From the NCBI GenBank assembly GCA_000708835.1, contig DF237341.1:23108-87107 (forward strand): 64,000 bases of DNA, written 5' to 3'. This document shows, piece by piece, positions 1 to 64,000 of this stretch. Each line of letters starts with the position of its first letter. Within the stretch, counting starts at the first letter, position 1. The notes below the pieces were generated by a model. That model searched no databases, had not been told where the DNA came from, and was given only the letters and a program-made list of their open reading frames with translations. Made by a program: the position numbers and the translations under genes. This DNA comes from Klebsormidium nitens. Its lineage: Eukaryota; Plantae; Klebsormidiophyceae.

Positions 1-44
1 TGTGCTGGCCGCGGCCCTCACGCATGCGTGCTTGCTGCCTGCAG

Positions 45-1025
45 GAGCGCCAGCGGGCGGCCAAAGCCGCGGCGGCCACGCGCAAGGCGGAGGAGGCGCG
101 GCAGGAGGAGCAGCGACGCGCTGAAGCGGCAGAGCACGGGGACGACGACTCCGACGAGGGCGCCCCCAGGAATATGTGGCACCAGGTCGGCATCCCCTCT
201 CGCACGGCCCTCTCGCGGCAGCTGTGGAGCCGCTCACCCGCGAAGTCTCACTGCAATTCCTTCTTCTCTTCCAGTCCCGTGTCGCTTGGGCCTGCTAGTG
301 GTGCGAGGTGCTGTGCGTCCTGTGCTGAATGCCTGGCCGCCCGGGCCGGCCCTGCTGATGCGCTTCTCACTGCTGCTCGCCCCCCGCAGGTTGCCGGCAC
401 TGTGGCGTTTGCGGTCGCCCTCTTCTTCCTGTGGCCAAAAGACTCGCGAAAACGGGTCGCCTCCCGCAGGTATGTGGCCCCCCACCCAAGGCTCGCCCTG
501 CCGCCGCTGCCGCTGGGCCCCTGCCGCTCGGTGTGAGCGTCTCAGGCCCCTGCTGCCCGCCACGTCAGTCCCGCGTGCTGACCCTCCTGTCGGCGGTGCT
601 GTGCTCCTGCAGGCGCGTCAAGGTCAGCGGCGGCCGGTACATCGTCCAGAAGGGCGACTCGCTGGAGACCATAGTCGGCCGCATGTGCTACAACCCAGAA
701 TCCGACTTTTACAAGATGAACCCAGGGGTAGGTCATGCCAGCTACTCCTACCTGGGACCGTGCATCGGCAGTCTCGAATACCTTGCTTGAAGTATGCAGG
801 TGAATCCTTTGAGGTGCTCTTTCGGTCCAAATCTGTCCTTAGACCGTACGAATTGATTGGCTAAGCTTCGCAAGAAGTATACTGGGAGTGGGCTGCCAAA
901 TCTGAGAGCTGGCGTCTTCTGTGGCCCTCGATAGTGACGTGTCGGAAACCCGTTTCCACCTGCAGGTCTGTGATCGAAACACAATCTACCCAGGCCAAGT
1001 GCTTCGAGTACCAGAGTATCAGTAG
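45..1025 (+). CDS. Membrane-anchored LysM-domain protein (5' partial; exons 45-185, 390-469, 613-727, 966-1025)
   Basis: Canonical ag/gt junctions join in frame to ...ERQRAAKAAAATRKAEEARQEEQRR...VAGTVAFAVALFFLWP (TM) KDSRKRVASRRRVKVSGGRYIVQKGDSLETIVGRMCYNPESDFYKMNPGVCDRNTIYPGQVLRVPEYQ*. YxVxxGDSL...NP...IYPGQxLxVP is the LysM signature. The start lies upstream of the window. Confidence 0.85.
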
Positions 1026-2827
1026 GGTGGTGCGGAACCGTCGGTTTGCGTGCTTCTGTAAGGCTTGGCGTCGTTGTGTGTGCCTTGGTAGGCGGCTCTT
1101 GTGCGTCACGTGATGCAGGCGCCCCTACCATCGGTAAGTGACCCGGACAAGCGAGGCGATGAAGGCTCCAGGAGATGTCATGTGATTGCAGGCAGTGTGT
1201 ACGAAGAGTTGCAGTCATCCGGAGCCTGGATTCTATTCCGTCTTCGCTCTTTATCACAGATATTGAATCTTGGGGACTGCTGTTCCATGTAAGTTGACAG
1301 TTTACAATTTGCTAGAAAAGGTGACCATGCGGAGTTGCCCCCCTTCGGAGCTCTAGACGATTCTCTCCCTATGTTTCCTTGGGGACTCAACTGGCCATCT
1401 GAATGTTGCGATCTGCATGGAAGACCATGCATGATCTGTTTCATGCACGAAGGACCTACTAACTTAACAAATACGCACACGTATCATGCAGACGTGAACC
1501 AGATTTGGCATGTATGATGCACGTTCACACACCATGGATGCTATAAGATTGATGCAACCCAATCTGGTCGCTGATGCTCCTACGTCTGGATTTGACACTT
1601 GTCGTATCACGGTTCATGGTAGGTAGGTTATAGTATGATTGCATCATGATCCAGATGTTCGCGGCAAATATATGTCCCCTTATCGACCGTAATATTCTGG
1701 CTATGTAACCTAGCTTTAATTCAATTCGCAGTATAGAGTGCTTCCTCATGTACGCACTAGCTGAATGCGAATTTCTAAGACGTCCCGAGATGGAATTTCA
1801 AACCGTGAATTAGCACGTGTTGCTAACGTCAGTGCTCTTCGATTTACTACCACATGTTTATGTTTTTGAAGCGCCTGTCAGGCGCTAGATCGCATGAGAC
1901 CATTGCCGCCAGCATAGAAAGCGAACCTTCCATGACTGACGAGATATAAGGGAGCCTGCATGTTTCGTCATATGCATGTACGCAATGTGCCATGGATTGA
2001 AGCCTATGGCCGCACAGCCGGCTACGGCTTTCCTGACAATGACCAGCTTATGTTTTGACTGTCTCATAGACTGTCGCGCATGCATGTCGAATTATATAGG
2101 AATAGGCAGTGTATTGCCGGAAACGATTTAAGCAGCATGCAATGTCATGAAAAGGTAACTTCAAGTTGATGCACGACAGTAGCTATGCAGGCGCAACTCT
2201 CACTGGACAAGAATGATGAATGACCAGGCGACCGTCTACAGTATACTACCATCTATTGCAAAACTTGTTTGCTGCATTTCTGATCTAAGCAGGAGAAAGT
2301 CAACGGGGCCAATTGGAGCTAATTTTTTCCCAATTGACGAATTGCTACCGACCTTACTGCATGTGCCTAGCTTGTCTTACAAGAGAGGATCGTCCGCTTA
2401 AAATGCGTCACGATCTGTACATTGCACGGTTCGTAACGCGGGTTGCGGTTGATCGTGGTATCCTTTTGAGTACTAGTCTCTAGGCTTCTGAGCTGGACGG
2501 CAGCCACTGACTGACCAGGCGGCCGAGTACCGCGTCAAGGTGCAAAGCTGCGAACCAGATGTAGCGCTTGCACAATTCTTACTTTTCACGGGGACCCTAT
2601 GGATAAATCCTTTGTCTTAAAACTATACCTAGCCGTACCCAGTTAAGGGTTCACCTGAATGTTGAGGTCGAGGGAAGTGCGACCTCGTGTATCTTTTCAA
2701 GGGCATCACCTGATGCTCCTTGTTCTGCCTCAACATAGACTGGTCCTCTGCAAAAGGCTGCAACTCCTACCGGAACCCTGTTCCAACATGACTCTCTAAA
2801 CACCTCTGTCAACTTCCCCCTCAATTG

Positions 2828-2931
2828 CATAATAGCAACACTTCCGTCGATCTTGCGTGCGTCATAATAGCAAGACTTCCGTCGATCTTGCCTGCGTCAT
2901 AATAGCAACACTTTCGTCGATCTTGCGTGCG
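2828..2931. repeat. Tandem repeat, 3 x 35 bp (cataatagcaacacttccgtcgatcttgcgtgcgt)
   Basis: Three near-identical head-to-tail units with 1-2 substitutions each and no spacers, ending about 20 bp past the pfkB stop codon. Confidence 0.9.
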
Positions 2932-2949
2932 CCACGGTCAACAACCGCG

Positions 2950-5771
2950 TCATGTGCACGCTGCACCGACTTGCGCTCCCTGTGGCGCCAGCGATCCCGC
3001 CTGCTGCGCGCGCATCCAGTCCCAGCCCGCCGGGCCGACCTCCCCCCCCAGCTCGCGGATGACGGCGCCCCCCGCGGCGCAGCCCAGGCGGCAGCACTCC
3101 TCCAGCGGCCGCCCGCGCAGCAGGCCCGACAGGAAGCCGCTCGCAAACAGGTCGCCCGCGCCCGTCGTGTCCAGTGGCCGCGCGTTGGGCAGGGCCGGGA
3201 TGCGCACCGCCTGTGCACACGACCCGCCAACCGGGTGTCAATCAAGAGGCGAGAGCATGGGAGACTCGTAGAGCAGGCAGAGGGGGAAGTGCGGGGTCCA
3301 CGAGGTACAACGCGCGTCGGCAGTCCGTCCCCATGAGGAGAATGCGGAAGCCCTGGAGCTCAAGCCCCTCTTCAACATGATAGCCGCTCGGCAACGGCCG
3401 AACCCCAACAACCTTTAACAACCGCCAGCAGCCGGCGACGGGCGAACTCTTCAGTTGATTGTCTTTGGAGCAGTCTTGTCAGCGAGTGTGCTGCAGGCTC
3501 CACCCATCGGTAGTCTCATTGAAAGTCTCGACGGTGAGACAGAGCGCCATCGCAAGGGCCCTCTCGGCGTGCCAGTGCGGGGGCCTGACCTGGCGGCCGG
3601 CGGTGCGGGCGATGCAGCCGCGCGGGCCGAGCATGACGACCACGGTGGGGCACCACTGCGCCAGCACGTCCAGCGCAGCCTCCGCAGCGCATACGGGCCC
3701 CTGACCGGCATCCAAGTCCCTGCATATGAGCACGCACCGATCAGGGGAGAGGCGTCAGAGGCACAACAGACAGGATTGCCACAGCGGCACGTCATCGCAG
3801 CCCCATGCAACTGGTTTTAAAAATCGACAACACATATGACGGCAACAACTGGCTGCACCACCCCGCAGCGAGGGCACCTTTGCCTGGCTGGCCCAGGCGT
3901 GGCTGACCTGACGAGTTCGCGCGCCTCGTCCTCGTTGGCGAAGCAGAGGTCCACCTGGCGCGACTGCAGCAGCGCCAGAAGCTGCGGCTTGAATGCGCGC
4001 ACCACCTGCGACAAGGGGCACTGCGTCAGCACACGACCAGGGGTTGGGGAAAGAGCAGGGCAACGCATACGCGAGCGGTGGCACAGGAAGCCGCTCCTCC
4101 GCAGTCCGACCTCGCGGCCACATCCGCTGCTCCGCCTCACCTCGAAGCTGGCAAAGTCGAGGCAGACGCGGGCCCCCGCCGCCTTGGCCAGGGCCACCGC
4201 GCGCTCCAGCAGGCCCGCGCCATATAGGGCGTACCCATTCGCCGCCAGCCACTGCACACACAAACTCGCTTACTGACACACAGGGGACAAACGGATTGCT
4301 AAGTACGGATGAGAGATTTGGGCTCTGACAGCGCAAAGAGGCCCAACACCGCAGCCTCCCCCAACAAACGCCTCTTCAGCAAACGTCGAGTGGAACCAAG
4401 AGGCCGCCTCCAACCCCCGTTTTGTCTTCTGGCTGGCTGTCCAGTGAGCGTACCTGCGCCCCTTCTAGGTCGTGCACCGTGAGCTCGTCCGCCTGCAACC
4501 GTACGGCGTCCTGCATGCATGTGCGCATCGTGCGGCCCCCCTCGTCGTCAACCAGGCACACACACTGCGCAGCAAGGCAGGCACCCGTGAGGCAGGACCC
4601 ACCGCAGCTGTCTTCACAAGAGTGGCAGCGAATCCGCAGAGACAGCGCCCTCACGACGAAGGGGAAGCAGGAGGAAGCTGGCCACTGATGCCAGGGGGGA
4701 GTGCGCGGCCGGGACAAGGAGCCGGTCTCCTGCCGGCCCTAGCTGCGGTGATGCGCCAGCTGATAGTCCAACTGCGCTGCGCTCACCTGCCCCGTCAGCC
4801 CGGCCTTTCTACGGAGGCGGTGCAGCTCCACACCGGCCCCTGCCATGCTCGTGGCAAACCTGGCACACACAACAAGGATGCTCAGGGTGGATGCTTAGGC
4901 AACAAGCCCCGCTAGCAGAAGAGTTTTTGGTGCCCACCAAGAGCACCCGATGAGTGTGGTTCTTATCTCTTCACACCCAGAACAGACACACACTCTAACA
5001 GACACGAGCCAGGGCCTTGATCAGATCTGGGCCGCGGAATAGGCTGTGCTCATCGGGCAAGGTGAGGCCCCGTTGCTCATGACCCCGGGCGGAGGCAGAG
5101 CGGAGAACAGCAGAGGGCAGCGTGGCGTACATGTGGCCCAGGTCATCGTCACCCGCAGCCCCCAGCATGACCGCACGCACGCCAAAGCCGCTGGCCAGCC
5201 CGCGCAATGTGTTGGCCACACTTCCCCCCGCCAGCGTGCGAATGCTGTGCCCCTCTGCAGCGGAGGCAGGGCAGGCGCGCACCCCGACCAGCAGCTGAGC
5301 CAGCGCCTCGGGAGACACCTGCAGGAGCGGCCCATGCAGCATTGGCAATGGTGCGCACGACAGCGGGGGGCACCTCGCAAGCTGCGCTGATGTCAGCCTC
5401 CCACTAGAGGCGGTGCGCATCATGAAAGCCACGTCGCACATTGACACACCGAACCCAAGCAGCTGGAGGCAAGCTGCAACAGTACCACCAGCTCAGCTCG
5501 AGTGCAACCACTGTTGCCAGCTGGAGTGTGCCAACGAGCAAGAGGGGCTGGAGCGCACCCGGACGGAGCCGCCCCGCTCCCCCGGGATGCTCTCCACAAA
5601 TGCGGTGGAGACGCGCGCTGCGTGGTCCACCAGCGCCACCGGCTGCAAGCCCACCACGAGAGGCTGCTGTGCGCGGTCCTCCGGAGCGGCCACCGGCGCC
5701 ATCAAATGTTGCGAGACAGCATCGCACGAAGCATCCGCCGCCGGGTTGGCAGCACCCACTGGCATCGTCAT
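2950..5771 (-). CDS. pfkB/ribokinase-family carbohydrate or nucleoside kinase, 8 exons
   Basis: Spliced product PLVVGLQPVALVDH...IPGERGGS...LAGGSVANTLRGLASGFGV...GDDDLG...CVCLVDDEGGRTMR...LDFASFEVVR...DLCFANEDEA...VVMLGPRGC...PLDTTGAGDLFASGFLSGL...CRLGCAAGGAVIRELGGE. DTTGAGD is the pfkB anion-hole signature. From memory it matches the plant pfkB subfamily of Arabidopsis At1g19600. The start ATG at 5771 is the best guess. Confidence 0.93.
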
Positions 5772-6717
5772 GCCGAGCTTCTTGCAGGCACGGGAAAGGC
5801 GGCCCTAGGTAGAGCCTAGGTCAGCCCTTCCCAAGGCCCGCCACCACCGCTTCGCTTGTCACATGCATGGGTACATGTGCACAGGGCCGCGCTAGGGCTG
5901 CCACTGCACAGCATTCGTCGATTTACTACCATGTTGCTCCAGGCCCGTTGCCAGTGCCGTTTCTGTCGTCTTCTACACTGCTTTGCGGATCCCGTTTTGC
6001 CCAACCTGCTGGGTTAAATTATCTGTAGCTACCCAGGTCCCACATTGCCTCCAAGGACTCCTGAAATAGGTAGGTTGAGGACTACCACGTTCTACCAAAC
6101 CACACTTTCATATTGAGGGTGTCAAAGCGGTTTACGAATCCACAGCCGGTTTTATTGGCACTTCTGAACCGTCCAGTTCCAACAAAATCGCCGGTCAACG
6201 GCTGAGAGATGTCCAAAGCAATGAGCTAGTTAACATTACGAACATGAAGGTTTCGATGCCAGAGGAGTGCGCCTTGGATTTGTTGAACGGGGGAGTGTGA
6301 ATATGCTATTGCCTCAAAGAATCTTGCTTGGGTAACGGTGAACCCACGTTGAAGCGGAGCGTTTCGTCATCGTATCATCCTTGAACACGGTGGAATCTCC
6401 ATTGCGCGCCAGATACCGAGCTGCGAAAGGAGCATTTGAAACAGCTGGCGCCCCTGGAGGAACATGCTCATTGCTGAATGCAAGAGAGCAATTGACGCTG
6501 CTGGGGAAGGAACCGTATCTCAAAATATCTCCATTGCAGCAAGACGTTCCTCATGCAGTTGCTATAGCGTTGCGTTCTTGGTGAAGACGTTGAGCTGTCC
6601 TCTTGAGGTTGCGCAGCCTTCTCAATTACGCGGCTCGGACAAAGTGCTGTTTGAAAGTGAGAGTCATAGTTGGCTGCCCATCAGCATTGCTTTGCCAAGT
6701 ATCTCCATCCTGGGAAA

Positions 6718-9700
6718 ATGGCCCGAGCGATGGTGGCCGCGCAGCTGTCTGCCCTGCCCATCGGGACCGGCGTCACAGGTTCGTGCTGCGCCGGGAGTGG
6801 CAGCTCCGCGCGCACCTGTTTGCTCCCTCGTCCAATGATGGCTCCAGTGCGCATCAAGCACAGTGTGCCTAGCCACAGCTTCTTGGGTACCTCAGAGGGT
6901 CTCCTGGGGGTGGCCCCCTGCGCGCCTGGCCGGGCCAGCAGCCGGGGCATCGCGGCGGTGGCGTCCTCCGAGGTGGCGGCCCCAGTGGCTGCGCAGCAGC
7001 CGGGCGAGGGGGCCAAGGAGGAGGTGGCACCTGTGAGGAAGGGGAAGCGCATTGCCATGTTTGTGGAGCCATCCCCATTTGCGTAAGTGTGCCCTGGCTA
7101 AGGCCCTCTCAAGTGATCGCGCATCTTGCAGCAGTCCGCAGAATGTATTGTGCCAGCAGGCAGATCTGTAAAAGGTTCAACCTCGCGCTTGATTGTGACA
7201 CTTCCAATCAAGCGCAATTTTCAAGTGAACTTGCTTCTGAACCGTGTGTATTGATCTTGTCGCTTGCTTGCTTGCCTTGCAGCTACATCTGCGGGTACAA
7301 GAATCGCTTTCAGAACCTGATCCGCTTCCTGCAAGAGCAGGGCGACGAGGTAGGTGGCCATTTTCTGCAGGAGACGACTACCTCCTATGCTCGGCACTGT
7401 CGACAGTTGACTGTAGTGTGTGCTATCTTTCAAAAGCAGTGCCTATCCTCTGACCTTTGTTATCCTTATGGTTCCTTCCTTTGTGTAGTCATCCTTTGTA
7501 TAGTCACTCCGAACAATATGATGTCACCCTGTCCCGTCTGGGGCTCCCTGCCCGTGTGCTGCGATGCCTGATGGGAGTGTTGCTGGGCGTGTGTGCAGGT
7601 GCTGGTGGTGACCACGCATCATGGGGCCCCTGCGGAGTGGTATGGGGCCAAGGTGGTCCCGTCCTGGAGGTGAGCCATGCTCATGTCTTGGCCCATGCCA
7701 GGCAGGGGACCATCCCCTTGCCTAATCACCGGTAAAATCGTTGTGTGTGTTGTTACTCTGTTTGCCCCCACCTGCAGGCTACCTCCTGGTTGACCTTCTT
7801 TCTCCCCCTCCCTACTTTGCTTGCAGTTTCCCCTGCCCCTTCTACCCGATCTTGCCGCTCTCGCTCGCTGCCAGCCCGCGCATCTTCAACTACGTCAAAA
7901 ACTTCCAGCCTGACCTCATCCACGTCTCCACCCCTGGCATCATGGTAAGGCCCTCATGTTAATCTCTGTTGACACAGTGAGAGGCATACGGTGCCAGGGG
8001 GCCTTTGGCACTCTGGAGGTCTGGCAGGGTCTGTTCCTTGGTCCCTTTGGTGCATCATGCCTGCACCCTTGCTTGTGCTGCTGCTAGCCGCTCATGCTTC
8101 TAACCGTGGTGGAAAGTGTCCATTGGAATGAAAATCTACTGTTGTGCTGCAGTGCTTTGGCGCGCTGCTGTTTGCCAAGCTTCTGAGCATCCCCATCGTG
8201 ATGTCGTACCACACGCACGTCCCCAAGTACATCCCCCAGTACACCTTCTCATTTCTGGTGGAGCCCATGTGGGCCGTCATCAGTAAGTTATGCCCAACTG
8301 TTGTCCTCTGCATCTTGTCCCCTGTCCTGCCCATTGTATTCAGGCCATTCAAGACCCCTCAGTCTGCTGTGCTGGTTTAAGTCGTTGTGGCCCTCACTCC
8401 TGGTTTGACCTGGGACTAACCTGGTGTGTTTGTGTGCCATCTCAGGGTTCCTGCATAACGCGGCCACCTTGACGCTGGCCACCTCAGAGGAGATGCGCAA
8501 GGAGATGGTCAGCTTCGGCGCAGCGACAGGTACGCTGTCCATCTCCTAGCTCTGCGCCACCCCCCTGTCTCATTTCCATTGATATACTGCCCTAGCCTAG
8601 GGACTTGGTGCACTATTGTGCGGTTCTTTTTCTTTGACTGACGGTCTTGGTGGTCGTGCAGTGACCCGCATCAAGGTGTGGCGCAAGGGCGTGGACGCAG
8701 AGCTGTTCCACCCCCGCTTCACCAGTGCGCTCTGGCGGAACAAGCTCAGGTATATGCTTGCTCATACCCAGCTTCGCAAGTAGTTTGGAAAGGTCTCTGG
8801 ACAGATCGTGTAGCTTCATCTTGCAGCTTCAGTCTTGTAGACCATGGGGTTCACCCTAATTGCGCGGTTAAGCAGGCTGTCCTTTTGTACGAAGGGTGAA
8901 AGTCAATTTTCATCATGGCTGCGGAAGTTACGACTTTTCTTGGTGATCGTCAGAGGCCAGTCTTTGACGCTGTTAGTTCCATAATGACAGTTCAACGAGG
9001 TCCTTGGAGCTGCCTGACTACTTTGAGAGTACCAGACCTTTCGCACTTGTTTCTCCTTGATCGTCTCGCACTTTCTCTTTCTCACCCCCTCACATCCTCT
9101 CCCATTTTTAAAACCCCCTTGCCTCTTCAGACTCGTCGACCTTTACAAAGTCTCTTCCCTCGCCTGTTGTATTCGTCATCAGAATTTCGACACCTTGTGG
9201 TTCAAGAGGATTTTGAGCAAGATTTTCGCACTCACTCACGTTTGACCCTGGATAGCAGCCACCCTTGGGAGGAGCCGTATCACGACCATGTTGTAAGCGA
9301 CACATCAACTAGACATCAGCGTCCTGCAGCCGCCTGCCTAATTTGCCACCTGTCCTGTTCTCATCTCCCCCCTTCCACATGGCTGGGCCTCATTGCCTCC
9401 CCCGGTGCTTGTGCAGTGACGGGCAGCCTGATCGCCCGCTGATTGTCCATGTGGGGCGCCTGGGAGCGGAGAAGAATCTGCCCTTCCTCAAGGAGTGAGT
9501 CCTGCCTGCCTGCCTTCCTGTCGCCGTGTGCCTCTGATTGTCAGAACGGGAGGAGGGAGAACGTGGACTTCCGAACCAATACCTAAAGACCCCTCCTAGC
9601 TATAATCCTCGGGCTGCTCAGTTCCACTAACTTGGACCGTCGATTTAAGGGCTTCCATCCGTCCTGTCACCGTCCTCTCCGATCATTCTGCCGTCATGCC

Positions 9701-11561
9701 AAGAATTCGATCACGGTGCTGCCATCTCACTCCCACCAGACATTTCACCGCTGCCCTGTGTCGTCTCCAGGATCCTCCGCAGAATACCGGAGGCGCGCCT
9801 GGCCTTTGTTGGCGACGGCCCTGCCCGGTAAGCCGCCAACCTGCCCCTCGCCCAGGCAGGCCCACCGGGGTCCTCCATGCTCCGAATGTGTGCCCCACCC
9901 CGCGGTACTTTCCCGTGCCCGGCACACCTAGTGTAGGCCTACTCTAATGTCGGATAGTGCCAGTACAGAGTCCCCTGGATGAGAGCCGCTTCCTGCATGT
10001 CCCATCAGTTGATGTCCTTCTGACCCTCGCTGCTGTTCACTGCGCCAGGCCCGAGCTAGAGCAGCTGTTCCAAGACACACCCACCGTCTTTACTGGTATG
10101 CTCTCGGTGAGTGGCCGCCCGCTCACCATTCTCGTTGGCAGACCAAAAGATGTCGACTTGGCAGTTTTGGCCGGCCTCTCATCAGACTTCCACTTTCCGA
10201 CGGGAAGCGAAGAGCTACTCCCTGCAGAGGTTTGGAGCGAAGCAGGGGGCAATAGCCCCATTAGTGGCCGGCCTTTGGAGTTGGTGCGATTCGGTCTGTT
10301 GCTCGTAGCCTTATGGAGGCTTATCGGAGCTCTTCTGCACGTGGGCGGCTTGAAATGAGAAGAAGATTCTGGCCACCTGCTGCTACTGCAGCAGCAAGGT
10401 GGTTGCGATTGATGACAGCCTGGAGGATCTGAAAATAATCAAAAACTCGTAAACGGCAGGTTCGCTGAAAATTTTTCTATCATACCGACCAGAAGATAAG
10501 AAGTAACTGAGAAATCGACAGCTTTTTGAAAAGGGTCTTTTCTGGATGACCGTCTCTGGGTGGGAGGTTACATCTCTGCCTGCTGCTCCTGGTGAGCGGT
10601 GGCGCCCTGCTTGCCTTCGTGACCGGCCTGGCCCTCCCCCACGGTCGGTTGGGCGGGCCTGCAGCCCGCTTCGTGTCTGTAGCACTGCCTGCTGTTTGTC
10701 CTGACTGCGCAAGTGCGGGGTTGGTGGTGGTGCAGGGCGAGGACTTGTCCGCGGCGTACGCCAGTGCGGACGCCTTCTTCACGCCCAGCGAGAGCGAGAC
10801 GCTAGGCTTCGTGGTGCTGGAAGCCATGGCCAGCGGCACCCCGGTGGTCGCCGCGCGTGCCGGCGGGATCCCCGACATTGTTGACAAGGACGGAGAAACG
10901 GTGCGGCGCTTCACCACTCCCATCCGGCCCGCCCACTCTTGTAGTGCTACATTCCGTGGCCCACTCGAATCCGATAAAGAATTAGGAAGTCACGGGACAC
11001 TTTTCCTGGGAGGAACCTGTCAACATGGGGTATGCGAAACGTTGTGGCTCAGAATAAGACAGGATTATGGGGACGACAGCCAGGCGTATATGCAACATTG
11101 ATTATGAGGGCCCCTGCGGACATACTAATTTTGATTGCTTTCTCCCATGTGTGTGCAGGGCTTCTTGTACACGCCAGGGGATGTCGACGATGCCGTGGCC
11201 AAGCTGCGGCGGCTCCTCTTTGACCGCGACTTCAATGCCAAGGTGGGAAGTGCCGCTTCTACTTTGAGTGCAACATAACTGGGAAAGCAACAGCAGTGAA
11301 CTTTAGAAGGTGTCCTGCTGCGCCTTCTGGACTGCGTGCCCTCCAATGGTACTCGCCTCTGTCTTGCTGAAGCTCGCTCGTCTCGTGTTCCAGATGGCGG
11401 CGGCCGGGCGTGCGGACGTGGAGAACTACGACTGGCGGGCATCGACGCGGCAAGTGAGCGAGGACGGGTACAACACGGCGCTGCGGCTGTGGCAGCAGAG
11501 CCGGCAGGCGACGAGCGACTGGTGGCCGTGGTGGACCAAGAAGGCCGAGTGGCAGGCCTAG
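6718..11561 (+). CDS. SQD2: Sulfoquinovosyldiacylglycerol synthase (GT4 glycosyltransferase), plastid-targeted, 13 exons
   Basis: Ala/Ser-rich transit peptide, then KRIAMFVEPSPFA-YICGYKNRFQN...SFPCPFY...LSLAASPRI...IVMSYHTHVPKYIPQYTF...WRKGVDAELFHP...LIVHVGRLGAEKNL...FVGDGPAR...AYASADAFFTPSESETLGFVVLEAMASGTPVVAARAGGIPDI...YDWRAST. Motif-for-motif match to plant SQD2; all introns are GT-AG. Confidence 0.96.
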
Positions 11562-12716
11562 GTCAATGGCGGGGGGCAGCAATAGCAGATCGAAAGACCG
11601 GGGGGGAGGGGGGGCCCAAGGGAGCAATGGGGTTGCTTGCTGAGGCCGCGGCAGGTGGGAACACCCGAGCCCGTGGGGGAGTTCCCGTGGCCTTGTACAG
11701 TGACGTAGACGATTCTTGTAGGTTGAGGCACCTTATCCTCACGTACCGACCCAGTGTTTTATGCTAGGAATCAGCATATATATGAGCACGCACGACTGGG
11801 AACGCTGGTGGCCGATGGCCGGAAGTTAGGCTCTGCGCGTGTGGTTGTCTGCATAGCTCGAGGTAGCTAGCGTTGCTTGTTTTGGCTACACGAAGAGTCA
11901 GCTTTGCACTGGTGTTTGAGGATGCAGACGTGGTCGCTACTAACATATGCAGACCTAATTGGTGCGACTCGATTTTCTGCTCTGGGTATCGTTTGTCCGG
12001 CTTTCCGCCTCCCTTCTGTCATCGTGGCATGCCGGTCAAGTTCTTAGTAGTGCCTCAAAGTCTCTCTCGAATGGGCATAAGGGATTAGGTGTTGACCTGA
12101 TAACACACAAGGATGGATCAAACAGTGACTTGATAACACACCAAGAATCATGAACCGGTCTATATGTGATTAAGTCTTGCTGTCGAAGTTTGCAGTGGCG
12201 GGAAAGGGCACAGGAGGTGCGAGGATGCAATTTCTGAAAAGAAGAACGCACTGGATAGTGTATGTCTGCCAGCAATAGATTGCATCTATATGACTCCATC
12301 ACCGCTGACCTTACTATAACCATGCTATGGCCTAATGCGCTGCAACGGATTCTGTGCTCATGCAAAAGATATATATACTGAGCTCATACCACATTGCAAA
12401 ACGAGTATTGCAGACTGACTGCAATATGAACCATACATGTCGTGGGCAATTTAACAGTCCAATACATGAAGCATGCAATGGTATCCAACGAAAAATATTC
12501 AGAATTCATTCACTGTACTATGTAGAGGCTGCGGGTTGGCCCGGCTTGATTTACTTAAGTGCAGGCTACACTGAAGGTCAATTCAGTGTCGACGTAGGCT
12601 TGCATCTTGACGACAAGTGGTGCATGTGCGCCCCCGGATACACTGATCTCGCAATGGCACTAGTACATGTCAATCATACACGCCGCTTTGCTGACGAGGG
12701 AGGCGCTTCCTTCTCA

Positions 12717-15309
12717 TCAATGATTGCCAAAGTCGTCGTGGAACTTGATGTTGCCGTTCAGGAATGAGTCCGAATCTGCCACGCGGACATGGCATGGTCC
12801 CGTTAGTGCAGCAACTTCACGTTGGACCCTTTGCTCGACAGAGGAAATTCAAGCGGTGCGTGCAACCGTCAGATGGAAATGGTCTCCAGCAGAATAAGAT
12901 GTCTACCCAGCTTGCAGTCGGTGTACAGTCAGGCAACTCGCAAAATCCATACTCGAGCGGGGCAACTTTGCAGCTTACCGGTCATCTCCAAGGACGCCAG
13001 CTCTCGCCGGACATACGCCGCAAGAATCTGCAAAGACGGAGCCAGGTCAACACCTCGGGCAGATGTACGAGAAACTTCCTGAGGAACATCTAAATCTGCG
13101 CCACGTTCAACCCAGGGTACGACCAAGCAGTAACCTTGACTCGCGAGCCTCTCTCATTCTCGATCATCCAGGCCAGTCCTCGACTTTCTCGGCAGCACTG
13201 TTTTGTGGCAGTCTCACCTCGGCGTCGCGCGTCCGCGGCCCTGCGGGCAGCTCCCGCGGCTCGCCTTCCTCCGCTAACACGTTCCTGCATGTCCGCCATG
13301 CACGCGGTCGCTCAATACACACGGAAGGCGGATACCTCGTGCACACAAGCAGTAGACACGTACGGCATCACCAGTGAGATCCCCCCCTGAGGGCGTGGGC
13401 CCGCACAGGGCCGTCTGGTGCGAAAGCAGTGGTCGAGCTGGCTGGCAGCCAACTGGGCAGGCCCCTCAAGGCCGTGGAGGCACTGTCACGAGGAAAGGGT
13501 ACGCAGCGCCATGAGGCTCTGCCTTGCACTGCCTACCTCCAGAGCGCTTGCGGAAGGTCGCCTGCAGCAGCTGTCGGGGCAGTCGCGTCATCGTACGCAC
13601 TGGCCGCTCCATAAAAGTACTTTTCCAGGTCGCGCAAGTACGCAGACGTGTTCATTGTGACCTGCGGAGAAAGGGGTCAGCTCGGCAGTTCGGTGGGGGC
13701 CAGCCCGGGGGGCGAAGCCTTACAAGGAGAACAGAGACGAGAGGCAGGTGAAAGCGAGGAGAAACCAGTACTGCAGACAGAAGCTGGAGCCGTTCCTAAT
13801 GTTGAGTCTCGCTCTGTGGCCCCTTTGGTGCTGGCGCTAGCTGGGGCGCTTACCCCCTCCTTGACAACGCGCTTCTCCACATCGTGCTGGAAGAGGTCGT
13901 AGAGCATCTGGCCCACGGGGGCACCGCGCTCGGGGCCGTCCTTGCGCAGGCGCACCAGGCAGAGCCACACGTGCAACACGAGCAACGAGTAGGTCGTGCG
14001 GAAGGTCACTGGCAGGTGCACCGCTGCGCGTTGCAACAAAGCAAGCCTTCAGGCACTGGCGACTAAACTTGTGGGACGCGGAGTGCAGCTGGGCAACCCA
14101 GCAACAGTCATTGGGTCTGTGTGAAAGGAGGCCAGATCTCGAGAATCTGAGCTGGTGGCCACCAGGAGGCAGGCATAGGTGCCCACCTTGGTAGAGGCGC
14201 TCGTTGAGCACCTGCACTGTGATGTGCTCAAAGAGAGCGGTGCTCCCGCGCGCCACACGACTCTCCGGGGTATAGTACCCCATCACTCGCAACGCAAGCT
14301 GGCGCCAGCCGGCGGGGGCGCTCTCCTTCTTGAACAATGAGGAGGAAGGCGGAAGAGCCAAGGACTCAGGAGCCGCACTTTGAGGATGCTGCAAAGAGTA
14401 GAGCAGGCCACTTCAAACAGTGTCTATGAATTCCTTACGAGCACTCTTGAGATTGGACACGGCACGATCTCAGAAAAGTCGGCCTTTCCGTAATGCTCTG
14501 TCTCATACAGTGAACCGCCAGCGCTGACCTGCTGCCTATGAAGACGGTTAGAAAGTGAGGGCATCTTACTGAAGAAGCTGCCAGCGTACTCCAGAAAGGA
14601 GAAAGCATTCATGACGTCTGCGGAGGACGATGCCAGGCAGATCTTTATTTCCATGAATCGTGCCTTTCACGCAATCAGTGGGGATCATTGGATGGCCTCT
14701 ACATACTATATAGAAGGAGAACGGAGCAGGAACTGAAGAGACTGGACGATGTTGTCAGCAGGGAAAAGGGCTTGCATGCAGGCTTGAGCTGTAAGTGACA
14801 AGGATCAAATATCGGATCTTGTGAAAGGCTGTGCGCTATAGAGCCTTGATCAATCACCCAGTGAGTGGTGTTGTAAGCCAGGGCCTAGCACCACCTCCAG
14901 CATCACCACCACCGAGCCATCGCGTACACAGTGCTGCATCAAGGGTGATAAGAAAGACGGCGCCTACATTTAATATGCTGCCTCGGCTGGCCCCCTCCTG
15001 CTTGTCGCCTTCTCCACCTCGTGCCTTGCCATACATGGCAGATCTTTGTGCAATCTCCTTCTGCCATGTCTGTTTCCACCTTCGCCCACCCAGATCAAAA
15101 GTTGTGTCCCAAGCAGCAGCATTCCCCTGATGCACTCTGTAGCTGGTACTGACCGTCGCCCCAGTCGTTGCGCCAGGGCTCTCCGGGCTGTCCCAGCACG
15201 CCGCAGCCAGATCGCAGGTGGCTACTCCAACCGCTCGCTCCAACTGCGAGCAGCGCCGACTGCTCAACAGAGCGGCCTCCCATATCAGAGATGCAGATTG
15301 CCGCAACAT
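12717..15309 (-). CDS. CBP3: Ubiquinol-cytochrome c reductase chaperone (Cbp3/UQCC1 family), mitochondrial
   Basis: Exons encode LRVMGYYTPESRVARGSTALFEHI...LPVTFRTTYSLLVLHVWLCLVRLRKDG...GQMLYDLFQHDVEKRV...LRDLEKYFYGAASAYD...LPQALWRNV...LAAYVRRELASLEMT-DSDSFLNGNIKF. The last exon is 12775-12717. The R/S/A-rich N-terminus from ATG 15309 fits a presequence; 5' exon structure is uncertain. Confidence 0.88.
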
Positions 15310-16335
15310 TTTGACAACAGTGGCTGGCTGGACCCTCTTTTAACGACTTCCTGTACAATGCTGACAGCAGCGCTCTGCTAGGCGCTCTCCCACTTCGCAA
15401 TTTCGCATTTTAATTGTTGCCCAAATTGCTGCCCACATCAGCTGATGGAATCCACATGTGACATTCCACATGCAGGGCCTGAGCGAAAACTGCAAAACAG
15501 GCTGCAAAGGGATATTTAGGGTTTGGCCAAACAGGGCGAAGGCTTTGACTAACAACGAATCTGAAGCGTCCACTTTTCCACGTTAAAAGATGAACGGTAT
15601 CGAACAATCGCAACTTCGTGCTGCCCCCGTGTTTCGCACTCCCCGAATGCACGTACCATACGTACCCGTACCTACTTATACGGTACCTACCATCGATTCT
15701 TGCGAAAGGTCGCGGGTTCAAAGCCTCGACGTTGGAACTTGGAACATGTACATTTAACTCATCTCAGTAGCCTTTGAGCGAAAGCTGTTGATACTTACAG
15801 CACGCTCGCATGCGCTCGCCTGATAACAACGTACACTCTTGGGTCGATTGGCATGACATTTCGTCCTCCTTTACATTGTGCGTGTGGTTGTGCTTGTCAC
15901 CGGCCTCTTTTGTATTTTGCGACATGAACAAAACTGTAGGGTTCACTTGACAATTTTGATGCTCGTGGTTGCTCACTACTGGATTCTGATCCTGTGTGTT
16001 GGGTTTACTATTGTCTACCAGACAAGAAAGCAACCCTGCATCTGGCCCTTGCTGGAACCGAACATAAATATTGTAGGATGAATGAACTTGCGCCAAAGAG
16101 CTGGGCCTAGCATAGCAGGCAACTTGGGCTGTCTATTATGCTACACACTATTGGAACTATGATCAGCAGCGGTTGAAGATGACCCTCCGCAACAAGCAGA
16201 ATAGAACCCTAGACCTTCTAATAAATTTGGTGATTATCAATTTATCAATGGCTATAGCCTATCCCGCAGCAAGTTCGCAACTTGCTTGTATTCGTTGCCC
16301 TCTTTCTTTGCAGCAAATTGGCTGGGTGCCTTAAT

Positions 16336-19300
16336 TCATTGTGGTTGCTTGATTGTATCTGTATCGTCCTGCAAAGTATCGGAAGCAACCTCTCCTACAT
16401 ACATCTGGTATTGCAGATCGCCCCCTGAAGCACATAGTCGAAGTCCCCTATAATCGCCCCTCGCCTGCGCAGCGCAGATGTCCATCATCCTGCAATGATA
16501 GCGAGCCATGCATGTGCTTCATAGTTTTGCAACCAGATTCCAGGGTGGATCGTTTTGCAGAATCAGAAATCAAGGTAGATTCGTGTGAAAGCTGCCGTTC
16601 GGGAACGAAGCCTATTCAAAGGAACAGTGCCGGAATGCACAAGGGACTCAAACTGGATAAGCTGAAGATACGCCTGCCCTCTTGTTCGGTCACTTGAAAG
16701 TTGTTTTTCGACGTTGGCTTTCCGTACGTTGCTTTCAACGTGATGGACCTTTATCACCTGCTGCACTGCACAAAATCCGGTGAATCTGTATGACCATTTC
16801 AAATGGCTTTCAACTAGGAGATTAAAGGTGACCAGCTCTGTTTATCCTTGACGAGTCCGCTGAACCATCGGCTCAAATGACCAGCCATCTAAAGCAAGTC
16901 AACCAAGAATGGAACAGGAACCAGACAGGTTTAAGTCACTCACGTTCGAAAGAGAGGTCGATCTGCAAAGAAAGGCTGCTCACGAAAGCTCTTCAACGAA
17001 AGCCACTGCAGGAAACAGGGACGATATTGAATATCAATCGTTTTGGCTAACTGCATCATTTTGGCCAAACAGTTGCCAAAGAATAGAGGTGTTTCATTGC
17101 AGACACATTTAGAGCAATGAGGTATGACCTCCCGAGAACGAAAGACAAAGTTGGTCTCATAGATTGTGGTGACATGCGGCTTCTTTCTGTTCGCATTGGA
17201 AATTTCCGCTGCGAGCCCCAAAACACATTCGTCTGTCAAACTATATTGCGGTTGGCTGACCTACAGCTGCCTGCATCAAAGATTTCTCTGCCAGCCTTGT
17301 TAGTGTCTCTTTGAAGTCTCCACGTTTAGCTTACCTTGGCATCGGCGATTTCGGATTCTTGAGGAGTGATGTCATGGCTCAAAGCCCGCAGAGCACACAC
17401 AAAGAAGAGGTCCGACTTCCCATGAGCTATTCCGTGGGCTTGCCTGCAAAAGTCAAGAAGCGGTGGTTGGCGTAAAGGGACGATCACACGCTACGAGAAT
17501 CCAAGAGGCGTTCAGAATCTTGACAACATGGACCGAGATACTTCCTCAATGCTCCCTATTCTTGTCACCTAAACCTTCTCTGCCCACAACCATTCGTTGT
17601 CAAGTACACACCTGAAACACAACACTTCTTGGAATTCTGCATCGATTCCCGTCTCTTCCTTCACCTCTCGTACTGCTGCAGCACAGATATCCTCTCCCTG
17701 AGACACACGAGGGGTCGGATTAAAGATGCGCTACTTCGTAGCAAAACGAAGCCTCTACATCGTTTACTTGGTGACAGAGAAGGCTGCCACGTGCGCATCC
17801 TGTGCGGTCAATGATGGACGACAGCGATGTTCGATTTGCCTGCTCGTACATCCCCCAATGGACCAGATAGAGCGGGTGCCCCGAGGTGGAACTCACGTGA
17901 TTTGCTAAACCCGTTGGCAGCTTCCAGATACCAGTGCCACGAAGTGGGCCGTTCTTCTCTTGTACGGCCAAAACCTGCTCCAAACAAGTTGAGTCCGCTT
18001 CACAAAAGGAAACGTGGGCCAGACTGTGTTCGCCGGTGCTGTCTGAAGGCTGGACGAAAGTTCCTTACGGGCAGAAGCTTTGCGGCTCCTGAAAGTAGCA
18101 CTCAAACCCCTTAGAGCACAAGTGTATGATAAAGTCGCCGAATAGCTGGGTATTACCCCCTGCCAGGTTATAGACTCAGCCGCAACCGGCCCTTTTCATG
18201 TTAGCCTAGCCAAGCTCCAATTTCAATCGTTTTCAAATGGCTGCAAAAGACGTTGACAAAGCCCATGTTGGTCGCTCTGTCCACATCTCTCTGACTTGGA
18301 CGGTGCCCGCTCCTGCATGCCAATTTTGTTAACGTTGCCCCATTTCGATGTATACGCGTTACATGCAGCTTTTCTCGCTTTCTGGGAGTAATCTTCCAAC
18401 TCTCCAGCCATTCTGGGAGTTGATTCCCCATCGAGCCAATTTTTACTCTAGGGCAATCCTTTCTTCCGATGTAGTAGGCCCGTAGTTTGATTCAAGGCTT
18501 TTCTTCCCTCCTGTTATGTTGTCTGTGGTGTGACTCACCTCTCCTGCGTCATTCAGCAGAAAGGCTCCTACACCCACTTGATGGGAGGCGTTGGCAGGCA
18601 GCGTTGACGGCACCTCTGGAAGCCACAGGGTCAGCATGCAGTACCCGGGGTCAGCATGGTGGTAGCCAAAACCTGCCTGCCAGGGGGGAACGGACGTGAA
18701 TTCGTGGACTACGAAGACTCGCATATGGGTCTGCTCCTTCTTGGAGGACATGTCCAGCTGACCAGCACCGCAAAAGAGTTTGATCAGATCACACTATCAT
18801 ACTTCATAAAGGCGGCCTGCCTTAAATGTCCACGAAGCAGATCTCCCGTAGAAATTAGCATGTTCCTGACAGAAGCATGACAAGGGCTGGTGAAAGGAGA
18901 ACTCATCCCTACAAGCAGTCACATCATCTTGGCCTGGACGCTTCAATCACGCTTTCAGTCCTGAATACCCAGCACTTTGCATCTTACTGCAAAACCTTCG
19001 CCGCATCTTATGCACGTAAACTGGTCATTAGAACAAAACCCACATGAGGGCAAGATTCCAGCCTTACCTTGATAGCTGTGGGCACTAGATCCACATGAGA
19101 GAGGGGCAGCTTCAACCAGATCCCTTTCTTGCCCTGCACTCGAGAAGCACAAAGTCACTCACTGAGTTTATGACTGAAATCAGCCTTACAAAGCAGTCAA
19201 TGTCATCAGCCTCAGCCAAGGGATCAACCCAATGACCACTCTACTTTTGAACTTGAAGAGCCCCTGTATTGCCACCTAGCAACACGACTCCAAAAGCATG

Positions 19301-20147
19301 GTGCCCTAGCCCTGAGCTTCCTCAAGCTAACAAGCGAATGGACATCAGCGGAGACACACGTGCGCAATGCTGCCGAATCATTTTGCCTCCATCTCAACCC
19401 CTTATCATCACACCATTCCTGTGTCCATCGATCCGAATAAGCCTGTCCTCAGCTGCCCCGTGCTTTCCGTGCCCAGAATTTAAGCGGTGGAGGGACTTCG
19501 TACGACCAATGTTTGCAACCACCACCACCTACCTGAGCTTTCCAGTGAAGAATTGAGGCTTCTAGCCTGCTCCGGAACTCTTCCACAGTCGATGGTAAGA
19601 GGTCTGCCTCAACGATCATGCCGTCATAGCGATCCTCGATGGCTCCAAGTACTTGGAACCCATGGGTTTCGCTGGTCGAAGCAACCGGGCTGGCGTCCAT
19701 AGCACTGATCCTTCTTACTACCGAACGCTCGCTGCCTGCTTCGTCAGCTCGTTTGTCTACAGCCAGATATGTCTCATGCAGATCCTTGAATACACGACGG
19801 GAGAGGCTATTGGGCTTGGGCACTATCAAAAGATGATTTGCACATCGCATGCGTTCTGGCCCTGAAGCTGAAGCTGGTGGTGATCGTCCCAGTAATAGCG
19901 TGGTTGGCTGATGGGCCCAGCATTCTTTGCTCCCACCCTGAATGGAAAGATCAACACAAGATCGTTGCTGAAAGCGGAACTTGAAGGACGTCCTACTCCA
20001 GATTCGAGCCATCTGCCTGGAACCAACGCAATGCAGGCTGCAGCCACTAGGTAGATTGGTGGTCCACTTGTGTGCAGCACTAATTGGTGACGAGCAGCGC
20101 CCGAGTGTGAACGTGGCCGGTGTCCCACTGTCACTCAATGCAGCCAT
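16336..20147 (-). CDS. Nudix hydrolase, plant NUDT2/7/8 (human NUDT6-like) subfamily with long N-terminal transit-like extension
   Basis: IEDRYDGMIV...LEASILHWKAQ-GKKGIWLKLP...GFGYHHADPGYCMLTLWLP...LPANASHQVGVGAFLLN...VLAVQEKNG...GIWKLPTG...GEDICAAAVREVKEETGI (Nudix box GX5EX7REUXEEXGU)...KSDLFFVC...QESEIADAKW. The final exon MMDICAAQARGDYRG...PQ* ends at 16336. Confidence 0.93.
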
Positions 20148-20375
20148 TATGGACGGCTTCGCGCGCTTCCCGTGGTGTCAGATTGTCCACGTGCTATATA
20201 TCCGACGGCGTTGGCGGGGGGCATGGCCTCAGCCGCTAACTTTTGCCTGTTCTCATCAGTTGCCCACTGGCATCAGACTCGAAGGGACAGAAGAGACGAC
20301 TGCCTAGGTCCGTTGCTGGCATTGGCATCTGCACGCTACCTCCGTCTACGTACAGTTGCGAAGAAACAAAGAGAC
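20148..20375. promoter_or_regulatory. Putative bidirectional promoter / shared 5' region between Nudix and SLP1
   Basis: Only 228 bp separate the two divergent ATGs (20147 on minus, 20376 on plus). Inferred from gene geometry; no TSS data. Confidence 0.5.
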
Positions 20376-23300
20376 ATGGCGGCAACACATGCTGCGCTGA
20401 AGGCATTCGGTGGCTGTCATCTACAATCGTCAATACATAGGCAATCGTCAAATGTTGATGCGTCTTTGGATTTACAGGCTTCAACGAGTGGGCGATTCTC
20501 CGCACCTTTTCAGAATGACAAAAAGACTCGAGGGTCTGCCAGGACTTGGTCTCCCTGGAGGGACAATATCCCTCTGACCAGCAAGAGAGAGTTGCTACTA
20601 CATGCTATGGGCAGGAAAGGGCGGTGTCAGTGTAAGCAGGCTGGTTTGCCATGGCCCTATTCTCGACCTCTCGGCCAGCAGCGCAGGGACTTCCTTGCCT
20701 GGTGCATAGCTGCTCTGGTGGGGGGGCAAGTAGGGACAGCATGTGGATCGGACATGGGGGCAAAATCAGGGGCTCTGGCGAGCAGCGCTGTGTGTCAGCA
20801 GCCGGTTGTCCAGGGGCCGGTGGAGGTCAGCGTCATCCCGCGCTGGTCTGGAGTGGACGCTGGGCACATTATTGAGGATGGCGGGTATCCTCCAACAGTG
20901 GTCGCAGCACCGGGGCGGAGAGTAGTTGCGTGTGAGTCTGGCTTCCATGTCTGCCTCTCTATTTAGGGTTTCAGGTTGGAAAGGTCCAGAATCAGCATTA
21001 TACCAATGCACTTGGGGAATACATTGGCTGCCCCCTTTGGTGTGCATGCGGTGCCTGCTGTTGGGCTTAGCTGGTAACTCAATGCTTTGCGCTGACGCAA
21101 TGTTGGAATGTTAGGCTGTAAAGTCGCGGACATACATCTGATGGTTGAGAATCCAAGTGCAAAGCGCCCAATGCACGAATGACATGTCAGCCTTTTGGTT
21201 CTGCATACATTGAAGGCGTCAGCATTTCTATTTCTGATCTGCACCCAGCTCTGCTTAAGTTGCGCATTGCTTATGGTTGACCAAAGCATGTTATGGTGCA
21301 GCTGGTGACTTTCACGGCGACATGCGGGCGGCACGGCGAGCCCTGCAGCTGGCGGGTGTGCTGAGCCAGGACCAGCAGGACCGGTGGACGGGGGGCAGCT
21401 CCGTGTTTGTCCAGGTGGGGGATGTCTTGGACCGGGGGGACGACGAGATTGCCATCATGTCACTGCTGGCGCACCTCAGCCGCCAAGCCAGCGCAGCCGG
21501 AGGGGCCCTCTACCAGGTAAAGCATATGAAACCAAGTTCTATCAGTAAGTTGGGTCTGCTATTAGCCTACCGGAAGTTTGTCCTACTGCACTGAATCTGG
21601 CAACCGATGCAGTGCCACTCTGGATCCACATTGTCATTCCATGTTCAGTGTATGCTGAGTGCATGTCACATGCAATAAGCCTCTTCTCACTGCGTTCTTT
21701 GCAGGTTTGTGGGAATCACGAAACAATGAATGTGTATGGCGACTTTCGATACGTGACTGAGGAGGGGTTCAAGGAGGGCGATTGGTTTGACCGGTGGGCC
21801 CGCGAGAACTATGGCGGCGACCACATGGCCGCCTTCCAGAGCTGGTACAAGGAGGCGCCCCTTGCCAAGTAAGCCCGCACCAGGCTGCCCCCGCTGAGCC
21901 GGCCTACCAGGTCTCAAGCCTGGCCCCGCAGCCCTGAGAAGCTGTCCTGTATGTGTGATGGCTGCAACTCCCTCTTCTTGTATCAATGTCCGACGGAGGA
22001 TGCTCCGCCCCCTGATGTGTGCCTCCCCTGCCTGGGTGTGGCAGGCAGCAGCTGAAGCGGTCGCCCAGTGCGTCATGGAACCCGCTGCTGGCCAACAGGC
22101 CCCGTAGGGTGCGGCAGGAGCTGTTTGAGCCGGGGGGTCCGCTGGCGCGGGTCATGGCCGGCTACAGCGCTGTGCTGCAGGTCAACGACTCGCTGTTTGC
22201 GCATGGGGGGGTCCTCCCGCACCACGGTCAGTCACCGCCGCGCCCCTCGAGAGACAAGGTTGAAGCAAAAGCTCGGTGATGTCAGAGATACATTGCGCTG
22301 CCCAAAGTAGGGCCCAGGCCTGTACCCATTGGCCATATGCTCGTCTTAAACATGTCGGCCCGGATGCGCTTCAGGCTCAAGGATGTTGCACACATAGCTC
22401 AGCCTGAGTGTCTTGCTGACACGGCCTGCTCGCTTGCCTGGCCAGTTGACTACGGGTTGGAGCGGCTGAACCGCGAGGTGTCGCGCTGGATGCTGGGCCA
22501 CACGGACCGCGTCACAGGAGAGCCGCAGGAGCAGCCCTTCCTGGCCACGCGCGGCTACAACAGCGTCATGTGGTCACGCCTCTACTCCCGCGAAGAGTAC
22601 GACTCAGGGGCGGAGCGTGACCAGGTGCGCACTGCACCACCCCAGTCTCACAACCCGCTTTCTTGCGTCAGCTGCGGCAACTCGGCTGGTCCCCTCGGTT
22701 TCTGGTGCCCCTTATATAAAGGGGCCAGTGAAAAAGTCGTTTCATGTCTCCGTTGGGTTGAGACGCTCTCTGTGCCCGGCTGGCCGCCCCCCTGAGCCGC
22801 TACTGTGTGTCCTGTGCCGGCAGGTGTGCATGACGCTATCCAAGGCCCTGCGCATGGTCCCCGGGGCCAAGCGCCTCATCGTGGGGCACACGCCGCAAGA
22901 GACAGGGGCCAACAGGTAGGCACACAGCCGCGCTAAACGTACCTCTGCTGCAGCTTCTGGCAGGCTCTGGTGCGAATCGTTTTGGAGGCTTGCGATGACG
23001 GCCGGGCTCCGTCCACTTTGCGTGTGAGACAGGTAAAAACGTGGTGATGCTCACTGACGCAGCAGAGGGTTTGATAGCTGTCCAGTTGATAACGTGGCCG
23101 GTGTTTGAGTAGGGAATATAGAATATCCAATTTTCTCAGAAGTTGCCAAGACCAACGCGTCACGCAAACATTCACAGAGTTCTGCCCGTCCGAAAGCACA
23201 AGCATCCAGAATCAGCCGCACCAGTCTGGAAATTGCAAAGCACAAGTCTGTACTCCAGTAGTCAGTCATCCAGTCTGGGCAATGTATTCCAGCAATCTCA

Positions 23301-23855
23301 AGGTATCTTACGTTGAGCATCGCAATCGAAGCTGTCCTTAGCCAGAGCTTGCTTTGTTTGACGGCTTGAACTTAAACCAGGCCGACTTTGAAGGTTAAGT
23401 TTCCTCCCACTCTCGGTTGAACCCAAGAGCAAGCAGGGTATCAGTCTCCCTCTTGTGTGTGTGCAGTGAGTGCAACGGTCGCATCTGGCGAATAGACGTG
23501 GGCATGTCCAGCGGCATCCTGCAAGCTGCCCCGCAGGTGAGCTGCGTTAACACCAACTGCTCTGCAGACAGCACCAGTGCTTGAACATAAGGCAGTGGCC
23601 AACTTCCATATGACATGGGTTGGTCGTGCATCGAAAGGCCCCAGCAAGCTCGTCTGTGCCGGATATTCGAGGTTTCGGTGGCCTCCTTTTGAGTAACGAA
23701 ATGCAGCGTGCTTGCAGCGTTGGCAGGCTGGTTTGATCAATAGTGCATAAACGCCAAGTTAACTTGTCGTGCAGGTACTCGAGATTTCTGGGAGCGACGT
23801 CCGGGTACTCAGCGAGGAGACTGGCCGCGACTTATGGTTGGCATCGTACATATAA
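20376..23855 (+). CDS. SLP1: Shewanella-like protein phosphatase 1 (PPP-family metallophosphoesterase), plastid-targeted
   Basis: PPTVVAAPGRRVVA-SGDFHGD...WTGGSSVFVQVGDVLDRGDDE...GNHETMNVYGDFRYV...FAHGGVLPHH...SVMWSRLYS...LIVGHTPQ...GRIWRIDVGMSSG...VLEI...SYI*. It has the GDxHG, GDxxDRG and GNHE motifs plus the SLP-specific IDVGMS motif. The transit peptide and many introns fit SLP1 rather than SLP2. Confidence 0.93.
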
Positions 23856-24207
23856 GTCTAACAATCACCAATGTTTGAGTAACCTCGCAATCTGCTGGCG
23901 TAAAATTGTACTTCTAAAGTGTACAACCTTCATGAGGCACTCAATTTGTAAATAGTTTTCGAACTGCAGCTTTACAGAGGGGGAATTAGTTGCCACTGCG
24001 GGTAGGATGCGGTCAGAAATTACTGATTGGATCGGGCGCCAGCTCACGTGTTGACGGGTTGAAGTTCTTAAATAAGGGGAAATTATGGGGTATTTGTGTT
24101 ACATGCTCCAACCCCAGCTACATGGAACTTCCTGATTTGTATACAACTTCCGAGAGGATTCTGTAAGTCAAGAATACTGTTCTTTGAAAGGTGACGGGAA
24201 GTAACTC

Positions 24208-24296
24208 TTAGGTTCCAACGTTGACCCTCATGATCATTTTTGCCATGAGAACCTATGGCCTATTTTTGGCTACGGCGCATTTGGAAAAAATCCATC
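24208..24296. repeat. Dispersed degenerate repeat, one of three copies (also about 1988-2028 and 31920-32008)
   Basis: Shared core tgccatg-N4-8-cctatggcc-N4-8-ggctacggc. The 24.2 kb and 31.9 kb copies also share flanks (ttagg...cctca upstream; tttg(g)aaaa...catca downstream). Confidence 0.6.
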
Positions 24297-25304
24297 ATAA
24301 GAAGCGTGTAGTCCAGGTCATGATGGTTTTGTGCCGCGCAGGCGATGCAATGAGATCATTGTAATATGTCTTCTTGCAGGTTCAATCAATGCAACAAGTA
24401 TAGGTACTGCAGCTAGTCACTAAGCTGGCAAGGCGGCGGCAGCGTATGGATTGATTCAAATATACGCATGTACATGCAGCACTTATACCTGAAGAGCTTT
24501 ACCGGTACGTACTAGAAGTCAATGGCACTGAGCTCTACTCTATAACCAAGGGTACATATACTCGATCGTTCTTCTGCATGAGAACACTGTGCGTGTGGCC
24601 CGGTGGTGTTTAACAAAATTCAGCGCGGAAACCCCAACATGAGCATGGGCACACTGACCTCTTAAGCTATCGCGTCCAGTGCATGCATGTCAGACAGCTC
24701 AGTACAACATATTACAGCTATACTTGGAGTACATGCTTCTGTAAATATTGATGAATACCAACCAATCTTCAACCCGGAGGCCCATGTTTAAGATAGGTAC
24801 GTTTCACTTTTGCAATGGCGTCATCATGTTTTCAGGAAGTAGAATCAGCGAACTTGTTATGCACTTCAAAAGCAAATGCTGCGCTTCGTTACAATCACGT
24901 ACGGATTTCACGCATACACCATCTTCAATCAATCATACGAGCTATAGGTGCCTCAATTCCAAACAACCTGACCAAACCAGGCATGTGCCCGTGACTGAGA
25001 TCCGAAACGATTGAATGGACCTTCTTCAGGTCAATACTGTAAAAGGAGCCGGCATGACAAGGTGATTGGGGTCCGGTTTAAGGCCAGTTGTTAGCGTCAG
25101 GAGCCGGCAAGGATTTGCACTCGGTACCGTGCGCATCGGATATCCGACAAATATTTCTGCCAGAAGCTGCTTGGAGGGGTTGGTTGTCCACGGTACGCCC
25201 GAATCTTCAAATCGATGCTGACGTCAGAACCAAGTCGGACAGCGAGCGACCATACCTCGAGGTCCAATCATCCGCTGGCCTGGTGCTCGCGGCCTTTAGT
25301 GGTG

Positions 25305-27850
<2,546 letters not shown>

Positions 27851-30664
27851 GGGCGCGCTGCCACCGCAGAAAGGATGGCAGAATTGCGTTGGCACCGCCT
27901 GTCTTAGCAACGTGCATGCGTCAGTCGCCCTGGCCGGGCAACTCAGGGGGACCAAACGCCCCAGGTAAATAGGTTAGCAACATGAACAGTGTTCCAGCAG
28001 CCAAACGGCTTACCTATTGCCCGGAGCCGAAAACTTGTGGGATTGAACCTCCACAGGGTCACCATCGAAACCCCGTGGTTTCGTGTCCGGGCAAAACGCC
28101 GTTTAGGAGATGTAGAGGGCTGGTTTAGGTGGGTTTCACAGCCAAAAACACATTAACCTTCTTCTAACAGTCTTCTTAACCCTCGCCTCAGACCAACCGA
28201 GGACCGCATCGGCCTCGGGACATCAGAATAAGCAATCTTGACCGTCAAAGTCAGGGAATTTCTCATCTGACGGTGCGGAACATGGTTCGCGGACTTTGAG
28301 TGGTGTTTGGTCCCCCTGGGGCGACTACAGTAGTCTATAGGTAATAGGGTTTGCGATTTGGGTCACACATACGTAGGGTTCCGTCACATTTGTACCTGGT
28401 CGGTACCCCCCCTTTTCGCCGTTCCAAGTTTACATCTATATAAGCTCAGCTCGTTCGTAGCCATATTTTGCCGGGAGCCAAAAGATTGTTTCGAAAGCGA
28501 GTCTACTGCAAATTGAATATCGCAAAGGGTGGGTTCGACCGTAGACGTGAAACCATCAATATCTACGGCCCGGGCTCTCACCTATAGAGCTTCGCGTAGC
28601 TTCTAATATCGGGCCCGACATCGCATCGCCGCGGCCGGCGCGGGGGTACCACGTTAACCTACACTGTAAGTTAAAGACGGTACTTTTCAATCTGCTTCTT
28701 CATACTTAATACTAAACTTCTCAGCACACGTTGTCCATAGAATCGCGCCCTCTTTCTACATAAATATTCGTTTATCGTCGAAACCGCCGGTTTCGAAGCC
28801 GTGGGCCCTGGCAATTTTGAGTTTAGCGACAGAATCTGATGACGGGTCGTAGCTCACGTCATTTGCATCGAACTGAATGTACAGCCATTTTGAGAGGCCG
28901 TCGAAAACAACTCCTCGGGGAACCTCAGTAGAGCGACCGTCTTCCAAGGAAATACAAGCTTCAAGTCGCTGCGCTGTTATATCCGGGGCAGCAACGCGAA
29001 AGTAGAATTGACTTTCTCGAAATTCGTTAGGTACCGTTGTAGACTGCCCTGGTAGCGTGGGTCACAGCATCGCCCGTCAGTCTGACTCTGAGTCTCAGCT
29101 GGCAGATGCTCTCGACTCGAGAACAAAGTTCGGTGATCGATCTGCAAGTGAAGCTTCCCACGCAGCTTCGGCTTCCAACTTCAGGTTCTCCCTGCAGTGG
29201 AGTTCTCCCGGCGTTTGGAGTGGCACCAGCATGGAGGATTTCAGCAGGGAGTCCAAGATGTGCACTAGATTCCTGAAGCAAGACAGACCTAAGCTTTTTG
29301 CATTTTCAGGAGATTAAGGTGCGGAGCATCGTGGAAGACGAGCAAGACGAATTCAGGAATTCTACGGCGCATGGTTAGTCGTTGAGGTAAGGGCCCACTG
29401 GTTTATTTCCGAGGTCACCTGTCACCTAAAGGAGCTGTTGTCAAGCTGGCAGCCTTGTTGAGCGACTTGTAGAAATTTTTGACTCCTCATCATTGAGTCG
29501 TCCTCAGCAGTCAAGCATCGCTCCGCTGGCTGTGAGTACCAAGATAATGTTCTTGGAAAGCAATTGGATTATTGCACATGCCGAGGAAATGGTACAATGT
29601 GCAAAGTTTGCACATGATCAGTGCCATAGAGCAAACCCCCCTGGCCAAACAGAGCGCTCAAAGCTAGAGGCATCTCAATCAAAGTGATAGTTGGTGTTTT
29701 ATTGTACTTGTTCAGTTTCCTTTAATAGGTGGATGCACGTTACTCAATGGCAGTGTAAAATGGTCGCAAAGCTTGGGAGCTGTGAGCGCTGAACACCCCT
29801 TGCTAACGTTGTCTCCTTCTTTGGATCCTGTTTGAAAGTCGCGCAACATATGGCATCGCCTCAGGTCACATGCATCAGCTCTCACAGCTGTCAGGACTGT
29901 CCAAGTTTTGTGGGCCCCCTTCATCTGCTTCAAGTTTGCGCCCATTGCTAGTAAAGGCATCAAACTTACAATGCTCACAACTTGAAGAGCTTGTTTGAGA
30001 TCTGGCTTTGAGCCATCTGACCGCCTCCGGCAATTGGACAAACTTTCTGCTTTTTCTTCCTCGTCATTGTGAGTGCTAAAGTCTCAAACAAGGACTCTGG
30101 CTTCTTCTTCGTTGTCCCTGTTTAGAGGGGAGCAACTCAGTTGAGACTATCTGAAGTTTCTTCAGGTTTGCCCCATGTCACTGACTTGACTCCTGGATGG
30201 GGTACCCAAACGTGTGTGAGATGTTGTGTGAGATGTTTCGCAGATACTTATGCCTTTCAAAGGTCCAGCACAGATTTTTTGCCCAAGATTATCATACTTG
30301 TTCAGCTTTTGTGGTGGTGGGTGCATGAAGCTAACATTGTTCATTGTATCTCCTTAGGAGGTTTCGTTAAACGTGGTGCCTTCAGGGGCTACTTGGAGCC
30401 TGATGTGCAGTTGGCTTTTGATGCTGCTGCCAAGCAAACATTGAAACGTTAAGAGCAACGCTTTAAGGAGCTACTAGTGAGATCCAAGGACTCCCCCTAC
30501 AAAACGCTCTTTGTCTCTCCTCCGTGCATCTCCTCTGTGCGGCTGGTTGGTGCTGATTGCCTTTACCTGTCTTCGCTGCAGATTCTCGGCAACGTGAACC
30601 CCCAAGTTACTTACTGGGCACGGCTTCGATCTGTCTACTGACTACACCACTCACAGTCTTCACC

Positions 30665-31150
30665 ATGATTCGCCCGGTGGCGCCAGAGGACACGCCCACT
30701 CTTGTAGCCACGGCTGCGGCCACTGGCTTGTTTTCTCATGATGAGGCGGAGGGTTTTTTTGGGGTGCTGTTGGACGACCTGCACGCAGGACGGCTAGGAG
30801 ATGGTCATCTTGCTCATGCATGGGCTAATGAGATTACAGGCAAGATAGCCGGGTGGGTATACTTTTCACCGGAGAAACATGCGGAGACAGTTTGGCAGTT
30901 GTGGTTCATTGGAGTGGACCCCAGCTGGCAAGGACGGGGAGTTGGCAGTGAGCTGCTCCAAGATGTTGAGTCCCACGTCGTAAGGGCAGGGGGTCGGCTC
31001 CTTTTGATTGAAACAAGCTCGTTGCTTGACAGGACTCAATCGTTCTACACTAAGCGGGGCTATACAAGGTGTGGACAAATACCGGACTTCTATGCAGATG
31101 GGGATGATAAAGTAATATTTGTGAAGCGGGTGAAAACCGAGTCGTCGTGA
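30665..31150 (+). CDS. GNAT-family N-acetyltransferase, bacterial type, coding sequence intronless (161 aa)
   Basis: caccATG context. MIRPVAPEDTPTLVATAAATGLFS...WQLWFIGVDPSWQGRGVGSELL (acetyl-CoA motif A)...GGRLLLIETSS...TQSFYTKRGY...IPDFYADGDDKVIFVK. A complete single GNAT domain in one exon. Confidence 0.9.
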   Translation: MIRPVAPEDTPTLVATAAATGLFSHDEAEGFFGVLLDDLHAGRLGDGHLAHAWANEITGKIAGWVYFSPEKHAETVWQLWFIGVDPSWQGRGVGSELLQDVESHVVRAGGRLLLIETSSLLDRTQSFYTKRGYTRCGQIPDFYADGDDKVIFVKRVKTESS

Positions 31151-32569
31151 GCATAATGGCCCAACAAACCGAGCTTGGTTCGTACTAATTGCCTGCAGTT
31201 TCAAATTCAATGGAGCCATCTATGTCCTACCAAATAAAACAGATTTTCCTTCAATGGATTCCTAGCCAACTTTTTGCGATTTTTGCGTTGTAGGAAAACA
31301 CGAGAACTCTTGTCAGTTTGGGTCGATCGTGATCCTGCATCTAGATGCTCGGGATCGGTGGTCACGTTCTTCAAGTTGTGGTGATCAGCTTGACAGACTC
31401 CGATTTTGATCATGCAATCGTGGGATCGTATATATGCCTTCGGTCATGAGGCAATGATGATGATGATGAGGCGCATCCTAAGACGTTGACCATCAAAGCA
31501 TGACCATTGGGCCGATCGCGAATGGGCTTGAATCCTTGGGCCTGCATGGCATCATGTGGGTTAGTACCATGCCCATGTCACTTTAACCAGGCTACTACAG
31601 TAGCATGCTCGGAAGTTGCGTTTGGTAAGTAGATCTTGCACAGTGTCGTTCAAGCATGAGCACGAGAGCATTGCCGGGACTCCAGTACTAGCTCGGAATC
31701 ATCCAGATATCCATTGCCGCCGGGGTCCATACGTCTACTAGTAAGCCTTTGGGAATAAAAGATTGGTGCCAGATATTGTTCTCGAAACTTGGCCCCAGGT
31801 CGCGCGATCGTAGAAGGGCGTCATCATCGAAAGACTCTCAGATAATGAATTGAACGCCAGGGATCAATGCTAGGAGCTAGGTTTGGACTAACGTAGCCCC
31901 TTCGAGATTGGTAGGGTAGTTAGGCGTTCGAACCTCAAACATCAAGTCCCATGTATGCCATGGAAGCCTATGGCCCATGTGGCTACGGCGTTTTGAAAAG
32001 AGAACATCAAAGGTACCGTTCATACCGTACTGCCTAGTCCTAGTATTAGTAACAGAAGACCCAAAGACCATTGTGATTCGAATTGCTGAAATGATCTGGA
32101 GAAGTAATAGAAAGCAGAAGGGACCGCCATGTGTCCAGCCTCAATGATCGGACGGCTCAGCGTACTCGCATTCGAGTCGCCGTCTGACATTTCGATCACC
32201 AGAAAGGCTGGGTCCTGGCATGCGAGTCGTGACATTAGGTATAAGAGCAGCAGAGCAGCACGTACACTGCTCAAGCTGGCACGTCCAGTACACTGTACAG
32301 CCGGTAGTTGGCGGCTGCGTACAGCTGTATATGGGCCCATGCATGTCATTCCTATGTCATTATAACAACGTGCATATCATTGCTGCCTTCCTCCGATGTC
32401 TCCCCCGGCTCTGTCGGCCAGTTGAAAAAAAACTTTTGGAGCAGAGATATATACTGAACGATATCAATCTCCTCATCGCAGCCCTCCCTGGCAAGCTCGT
32501 GCCACTGTCCGTAACCTTTTGCCTTCTCTCTGTCCTCTGCTCTTTCTGCCGCGTAAAGTTCTATTGGTC

Positions 32570-35500
32570 ATGGGGCCAGCTACCAGGTCGAAGCGCGCCA
32601 ATGAGCCAAATAAGGAGCAGCCGGACTCCCTTGGCATGCTCATGCGAGGTAGGTGTGCTCCAGGTAAAGTGAGCTGGCAGGGGCCAACGCCCACCAAAAG
32701 ATACGCTACTTGCTTCACAGTGGGCAGGTGCCGTGCTCGGGCATGGTAGGGCTCAGGGCTGAGTATGTGCGTTGCTTGGGACTGCAGCTGCAGTCTCGGC
32801 GTGCATGCTTGATGATCCTTGGCTTTGGCTCTTACTTTCTGGGACGCTGGTTCAGTGTTAACGTGGCTGTTTACATGCAACGGTCTGCAGTCATTGGCAT
32901 CATTGTTGCACTGGGTTGTGTTCTGCGTTCTCTGTTGACCCCCAGCTGATTTTGTCCAGAGTTGATCTGGTTCAAGCTGTCCTTCAAGGCTTTGACTTTA
33001 CCACCTGTGGCTATCTTTCTTCAGTTAGTGAGGTCAAGTGTCAGCTCATCAAAGTGTGCTTCAATAGCACAATCCAGCCGTGTGAACTCATGCATGCACA
33101 GAACGTCTTGAGCCCGATAGCTGCAGCCCCTCCTCAGAAAGGATCGCAGCCATATCCAACAATACAGTGGCGCTGCGCACTTCACTTCAAAAATTTCTAC
33201 AGGGCTTCTGGTCAAATCTGCTCTGATGCCAGATGAACAATGTGGACTCCTTGTCCAAGGAGTTCAGCCACTCTCTGTGGGAGAGCGCGGGGCTTTGCTC
33301 TCTGACCCCTCGCGGTATCAGGCAGCACATTTACCATGCCTATGTTTGGCGCTGATGGTTCACGCACCAGGGCGAATTGTCATTGGGCTGCCCCCTCATC
33401 AGAGCTGGGGTTCTGGATGCAGATGAGAAGCGGCGGGCAGGTGCGCGCACGCACGGGGACATCTGGCAGGAGCACCGGAAGCCCTCTTCGAAAGCGGACA
33501 CGACAAGCAAGAAACGAAAGAAGAGTGCTGAGAAGAAGGCAGCAGAGGAGACGGGCGAGGATGACGCCTTCAAAGTTCTGCAAGCAGGTGATGCCCCCTT
33601 CAGCAATGACGCGCAGGCTGGGCACCGCTTTTGAGCTCTTGGCAGCAATCCATTGATTCCAACTTGTGCCCAGGAACCTTGGTGCGCTGGTAAGTGGGGA
33701 AGTGAGTTGTCTGCTTCTGAATCAATCGAGTTTGTGTGGCGAAACATTGGACGACCTTGAACATTGTGCAGAGCAGAAAACGAAGACGACAAAGAGGAAA
33801 AGCGGAGAGCCTTTCGAGGAAAAGAAAGAACCAGCAAAGAAGGCGCCAAAGCGAAAAAGCGAAGAGCCTTCGAAGGAGAAAGAAGAGCCACGAAAGCGGG
33901 CGCGGAAGGATACAGAGACGAAGGACGAACCGCAGGAGAGAGACACCAAGTCTGCCGAAGGTAAAGACTGCGTCCTCGATTGCTGACGAATTCGACTAAC
34001 ACAGTCAGTGAACACTATCAATGTTCGAGTGCTGACCCACGAGGAGCATCAGTGACCACATGCTGAAATTTTCCTCTTAACGAGCCGTCAATCTAGTTAT
34101 CTAGTGTATTTTCATTGGTCAAACAAGTGAGTTTTTTCGTAACATCTTCTATGCACTGACTTTCTTGAGTCACAGTTTCACCCCTTTTTCCACTCCCTAT
34201 GGCAGAGCCCGGTGCAAAGGCGGCTCCCGACAGCGGGGACGCCAGTGGGCAGCAGGGCGGCGGTGGGGCGGTGAGCGGGGTGGTCACCATCAACCGGGCC
34301 CCGACCCTGACGCTCTGGGTTGCGACGGTGGCGGAGAGGCAGGGGTACAAGGCCGAGGAGGCCCTTACGTTCGGCAAGTACGTCTCGGGGGTGTTTGCGC
34401 AATCAAAAGGTGAGGCAGAGCTTCGCCTGCCACACATCGCGACCAAAGGCCCATGCGCGGAGTTTTCGTGAAAATGCTGATTGTGACACTGTCGAGCTTT
34501 CATCAGCTTGTCTTGGAGACGCACGTTGGGCAAGAACCGTTGACCCATGACGGCTGGTAGAGCAATTCTGGGCTCCTCTCTGAGCAACCTCCACGCGAAA
34601 TCTATCTGGCCCCTCGACCTTCACTACGTGACGCCTTCTTTGACCACTCTGCCGCTATCTAGTAAGTCGTTCCCTGGCAAAGAGCGACTCTCGTCCTAAT
34701 CCATTGATCCTGTCTTTAAACATTCTCGGGTCACGGATTCGCGGCCAGACCCATTGTCTTCATATGACCCAAACTTCCTGCTTTCTTCTGCACAACTGTT
34801 CGGCTATCGGCTGACGCCAGGCCGCGCTCCCGTGTGTGCAGGCAAGTCGATCGGCGTGATCGAGGCCGACCCCGAGAAGGAGGCGCAGGTCAAGGAGGCG
34901 AAGCGGGAGCAGCGGCGCGGGCTGGACAAAGTGCCGGTGTTCGGGATGAATATCACCGTCAAGAAGACGCCCGAGGGCCAGGTGCGCGCGCTGGAGGCGG
35001 GCGGGAAGCCCATCGAGCCGCGCACGGTCAAGGCGTACCTGCACCGCGCGTTCAAGGACAGGCTGGACGACGCGCAGAGTGAGCGGCAGCAGCGCGAAAC
35101 TGATTTCCTTCGTCGAGGTCCGTGACCATCTTGGCGAGCGGCTGGTATTTGTGACGTTTCTCTTTGATTCCCGCGTGCCCAAGGCTCTTTTGGCCGTTTG
35201 GATTGGCTCTCAGGTTCGCGGCCCGCTTTTGGATGCGCTGGCGAGATTGAGAGCAGGTTTGATTTCCAGGAGTGTATGCGTGGCTGCTCGACCATTTGGT
35301 GAAGAACGTCCTTGCTTGGGCCATCCTGTCCTTGCTTGGGCCATCCAGGATTCGCGCGAATCAGTCTGTTGTGAGGGCAGCTGGTCTTACAGATAAGCCC
35401 TGTTCTGCTGACGTCAGCCGATGATTGTTTTGCCGCAGAAGCCATGGAGGCTCTGGCCGCGGCGTACCCCGCAGAGGAGGTTGGGAAGAAGGCGTACCAC

Positions 35501-35620
35501 TTGTACGAGCGGTTCCGACCGACGGTACCGCAAGGCAAAAAGGGGTGGGGAGGGAAAGGCGAGCTAGACCTGGATCTAATCTCAAACAAGATGGTGCAGG
35601 AAAGCTCAGCGAGAGGCTGA
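32570..35620 (+). CDS. Hypothetical protein: K/E-rich basic N-terminus plus an uncharacterised conserved C-terminal domain (INRAP...FRP...GWGGKG)
   Basis: Exons near 32570-32648, 33423-33586, 33772-33960, 34205-34408, 34842-35078 and 35439-35620 join in frame with GT-AG junctions. The last three have strongly GC-rich codons: VTINRAPTLTLWVATVAERQGYKAEEALTFGKYVSGVFAQSKGKSIG...VKAYLHRAF...AMEALAAAYP...AYHLYERFRPTVPQGKKGWGGKGELDL. The start exon is uncertain. Confidence 0.75.
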
Positions 35621-36740
35621 GAGCACTTTACGGTAAAGGAGTGTTGTACATTGGTGTACATACTGTATATGACGGCCGTCTAGGTTACAATTTGTACATT
35701 GAATCTGGATTTACGTTGAGTTGCATTCAAGTTTTCCTAATGAAAGCCGCAGAGAAGTGAAGTCCGTTGTGCTACTGAGACTTGTCTCAACAAGATTGCG
35801 GGTATAACGATCAGCCTGCGGGCCTGGCTTACGTCTTTCTTTATGCGAAAGTCAATGTCGCCTGGCCAGCTTTGATCATCTCGAATTTGCACGGCGGTTG
35901 GCTTCTCTGCCAAGGGCAAGCCTCAGTGATTGGGCGCCTGCGCTGCATGTACATGGGGCCATGAACATGGACATACAGCAGGCTTTGTTAAAGCTCATGC
36001 ATGACAGGCCATGGACCAACCATGAATCGTCCTTCGGACAGGTTTCGTAACACATGGTACTGACAGAGAAAAATAGAGAACTTCAAAGCGATACTAAGCG
36101 ACACGCGCAGCCAGTGTGCCGTCATGGAAATCAATAGATTTTCAACACATGTCATGGAAAATGCGCCTAACAATACCGAGGCATGCAAGCCGCGCGTCTC
36201 AAAAGAGCTTCTCAACATTGGGACGATGGTAGCACGCAACCGTTACCAGAGATCATCAGATATCAATCGGCGCGTTGCCAAACCCCCGCTACTACACACC
36301 GCATTGCGTGACCAACTTGCAGCATGCTTGCGCTCCGGTTTCGGCAGCTCAGCTTCAAGAACTACCCGTCGACAATCAATCCATAGGTGCAACATACACG
36401 TGGAGCTGAGCATGTTAGGATCGACAACAAAGCTTTGTCGCTAAACTCAATCTAAATGGTGCAGATTGACTCTTTGCCACGGCTGCCAATTGCTGTACGG
36501 ATCCAACTGATTTACCGTATGATCAGCTTGACAGGCTAAGTTCACGAGCCTACAATTTGACAGTGAGTCAGAGAGTGACAAAACGTAAGCAGAAAAGGCG
36601 AACCCGGGCTTTTGGTCGTGCCCCCTGCTTAGATTGAATCTTCTCAACTGTATACAGGGGTTGGAATTTTTGATTGACTAGTTGATTCCAATAAACCTGG
36701 AGCATCAATAGACGGGGCAGACCGCCCTCTGCGAGACTGA

Positions 36741-39700
36741 TCATTGTCTTACTTTTGCACAGACTAGGCCTAGTTTTGCTCTATATTGACAGGCGAGTAG
36801 TACCTTTTCTTGCTCCGGTGTCCACGGAAGCGCCCCTGTTGACGCATGCTGCAATCCCTTGAACTTCAGTTCCAGGAGCCTGCACACGAGCATTCTCTTG
36901 ATGTCAGCACGAAAGCGGACCTGGAATCAGCGCCACGGTGACAGAAAAGTTCGGAAGAGGCATGTTCGAGCTCAACACCACTTACAAGGAACATCGAAGA
37001 GCAGCTCAGAAGCGAGCAGGATTCCAAGACGTTAATCACAACGGTATCCGTTCGTATGCATCAAGGCCTGTTTTGGATGAAACAAATTCGAACGTTCGTG
37101 GTTACAGGTTCAATCATAAAAAGTTGCTTTCCGCAGGCCTGCTCCGCCCCGGCTTACTTGCGCACGGCAGGCGTATCCCCATGCCCTGTGGCCACGATGA
37201 GCAGCGCGTTTGGCGGGAGGCCCTGGTACACGGCATGCACGCGCGCATCCAGCCGCTGCAGCACGGCCTCCAGCGCCGCTGACACCGGGGGGACCGCCAC
37301 GTCCGCCCCGCTCGGGCTGCACGTCAGCAGGGCCGAGATGGCGGCGATAGAGGCCGCCACCGCGGTGGGTGTCCGAGCCATCTCTGCACAGAGGCAAGCA
37401 GGCGAGGGGGTGAGGACACTCATCAAGCAGGCTCCAATGGTTGTCGCCCCAACCAGAACAAGGTGCGCGGACAAAGACAGCCGGCGGCTGGGGCCGTAGA
37501 GCTTGCATAACAACGTACATGCATCTGCTTACGGGTTGCAACACCAGGCAGTGCTGCGGCTTGTCTGGCTGCGGGGCGTTACCTTCGTGGTGGGTGGTCA
37601 GCTCTGCGAGGCGCGCCCAGAGGAAGCGCGTGGCGGGGGTGTGCGCCTCCTTGCGGACCTTGGCCACCACCTCGTCGTCCGACTCCGCAATCACCGCACC
37701 GGACGTCCCCACCGCAAACCGGCGCAGCAGCCTGCAGCACAAATTTGAAACGGTTGGTAAGAGGCGAAGGGAGTCGGCCATGTTGCGAATCAAAGTATGC
37801 GATAACAATGGGCAGCAGGCTTTGAGCATCGGTGCCCAGCAAGCAATCCCGCCGTTTGCGAGAGAGAGCCGTGATGGGAAACAAGCAACGCCGCGTACCT
37901 CCTGCGGTCAACCAGCGTGCAGCGCTTGCCCTTCCTGCCCAGCAGCTCGATCAAGCTCTCTCCTATGATCGCCCGGGCCTCCCCGAAAGAAGGGCCTGCA
38001 CAGGAGGGTGGGTATCCAATAACGCTCAGCGATTTGAAGCTCACAGGGAGGTGAAAGCCGACTCGGCAAAAGGTCACCTCCAGTGACAGCAGGACTCAAG
38101 CTTGACCGCGCCCAAAGCATTTTCTGACCCGAACAAAACAAACTCCGCGAACCCCTTAAGGACTGTAAGCGGAAGGATCGATGTCGCAGGCAGCAACGAG
38201 AGCAGCAGTGGGGATGCGCTTACCGTTCTGTATTTTGAGCTGCGCCAGCTCCATGGTCGCCCGCGCGTCCTCCACGCTGTCGTGGCCCTTGTCGCCCCCC
38301 TGGATTGTGCGGTGCAAGTGGCGCTCTGCCAACACACGCAGCGCGGGCTGCAAAAATGAAGAGACAGGTGACGGAAACCGCGAGGAAGCATCAAAGGAGC
38401 TCAACGCAAATCCGGGTAGTGTCGCTGCAAGTGGCGAACCGAGTCATGGTGCGGTTCGAAGAAGTAGACGAAGTTCGGCGGATGCTCCTATTAAGTGGGG
38501 CGGTTGTTCGCATTAGTTTGATCGAGGGCACCGTTTTCGTGACACTCCCGTGGAGCTTGTTCGTTCTTTACAGCATGAAAAGAACTTCTCGACTGCTTGC
38601 TTGGCGGCTCTTTGCAACGAAAGAGGCGGCTGCTAGCACGGCCAAACTCTGAGCAATGAAGAAACGATCGACGAACAACCCCAAGAGGCCGGTGTCCGTC
38701 GATCTCATGTGAGAAGTATGACAACGATGCTGTAACCTTGACTGCAATTGAAAAGAGGGACACACGTGTATCGCGTAGCCATCTGGGTGGTCCTCTATCG
38801 GATCGCTGACGTGCCACAGCATTTACCGTCCTTGTCTCTGGCAAGCAGCGGCAGTGAAACCGGATCCCGCAGCGCAGACTGAGATGGCAAAATGTTGAGA
38901 ATCACCTTGTAGGGGGGTCCACGGGGATGTGGAAACGCCAGCGCGGTGTCAATGTTGTTGCCGTGTATCAACTGCGGTGCAGCAGCGCAGGGTCAGCCTT
39001 CCGCAAAAAGCAGCAGAGGGGGATGCACCAAAGCACAAGGCAGGCCGGAGCGTGCGCTCCAGGGGGCGCCTTGGTGTAGGTCAGAAACCCCCGATGCAAT
39101 GCACGAAGGTATATATTGGGATGGGCGACAGCGAGGGGGACACGGGGCAAGCCGCTGAGCTAAGAGCGGATGCGCACCTTGAGGGCCTGCAGGTCGCTCT
39201 GCAGGGAGTGGCCCACCAGAATGGTCTCCGCGCTCACCAGCTCCAGCAGCTCTGCCTGCCAACACAACACGTCAGCACCGGCCAGGCGTGCACCAACACA
39301 GCTGCGATGACACACAGCTGACATGGAGAAGCAAGTCGCTTGCAAACCTTGATGACAAGGACACTCGGAAGAGATTGGACGGAGTAACAGCCGGGCGGCA
39401 TCACCTGGATGTCCTGCAAGGTGGTGGTCACGTCTTGAAGCATCTCGGCCGTAATACCGCTGAACCTGCAGTGAAGACGAAGTCAAGCCGGTCAAAAGAG
39501 CACCAAAGCAGGATCCTCATCGTTACACCGGCTTCGACTCCTCCAGCTGTTACGAGCAAGCTTCCGACCTGTCTGCACAGCCGTTGCAAGGTCGTGTAGG
39601 AGAAGCAGCTCGTTCACCAGCAGCAGAGGCCCGCAAACACAAAGGAAGGCTGTCCACAAGCCACCTAGGGCCGTGACCTTTTGCTAGGCTTGACTTCTGC

Positions 39701-42646
39701 AGCCTGACCAGGAAGCCGGACCACAATGATTGGTCGGACGCAGAATAGCAGGACCCGTTCGAAAGACAACGGCGTTGGTGGATGCTCACTTGGTGTTGTA
39801 GTCGCGGATGGGGTTTGTGGGCTTGACCAGCTTGTCCAGCAGCACCTTGCCCTTGCCCGACACCAGCGTCACGCGCGTCAGCTCCAGCCCCGCCTCCGTG
39901 TAGCACTGCACAGCACACACGCAGCCAGGCGGCTCAGCCAATGCGATACACGTCTGACAAAGCACGGCTGTGTCGGAGAGGAGAACCCACACATGCAAGT
40001 GGTGGTAAGCTTGCAGCAATCAGCTTGTGACCAGGTGGACTTCGAGCTATCCCTACTTTCTCAAACCCTTTCACTAAAAGACGGCACCCGGTTCTCACCA
40101 TTTCGCAGTCCACTGCCACCATGGGCTGCCGCTTCTTTGTACCTGCCAAGTCTACTGCAGGCCGCGTCTGTACAAAACCTGCACAGTCAAGGTGGTCGTC
40201 AAGTTAAAGGTGAAAAACGCAGATTGTCCTCCTGCTTGCGCCTCAGTTATAGACGAGAGTCAGGCACCCGCCTCCTCAACTGCTGATCTTGAGTAGTCCA
40301 CTATCATGAACCAAAATCGTCGAAACATGTTCCAGTCAAGATTCCAATCGGCTCGTCCCCAGATCCGGACAGAAGTGCAAGCCCTACCTGGCGGACAAGT
40401 CGGTGGATCCCCTGGTATGACTGTTGGATACTCGTTGTCCCGCATCTCTGTTTCTGTCAGCACGTAATAGGAGGGGGGGAACGGAGGAGGACCGCTGTTC
40501 CTCCTCCTCGAAAAAACGGGGGCCCCACGAGCTGCACCAGCCTTCGCCCCCGCTCCTTGCCCTGCTTTCACATCAGCTGCCTCAGACGTGCTTGCTTTCT
40601 CAGAAGAACCCTCCACGCCATTCCGTTCGTCTGCTGCCGGCGTCCCTACGCCTTCCCCTGGAGCTGGCCCCACTTCTCCGCTCTCTTGTTGGTCTGCGCC
40701 AGCTAGTGACGACCCTTCTGGTGGCTCTGCTGTGGTTCCTCTCTTCCCACTGCCCTGCTCCAACATGTCAGTAATCTCGCCCTCCTCTGTTGCTCCACTC
40801 ACTACACTTTTGCCCTCCACTTTCTGTCTCTTCTTCTGAGGTTCTGCGACCTGGAGTGCCGGTTCAGCTGTAACTGCCCCTTTCCCGTTCACCGCTGTGC
40901 TAGCTGGCGGAGGCTTCTCCCCTGCATCCCCCAGCTTGCGCTTTTTGACCCCAGGCAGAGACAGCAACACGCCGGCCGCACTGACCACGTCCGCTGTGGG
41001 CCTGAGGAAGCAGGTCAGGCAGCTGAGGCAGCGGAAAATAGTTTACTTGTGTGCTTCTACTATGCAAACTGGCAGCAATTGATACTTTGATATTCTACGG
41101 AGTGCATCTTTACTAAAATTAAGGCAACGCGACTGACATGCAATCACTCCCGCATACATCAGAACCAGTCATCGAGCGGGATTGTCAACAGGCATTGATA
41201 TCAGTTTCCTCTTGGCCAAGATGTCACCGATTACTTTCGTGCCATTTTGAGAATAGTGTGAAGACACGCTCCCACATAAGTCAACGGCCTGACGAGGACA
41301 CGAAGCACCTATTGTTCTTCGAAGGATGCACGGAGAAGCTACTGGACTTCGGAAACAACACTGCAAGAAAGCTAGATTTATTCAGACCGGAAAGCAGGAA
41401 CTTACTCGAGCCCCCCGGCAACTCGATGTGTGCCAAACGTGGTCCGGATGTTGGGAAAGAGGTCTGGCCTGGCGGAAAACAGAACGGGGTCCAGGCCCGC
41501 GGCATACAGCAGGACCACCTTGGACACGAGAGGCTTGTTCTTAAGGAAAACCCAGGGAGGCATGATGCCGTCCGCCAGCGTCCACGTAACCAAGCCAGAC
41601 ACATCCTGCAGCAGTCAATAACAACGCTCAAGTTGCGAAATACGTGTGCAAATGGAGCGCAGATATCACTCGAGGAACCACTCAATACCCTCACTTGAAG
41701 CCGTTGCTGAAAGTGTGGTGTTGCAGGAAAATATCCGAGGAGTGCCTGGTTCCAAATAACCCTAGCACTGGGGGCCAGAACCTACTCACCTGAAGTCGTA
41801 TCAGCTGCTCTGAGCGCGCAGGAGGCTTCAGTTCGATCTCTGCTCGAGCCTGCATGCACCACTTACGGATTAGAAGACAAATTGAGTGCTCACCAACTCG
41901 CACTCATATATTGTTGAATCATCGTGCTGATCTTAAGAATAGACATCCTATGCTTTTGAGTGACAAACAAACTAAAAGCTTGGTCAGACTAAGTATTGCA
42001 GAATGGTTGTTGAAAGCTTCCCACAAATCAGTCTTCTAATCCGGATGAAAGCCTCACGTTAGGTCCATACACGTCGTAGTAGTCACTCATTGTACCCTTC
42101 CCTTGTTCCACCAGCTTTGCTTTCTTCTTTCGTTGACGTCTCTTGCTTCCAAGTCGAGCAGGAGCTGCAAATGGAAAAAATGGTCCAGAGATCAATGGAC
42201 AAGCCAACTGGCATGTCTTAAACCTTGTTGCACTTCAAGAAGTTCGTTGTAAAGGCTGGTCCACAAGGAGGAATCCCATGTTCATTCACTGGCATTCAGG
42301 GCGGGTGAAATATTAAGCAGCAACAGCATTTCAGCACCGCACCATTACCAGCTTCTCCAATATCGGAGCCCTGCAAGCAATGCCAAAGTATAGAAACGCA
42401 ACTTGGGGGTTTGAGGACTTGATGCTTGGTGGTGCGGATCAGCCCTGTAGTATGTCATTGACTGCACATATGGTTTGTTGACACTGAGAACGTCGGCGCT
42501 AAGCAAAACCCACCTTGAACACTTGAATTGGTGGCTTGCCCCATCTCAAATGTTTGCTGCGGAACAAACTCCCCTTCTTCAATCTCTCCATCCTCCTTTT
42601 CGGCCCCTGCACCTAGCAAGCCCCTGTAGTTGATTGGCACGTCCAT
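36741..42646 (-). CDS. SDN5: DEDDh 3'-5' RNA exonuclease, SDN5/REX1 (Rnh70)-like
   Basis: YYDVYGP...[34 protein letters not shown]...[17 protein letters not shown]...[22 protein letters not shown]...[17 protein letters not shown]...SGIT...[15 protein letters not shown]...IDTA...[19 protein letters not shown]...[10 protein letters not shown]...[22 protein letters not shown]. All DEDDh residues are present. An extra upstream exon is possible (ttag/GAG acceptor just 5' of the ATG). Confidence 0.93.
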
Positions 42647-43238
42647 CAGTAAGCTCTCCTAAGAGGAACAGGTCTCCACCCCTTCTCTGGCACCTACAGA
42701 TCAGTATTTACTATTGCCCCATTGTCGCCCTAGTCACTGTCAGCGCGTTCACGTATGAAGCCCCAGCTCCTTTCAGCTAGGCAGGCAGAGTTCTGGGCTC
42801 AAGCTCAGTGCTTCAGGAACGTCTCCGCTTCCAGCCTTGCAACCAGGCGTGGAGCAGAACGGAAAGAGCTCAAACCTGCATTTCGCGGCGACGTGATCGG
42901 AGCCAACATCTTTTTGATGCTTGACGACTTGGTAGTAAAGGTCGCTCGAGCTGGCGGAGCCGTTCCGGTAGCATGGGAGCGGAATATCACTGAAGTTCCG
43001 CTCTCACACCCTTCCCCAGCTCTAGCTGATCTTCCTGTGCCATGCAATGGCATCTTCCCCACTTCGCATTTCAACCTGCTTCACGTCTTGGACACCATTG
43101 GCGTTTCCTTCAAGTGGCATCAGTTGTACTAGTAGCAATTGCATCGGCAGCGGGCACCATTTTAATGAAGCTCCTGACCTTTCATGATTGTGCTTTGTAA
43201 GAAAGAAAACTGGCGATCTGCCACATACAGGAGGAGAC

Positions 43239-46200
43239 ATGATTCACGGCAGCTCCAGTTGCCCTCGGTGTTGTGCAACTTTTCATGCTGCATTAGACGA
43301 ACGCCCAGCTTGGATTGAAAGGGTGCGCCAGGTTGACGCTCCGAAACAGACTCCTTGGAGTAGCCACGTTCAGAATGTAGATGATGTGGGTTCCAAAAGT
43401 GAATGTGCCCAGGTTTCAGCCCAAATCAGCCTCCGGTGTCCACGTTGTAAGGGCCAGCTGGCCTTTTGCGAGATCTGCGAGAAGCCCCTCCCAGTTCCAG
43501 TGGAGACGGAAGGGTGAGGATGCTGCCTTACTCGCATGTCCACGGGCTTGTTGGAAAAGGATTGCCCCTCATTGTTGCAGCATTCTGCAGCTGGTTTTCA
43601 GTCCAGCTGATGTCTGACATCCAGATGCCAATTCAGCGATATGCATGCCTAGGCGTGTGTGCGAACTGGATTGGTGACAATTGCAACCAAGGCCCTGGAG
43701 TAATGCAAATAACCTGGACCATGCAGGCCTTCCAAGTGCAAGACATGTGGCTACCCTGTTCACTTCCCCACGGATACTGGCATCACCGCAGCTCCGCAGA
43801 GACTTTCTGCTGAGCAGGTAACCAACGTCTATCCTCGTTGACAACATCCGTTTTGTGTCACAAGCATTGTCGAAAGGTCCTAGTGCCTTCCCCGAATCAA
43901 CGATGTTGACCAACTGTGACGCCAGCTCAGCTTTCTTGCAGGTCAGGCGCATCCAGCTGTCTCTCTGTGGCAGGAGGTCGTACTATGCGACAAAGCAAGT
44001 TGAGCTTGGGCGCCTCAGCCAGGTGGGTGGTGGGCCAGGCAACACCAATTCTGGAGGCCGTTAAAGAACAAGCTTTTGGTCCAGCCTCCTCATACGAAAC
44101 CTTCTGTTGCATTAGAGCTAGCCTATGTGATAGTAGTGCCAGGCTGTTGTCCTCGCAGTATCAGGTGTTTCCTGATCCGCAGTCTTGTACAATTGCCTGG
44201 TCACACTACCACCAGCTGGAATAGTGATGCAATAAAAAGTCATGGAACTCCATTCCATTGGCTGCTAATCCCTTCCACTTTCACAGGCATACGCTGAGCT
44301 GCGGGCGCCAGCGACCACCCCACTACTGCTGGGGCCACCTTTGGGAGATGGCCTGTCTCTTGGAGACATCAAGACGCCTGACTTTAAGTCATATCTGGCA
44401 CCGCACCCGGCCGAGCTTGGAGATGGTGCTACAGTGTTCCCGTTACATCGCAAGCGGAAGGATGGCTCTCTGAGTGGTGCGTTGAATGACAGCAACAAGA
44501 GCGCCACGCCTAGCAGTGACGAGAAGCGGAGCACAAGCTCCGACATCCGTGGCCGGGGCGCCCCAACGCCCATCACGTCTGTGTCTGCCTCGGGCCGCTT
44601 ATCGCACCCTCCCATCAAGCGTCGGAAACTCGAGCTGCAACCCCCGCCCTGCACAGTGGCCTTGCAGGGCGGACACGGGGAAGAACAGCCACTAGGTCCG
44701 GGTTCCGGCATCTCTCTGTCGTTCCGGTCTGGTAAGTCGGGCCACCCTTTCCAAGAAACAAACGTCGCGGCAGCTACCGGGAACACCCTTCGTGCGACAG
44801 AAGGGGTCGGAAACGAGGGGGTCCTGGGGGTGGGGAGCAGTAGTCAGGACCTTGAGCACCATACCCCCCCAGATGCAGCGGAAGATCGGGTGGGTCAGGA
44901 AAAGGGCCTCGAGGAGCTGAGCAGCGGGGGGCACAGCAGGGTGAATGCGCGGGTGGGGGACGACAGCGGGAGCGGGCAACATGCAAGCCAGGAGCCGAAC
45001 ATCGAAAGATCGAGACCAGCGGATGCTGTTAAGATGGCACGTCGAGAAGAGTACGTCGGGAAGCCGAAGTCCAGGGCGGAAGCTGGGGTTGCATCTGGAA
45101 GTGAGGACCCAAGCCTAGAAAAGCAGGGGAAAGGGGAAGCTCCGCGGTGTGCGTGTACGTGTAGAGAGGGTTCTGAGGCAGCATGCCGGCCCTGCCGTCT
45201 GAGGGAGGTGGAGGCCGCTCTGGTGCTGTGCCGCTACCAGCTGCTGTGCCTCAAGTGCCCGGCTACCGAGGCGCAGGAGAGGGACGCACAAGCACGCCCC
45301 GCTTTTGACCTTGCGGACCTGGCGCTGCTCAGAGCACGCCTGGGGGCTCTTGCAACAGGGGGGGACAGCGAGCAGGGAGGCTGCTGCAAAGCTGTGCTGG
45401 AGGGGGCGGAGCGATTCTTGGAGCAAAGGCCGGGTCTGCTCCATCTCAGGGTAAGGTGCCGGAGTGCACTGGTCGAGTCGCTCAAATGATTAATCGGCCC
45501 ACACTTGGACTTGCCAACACGCTAGTACAACAATGGTTCGGCATCTTCTCCTCCTCAACATCAGTTCAACATCAGTTTCTGTGTACAGATCGAAGTCAGA
45601 CCCTTCGCTCTTGTGACGCTGATAGTTGATGCAATCTCGCTTGTAACGCAGTGATTCTTGTTTCCCTTATGCAGGAGTTTTCGCAGGCAGCAGGAAAGGC
45701 GAGCCGGCGCAGCTGCGCAGACCTGGGTGCCTTCAGCCAGCAATACCCCTCTCGCCCATTGGTCAGCCATCTTTGCTTCTCCGTATTTCCGCTATCTCAT
45801 GCCGTACAAGTTGTCGTTCAGCCCAGTCAAGGGAGTGAGGGAGACAAGTGGGGCTTGTTTACAATTGAGATGATTGAGGTTCTGATTGCAAGTAGGGCAT
45901 CGGCAAGCTTCGTCTCGGATCGAGCAAAGTACCAACGGCAATACGGACGGCCTTCGCTGTCGAGAAGTTCAGATTTTCGATCATGCCTTTCTGCTTTCGA
46001 TTTTCGCTGCGACCCTGAATATCGAGGAATCCGGAAAAGACAACGGCGAAGCTTTCTGGACTCTTGTGATATTCGCATTGGCGTATGTGTAGCTTCAACG
46101 GGTGGAAAGGGAACTTCGCTCTTGAAACGGACATCGATGTGAATCAGATGTTCCTTCATGCCCGCAACCTGGCCAACTCGCGAATTGCACAAACGCACTA

Positions 46201-46681
46201 ATTACGTCGGAGGGCCGTCCTTTTAGTCTCGCCACGGAAGCTGTTAGACATGTGCGAAAGGCTCGGTACAAGAGCTGTTCGAGCCTGGTCGCGTTGACTT
46301 CGAAGGGGCTGAATGCGTATCCGCCCGTAATTGCAGGCTGGCCTCCGAGCGCTGAAGTCACTCCTTGACGAGAGGAGCACTGATGCTCACGCACGTGCCA
46401 GGGCTGCCACGTCACCGTTCAGGGGCCTCCTGGTGACCATCTCCGACCAGGTCGAGGCCCTGCGGAGGTCCGGTGCGGCTGTCGGACAGTCAGGAAGTAC
46501 GGGTGCGAGCGAGACCATAGGCCGATCGGTGTTCGCGGACCTGCAAGCGGTGGTTCGTGAAAGGGAAGCAGTAAAAACACTGCAGGAAGGAGAGCTGAGA
46601 GAACGGAGGCGATTAAAAGAGATTTGCGGGGACCTGAGAGAACTGTATCGAACTATCTGGTCAACCGTTGGAGGTTTGTAA
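43239..46681 (+). CDS. Hypothetical Cys-rich (zinc-ribbon-like) putative nuclear protein
   Basis: Phase-consistent exons 43239-43514, 43727-43817, 43941-44021 and 44287-45450, then exons near 45675 and 46337-46681. Product: CPRC...CPRCKGQLAFCEICEKPL...CKTCGYP; basic clusters HRKRK and IKRRKL; a second Cys cluster CACTC...CRPC...LCLKC; a helical C-terminus. No family recognised; the start and the exons around 45.7-46.3 kb are uncertain. Confidence 0.6.
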
Positions 46682-48122
46682 TCCGTTTGTCATCTTGCTC
46701 GCGGCCTTGCCAAGGCTCCGAGAAGCTTCAACGGACGTCTGGTCTGATAAATATGTCATGAGCTAGCACCGCCTCTCTGACTCGCTTCTCTTGCGGGAGC
46801 TTTGCAAGCTCAAGTGATGCACGCCGCACTGATGGAGCAATTCTGCATGAAATAATACCGTTGTACCTTCGAGGTCGCTACTTCGAACGAGTAATCTACG
46901 TGCGTACCCTGGTCGCAAAATTGAGCAAATTTAGGAATCCGTGATCTTGTGCAGCAAAGCCCTAAAAGGACAGGCCGGCCACACCTTGAGAAAAGCGTTA
47001 GCGCAGCTCTTCTGCAGCTAGGCCTGACACGTTCCGCAGAGCTCCTAACAGTCGATCTAGCTTATAATTCGGCCGGCCCACAACCAAACGGCAACGGCGC
47101 GCCATGATCCGTTTATATTCTAGAAAGTGTGTGCGCCAACTGTGGCGATCGACATGATCCGAGTTCCTCATTATATAAGGTTTGGCTATATTTTAACAAG
47201 GTCATGCAGCGCGCTGCATTATGCTGGACGTATCGTTGATCATCTTGATTCTCAAGTGACCAAGGGTCCGATCCTCCGCATGCCTATGTGCCAGGAATCT
47301 CAATGATCTGCGGAGCTATTAGATCGAGGACTCCGGCGTATGGAACAATCTAAAGTATGCGTAAGACTTCCTTTAAGGACAAAATTTGAACGAACATGTA
47401 CTTCTTTCTCATTTGAGTAAGTCTCATTCTGAAGCTTCCCCTGTTCTGCTAAGGACCAGGCCTGTTGTTGCTAGCTCTTGGAACGGCCCGAGATTTAACG
47501 CATAACGCGCTCAAACGACCACTCGGCTACTCGCAGTTGACACTCATGCACTCCTGCCTCTGCGTTGGATTCAATCACGTCGTTACTTCTCCGTCACCCG
47601 GATCAAGATGCAACCAGGCCAGGTACTGGTAGGCACGTTCTCGCGCGGCCAAATGTTTGCTGCAAATCTGTACAGAAGATTACGCGCGCGCGCGAGCTGG
47701 CGAGCTACAGCGTCAAGGCGGCATATGCGGACCAACGGTGTGCCTAAGCTGGGCGGTTGTGAAGTGCTGCAACTTGCCCAAATTTGTGAATACAGCTCCT
47801 CCGAGTCGAGCGTCTGCGCCTTTCCGTTTACCTGCATCATGCACTTTGGAAACGACAGGCGCTCGCACGTGCTTATGGATGAACCTTGCCTATGCTTGCT
47901 CAGAATTCCAAATGTTACTCGATCTTGTGGATAAGACACCCTATCGTCAAGTAAAGTTTCCGTACGAGCCACAAGAAACATTCTTACCCAAGCCTTTGTC
48001 CAGGATCAAACTAGCAGTGCATGGCGTTGGCTTGCCGCTGCTTCCGAATGTCAAGTCGACTGCGGTGTCAGAAGTGCCGATGGCCATCGTGACGTGGAGG
48101 CAAACCGATCTGTCCACTTATC

Positions 48123-51100
48123 ATGAGTTGCTGGCGGCTCAGAGGCGTCCCAACTCCCCTTGGGCTCCAAGCTGAGCTTGACAAGCTGTTCCCTCAGTAC
48201 CCGGCAGGGAACTTCGAAGGCAACAAGGCCCCCCCGACACACCCGCCGCATGTGGGCGTGTTCCAGGCTGTCGCCAGTTCTGTGCATGGACACAACCGTT
48301 GGCCTTCGACGACTTGTGAGGCTCTTTCTGTCTGTAGTTCACTGCCATGCCCGCTACACCACTCGAGCAGCTCTGCAGTCTTATGGCGCCCGTTGCAGTG
48401 TCAAGACTCCAATCCAAGGGCTTCAGGAAGTTCTCATGTTACAGTCCAGGCCTTTGGATCCAGCCCATAGCATTAAGCGTCGTCTGCTCTACTTCTGTTT
48501 TCAAAAGCTCTAGTCGCTCGGCTGCGGAGTTGACGAGGTCGCGCATTGCTTTCGGAGGGGAGCCCTCCCACAGAAAAGCTGGCGGCTGCCATTGCGTTGG
48601 GGAGCATTCAGCTCGGACTGGTAGAAGCATCAAGGAAGCGAGTTCGCGCATTTGCAAGGGCAGTTTCAAGCGGAGTGAAGCTGTCTATCAAGCACGTGTG
48701 GTTTCGCCGGTCTTTCATCACGCGTCCCCCGCAGGCTGCGCAGCTCACGGACGACGTTCTCGCGGTGCAAGACAAGACCGATATGATGGAGACGGCCCAG
48801 GTAAAGCAGCCTCCGTGTCGCGATGTGTTCCTATCCGTTGCTCTCTGTTCATCTCTTAATGTGATTGCTTATCCTTCACATTTTGCAGGCTGTCCTTCAG
48901 GGTCTATTTTTTCAAGCCTCGTGATCTTTTGAGTAAAGATGAAGGGAGCGAAATTACAGTTCGAAAAGGAAACCCTTGTTAACAAATGCAGGTGGCAAAA
49001 CAAATGATGATGTTTTCGCGAGAGAGGTTAATCAAAGAACATGGCTGTATTGAATATCTTGGCAAGAGATTCATAAGTTGATACATTCTTCGTTTGGCCA
49101 GAGTCTCCTCAACTTGCCAGCAACTGGTGATGTAGCTTCGTTTCAGGCACTGCTCTCCACCTGACAGCACGTAGCCTCTGAGGCGCAAGCCCACGTGCTC
49201 AAAGTTCTAACTTCATCTGGTTCCTGCGCTCGCAGCAACCATCCGGCCAGGAGCTAATTGATCGTGGGGTGCTGGTGAAGCGCATCGAGCAGGTGAGTTG
49301 GAGCACCAAGATTAAACCTCGCACACCGATAGATGCCCTGAGAAACGTTGTAGTAGCGCCAACCGCATTCCTCACGAACTTTGTCTCGTGATGCGGTTCT
49401 TCTATCAAGCCGATATCATTGTCAGGTTAGATGACCCTTTCCAAGGTGCACGGTGTGGATTTCGAGAACTGCTCTTGAATTAAGCCTGTCCAAGGGCAAA
49501 GCCGTGCGGAGAATACAGTCCCTTATGTCACAGTGTACCCGCACTTCAAAGGCAAGGAGGTGAAGTGGATTAGGTTGTTGTTTGTTCGACAGCCTATTCT
49601 TCTTCGAGAAATCTCCTTACTCCCATGAAAAAGCTCTCAGGATTGACTGTATGTGTCTGTCGATGTCGTATCAATGCGACCTGAAGGGGATGCGCTGAAC
49701 TTTCAATCAATTACCTTTTCTTACTTTTCGGTCCACTATTTGGCCCGGCACATTTGCACATGAACTGACCTGACTCCGCCACCTTGCTTGCGTGCAGATC
49801 GAGCACCAGCTGAGCGACCTCGCATCGCAAGTCCCGACCACTCCCAAGTCGCCCCTGGACGCCCAATTCAGCGCCCCGGGCACCCCCCAGGCCGGGGCCG
49901 GCAAACCGGTGCCGCTCACCAAGCGGGTGGAGCAGCTCGAGGAGGAGCTCGCGGAAGCCAAGCACGTGAGGCTCACGTCGGAACGAACCGTTGGATGTGC
50001 CTCTGTCTATCGAAGATCTTGAGTCCCACAAATGGAAAGTGTACCTCGAAAGAATGAAACTGGACCTAGTTGGCACTGTCAGAACGAGAACAGTCCAAAA
50101 TTTCAGGAAGGTACATGTGTAGATATTTTATGGCTGCCATGTGCCCCGCCACTAGTGTTTTGGCCGGGATTGATAGAGACCTTCTCTGACTATTGAAGTG
50201 TGACTGTCAGCACCTTAAGCTTCGAAAGGCCCTTTTACTTTCCCCCGGTCGTACGCTCTTTCTGACGCCTTCGCTTACGTTGCTGCCCGTGCAGAGGCTG
50301 GCGGAGCTGGCCCCCCCTCCCAGCGGGTGGGAGCGCCCGGGTGAGCCCGGGGAGCAGGTGCCCGCCCGCGAGCGCCGCCCCGCCAGGCGAGCCCAGCAGG
50401 AGGCCGAGTGAGCAGCGCCTCTTCGAAACTCTCTCCTGATGACGTCAGTCTATGCTAGAGGGGTTGTATTGTGGGTGGGCGCTCAAAAGTCGGTCTGAAG
50501 ATTTATCTGGTTTTTGAAGCAGTTGAAGTGCGGGCAAGCTTAAGGGATGGCCTTTTGACCATGTTCGCCTTGCTCCGATCACTAGCCTCTTTTGTCTCTT
50601 CTCAAGGTGCGCCCGCTTCAGGTCTTCTTTTCTCTGTGGATAATACGTCCACAAATACCGACCGACGCAACCATCAAGTTTTTATAGCAGTCACTACTTC
50701 GGAAGCAAAGACTATGTCGGAGTCTCTAGCCATTGGTCAGCGTTTGGCTTCTCAAGCTGTAGGTATCTCAATCAAAAGACTCACATCGCATTTAAACGGA
50801 ACAAATCACCTCTTTTCAACTCTCGTGGTGGACTACCCAATCAGAGAAGCTCCTGCCAGTCTTTCCAAGCTGTGAGCCAATAGCCGCGAGTGGGTTTCCA
50901 TGCTCCCACTCTGTCAGGCGGCCGCGTCACCCCCGCTTTTGCTGCGTGCTTCCCAGAGAAGAAGAGGAGGGAGGCGAGGAGGAGCAGGAGCGCGGGGTGC
51001 GCGCACAGCGGCGGGGGGCCGCCCCGCGGAAGAAGCCGCTGAGCGAGAGGATCAAGGGGCCGTTCGAGAGGCTGGAGGAGAAGGTCGAGGAGGCAGTCAA

Positions 51101-52003
51101 GGCTCCCAAGAAGAAGCAGACACGCCGCAAGGTGAGGAAGCCGAGGGGAGAAAGGTTGACTGCAGCTTAAGCCATTTGGTGGCGTGCGGATAGAACTTGT
51201 CTTGATGATATCGAACGGCAAGTCAACTTGTGAGTTTGCGGTTCTTAGGTGTCTCTGTAAGAAACATCGACACGTGGCGGTATGCGGGCTCTGCATTTTC
51301 CACTGACTGATTTGGCCCTTTCTTAGGGTATCCGCTGGCCTCGCTCTGATTCGACGTTATGTCGTTTGATCGCGTGGCTTGGTGACAAGGTTTGATCAGT
51401 CATTGCCGTTTGAGATACCGTTTTGCAACAGTCCGCGACCTTGACTTGCCTTTGCTTTCGCTTTCATTGCTGATTGCTTGGTGCAACTCCCGTTTTGGAC
51501 AGGAGGAACAGTACGAGGAGGAAGAGGAAGAGGAGGAGGAGGAGTACGAAGAGGAAGAAGAAGAAGAAGAGGAGTACGAGGAGGCGCCGGCGCCCAAGAA
51601 GAAGGTGACGCGCCCGCAGCGGGAGGAGGCGGCGCCCAAGAAGACGACGATGGGCCGCGCGCGGCGCGAGGAGGAGGAAGAAGCGGCGCCCCGCAAGAAG
51701 GCGCCGGCCAAGAAGAAGGCCGCGCGGCCCAGCAGGGAGGAGGAAGAAGAGGGAGAAGAGGAGGAGGAGCAAGAGAGGCAGGCGCCGGCGCGGGCGCGGG
51801 CGCCGCAGAAGGGGGCCCCGACGGCCCCGCGCGGCAAGGCGAAGCCCAAGGTGAAGCGCCGAATCATCGAAGAGGAGTACGAGGTCGAGGTGCCAGAGGA
51901 GGAAAGGGAGGAGGAAGGGGAGGAGGTCGAGGCGAAGCGGGGGGGCGCGAGAGGGGGTAGAGGGCGCCAGCGCCGGGGAGACAGGGGGTGTGCGTTCATG
52001 TGA
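48123..52003 (+). CDS. Hypothetical acidic/basic low-complexity protein with short coiled coil and C-terminal CaaX (CAFM)
   Basis: Exons near 48123-48250, 48734-48799, 49798-49965, 50294-50408, 50957-51132 and 51502-52003 join in frame; the apparent stop at 50411 is bypassed by the donor GA/gtgag and acceptor cag/A. Product includes LTKRVEQLEEELAEAKHRLAEL, poly-Glu tracts and KKK/RR clusters, and ends GDRGCAFM*. The start is uncertain. Confidence 0.7.
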
Positions 52004-54007
52004 GGGGGTGGGGAGTACCTGGAAGCTGGAGAAGAGGCGGTGCCTACTTCGAAGTGGTAAAGAAACACTGACGGGTAAAATAAGGGGACTCGTCTGAAGC
52101 AGGAGAGTCGCGCCTGCTGTGTGAGAGCATTGAGCACATGTGAATAGCCGCCAACCGCAGCTGTAGTTCTTTCGATAAGGAAGTAGTAGAGTCAAAAAGA
52201 TTGCCTGCATTGAAATGCTTACGCTAACTTGTAAGCAGTTCGAACGTGGAAGGCTGCATTATGAAGGGGTGTGTCCGTCCGAAGAAAACACTTTTGGTAG
52301 AACATTGAACATGTAAGAGGCTTCGTAACCATGGTTTCGTCGTGAACAATCCTGGGTGCCGGTGAAATCGTAGGTCGTTGCGCCTTGAGCTCATGACCCT
52401 TCGTCATTCTTCATTTCCTGGCCAACGTGACTCGAAAAGCACGATAAGGGTTCTTTCTCGAGCCATTTGAGGAGGTGGCACAATGTGTGACAGATGCATT
52501 GGTCATATTGCCTTAGGCTGGATTCTTTCGCCACAAACCTTGACTCATGTCCTGCTTGCCACGGCACATCAGAACATCACATCGACGTGCCACATGAAAT
52601 TTTCGTGACAATCTGTGAAGAATCTGCCTACTAGGATTCTCCGCATATGACATACTACAGTGCCACAGCAAGGAGTCTTCGACTAATGTTTAGCACAAGG
52701 GGTGACGTGTTATAACCACAATCAGATGGTAAAAACCTGCTTTTAGCTTATGCTGCAAGTTCTCTCAAAGAGATAAAGTGTTGCGAAGCAAGGGTCTCGC
52801 GCTCCACCCTAACACAACAATATCACTTCGTTGTCGTTAAAGCTGCAAATCTCGACGGGCTTGTTCCAACCTTTGATTCATTTCAGGACAAAGGCAGATG
52901 TGGGTGGCGCAGCTTGGCAGCTTGGTACATAACCACAATGGCGCGATAGAAGGCACACATATACATTCAGAACTTCATCTCATTGCAGGCTTACTGTGTT
53001 TTCAAAACGACGATCACCAGGAATTCTGGGTTCGAGAAGAGGGGCACTTGAAGTTACAATTACCTTGTTTTCTACTTCCTAATGCTTCCCCAATGGACAT
53101 AACAATCGGGTAACAATCTGCATTTGCTCGTATAATGTGAACATGAGCTCAGCCATATATAACAATATTAAAAGCAAGGCAGACTAATAAGTGGGTAATA
53201 CGACGTACAGCGCGGAACACCGCCGCCGGGAGGATACCTAGCAACAGAAGCAGAGAGGCGTTGAAGTTCCGCACCACCATGGCAAGCTACCTAGTAAGTT
53301 AGTAACATAGATAAAGTTAGTACGTAGATATCTACTGCATAGGTAGGACCTAGGTAACCGTCGGCAGTCCTGTGTTTGGCCGCAATCCAACCGGTGGCAG
53401 GCAACTTGCAGAATCTTCAATCAAGGGTCCCAGATGCGCCACCTCAAGCAAACAAGGGTTTAAGGGACATGTGTTGAGTTTATGTCCGTCGATGAATCGA
53501 TGGACTTTACCTTTTGTGTCACGTGGTTTCAAAAAGTGCCAATCAGCGATGGACTCGTGAACTTCCGCCTAGAGCGCTGTGTGCATGCACACCACACCTC
53601 GATGATCTCATGCCCTGGAGCTCGTGAGAGACCGTTGTCAAGCTTTTTGGGGACGTCACTACACTATTATCTGCCTGCTATCTACGAACTAGATCTGGAA
53701 ATTCACATGTTTTGCCTACATTCAGCATTAGGTGAGGAAGGGGCGGTGTGGGATCTGGGAGCTTAAGAGCTTGGCATTTGGAGCTCGACGGGCTCTTGCG
53801 TTCATGTTCCGTGGGCTCTGTTGGTTGTAACGAGGTTTGATGTAGGCTATCAAGTCACGACTTAAGTGACACAGGTGGTAAAGGGTGCGGGGTTGTAAGC
53901 GGTGGCCAAGATTTGAACATCTTTTAAACAAACACTGCGGCATTTGATGCAGAAGTAGGGAAATACAGGGCAAAGACCACAGATAGTTGCAAGAAAGGTT
54001 CAGTAAG

Positions 54008-57000
54008 ATGGCGACCAAACCAGGTGTGCTGTCAGAATGGCCTTGGCAGAGGATGGGCAACTATAAGGTGAGTCTTCCGAACAATGGTTTGCTGCGCTCC
54101 CACATGGTCTTAGGGTCCGTGCTATCTCAAACCGATTGGTTGGTAAGGGGTTGTACTTGTTCTGTGGACCAGATCTGCAAGGATGCTGGGCTCTGTGTTC
54201 GAGATCTTGGATTCTGCATCTTGACATTATTGTGAAGAGAGATTTGTGAACCCATTTGTACTCCCTGAGCTGAAGCTGTTCATCATCCCTAAGTCTGCTG
54301 CCGGGTGCTTTAGAGCCTGCATTCACCGTGTTTGTTCCGTTTGGAGGGGCAGATTTATCTTCTGTGTGGCAGAGCTCACATTTGGAGCTGTCACCAAGCA
54401 AATGCCTCCGCTTAGAGCACTTATCTAGTGGACTCAATGTGGCTTGCCTGGTAACCATTGGGTGCTGCTTATTCTAGACAGCCTCTCAGTCACTTAAGGT
54501 CTGAGGTAGAGAAACCTTTTCGCAGACTGGTGCGTTGTTCTGGTTTTGTTTGGCTGCAAGATTTGCGACAGCTTTTCTTCTGCGCTAGCATGTAGACACT
54601 CGTTGTTGTTGAGCTGAGAGGCAGTGCTGCAGCAGCTCTGTAGCAGCGCGAGCATGCAGGTTCACTTTATGCTCTGCACTGTGAACCTGATTTGCGCAGA
54701 CTCTGAAACAACCTCCAGTCACTCTTAGCTACTCCGGGGTTGAAAAAAAAAAGAGGCGCCACATTCTTGCCAGTTGCAGGAGTCTACCGTTAAGAACATT
54801 GTGACCCTTTGAAATCTGGTGTTGATTAGCTTCGAATCCATTCCTTTCACTCAGAGCAACAATTTGTCTTGTAAAAGGTTTCAGACACTCATTTATTGTC
54901 CACTATATTTTGGCCCACTCTCAGACAGGTCTGGATAAGCACACCTGCGTCTTTGGTTCACTGTATTGACCATCCCAAATAAATGGGCGCATCTGGATTT
55001 GCACCAAGCAGAGCCGGTCATACGTCAAAGGCGTTCATTGGTAGCTCGCAGGCAAAATTCAAACCTCGTCCAGCCAACGCACATCGATGAAGTTTGCACA
55101 CCCAATTGCTCAGGATTGATACTTTCCTTCAGAGACCGCATCTAATGCAAGCAGGTCTGTATCTAAATCAGTGCGACAAGTGCTGCAGGGACCTTGGGGT
55201 CTTCAGTAGCTAGAATAAACAGTAAGATGACCGCTTCTTTTGGGTTGTTATCTCTTCAAGGCCCTAACTCTTTCAACCGAGTCTTATTGAACGTATCCTG
55301 ACACCGGCCTTTCTGCTGCAGTATGTGCTTTACGCTCCATATGTGGCTGCGGCAGCTTACGAGTGGGGCTACCAGGGCAAAGCAAACGAGTTCATTGCTT
55401 ACAACGCACACCTTGGGGTTATTGCCGCCCTTCGCTACGTGGTTATGCAGATCTGGACTTCCATAGCTCGCTTTCCCTGGCTTGTGGGGAAGTACCAGAT
55501 ATCATCAAAGGGGATAGATTTCAAGCAAGTTGATAGAGAGGACAGCTGGTAAGCACATAAGTACTTACTTTAGCACAGTCCCTGCCTTCTTGCTCTCCTA
55601 AGTAGGTGCTTCTAACTGCAGTTCTGATCTTGAAGAGTGGAAACGGGAGGCATCAAGCAGGCGGAAGTGGTGACATTTTGACAGCTTGTAAGTGGTTGGG
55701 AAAGGGCACAGTTACATTGTCCCAACGATCTGGCGTTCATAGCCTTTGTTCAACAAAAATGCAGACAGGTGTTTATCTAGCCACATGTGAATTCGTTCGA
55801 AGGGAAGCATTAAAGATGCGCACTTGTTATTAAGATCTTGAGCATCTTTGCGCACCATCGTACCTGTCCCCAGTTTGATATTGGCTTGCAATCACTAATG
55901 CATGTCAGGAGATGCTGAACTTTTCCCTTGAGACTTTGATCCAAATGGACGCAGCGGGCAAACATTGCCGCTTGCGAGGCGCTACGTAACCACACACGCT
56001 GGGGTGGAGGCAGGCGCACACATTGCCACTCAAGAGTCTGGTCATGCTGCACTCCGAACCCCTCCTGAAGAACACTCACAACATCTGGTGTGCGCGCAGG
56101 GACGACTTCATCTTGTTCAACAGCCTGGGGCTGACCCTGCTGGGCCTGGTGCTGCCCGGGTGGCAGACGCTGCCGCTGGTGAACGGGCACGGCCTGGTGG
56201 TGATGCTACTGCTGCACGCCAGTGTGGCGGAGTGGCTCTACTACTGGTTCCACCGCGCGCTGCACCACCACTGGCTCTACACGCGCTACCACTCGCACCA
56301 CCACCAGTCCTTTGTCACCGAGCCCATCACAGGTGCGCAGGGCTTTCACAACGTCAGATGTGCAAGGCAGGCCGGCATGCTAGATACAGAACCTCAGGCG
56401 CGTTGTCAGTGACGGGATGTGCTTGATGTATGTTTCTATCTGCAAACCCTTGGCAAACTCCAGTCAGCACTCTCGTCGCTCAGTCTGTTTGGTGCCCTGA
56501 TATCTCCGGATTTGGAAAGAGCGTCTTAGTAGAAACTGGCGAAAGCCTACCTTTTGTCTTGGTGGAAAGATGCAGGAGTTCTCTGCTTTGCTATTTCGTC
56601 CACGTCACAATGCTGCGTGACGGTGATACAATAAGAGGCTGCAAGAGCCTGTTTTGGCTGCCAACTCACAGTGGTCCCCCGCTGGCGTGCAGGGTCGGTG
56701 CACCCCTTTCTGGAGCACGTGGGGTATATTGCCATTTTTGCGCTGCCAGGCGTGCTGACTTATGTGGGGGGTCAAGGGTCGATTGCCATGATCTATGCGT
56801 ACCTGCTCACATTCGACTTCCTCAACGGCCTGGGCCACTGCAACTTCGAGTTCATCCCCACCTGGTTCTTCAAGGCCTTCCCCCCCCTCAAGTACCTCAT
56901 TTACACCCCCTCGTAAGTGCTCCGCAAATTCGACATCAGTTCCTTCTCGACCAGCCACAGCATTGCGAATCTCCGCACCTGAAGGTCCCTCCCCTGGAAT

Positions 57001-60000
57001 AGCAGAAGAATCCTAAGAGGGCGTTGCAGGACAGGTTCTACCTCAGGCGACCAATTTGACACCCATTAGGGGCAGCTTGGGTGCCAAAGGGGTTTCTCGA
57101 GATGGAATCTTGAGCCGTCGATGGCTTTTCGCCTCAGCACTCAGATGCGCGAATGTACGCTGAAATCCGACCCCCTTTTTAATGGCGGATAGTGATTTGG
57201 GATCAGTGCAGCCAAAATCAGTGTCATCAAGCTTGGAATGGCTGCTCGTTGGAAAGGCATTGAAGATGCACCGTTGCTTTGCAGGTACCACTCTCTGCAC
57301 CACACGCGCGTCCACACAAACTTCTCGCTCTTCATGCCGCTGTATGACTACCTATATGGCACAGTCGACAATGACAGCGACACGCTCTACGAGCAGACCA
57401 TAAAAGGTAAGGGGGAACAAGATTGCCAACATACTCAGGAATGAGCTTGTCTGCATGCGTGAAGACAGTGACGACCATATGCAGTGCTTTGTGATTGACA
57501 TCCTGTCTTCTACATTGTCAACTCAAAAGGAAAGGCAATTCTGTGGCAGATTACGGAGCACTGGCCCCTCATTTTGAACACTGATACTTGTCGGACATTC
57601 CCTGAACGAGAGTCGGCCGTGGCAATCAGCAACAGTGGGTGGTCCAATCTGATGATCTAAGTGACTCAGATCGTTCAAGGAGTGAACTATAAACTAGCAC
57701 AGAATCCTAGGGCTTGTTCCACTCACTCTTCTCTGCCACCCTTCTGTCTCCTAAGCTGACGCCCGTCCTTTTCGCTGGCAGGAGTCCACCCCGGCCCGGA
57801 CGCCATCTTTTTGGCCCACGGCATGGACGTCGGCTCGTTTGTGCACGGCTGCTTTGGCATTCGCGGGCTGGCCTCCCACCCGTACTATCCTTCGTGGGTG
57901 GTGTACCCGCTGCTCCCGCTGGCCACCCTGCTCACCATCTTCTGCTGGCTCATTGACGCCAAGCCCTGGGCCGTGGATCGCCGCTCCCTGCGCGGAAACA
58001 AGATCGAGCTCTGGACCGTGCCCCGGATGGGCCTCCAGGTAAGCGCAGCCTTGTGCACGGGAAAGCAAGCGGAATGACGGGCCTTTCCAGGTTATGTTCC
58101 CCAAAGCTTCGAGGTTGATTCCTTTGGCGTGCGACTTTTCGCATATTATGGCAAACAAAACCCATTCCTGTGTCGCCTTCCATTGAAACTTGTACGGGAT
58201 CGATGAGATGTCCTTAAAAGAAGACGGCTTCTTCAACCTCATTCGTTAGGTAGGTGTTTTGTGGTCTTGACTGGCAGGATCGACTTATCGTATTGACGCT
58301 TCTCGCCCGCACGTCTCTGCAGTACTTCTTCCCCTCTGAGAGGCCCAAGATCAACCGCCTGATCCTTCAGACGCTCAAGAAGTGCGACGCGAACGGTGTG
58401 AAAGTCTTTGGACTGGGCGCACTGAACAAGGTGGGCCCTTACCCCCATTCTCGTCCGCCAGCTATGTCGATCGGCCTACGTCTGACAGAATCCCGCTTAC
58501 CCGTATGCACCAAGCGTGCCTGCGAGCGGCCGCTTTTCATGGCAATCGTGCACGTTTCTATCGCCTGTAGAAAGCACACCTTCTGACGTCAGCAGTTGCG
58601 TTTCGTGGTTGCAGAGCGAGGCGCTGAACCAGGGGGGCGAGATCTACCGGAAGGACATCGAGGGGCTGCGCATGCGCGTGGTGCACGGCAACACGCTGAC
58701 CGCGGCCTCCATCCTGCACCGGCTGCCGCAGGACTGCGACGAGATCTTCTTGACGGGGGGCACCTCCAAGCTGGGTCGGGCGCTCGCCCTCTACCTCGTG
58801 CGGAAGGGGGTCCGCGTGCTGGTCAGTGCCAGGCTCGTTTTAGGGATTCACTATCATATTGCTGCAGATGGACTCAGTGCAACTGGTATCTCTCTTATGG
58901 ATGCCAGCAAAAGAAGCCATGTCTGCCACGATTGTGCCCGGAAGGACCAAGAGAATGCACCCTGCATCTCAGCTAGTAAAGTGACGTGCGATCCCGGTCA
59001 CATGCGTAGCTGATGTTCGTGTGTGTGTGCAGCTGCACACGAAGTCTCAGGAGCGGTTCCAGGCCATTGTCGACGAGGCCGCGCCCGAGCATCGAAAATA
59101 CTTGGTCTGGTCTCCCAACTTAACGGATGGCAGCCACTGCAAGGTCAGCCCTGATTCTTGTCCTCACAGTGCCATGATGGACGCGGCACAGTCCATATGC
59201 AGATTTCCACGGTGTGTTTCTGGGGTTGTTGGCCTAAGAATGAGGACTCGACGAATGAAGTCCCTCTAGTCTCCCTTCAAAGCCCCGCCCTGCATGACGA
59301 GCAGCCCGAAACCGTTGGTTTTTATGTTTTCAATTTCGTTGGTGCAGAACTGGGTGGTTGGGCGGTGGCACTCGCGCAAGGAGCAGGCGTTCGCCCCGGC
59401 TGGGACGCACTTCCACCAGTTCGTGGTCCCGCTCATGACGCCCGCCAGGAAGGACTGCACCTACAGCAAGCAAATATGCATGCGGATGCCCAAGGTGCGC
59501 ACCCTTACCCAAGCCGCCCGATACGGCCCGCTGGAAGTCCAACACTGCCTCCTGCCTGCTCTTGTATCCGTTGCGTTTGAAGTCTTTCTTATCGAGGCAA
59601 GGAAATCGTCAATGAGCACTTGGCGACAGAGCCAGTCGCACGTGCCAATGGTGAAGATTGAAGGACATCAATCACTTGAGGAAGCAACAGAAGCGTAGTG
59701 CTCCGAGGAAACGGTGATAAATCTGCGTAGTGCTCATTCGTCAAATGCTTACGAGGTCCATCACCTTGGCTGCAGGATACCCAGGGTCTGGGTCACTGCG
59801 AGTTGAACTTACAGAGGAATACCGTGCACGCGTGCCATGCTGCCGTCATCGTGCACTTATTAGAAGGGTGGGACTTCCACGAGGTGAGCCAGCCGCGCAA
59901 AACAATAAGAGTACTAGGTGCTTGCCTTTCCTGGGCTTTTCGTACTCGTGGTCTTTGAATGGATATTCTCCTGTAGACCTGGAGCGAGCAAGAATATGTC

Positions 60001-60124
60001 GATCCGTTGTCATCCATCTGACCCGACCCTGTTTCTGTCGATGCAGTTGGGCTCTATTAACGTAGATCGCATTGACGAAAATTGGGAGGCCGCTTTGAAG
60101 CACGGATTTGAGCCCGTTTCTTGA
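54008..60124 (+). CDS. CER1/CER3: ECERIFERUM1/3-family very-long-chain alkane biosynthesis protein (fatty acid hydroxylase domain + WAX2 C-terminal domain), 12 exons
   Basis: [13 protein letters not shown]...[10 protein letters not shown]...YHSHHH...VTEPIT...HPFLEH...GHCNFE...YTPSYHSLHH...LFMPLYDY...[15 protein letters not shown]...[11 protein letters not shown]...[17 protein letters not shown]...[10 protein letters not shown]...RNTVHACHA...[10 protein letters not shown]...[11 protein letters not shown]. Confidence 0.95.
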
Positions 60125-61204
60125 GCGCAGACAGCCCCTCCGCTGGCAAATGTGGTCAAACAGGGTTGATAGTTGTATTCTCAGCGAGGTGATGCGTCCG
60201 TGTTGCAAGAGTAGGGTTCATGTGCAGTAGCCGCCAGCGGACCGTAGGAAGGCACCTTCCTGCTTTTGTAGCTCCAGCGCAGCTACGTGCAAGGTGTGAA
60301 GGCCGCCCGCGAGGTGGCAACTCCCAAGGAGCATCCAGCTCGAAATTTTGGAGACTGTCTGCACTTCCGGCAAGGGCCTGAGGTAGCAGCGTTTGGTAAA
60401 ATTGAGTGACTTCCAATAAGGCCCTCTCGAAGAAACGCTTTACAACTGGTTTCGCATTTGACGACCGTACCTGCCCAAATCGCAGGGCGAGGCAGTTGCA
60501 TTTTTACCAGACTGTTGACCAGACTGTCAATGTGCACGGCCGAGTATATTTCTTAGTCATGGCATGCCCAGGCTTGGCAGGCAATGTACAGTGCGCTAGC
60601 ATTCGGCAGACATACGTGCACATGATCAAACCCATGGTGCAGGTTCATGTTAAGTTCGCAACCATGTGCACACATGTACTTCGCAATATGTATAATAACT
60701 ACAGTTAACGCACATCTCGTAAGTTACCATCTCTTGCATACTACAATAGAGCGCTCAAATGATTCGGCCTGATCCCTATGAAGAAACTTGCCGGCCATGT
60801 GTGACAAACTTCAACTGGCGGCTGCAAGGTAGCCGATCGTGCGCCAACAGCGCTGTGGCAAGGGCACCGTAAGGTTCGCACATGTCGGACGGTGGAAAGC
60901 TTGTTATATTGCATCGGCAACGGCTCAGTAAAGCTCAGTCCAAAAGAGAAGCTCTTCACTGATGTTATAACTATTCACTTCCAGCTCCTGGCCCGCGGCG
61001 CCCTAAAGCGGTTTGTCAAGAGCAAGTGTTAAGCGCCCACTTTCTGGTGGACACAAGCGATTTAGTATTCCAACAAGTCCTTAATACATCAACCATCGGC
61101 GTTTTATGAGTTTTAGGCCACACGCTACACAACGTAAACCTTAATTCTTCCTGCTAGAGGACCGTGACGATCTTGATTGAAGCAGGTCACGGTGACACAA
61201 CGGC

Positions 61205-61300
61205 AGCGACCTCGTGCTATGATAAGAAGCAAGAGTTTGTAGCCGCCCGCTAGCGACCTCGTGCTATGATAAGAAGCAAGAGTTTGTAGCCGCCCGCTAG
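61205..61300. repeat. Perfect tandem duplication, 2 x 47 bp (agcgacctcgtgctatgataagaagcaagagtttgtagccgcccgct)
   Basis: Two identical adjacent units (61205-61251, 61252-61298) plus the first 2 nt of a third, between the convergent CER1/3 and VOC genes. Confidence 0.92.
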
Positions 61301-61942
61301 TATGGTACAAATCTCAAAGCTACACAGAACAATATTTAGCAAGGTTCTTATACATATAGGTACTTGACTGCTGTTACGGGGTTCACTTCAAACTTGATTG
61401 TACAGGAATATGTTCACCTAGCTTATGCCATGCCTTGATGAAGTAGAGGCATTTTCCTAGTTGGCGTGACACGCACCTGCGCAAAGAGTAGAGATCATCC
61501 TTTTCCAATGTTCATTGAATTGCGAGCGTCAACCTCAGCCGCATCCAACAAAGGCACGGCGCAGGACATTGTAGAGCAGATCTACAGTGCTCGTTCACTA
61601 CGAAGCAAAACCTCGTTTTTGTCGGTGGCATTTCGACCAACTTTGCGAACACCTAGGATCATGAAAGGTCTGAGAAGCATCAGCTCAAGCACAGCCCGCC
61701 TGTCTCTACCGTGAAGAGGATCTATCTGGCAGATAGAATCCAAACGTAATCATCTGAACCACAAAACTAAGAGGACTGCCACGACGGCCCTATTCTCCTT
61801 CGGCTTGAATTTTGCACGTGAGCCTCAAGCGAATCATGCGATGTTGGTCCGTCCGAGCAGTCAGGTAAAATCCATTCATGACTTCGATGATCACTTTTCA
61901 AGAGCCAGGGCGCCCAGCTAACCTCTCTCGGCCGCTGCCCCG

Positions 61943-63357
61943 CTACTCTTGCGGGCCCATCATGGCGGCCATGCGCTTCTTGAGCTCCTCGGGCGGGACG
62001 TCCTCCACATGCGTCGATATGGTCCATTTGTGCCCGAACGGGTCCACCACCGTCCCCGAGCGGTCCCCGTAAAAGTGCGTCTGCACGGGGGCCTGTACCG
62101 TGGCCCCCTCCTTGACCGCGCGCTCAAACGCCGCCTCCGAGTCGTCCACGTACAGCATGAGGCCCACGGGACTGCCCCCCAGGCTGGCGGGCGACTTGTG
62201 GCCGCGCTCGGGGACCTCGTCGGCCAGCATGAACGGGCTGTCGCCGATGCGCATCTCGGCGTGCATGATGGTCCCGCCGGGCCCGTCCATCTTGACAGTC
62301 TCGACGGCGCCGAAGGCCCGCGCGTAGAAACCCATGGCTTGGGTGGCACCCTTGACGACCAGGTAAGGGGTGATCTGCAAGCAAGGGAGGCCATAGGGTC
62401 AACTGAATTTGAGATGATAGGTCTGTCAAAACACTAAAGGATGCTAGCAGCAAGCACCTAGATGGACTTAAGTTTCAGTTGAGATGGAGGCGACTGCGAA
62501 GGTTTTGAAACATTACAACTTCTCGGACGAAACGAGATCGAAGATGGAAAAAGCAGGGGGAGCTGATATAAGAATCGTTGCTTCGGAAGAAAAGTTGGAA
62601 GCAAGAAAGGATGCTTGGTGTGCAAGTGCAGCTACAGATGAAAATGATGAGATTTGAAAGAAACAACCAGATCACAACAAACTTCGAGAATGAAAAGAAT
62701 CTTCGGAAGGACTGACTTGATTGGCTGCCAGACTTGGTAATTCAAGACAATATTCTGTGGGAGCTGATTTCAAGGCTATAGTAAAGTGCGGACACGAGAA
62801 GACAAACATAGGGATGTTCTGTGTTTGGAAGACAAAACGTGGGGGTCATCGAGACTTGACAGTTTCAAAATCAGGACGAAGCTGCAAGTTTCAAAGTCGC
62901 ATCAACCTTTGGTCCACAGACAACTGGGCACAAGTTTTCTCAAACCGGAGTAGAAGATGTCTTGCTTCTACCCAGTGAGCAATCGAGCATCAACTGCCCC
63001 CCTGGCTGACAAGGCCGTTCAAGATGATGCTTTGAGGCGTGTCATCAGATTCCTTGTAAGTGGGCTCAACTTCGTAAACAGATAATCAGTGCATTTGCAG
63101 CTTGCACACGACGATCGGCGTTGAGCTTCATGCCTAGCTGTAGACTCCAGTGCAGCTGCCACGACCAACGAACTTGATCTCTTGCCAGTTCTAATCAAGC
63201 CTGTAGCTAGGCTCAGAACAGCACAGCCACAGCACAGCATTGGACGGATGCATTGGACAATTTGATATGTAGAAGCTGGCGAAACCAGTCAAATGAGGGA
63301 GTCACATGAACTCACCGTATGAAACCCCTTAGGACGTGTCTCGACGGCACTGGCCAT
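61943..63357 (-). CDS. VOC/glyoxalase-superfamily (PhnB-like) protein, bacterial type, 2 exons (63357-63316, 62374-61943), 157 aa
   Basis: Exon 1 ATG...CATACG/gtgag encodes MASAVETRPKGFHT. It splices in phase 0 to cttgcag/ITPYLVVKGATQAMGFYARAFGA...IMHAEMRIGDSPFMLADE...SLGGSPVGLMLYVDD...FERAVKEGA...FYGDRSGTVVDPFGHKWTISTH. This is the classic bacterial PhnB-like VOC pattern. Confidence 0.92.
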
Positions 63358-63782
63358 GTTGTGTCCTTCAGGTCCTTGAAGAAGCACAATGAAGCTTGAT
63401 TGGATAAAATGTTGAGCTTGGCAGCTAGCTGCGGGCCTAAAGTTGAAGAAAGGCGCAAGTGATTACTGGTGATTGTACGCGGCAGAACTGGAACAAGTGC
63501 GTCAATCACTTTTGCGTCGCCTTTTGAACCTCAGGCTCCAGCTTCATGGAGCTGTCTTGGCAATGTCTGCAGGGCCGCATTCACAGCCATGCCCGCCAGC
63601 GGGAATCCAACTTCTGTGCCAAGTCACAGCTGACGTCCGGCTACAATAAATCGAAATTACTCAGCGCCCAGCGCCCAGACCACGATGCCAGGTGTCGTGA
63701 TACGAACTGTGCTTTTGTGGACACGTAGGACTTCTAACACTTATGACCAGGCAACTCTCCGCCACTCACATCGCCGATAAGA

Positions 63783-63958
63783 CTTCAATTTAGGTAAAGT
63801 AAGCTTTAGGTAAAGTAAAGCCAAGCAGCCTGGGACGGGTGGGGTTAGTTCGGGGGTTAGGGTGGGTTCGGGTGCGGAGCGGGTGATTTTGAGGGTTAGG
63901 TTTTTCGTGTTAGGCTGGGAGCTTACTTTACCTGGAGCTTACTTTACCTAAATTGAAG
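63783..63958. mobile_element. MITE-like non-autonomous DNA transposon (176 bp)
   Basis: Perfect 23-bp TIRs: cttcaatttaggtaaagtaagct (63783-63805) and its reverse complement (63936-63958). A second, subterminal copy of the TIR core sits on each side, 'aga' flanks both ends (possible 3-bp TSD), and there is no coding capacity. Confidence 0.8.
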
Positions 63959-64000
63959 AGACATACATCGCCGGCAGTTGGAAGCTTGAAAAACGGTCAT

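Follow-up and report, generated by a model that had tools for sequence, protein, structure and literature searches.

Alkane formation in land plants is divided between two paralogues, a CER1 that no longer has the Cys or the nucleotide-binding loop and a CER3 in which His box 1 is degenerate; substrates of C24-C32 are turned into cuticular products. A locus of the streptophyte green alga Klebsormidium nitens raises the question of what preceded this division, and whether a single protein could carry both activities. It lies in a 64-kb stretch of genomic DNA, hereafter the window. A first-pass annotation had described it as a single CER1/CER3 hybrid gene that keeps both sets of catalytic signatures, may perform both steps by itself and may represent the state before the duplication. 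Here we examine whether the locus is an expressed gene, how its mixed appearance should be read, and where it stands with respect to the CER1/CER3 duplication.

Between 54008 and 60124 on the forward strand, stop-free stretches in all three frames tile along CER1/CER3-type proteins. Splicing yields a frame of 1878 nt in 12 exons, with all borders GT..AG, that encodes 625 aa and has no internal stops (Table 1). Ten of the introns were recovered as GT..AG joints in transcript contigs from four runs of four studies, with window positions 54000-59999 covered. At intron 11 a shared contig loose end at 59883 continues into the first bases of exon 12 (60047), and the whole message is found on single transcript contigs of 2.5-2.6 kb. 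The locus is a real, expressed gene and no chance pattern. In RNA run X5 low-depth contigs also occur inside introns 1, 2 and 4 (window 54200-56000 and 56941-57314), with a depth of 1-10 versus 160-215 for exons; precursor RNA that had not yet been spliced, or carried-over DNA, is their probable source.

Table 1. Features of the Klebsormidium CER1/3 locus and its downstream neighbour, in window coordinates
Feature	Position	Strand	Details
CER1/3 CDS span	54008-60124	+	12 exons, 625 aa; stop codon 60122-60124
Exon 1	54008-54067	+	Start codon; 13-residue N-terminal peptide 54008-54046; RNA joint 54067/55322
Exon 2	55322-55548	+	Gene model and RNA contigs
Exon 3	56100-56332	+	His boxes 1 and 2; Pfam, RNA contigs
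His box 1, HRALHH	56251-56268	+	Residues 147-152; H147 aligned with OtCER1/3 H142
His box 2, HSHHH	56290-56304	+	Residues 160-164; H160 aligned with OtCER1/3 H155 and AtCER1 H159
VTEPIT	56314-56331	+	Motif mapping
Exon 4	56693-56912	+	Gene model and RNA contigs
Exon 5	57285-57406	+	His box 3; Pfam, RNA contigs
His box 3, HSLHH	57289-57303	+	Residues 249-253
Exon 6	57782-58038	+	Linker and hydrophobic segment at about residues 327-345; RNA contigs
Exon 7	58323-58430	+	C-terminal domain begins; RNA contigs
Exon 8	58615-58821	+	11-residue peptide 58675-58707 and nucleotide-binding loop; Pfam, RNA contigs
ALNQGG	58621-58638	+	Motif mapping
Putative NADPH-binding loop, TGGTSKLG	58753-58776	+	Residues 456-463; G458/T459 aligned with AtCER3 A461/T462
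Exon 9	59033-59143	+	Gene model and RNA contigs
Exon 10	59348-59494	+	10-residue peptide 59402-59431; Pfam, RNA contigs
Exon 11	59776-59883	+	VHACHA; Pfam, RNA contigs
VHACHA	59824-59841	+	Motif mapping
Cys584 codon, putative catalytic Cys	59833-59835	+	Aligned with AtCER3 C587 and OtCER1/3 C581
Exon 12	60047-60124	+	Includes stop codon; first bases read by RNA loose end at 59883
Glyoxalase/bleomycin-resistance/dioxygenase superfamily ORF	61946-62380	-	Single exon; PF00903, E 4e-13; downstream of CER1/3

The predicted protein combines two domains in one polypeptide, an N-terminal FA_hydroxylase domain (PF04116) and a C-terminal CER1-like_C/WAX2 domain (PF12076). When Pfam was searched exon by exon, the former was matched by exons 3 and 5 and the latter by exons 8, 10 and 11. 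Motif mapping placed the three His boxes, the loop and the Cys exactly where the first-pass annotation had located them. In context the His motifs read HRALHHH, YHSHHH and YHSLHH, all three intact, and the column of Cys584 is the OtCER1/3 Cys column in the alignment of Fig. S1 of bioRxiv 10.1101/2025.10.28.685152. The exon 8 loop (TG..SK.G) bears a weak likeness to the Rossmann loops of short-chain ketoreductases (E about 0.4-0.6). A search for solved structures of CER1/CER3 family members found none.

An alignment of 231 full-length family members was scored for five catalytic signatures. All five are intact in the Klebsormidium protein and in 60 others, every one of which is an algal or bryophyte/lycophyte CER1/3-type protein. 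His box 1 is degenerate in about 150 CER3-type proteins of this alignment, and the CER1-type proteins are without the Cys and without the loop. What separates CER1, CER3 and CER1/3 is which catalytic signatures survive.

The same protein has already been described. The supplement of bioRxiv 10.1101/2025.10.28.685152 holds KnCER1/3 of Klebsormidium nitens NIES-2285 in an alignment and a table (Baca-Porcel et al., bioRxiv 2025; New Phytol 2026, PMC13326499). Its length is 625, as in our model, and its peptides match across all 11 exon junctions. Both termini match as well, the N terminus spanning the exon 1/2 junction and the C terminus ending at 625, and the running counters of the published alignment agree with our numbering at V138, at C584 and at row ends 425, 485 and 605. 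By this comparison the window gene is the published KnCER1/3; the comparison text was machine-read and contains errors, so that single-residue differences are possible, but reading errors aside no difference was found.

The published experiments bear directly on the idea that one protein may suffice for both steps. Expressed alone in yeast, KnCER1/3 leads to n-heptadecane (PMC13326499), as the first-pass annotation had anticipated in proposing a one-protein synthase. Co-expression with AtCER3 yields very-long-chain alkanes in addition (PMC13326499), which implies that the N domain of the algal protein can use aldehydes made by the CER3 C domain. A C17 alkane is present in K. nitens cells, and Klebsormidium is reported to have one CER1/3 homologue per genome and no gene for FAP, the fatty acid photodecarboxylase (PMC13326499, Table 1 therein). 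In the homologue from Ostreococcus tauri, OtCER1/3, mutations at the residues aligned with H147, H160, H249, G458/T459 and C584 abolished hydrocarbon formation, and AtCER3 rescued the Cys mutant while the His-box mutants were not rescued (PMC13326499). This pattern of rescue fits two separable steps that communicate via an aldehyde.

A mechanism can be proposed on these grounds. Both active domains would sit in a single membrane protein of the ER type, KnCER1/3. Its C-terminal WAX2/CER1-like_C portion, with a Rossmann-like TGGTSKLG and Cys584, would use NAD(P)H to reduce a fatty acyl-CoA to an aldehyde. From this aldehyde the N-terminal FA-hydroxylase-type domain, with three His boxes predicted to bind di-iron, would remove the carbonyl carbon, leaving a hydrocarbon shortened by one carbon. 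We infer the aldehyde intermediate from co-expression rather than from isolation, and likewise the cofactors and the role in the alga, and the point mutants are those of the Ostreococcus protein. KnCER1/3 would be a descendant of the gene whose duplication and subfunctionalisation produced the CER1 and CER3 of land plants. The reading that KnCER1/3 is a single undivided CER1/CER3 homologue which carries out both steps and belongs to the pre-duplication lineage has, in our estimate, a probability of about 0.92.

The mixed similarity of the two halves is real. The N domain shares 50.4% identity with seed-plant CER1 and 40.9% with angiosperm CER3, whereas the C domain shares 34.8% with CER1 and 52.5% with CER3, so the description of a CER1-like front and a CER3-like back is borne out. 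The word hybrid is a different matter. A His-box domain at the N terminus is combined with a WAX2 domain at the C terminus in CER1 as well as in CER3 of land plants (PMC13326499), and two domains in one gene do not make a hybrid because every CER1 and CER3 carries both. The same asymmetry between N and C domain was found in Spirogloea, Closterium, Tetraselmis, Pyramimonas, Guillardia and Cylindrotheca and in the bryophyte CER1/3-type proteins. The pattern is plesiomorphic and common to every algal homologue compared, and it reflects one-sided divergence of CER1 and CER3 after their duplication, with no mosaic origin. Of the hybrid description, the retention of both signature sets stands, but the term itself is a misnomer for a state that is ancestral and shared by algal CER1/3.

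Phylogenies were built from 73 sequences under LG+C20+F+G4. In the careful ML tree of the full-length alignment, Klebsormidium CER1/3 branches off as the sister lineage of Zygnematophyceae and land plants together. Support is 98/92 for the clade from which the Klebsormidium gene is left out, 100/99 for the CER1 clade and 100/100 for the CER3 clade. In the N-domain tree the gene falls in a streptophyte polytomy, outside the CER1 and the CER3 clades. A quick C-domain tree proved to be a poor optimum, a constrained tree being 18 lnL higher; a careful search left the placement unchanged and excluded the gene from Zygnematophyceae plus land plants with 96/87 and from land plants with 99/94. Forcing the gene to group with the CER3 clade cost 18.6 lnL (AU test, p 0.049), and forcing it to group with the CER1 clade cost 15.6 lnL (p 0.127). 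The terminal branch of Klebsormidium CER1/3 is long (0.78).

The protein is thus set apart from land-plant CER1 by its Cys and loop and by an ML placement outside the CER1 clade, and from land-plant CER3 by its intact His box 1 and an ML placement outside the CER3 clade (AU p 0.049). The separate domain trees that the first-pass annotation had proposed as a check put both domains outside the CER1 and CER3 clades. The AU tests are not firm against either grouping. The suggested pre-duplication state agrees with the trees obtained here, and the AU tests are borderline (p 0.049 and 0.13). A pre-duplication orthologue is the best-supported reading of these trees, in which both domains are concordant.

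Five-motif proteins of bryophytes and lycophytes (P0167, P0188, P0279, P0283, P0284, P0285, P0286 and P0287 of our protein set) adjoin the CER1 clade with 89/72, away from the algal proteins, and may be paralogues on the CER1 side in which the ancestral C-domain site persists. Their position is within the land-plant clade, and they occur alongside genes of the CER3 clade, whereas the Klebsormidium gene branches earlier. The proteins of Riccia (P0167), Physcomitrium ('GL1-1', P0188), Sphagnum, Calypogeia and Diphasiastrum are 52-55% identical to KnCER1/3, have the five motifs intact and are among its nearest full-length relatives; in the tree alignment Spirogloea alone comes closer (57%). In the Riccia sorocarpa protein P0285 the Cys is already lost (VHASHA) and the loop is partly lost.

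Three other explanations were weighed against the undivided homologue. The gene could be an orthologue of CER3 and nothing more, its product being an acyl-CoA reductase dependent on a distinct CER1-type protein from another locus of the genome. Kondo et al. (2016) list a CER3 counterpart for K. nitens and no clear CER1, the C domain is far nearer CER3 (52%) than CER1 (35%), and the AU test rejects the CER3 grouping only marginally. The listing by Kondo et al. fits a single homologue with a CER3-looking C domain. His box 1 is intact where CER3-type proteins have a degenerate one, the N domain is nearer CER1, and the ML trees put the gene outside the CER3 clade. The published KnCER1/3 forms hydrocarbons in yeast without a partner, and one homologue is reported for the genome (PMC13326499); the yeast result largely refutes the explanation, which we consider extremely unlikely. 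A true hybrid, formed after the duplication by recombination or fusion of CER1 and CER3 paralogues, would account for the mixed similarity pattern, its sole support. Such a chimera should be set against N- and C-domain trees that give the same pre-duplication position, with the N domain not inside CER1 and the C domain not inside CER3, and against the occurrence of the same mixture in chlorophyte, cryptophyte and diatom homologues, from lineages in which CER1 and CER3 never existed as separate genes. A second CER1/3 copy is also absent from the 64-kb window, and the probability left for a chimera is negligible.

The remaining explanation concerns chemistry: the enzyme could be active while its native reaction is other than acyl-CoA to aldehyde to alkane, for instance aldehyde release or a path through another intermediate. 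This was raised by the authors of PMC13326499 themselves, and the products are C17 only. The algal CER1/3 proteins nevertheless use aldehydes made by AtCER3, and AtCER3 rescues the Cys mutant of OtCER1/3 and not its His-box mutants (PMC13326499); we regard a different native chemistry as very unlikely. The undivided homologue carrying both steps is accordingly kept as our reading in what follows.

The closest known systems are the CER1/3 proteins of Ostreococcus tauri, Prasinoderma, Mesotaenium and Proteomonas, which have the same domains, His boxes, loop and Cys and are active alone in yeast. Product profiles in yeast differ: KnCER1/3 gives n-heptadecane only, whereas OtCER1/3 gives C15:1, C17:1 and C17:0. 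The in vivo product of OtCER1/3 is C21:6, and a knockout and point mutants exist for the Ostreococcus gene only. Use of AtCER3 aldehydes upon co-expression is reported for all five algal CER1/3 proteins including KnCER1/3, and direct binding to AtCER1 and AtCER3 for OtCER1/3 only (PMC13326499). The Arabidopsis CER1/CER3 heterodimer shows homology to KnCER1/3 over the full length and carries out the same two reactions. More remotely, the N domain is related to yeast Scs7p-type di-iron fatty acid hydroxylases via the PF04116 His-box membrane domain, and was modelled on Scs7p by Kojima et al. (2024); the C domain is remotely related to the Rossmann folds of short-chain dehydrogenases/reductases, with a loop that is weakly alike.

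An orthologue with the same 12 exons was found on contig Ga0590115_0001393 of JGI metagenome 3300060285 (L001). Alignment of this contig with the window DNA is confined to the exons, at 70-85% identity. Between the two proteins identity is 76.7%, with a dN/dS of about 0.18, and Klebsormidium CER1/3 is under purifying selection. At L001:5153-5389 Tyr stands in place of the first His of His box 2, the contig having RYYSHHH against RYHSHHH in the window; this is a single contig and an assembly error is possible. The changed residue is aligned with H155 of OtCER1/3 and H159 of AtCER1, where a change to Ala impairs hydrocarbon formation. The contig additionally reads GTHFSQFVVP. If the His to Tyr change on this single contig is genuine, close relatives may be losing one activity.

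Neither of two protein libraries returned a match to the full-length 625-aa product itself, either in a representative search with exon 8 or in two profile searches with the exon rows. The nearest full-length entries are 51-57% identical, and the only nearer match is a 148-aa fragment from a relative (P0002). The product is missing from these libraries, even though several public RNA runs yield assembled contigs of its transcript.

Outside the green algae, most of the CER1/3-type proteins that were checked keep the five motifs. They come from pennate diatoms (Nitzschia, Cylindrotheca), cryptophytes and marine metagenome clusters with up to 434 members, and the set comprises P0317, P0320, P0326, P0070, P0066, P0330, P0487, P0309 and P0359. 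Full-length two-domain homologues were also observed in Paulinella chromatophora and in the chlorarachniophyte Amorphochlora, both longer than the size window of the motif screen. Diatoms and cryptophytes are mentioned in a 2026 review that cites Chaudhary 2021; no mention of Paulinella or chlorarachniophyte CER1/3 was met in the literature examined.

The surroundings of the gene offer no sign of a functional cluster within the window. Comparison of the large flanking ORFs with Pfam gave no matches except for the glyoxalase-family gene downstream (Table 1), no second CER1/3 copy lies within the 64 kb, and no tandem repeats were found in the CER1/3 introns.

The idea of a one-protein alkane synthase is correct but already known, expression of KnCER1/3 alone in yeast having been published in 2025-26. 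That an ancestral CER1/3 gene was duplicated in land plants has likewise been published, according to papers citing Wang 2019 and Chaudhary 2021. Added here are an independent check that locus, splicing and expression fit the published protein, and the observation that the hybrid look is an ancestral state shared by the algal homologues compared.

The products so far are C17 hydrocarbons, as against cuticular alkanes of C25-C35, and the link to the cuticle is one that we infer. It is conceivable, though unlikely in our judgement, that in vivo the protein provides longer-chain or secreted hydrocarbons that aid the desiccation tolerance of this land-dwelling alga, as a functional forerunner of cuticular wax; as a separate matter, a loss of one activity among relatives is put forward just as tentatively. 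Among what is available, CER1/3 is the best proxy for the gene that, once duplicated, supplied land plants with their two-subunit alkane complex, and as such it bears on the origin of the cuticle, a question that has already been tested in part with KnCER1/3 itself, by its expression in yeast.
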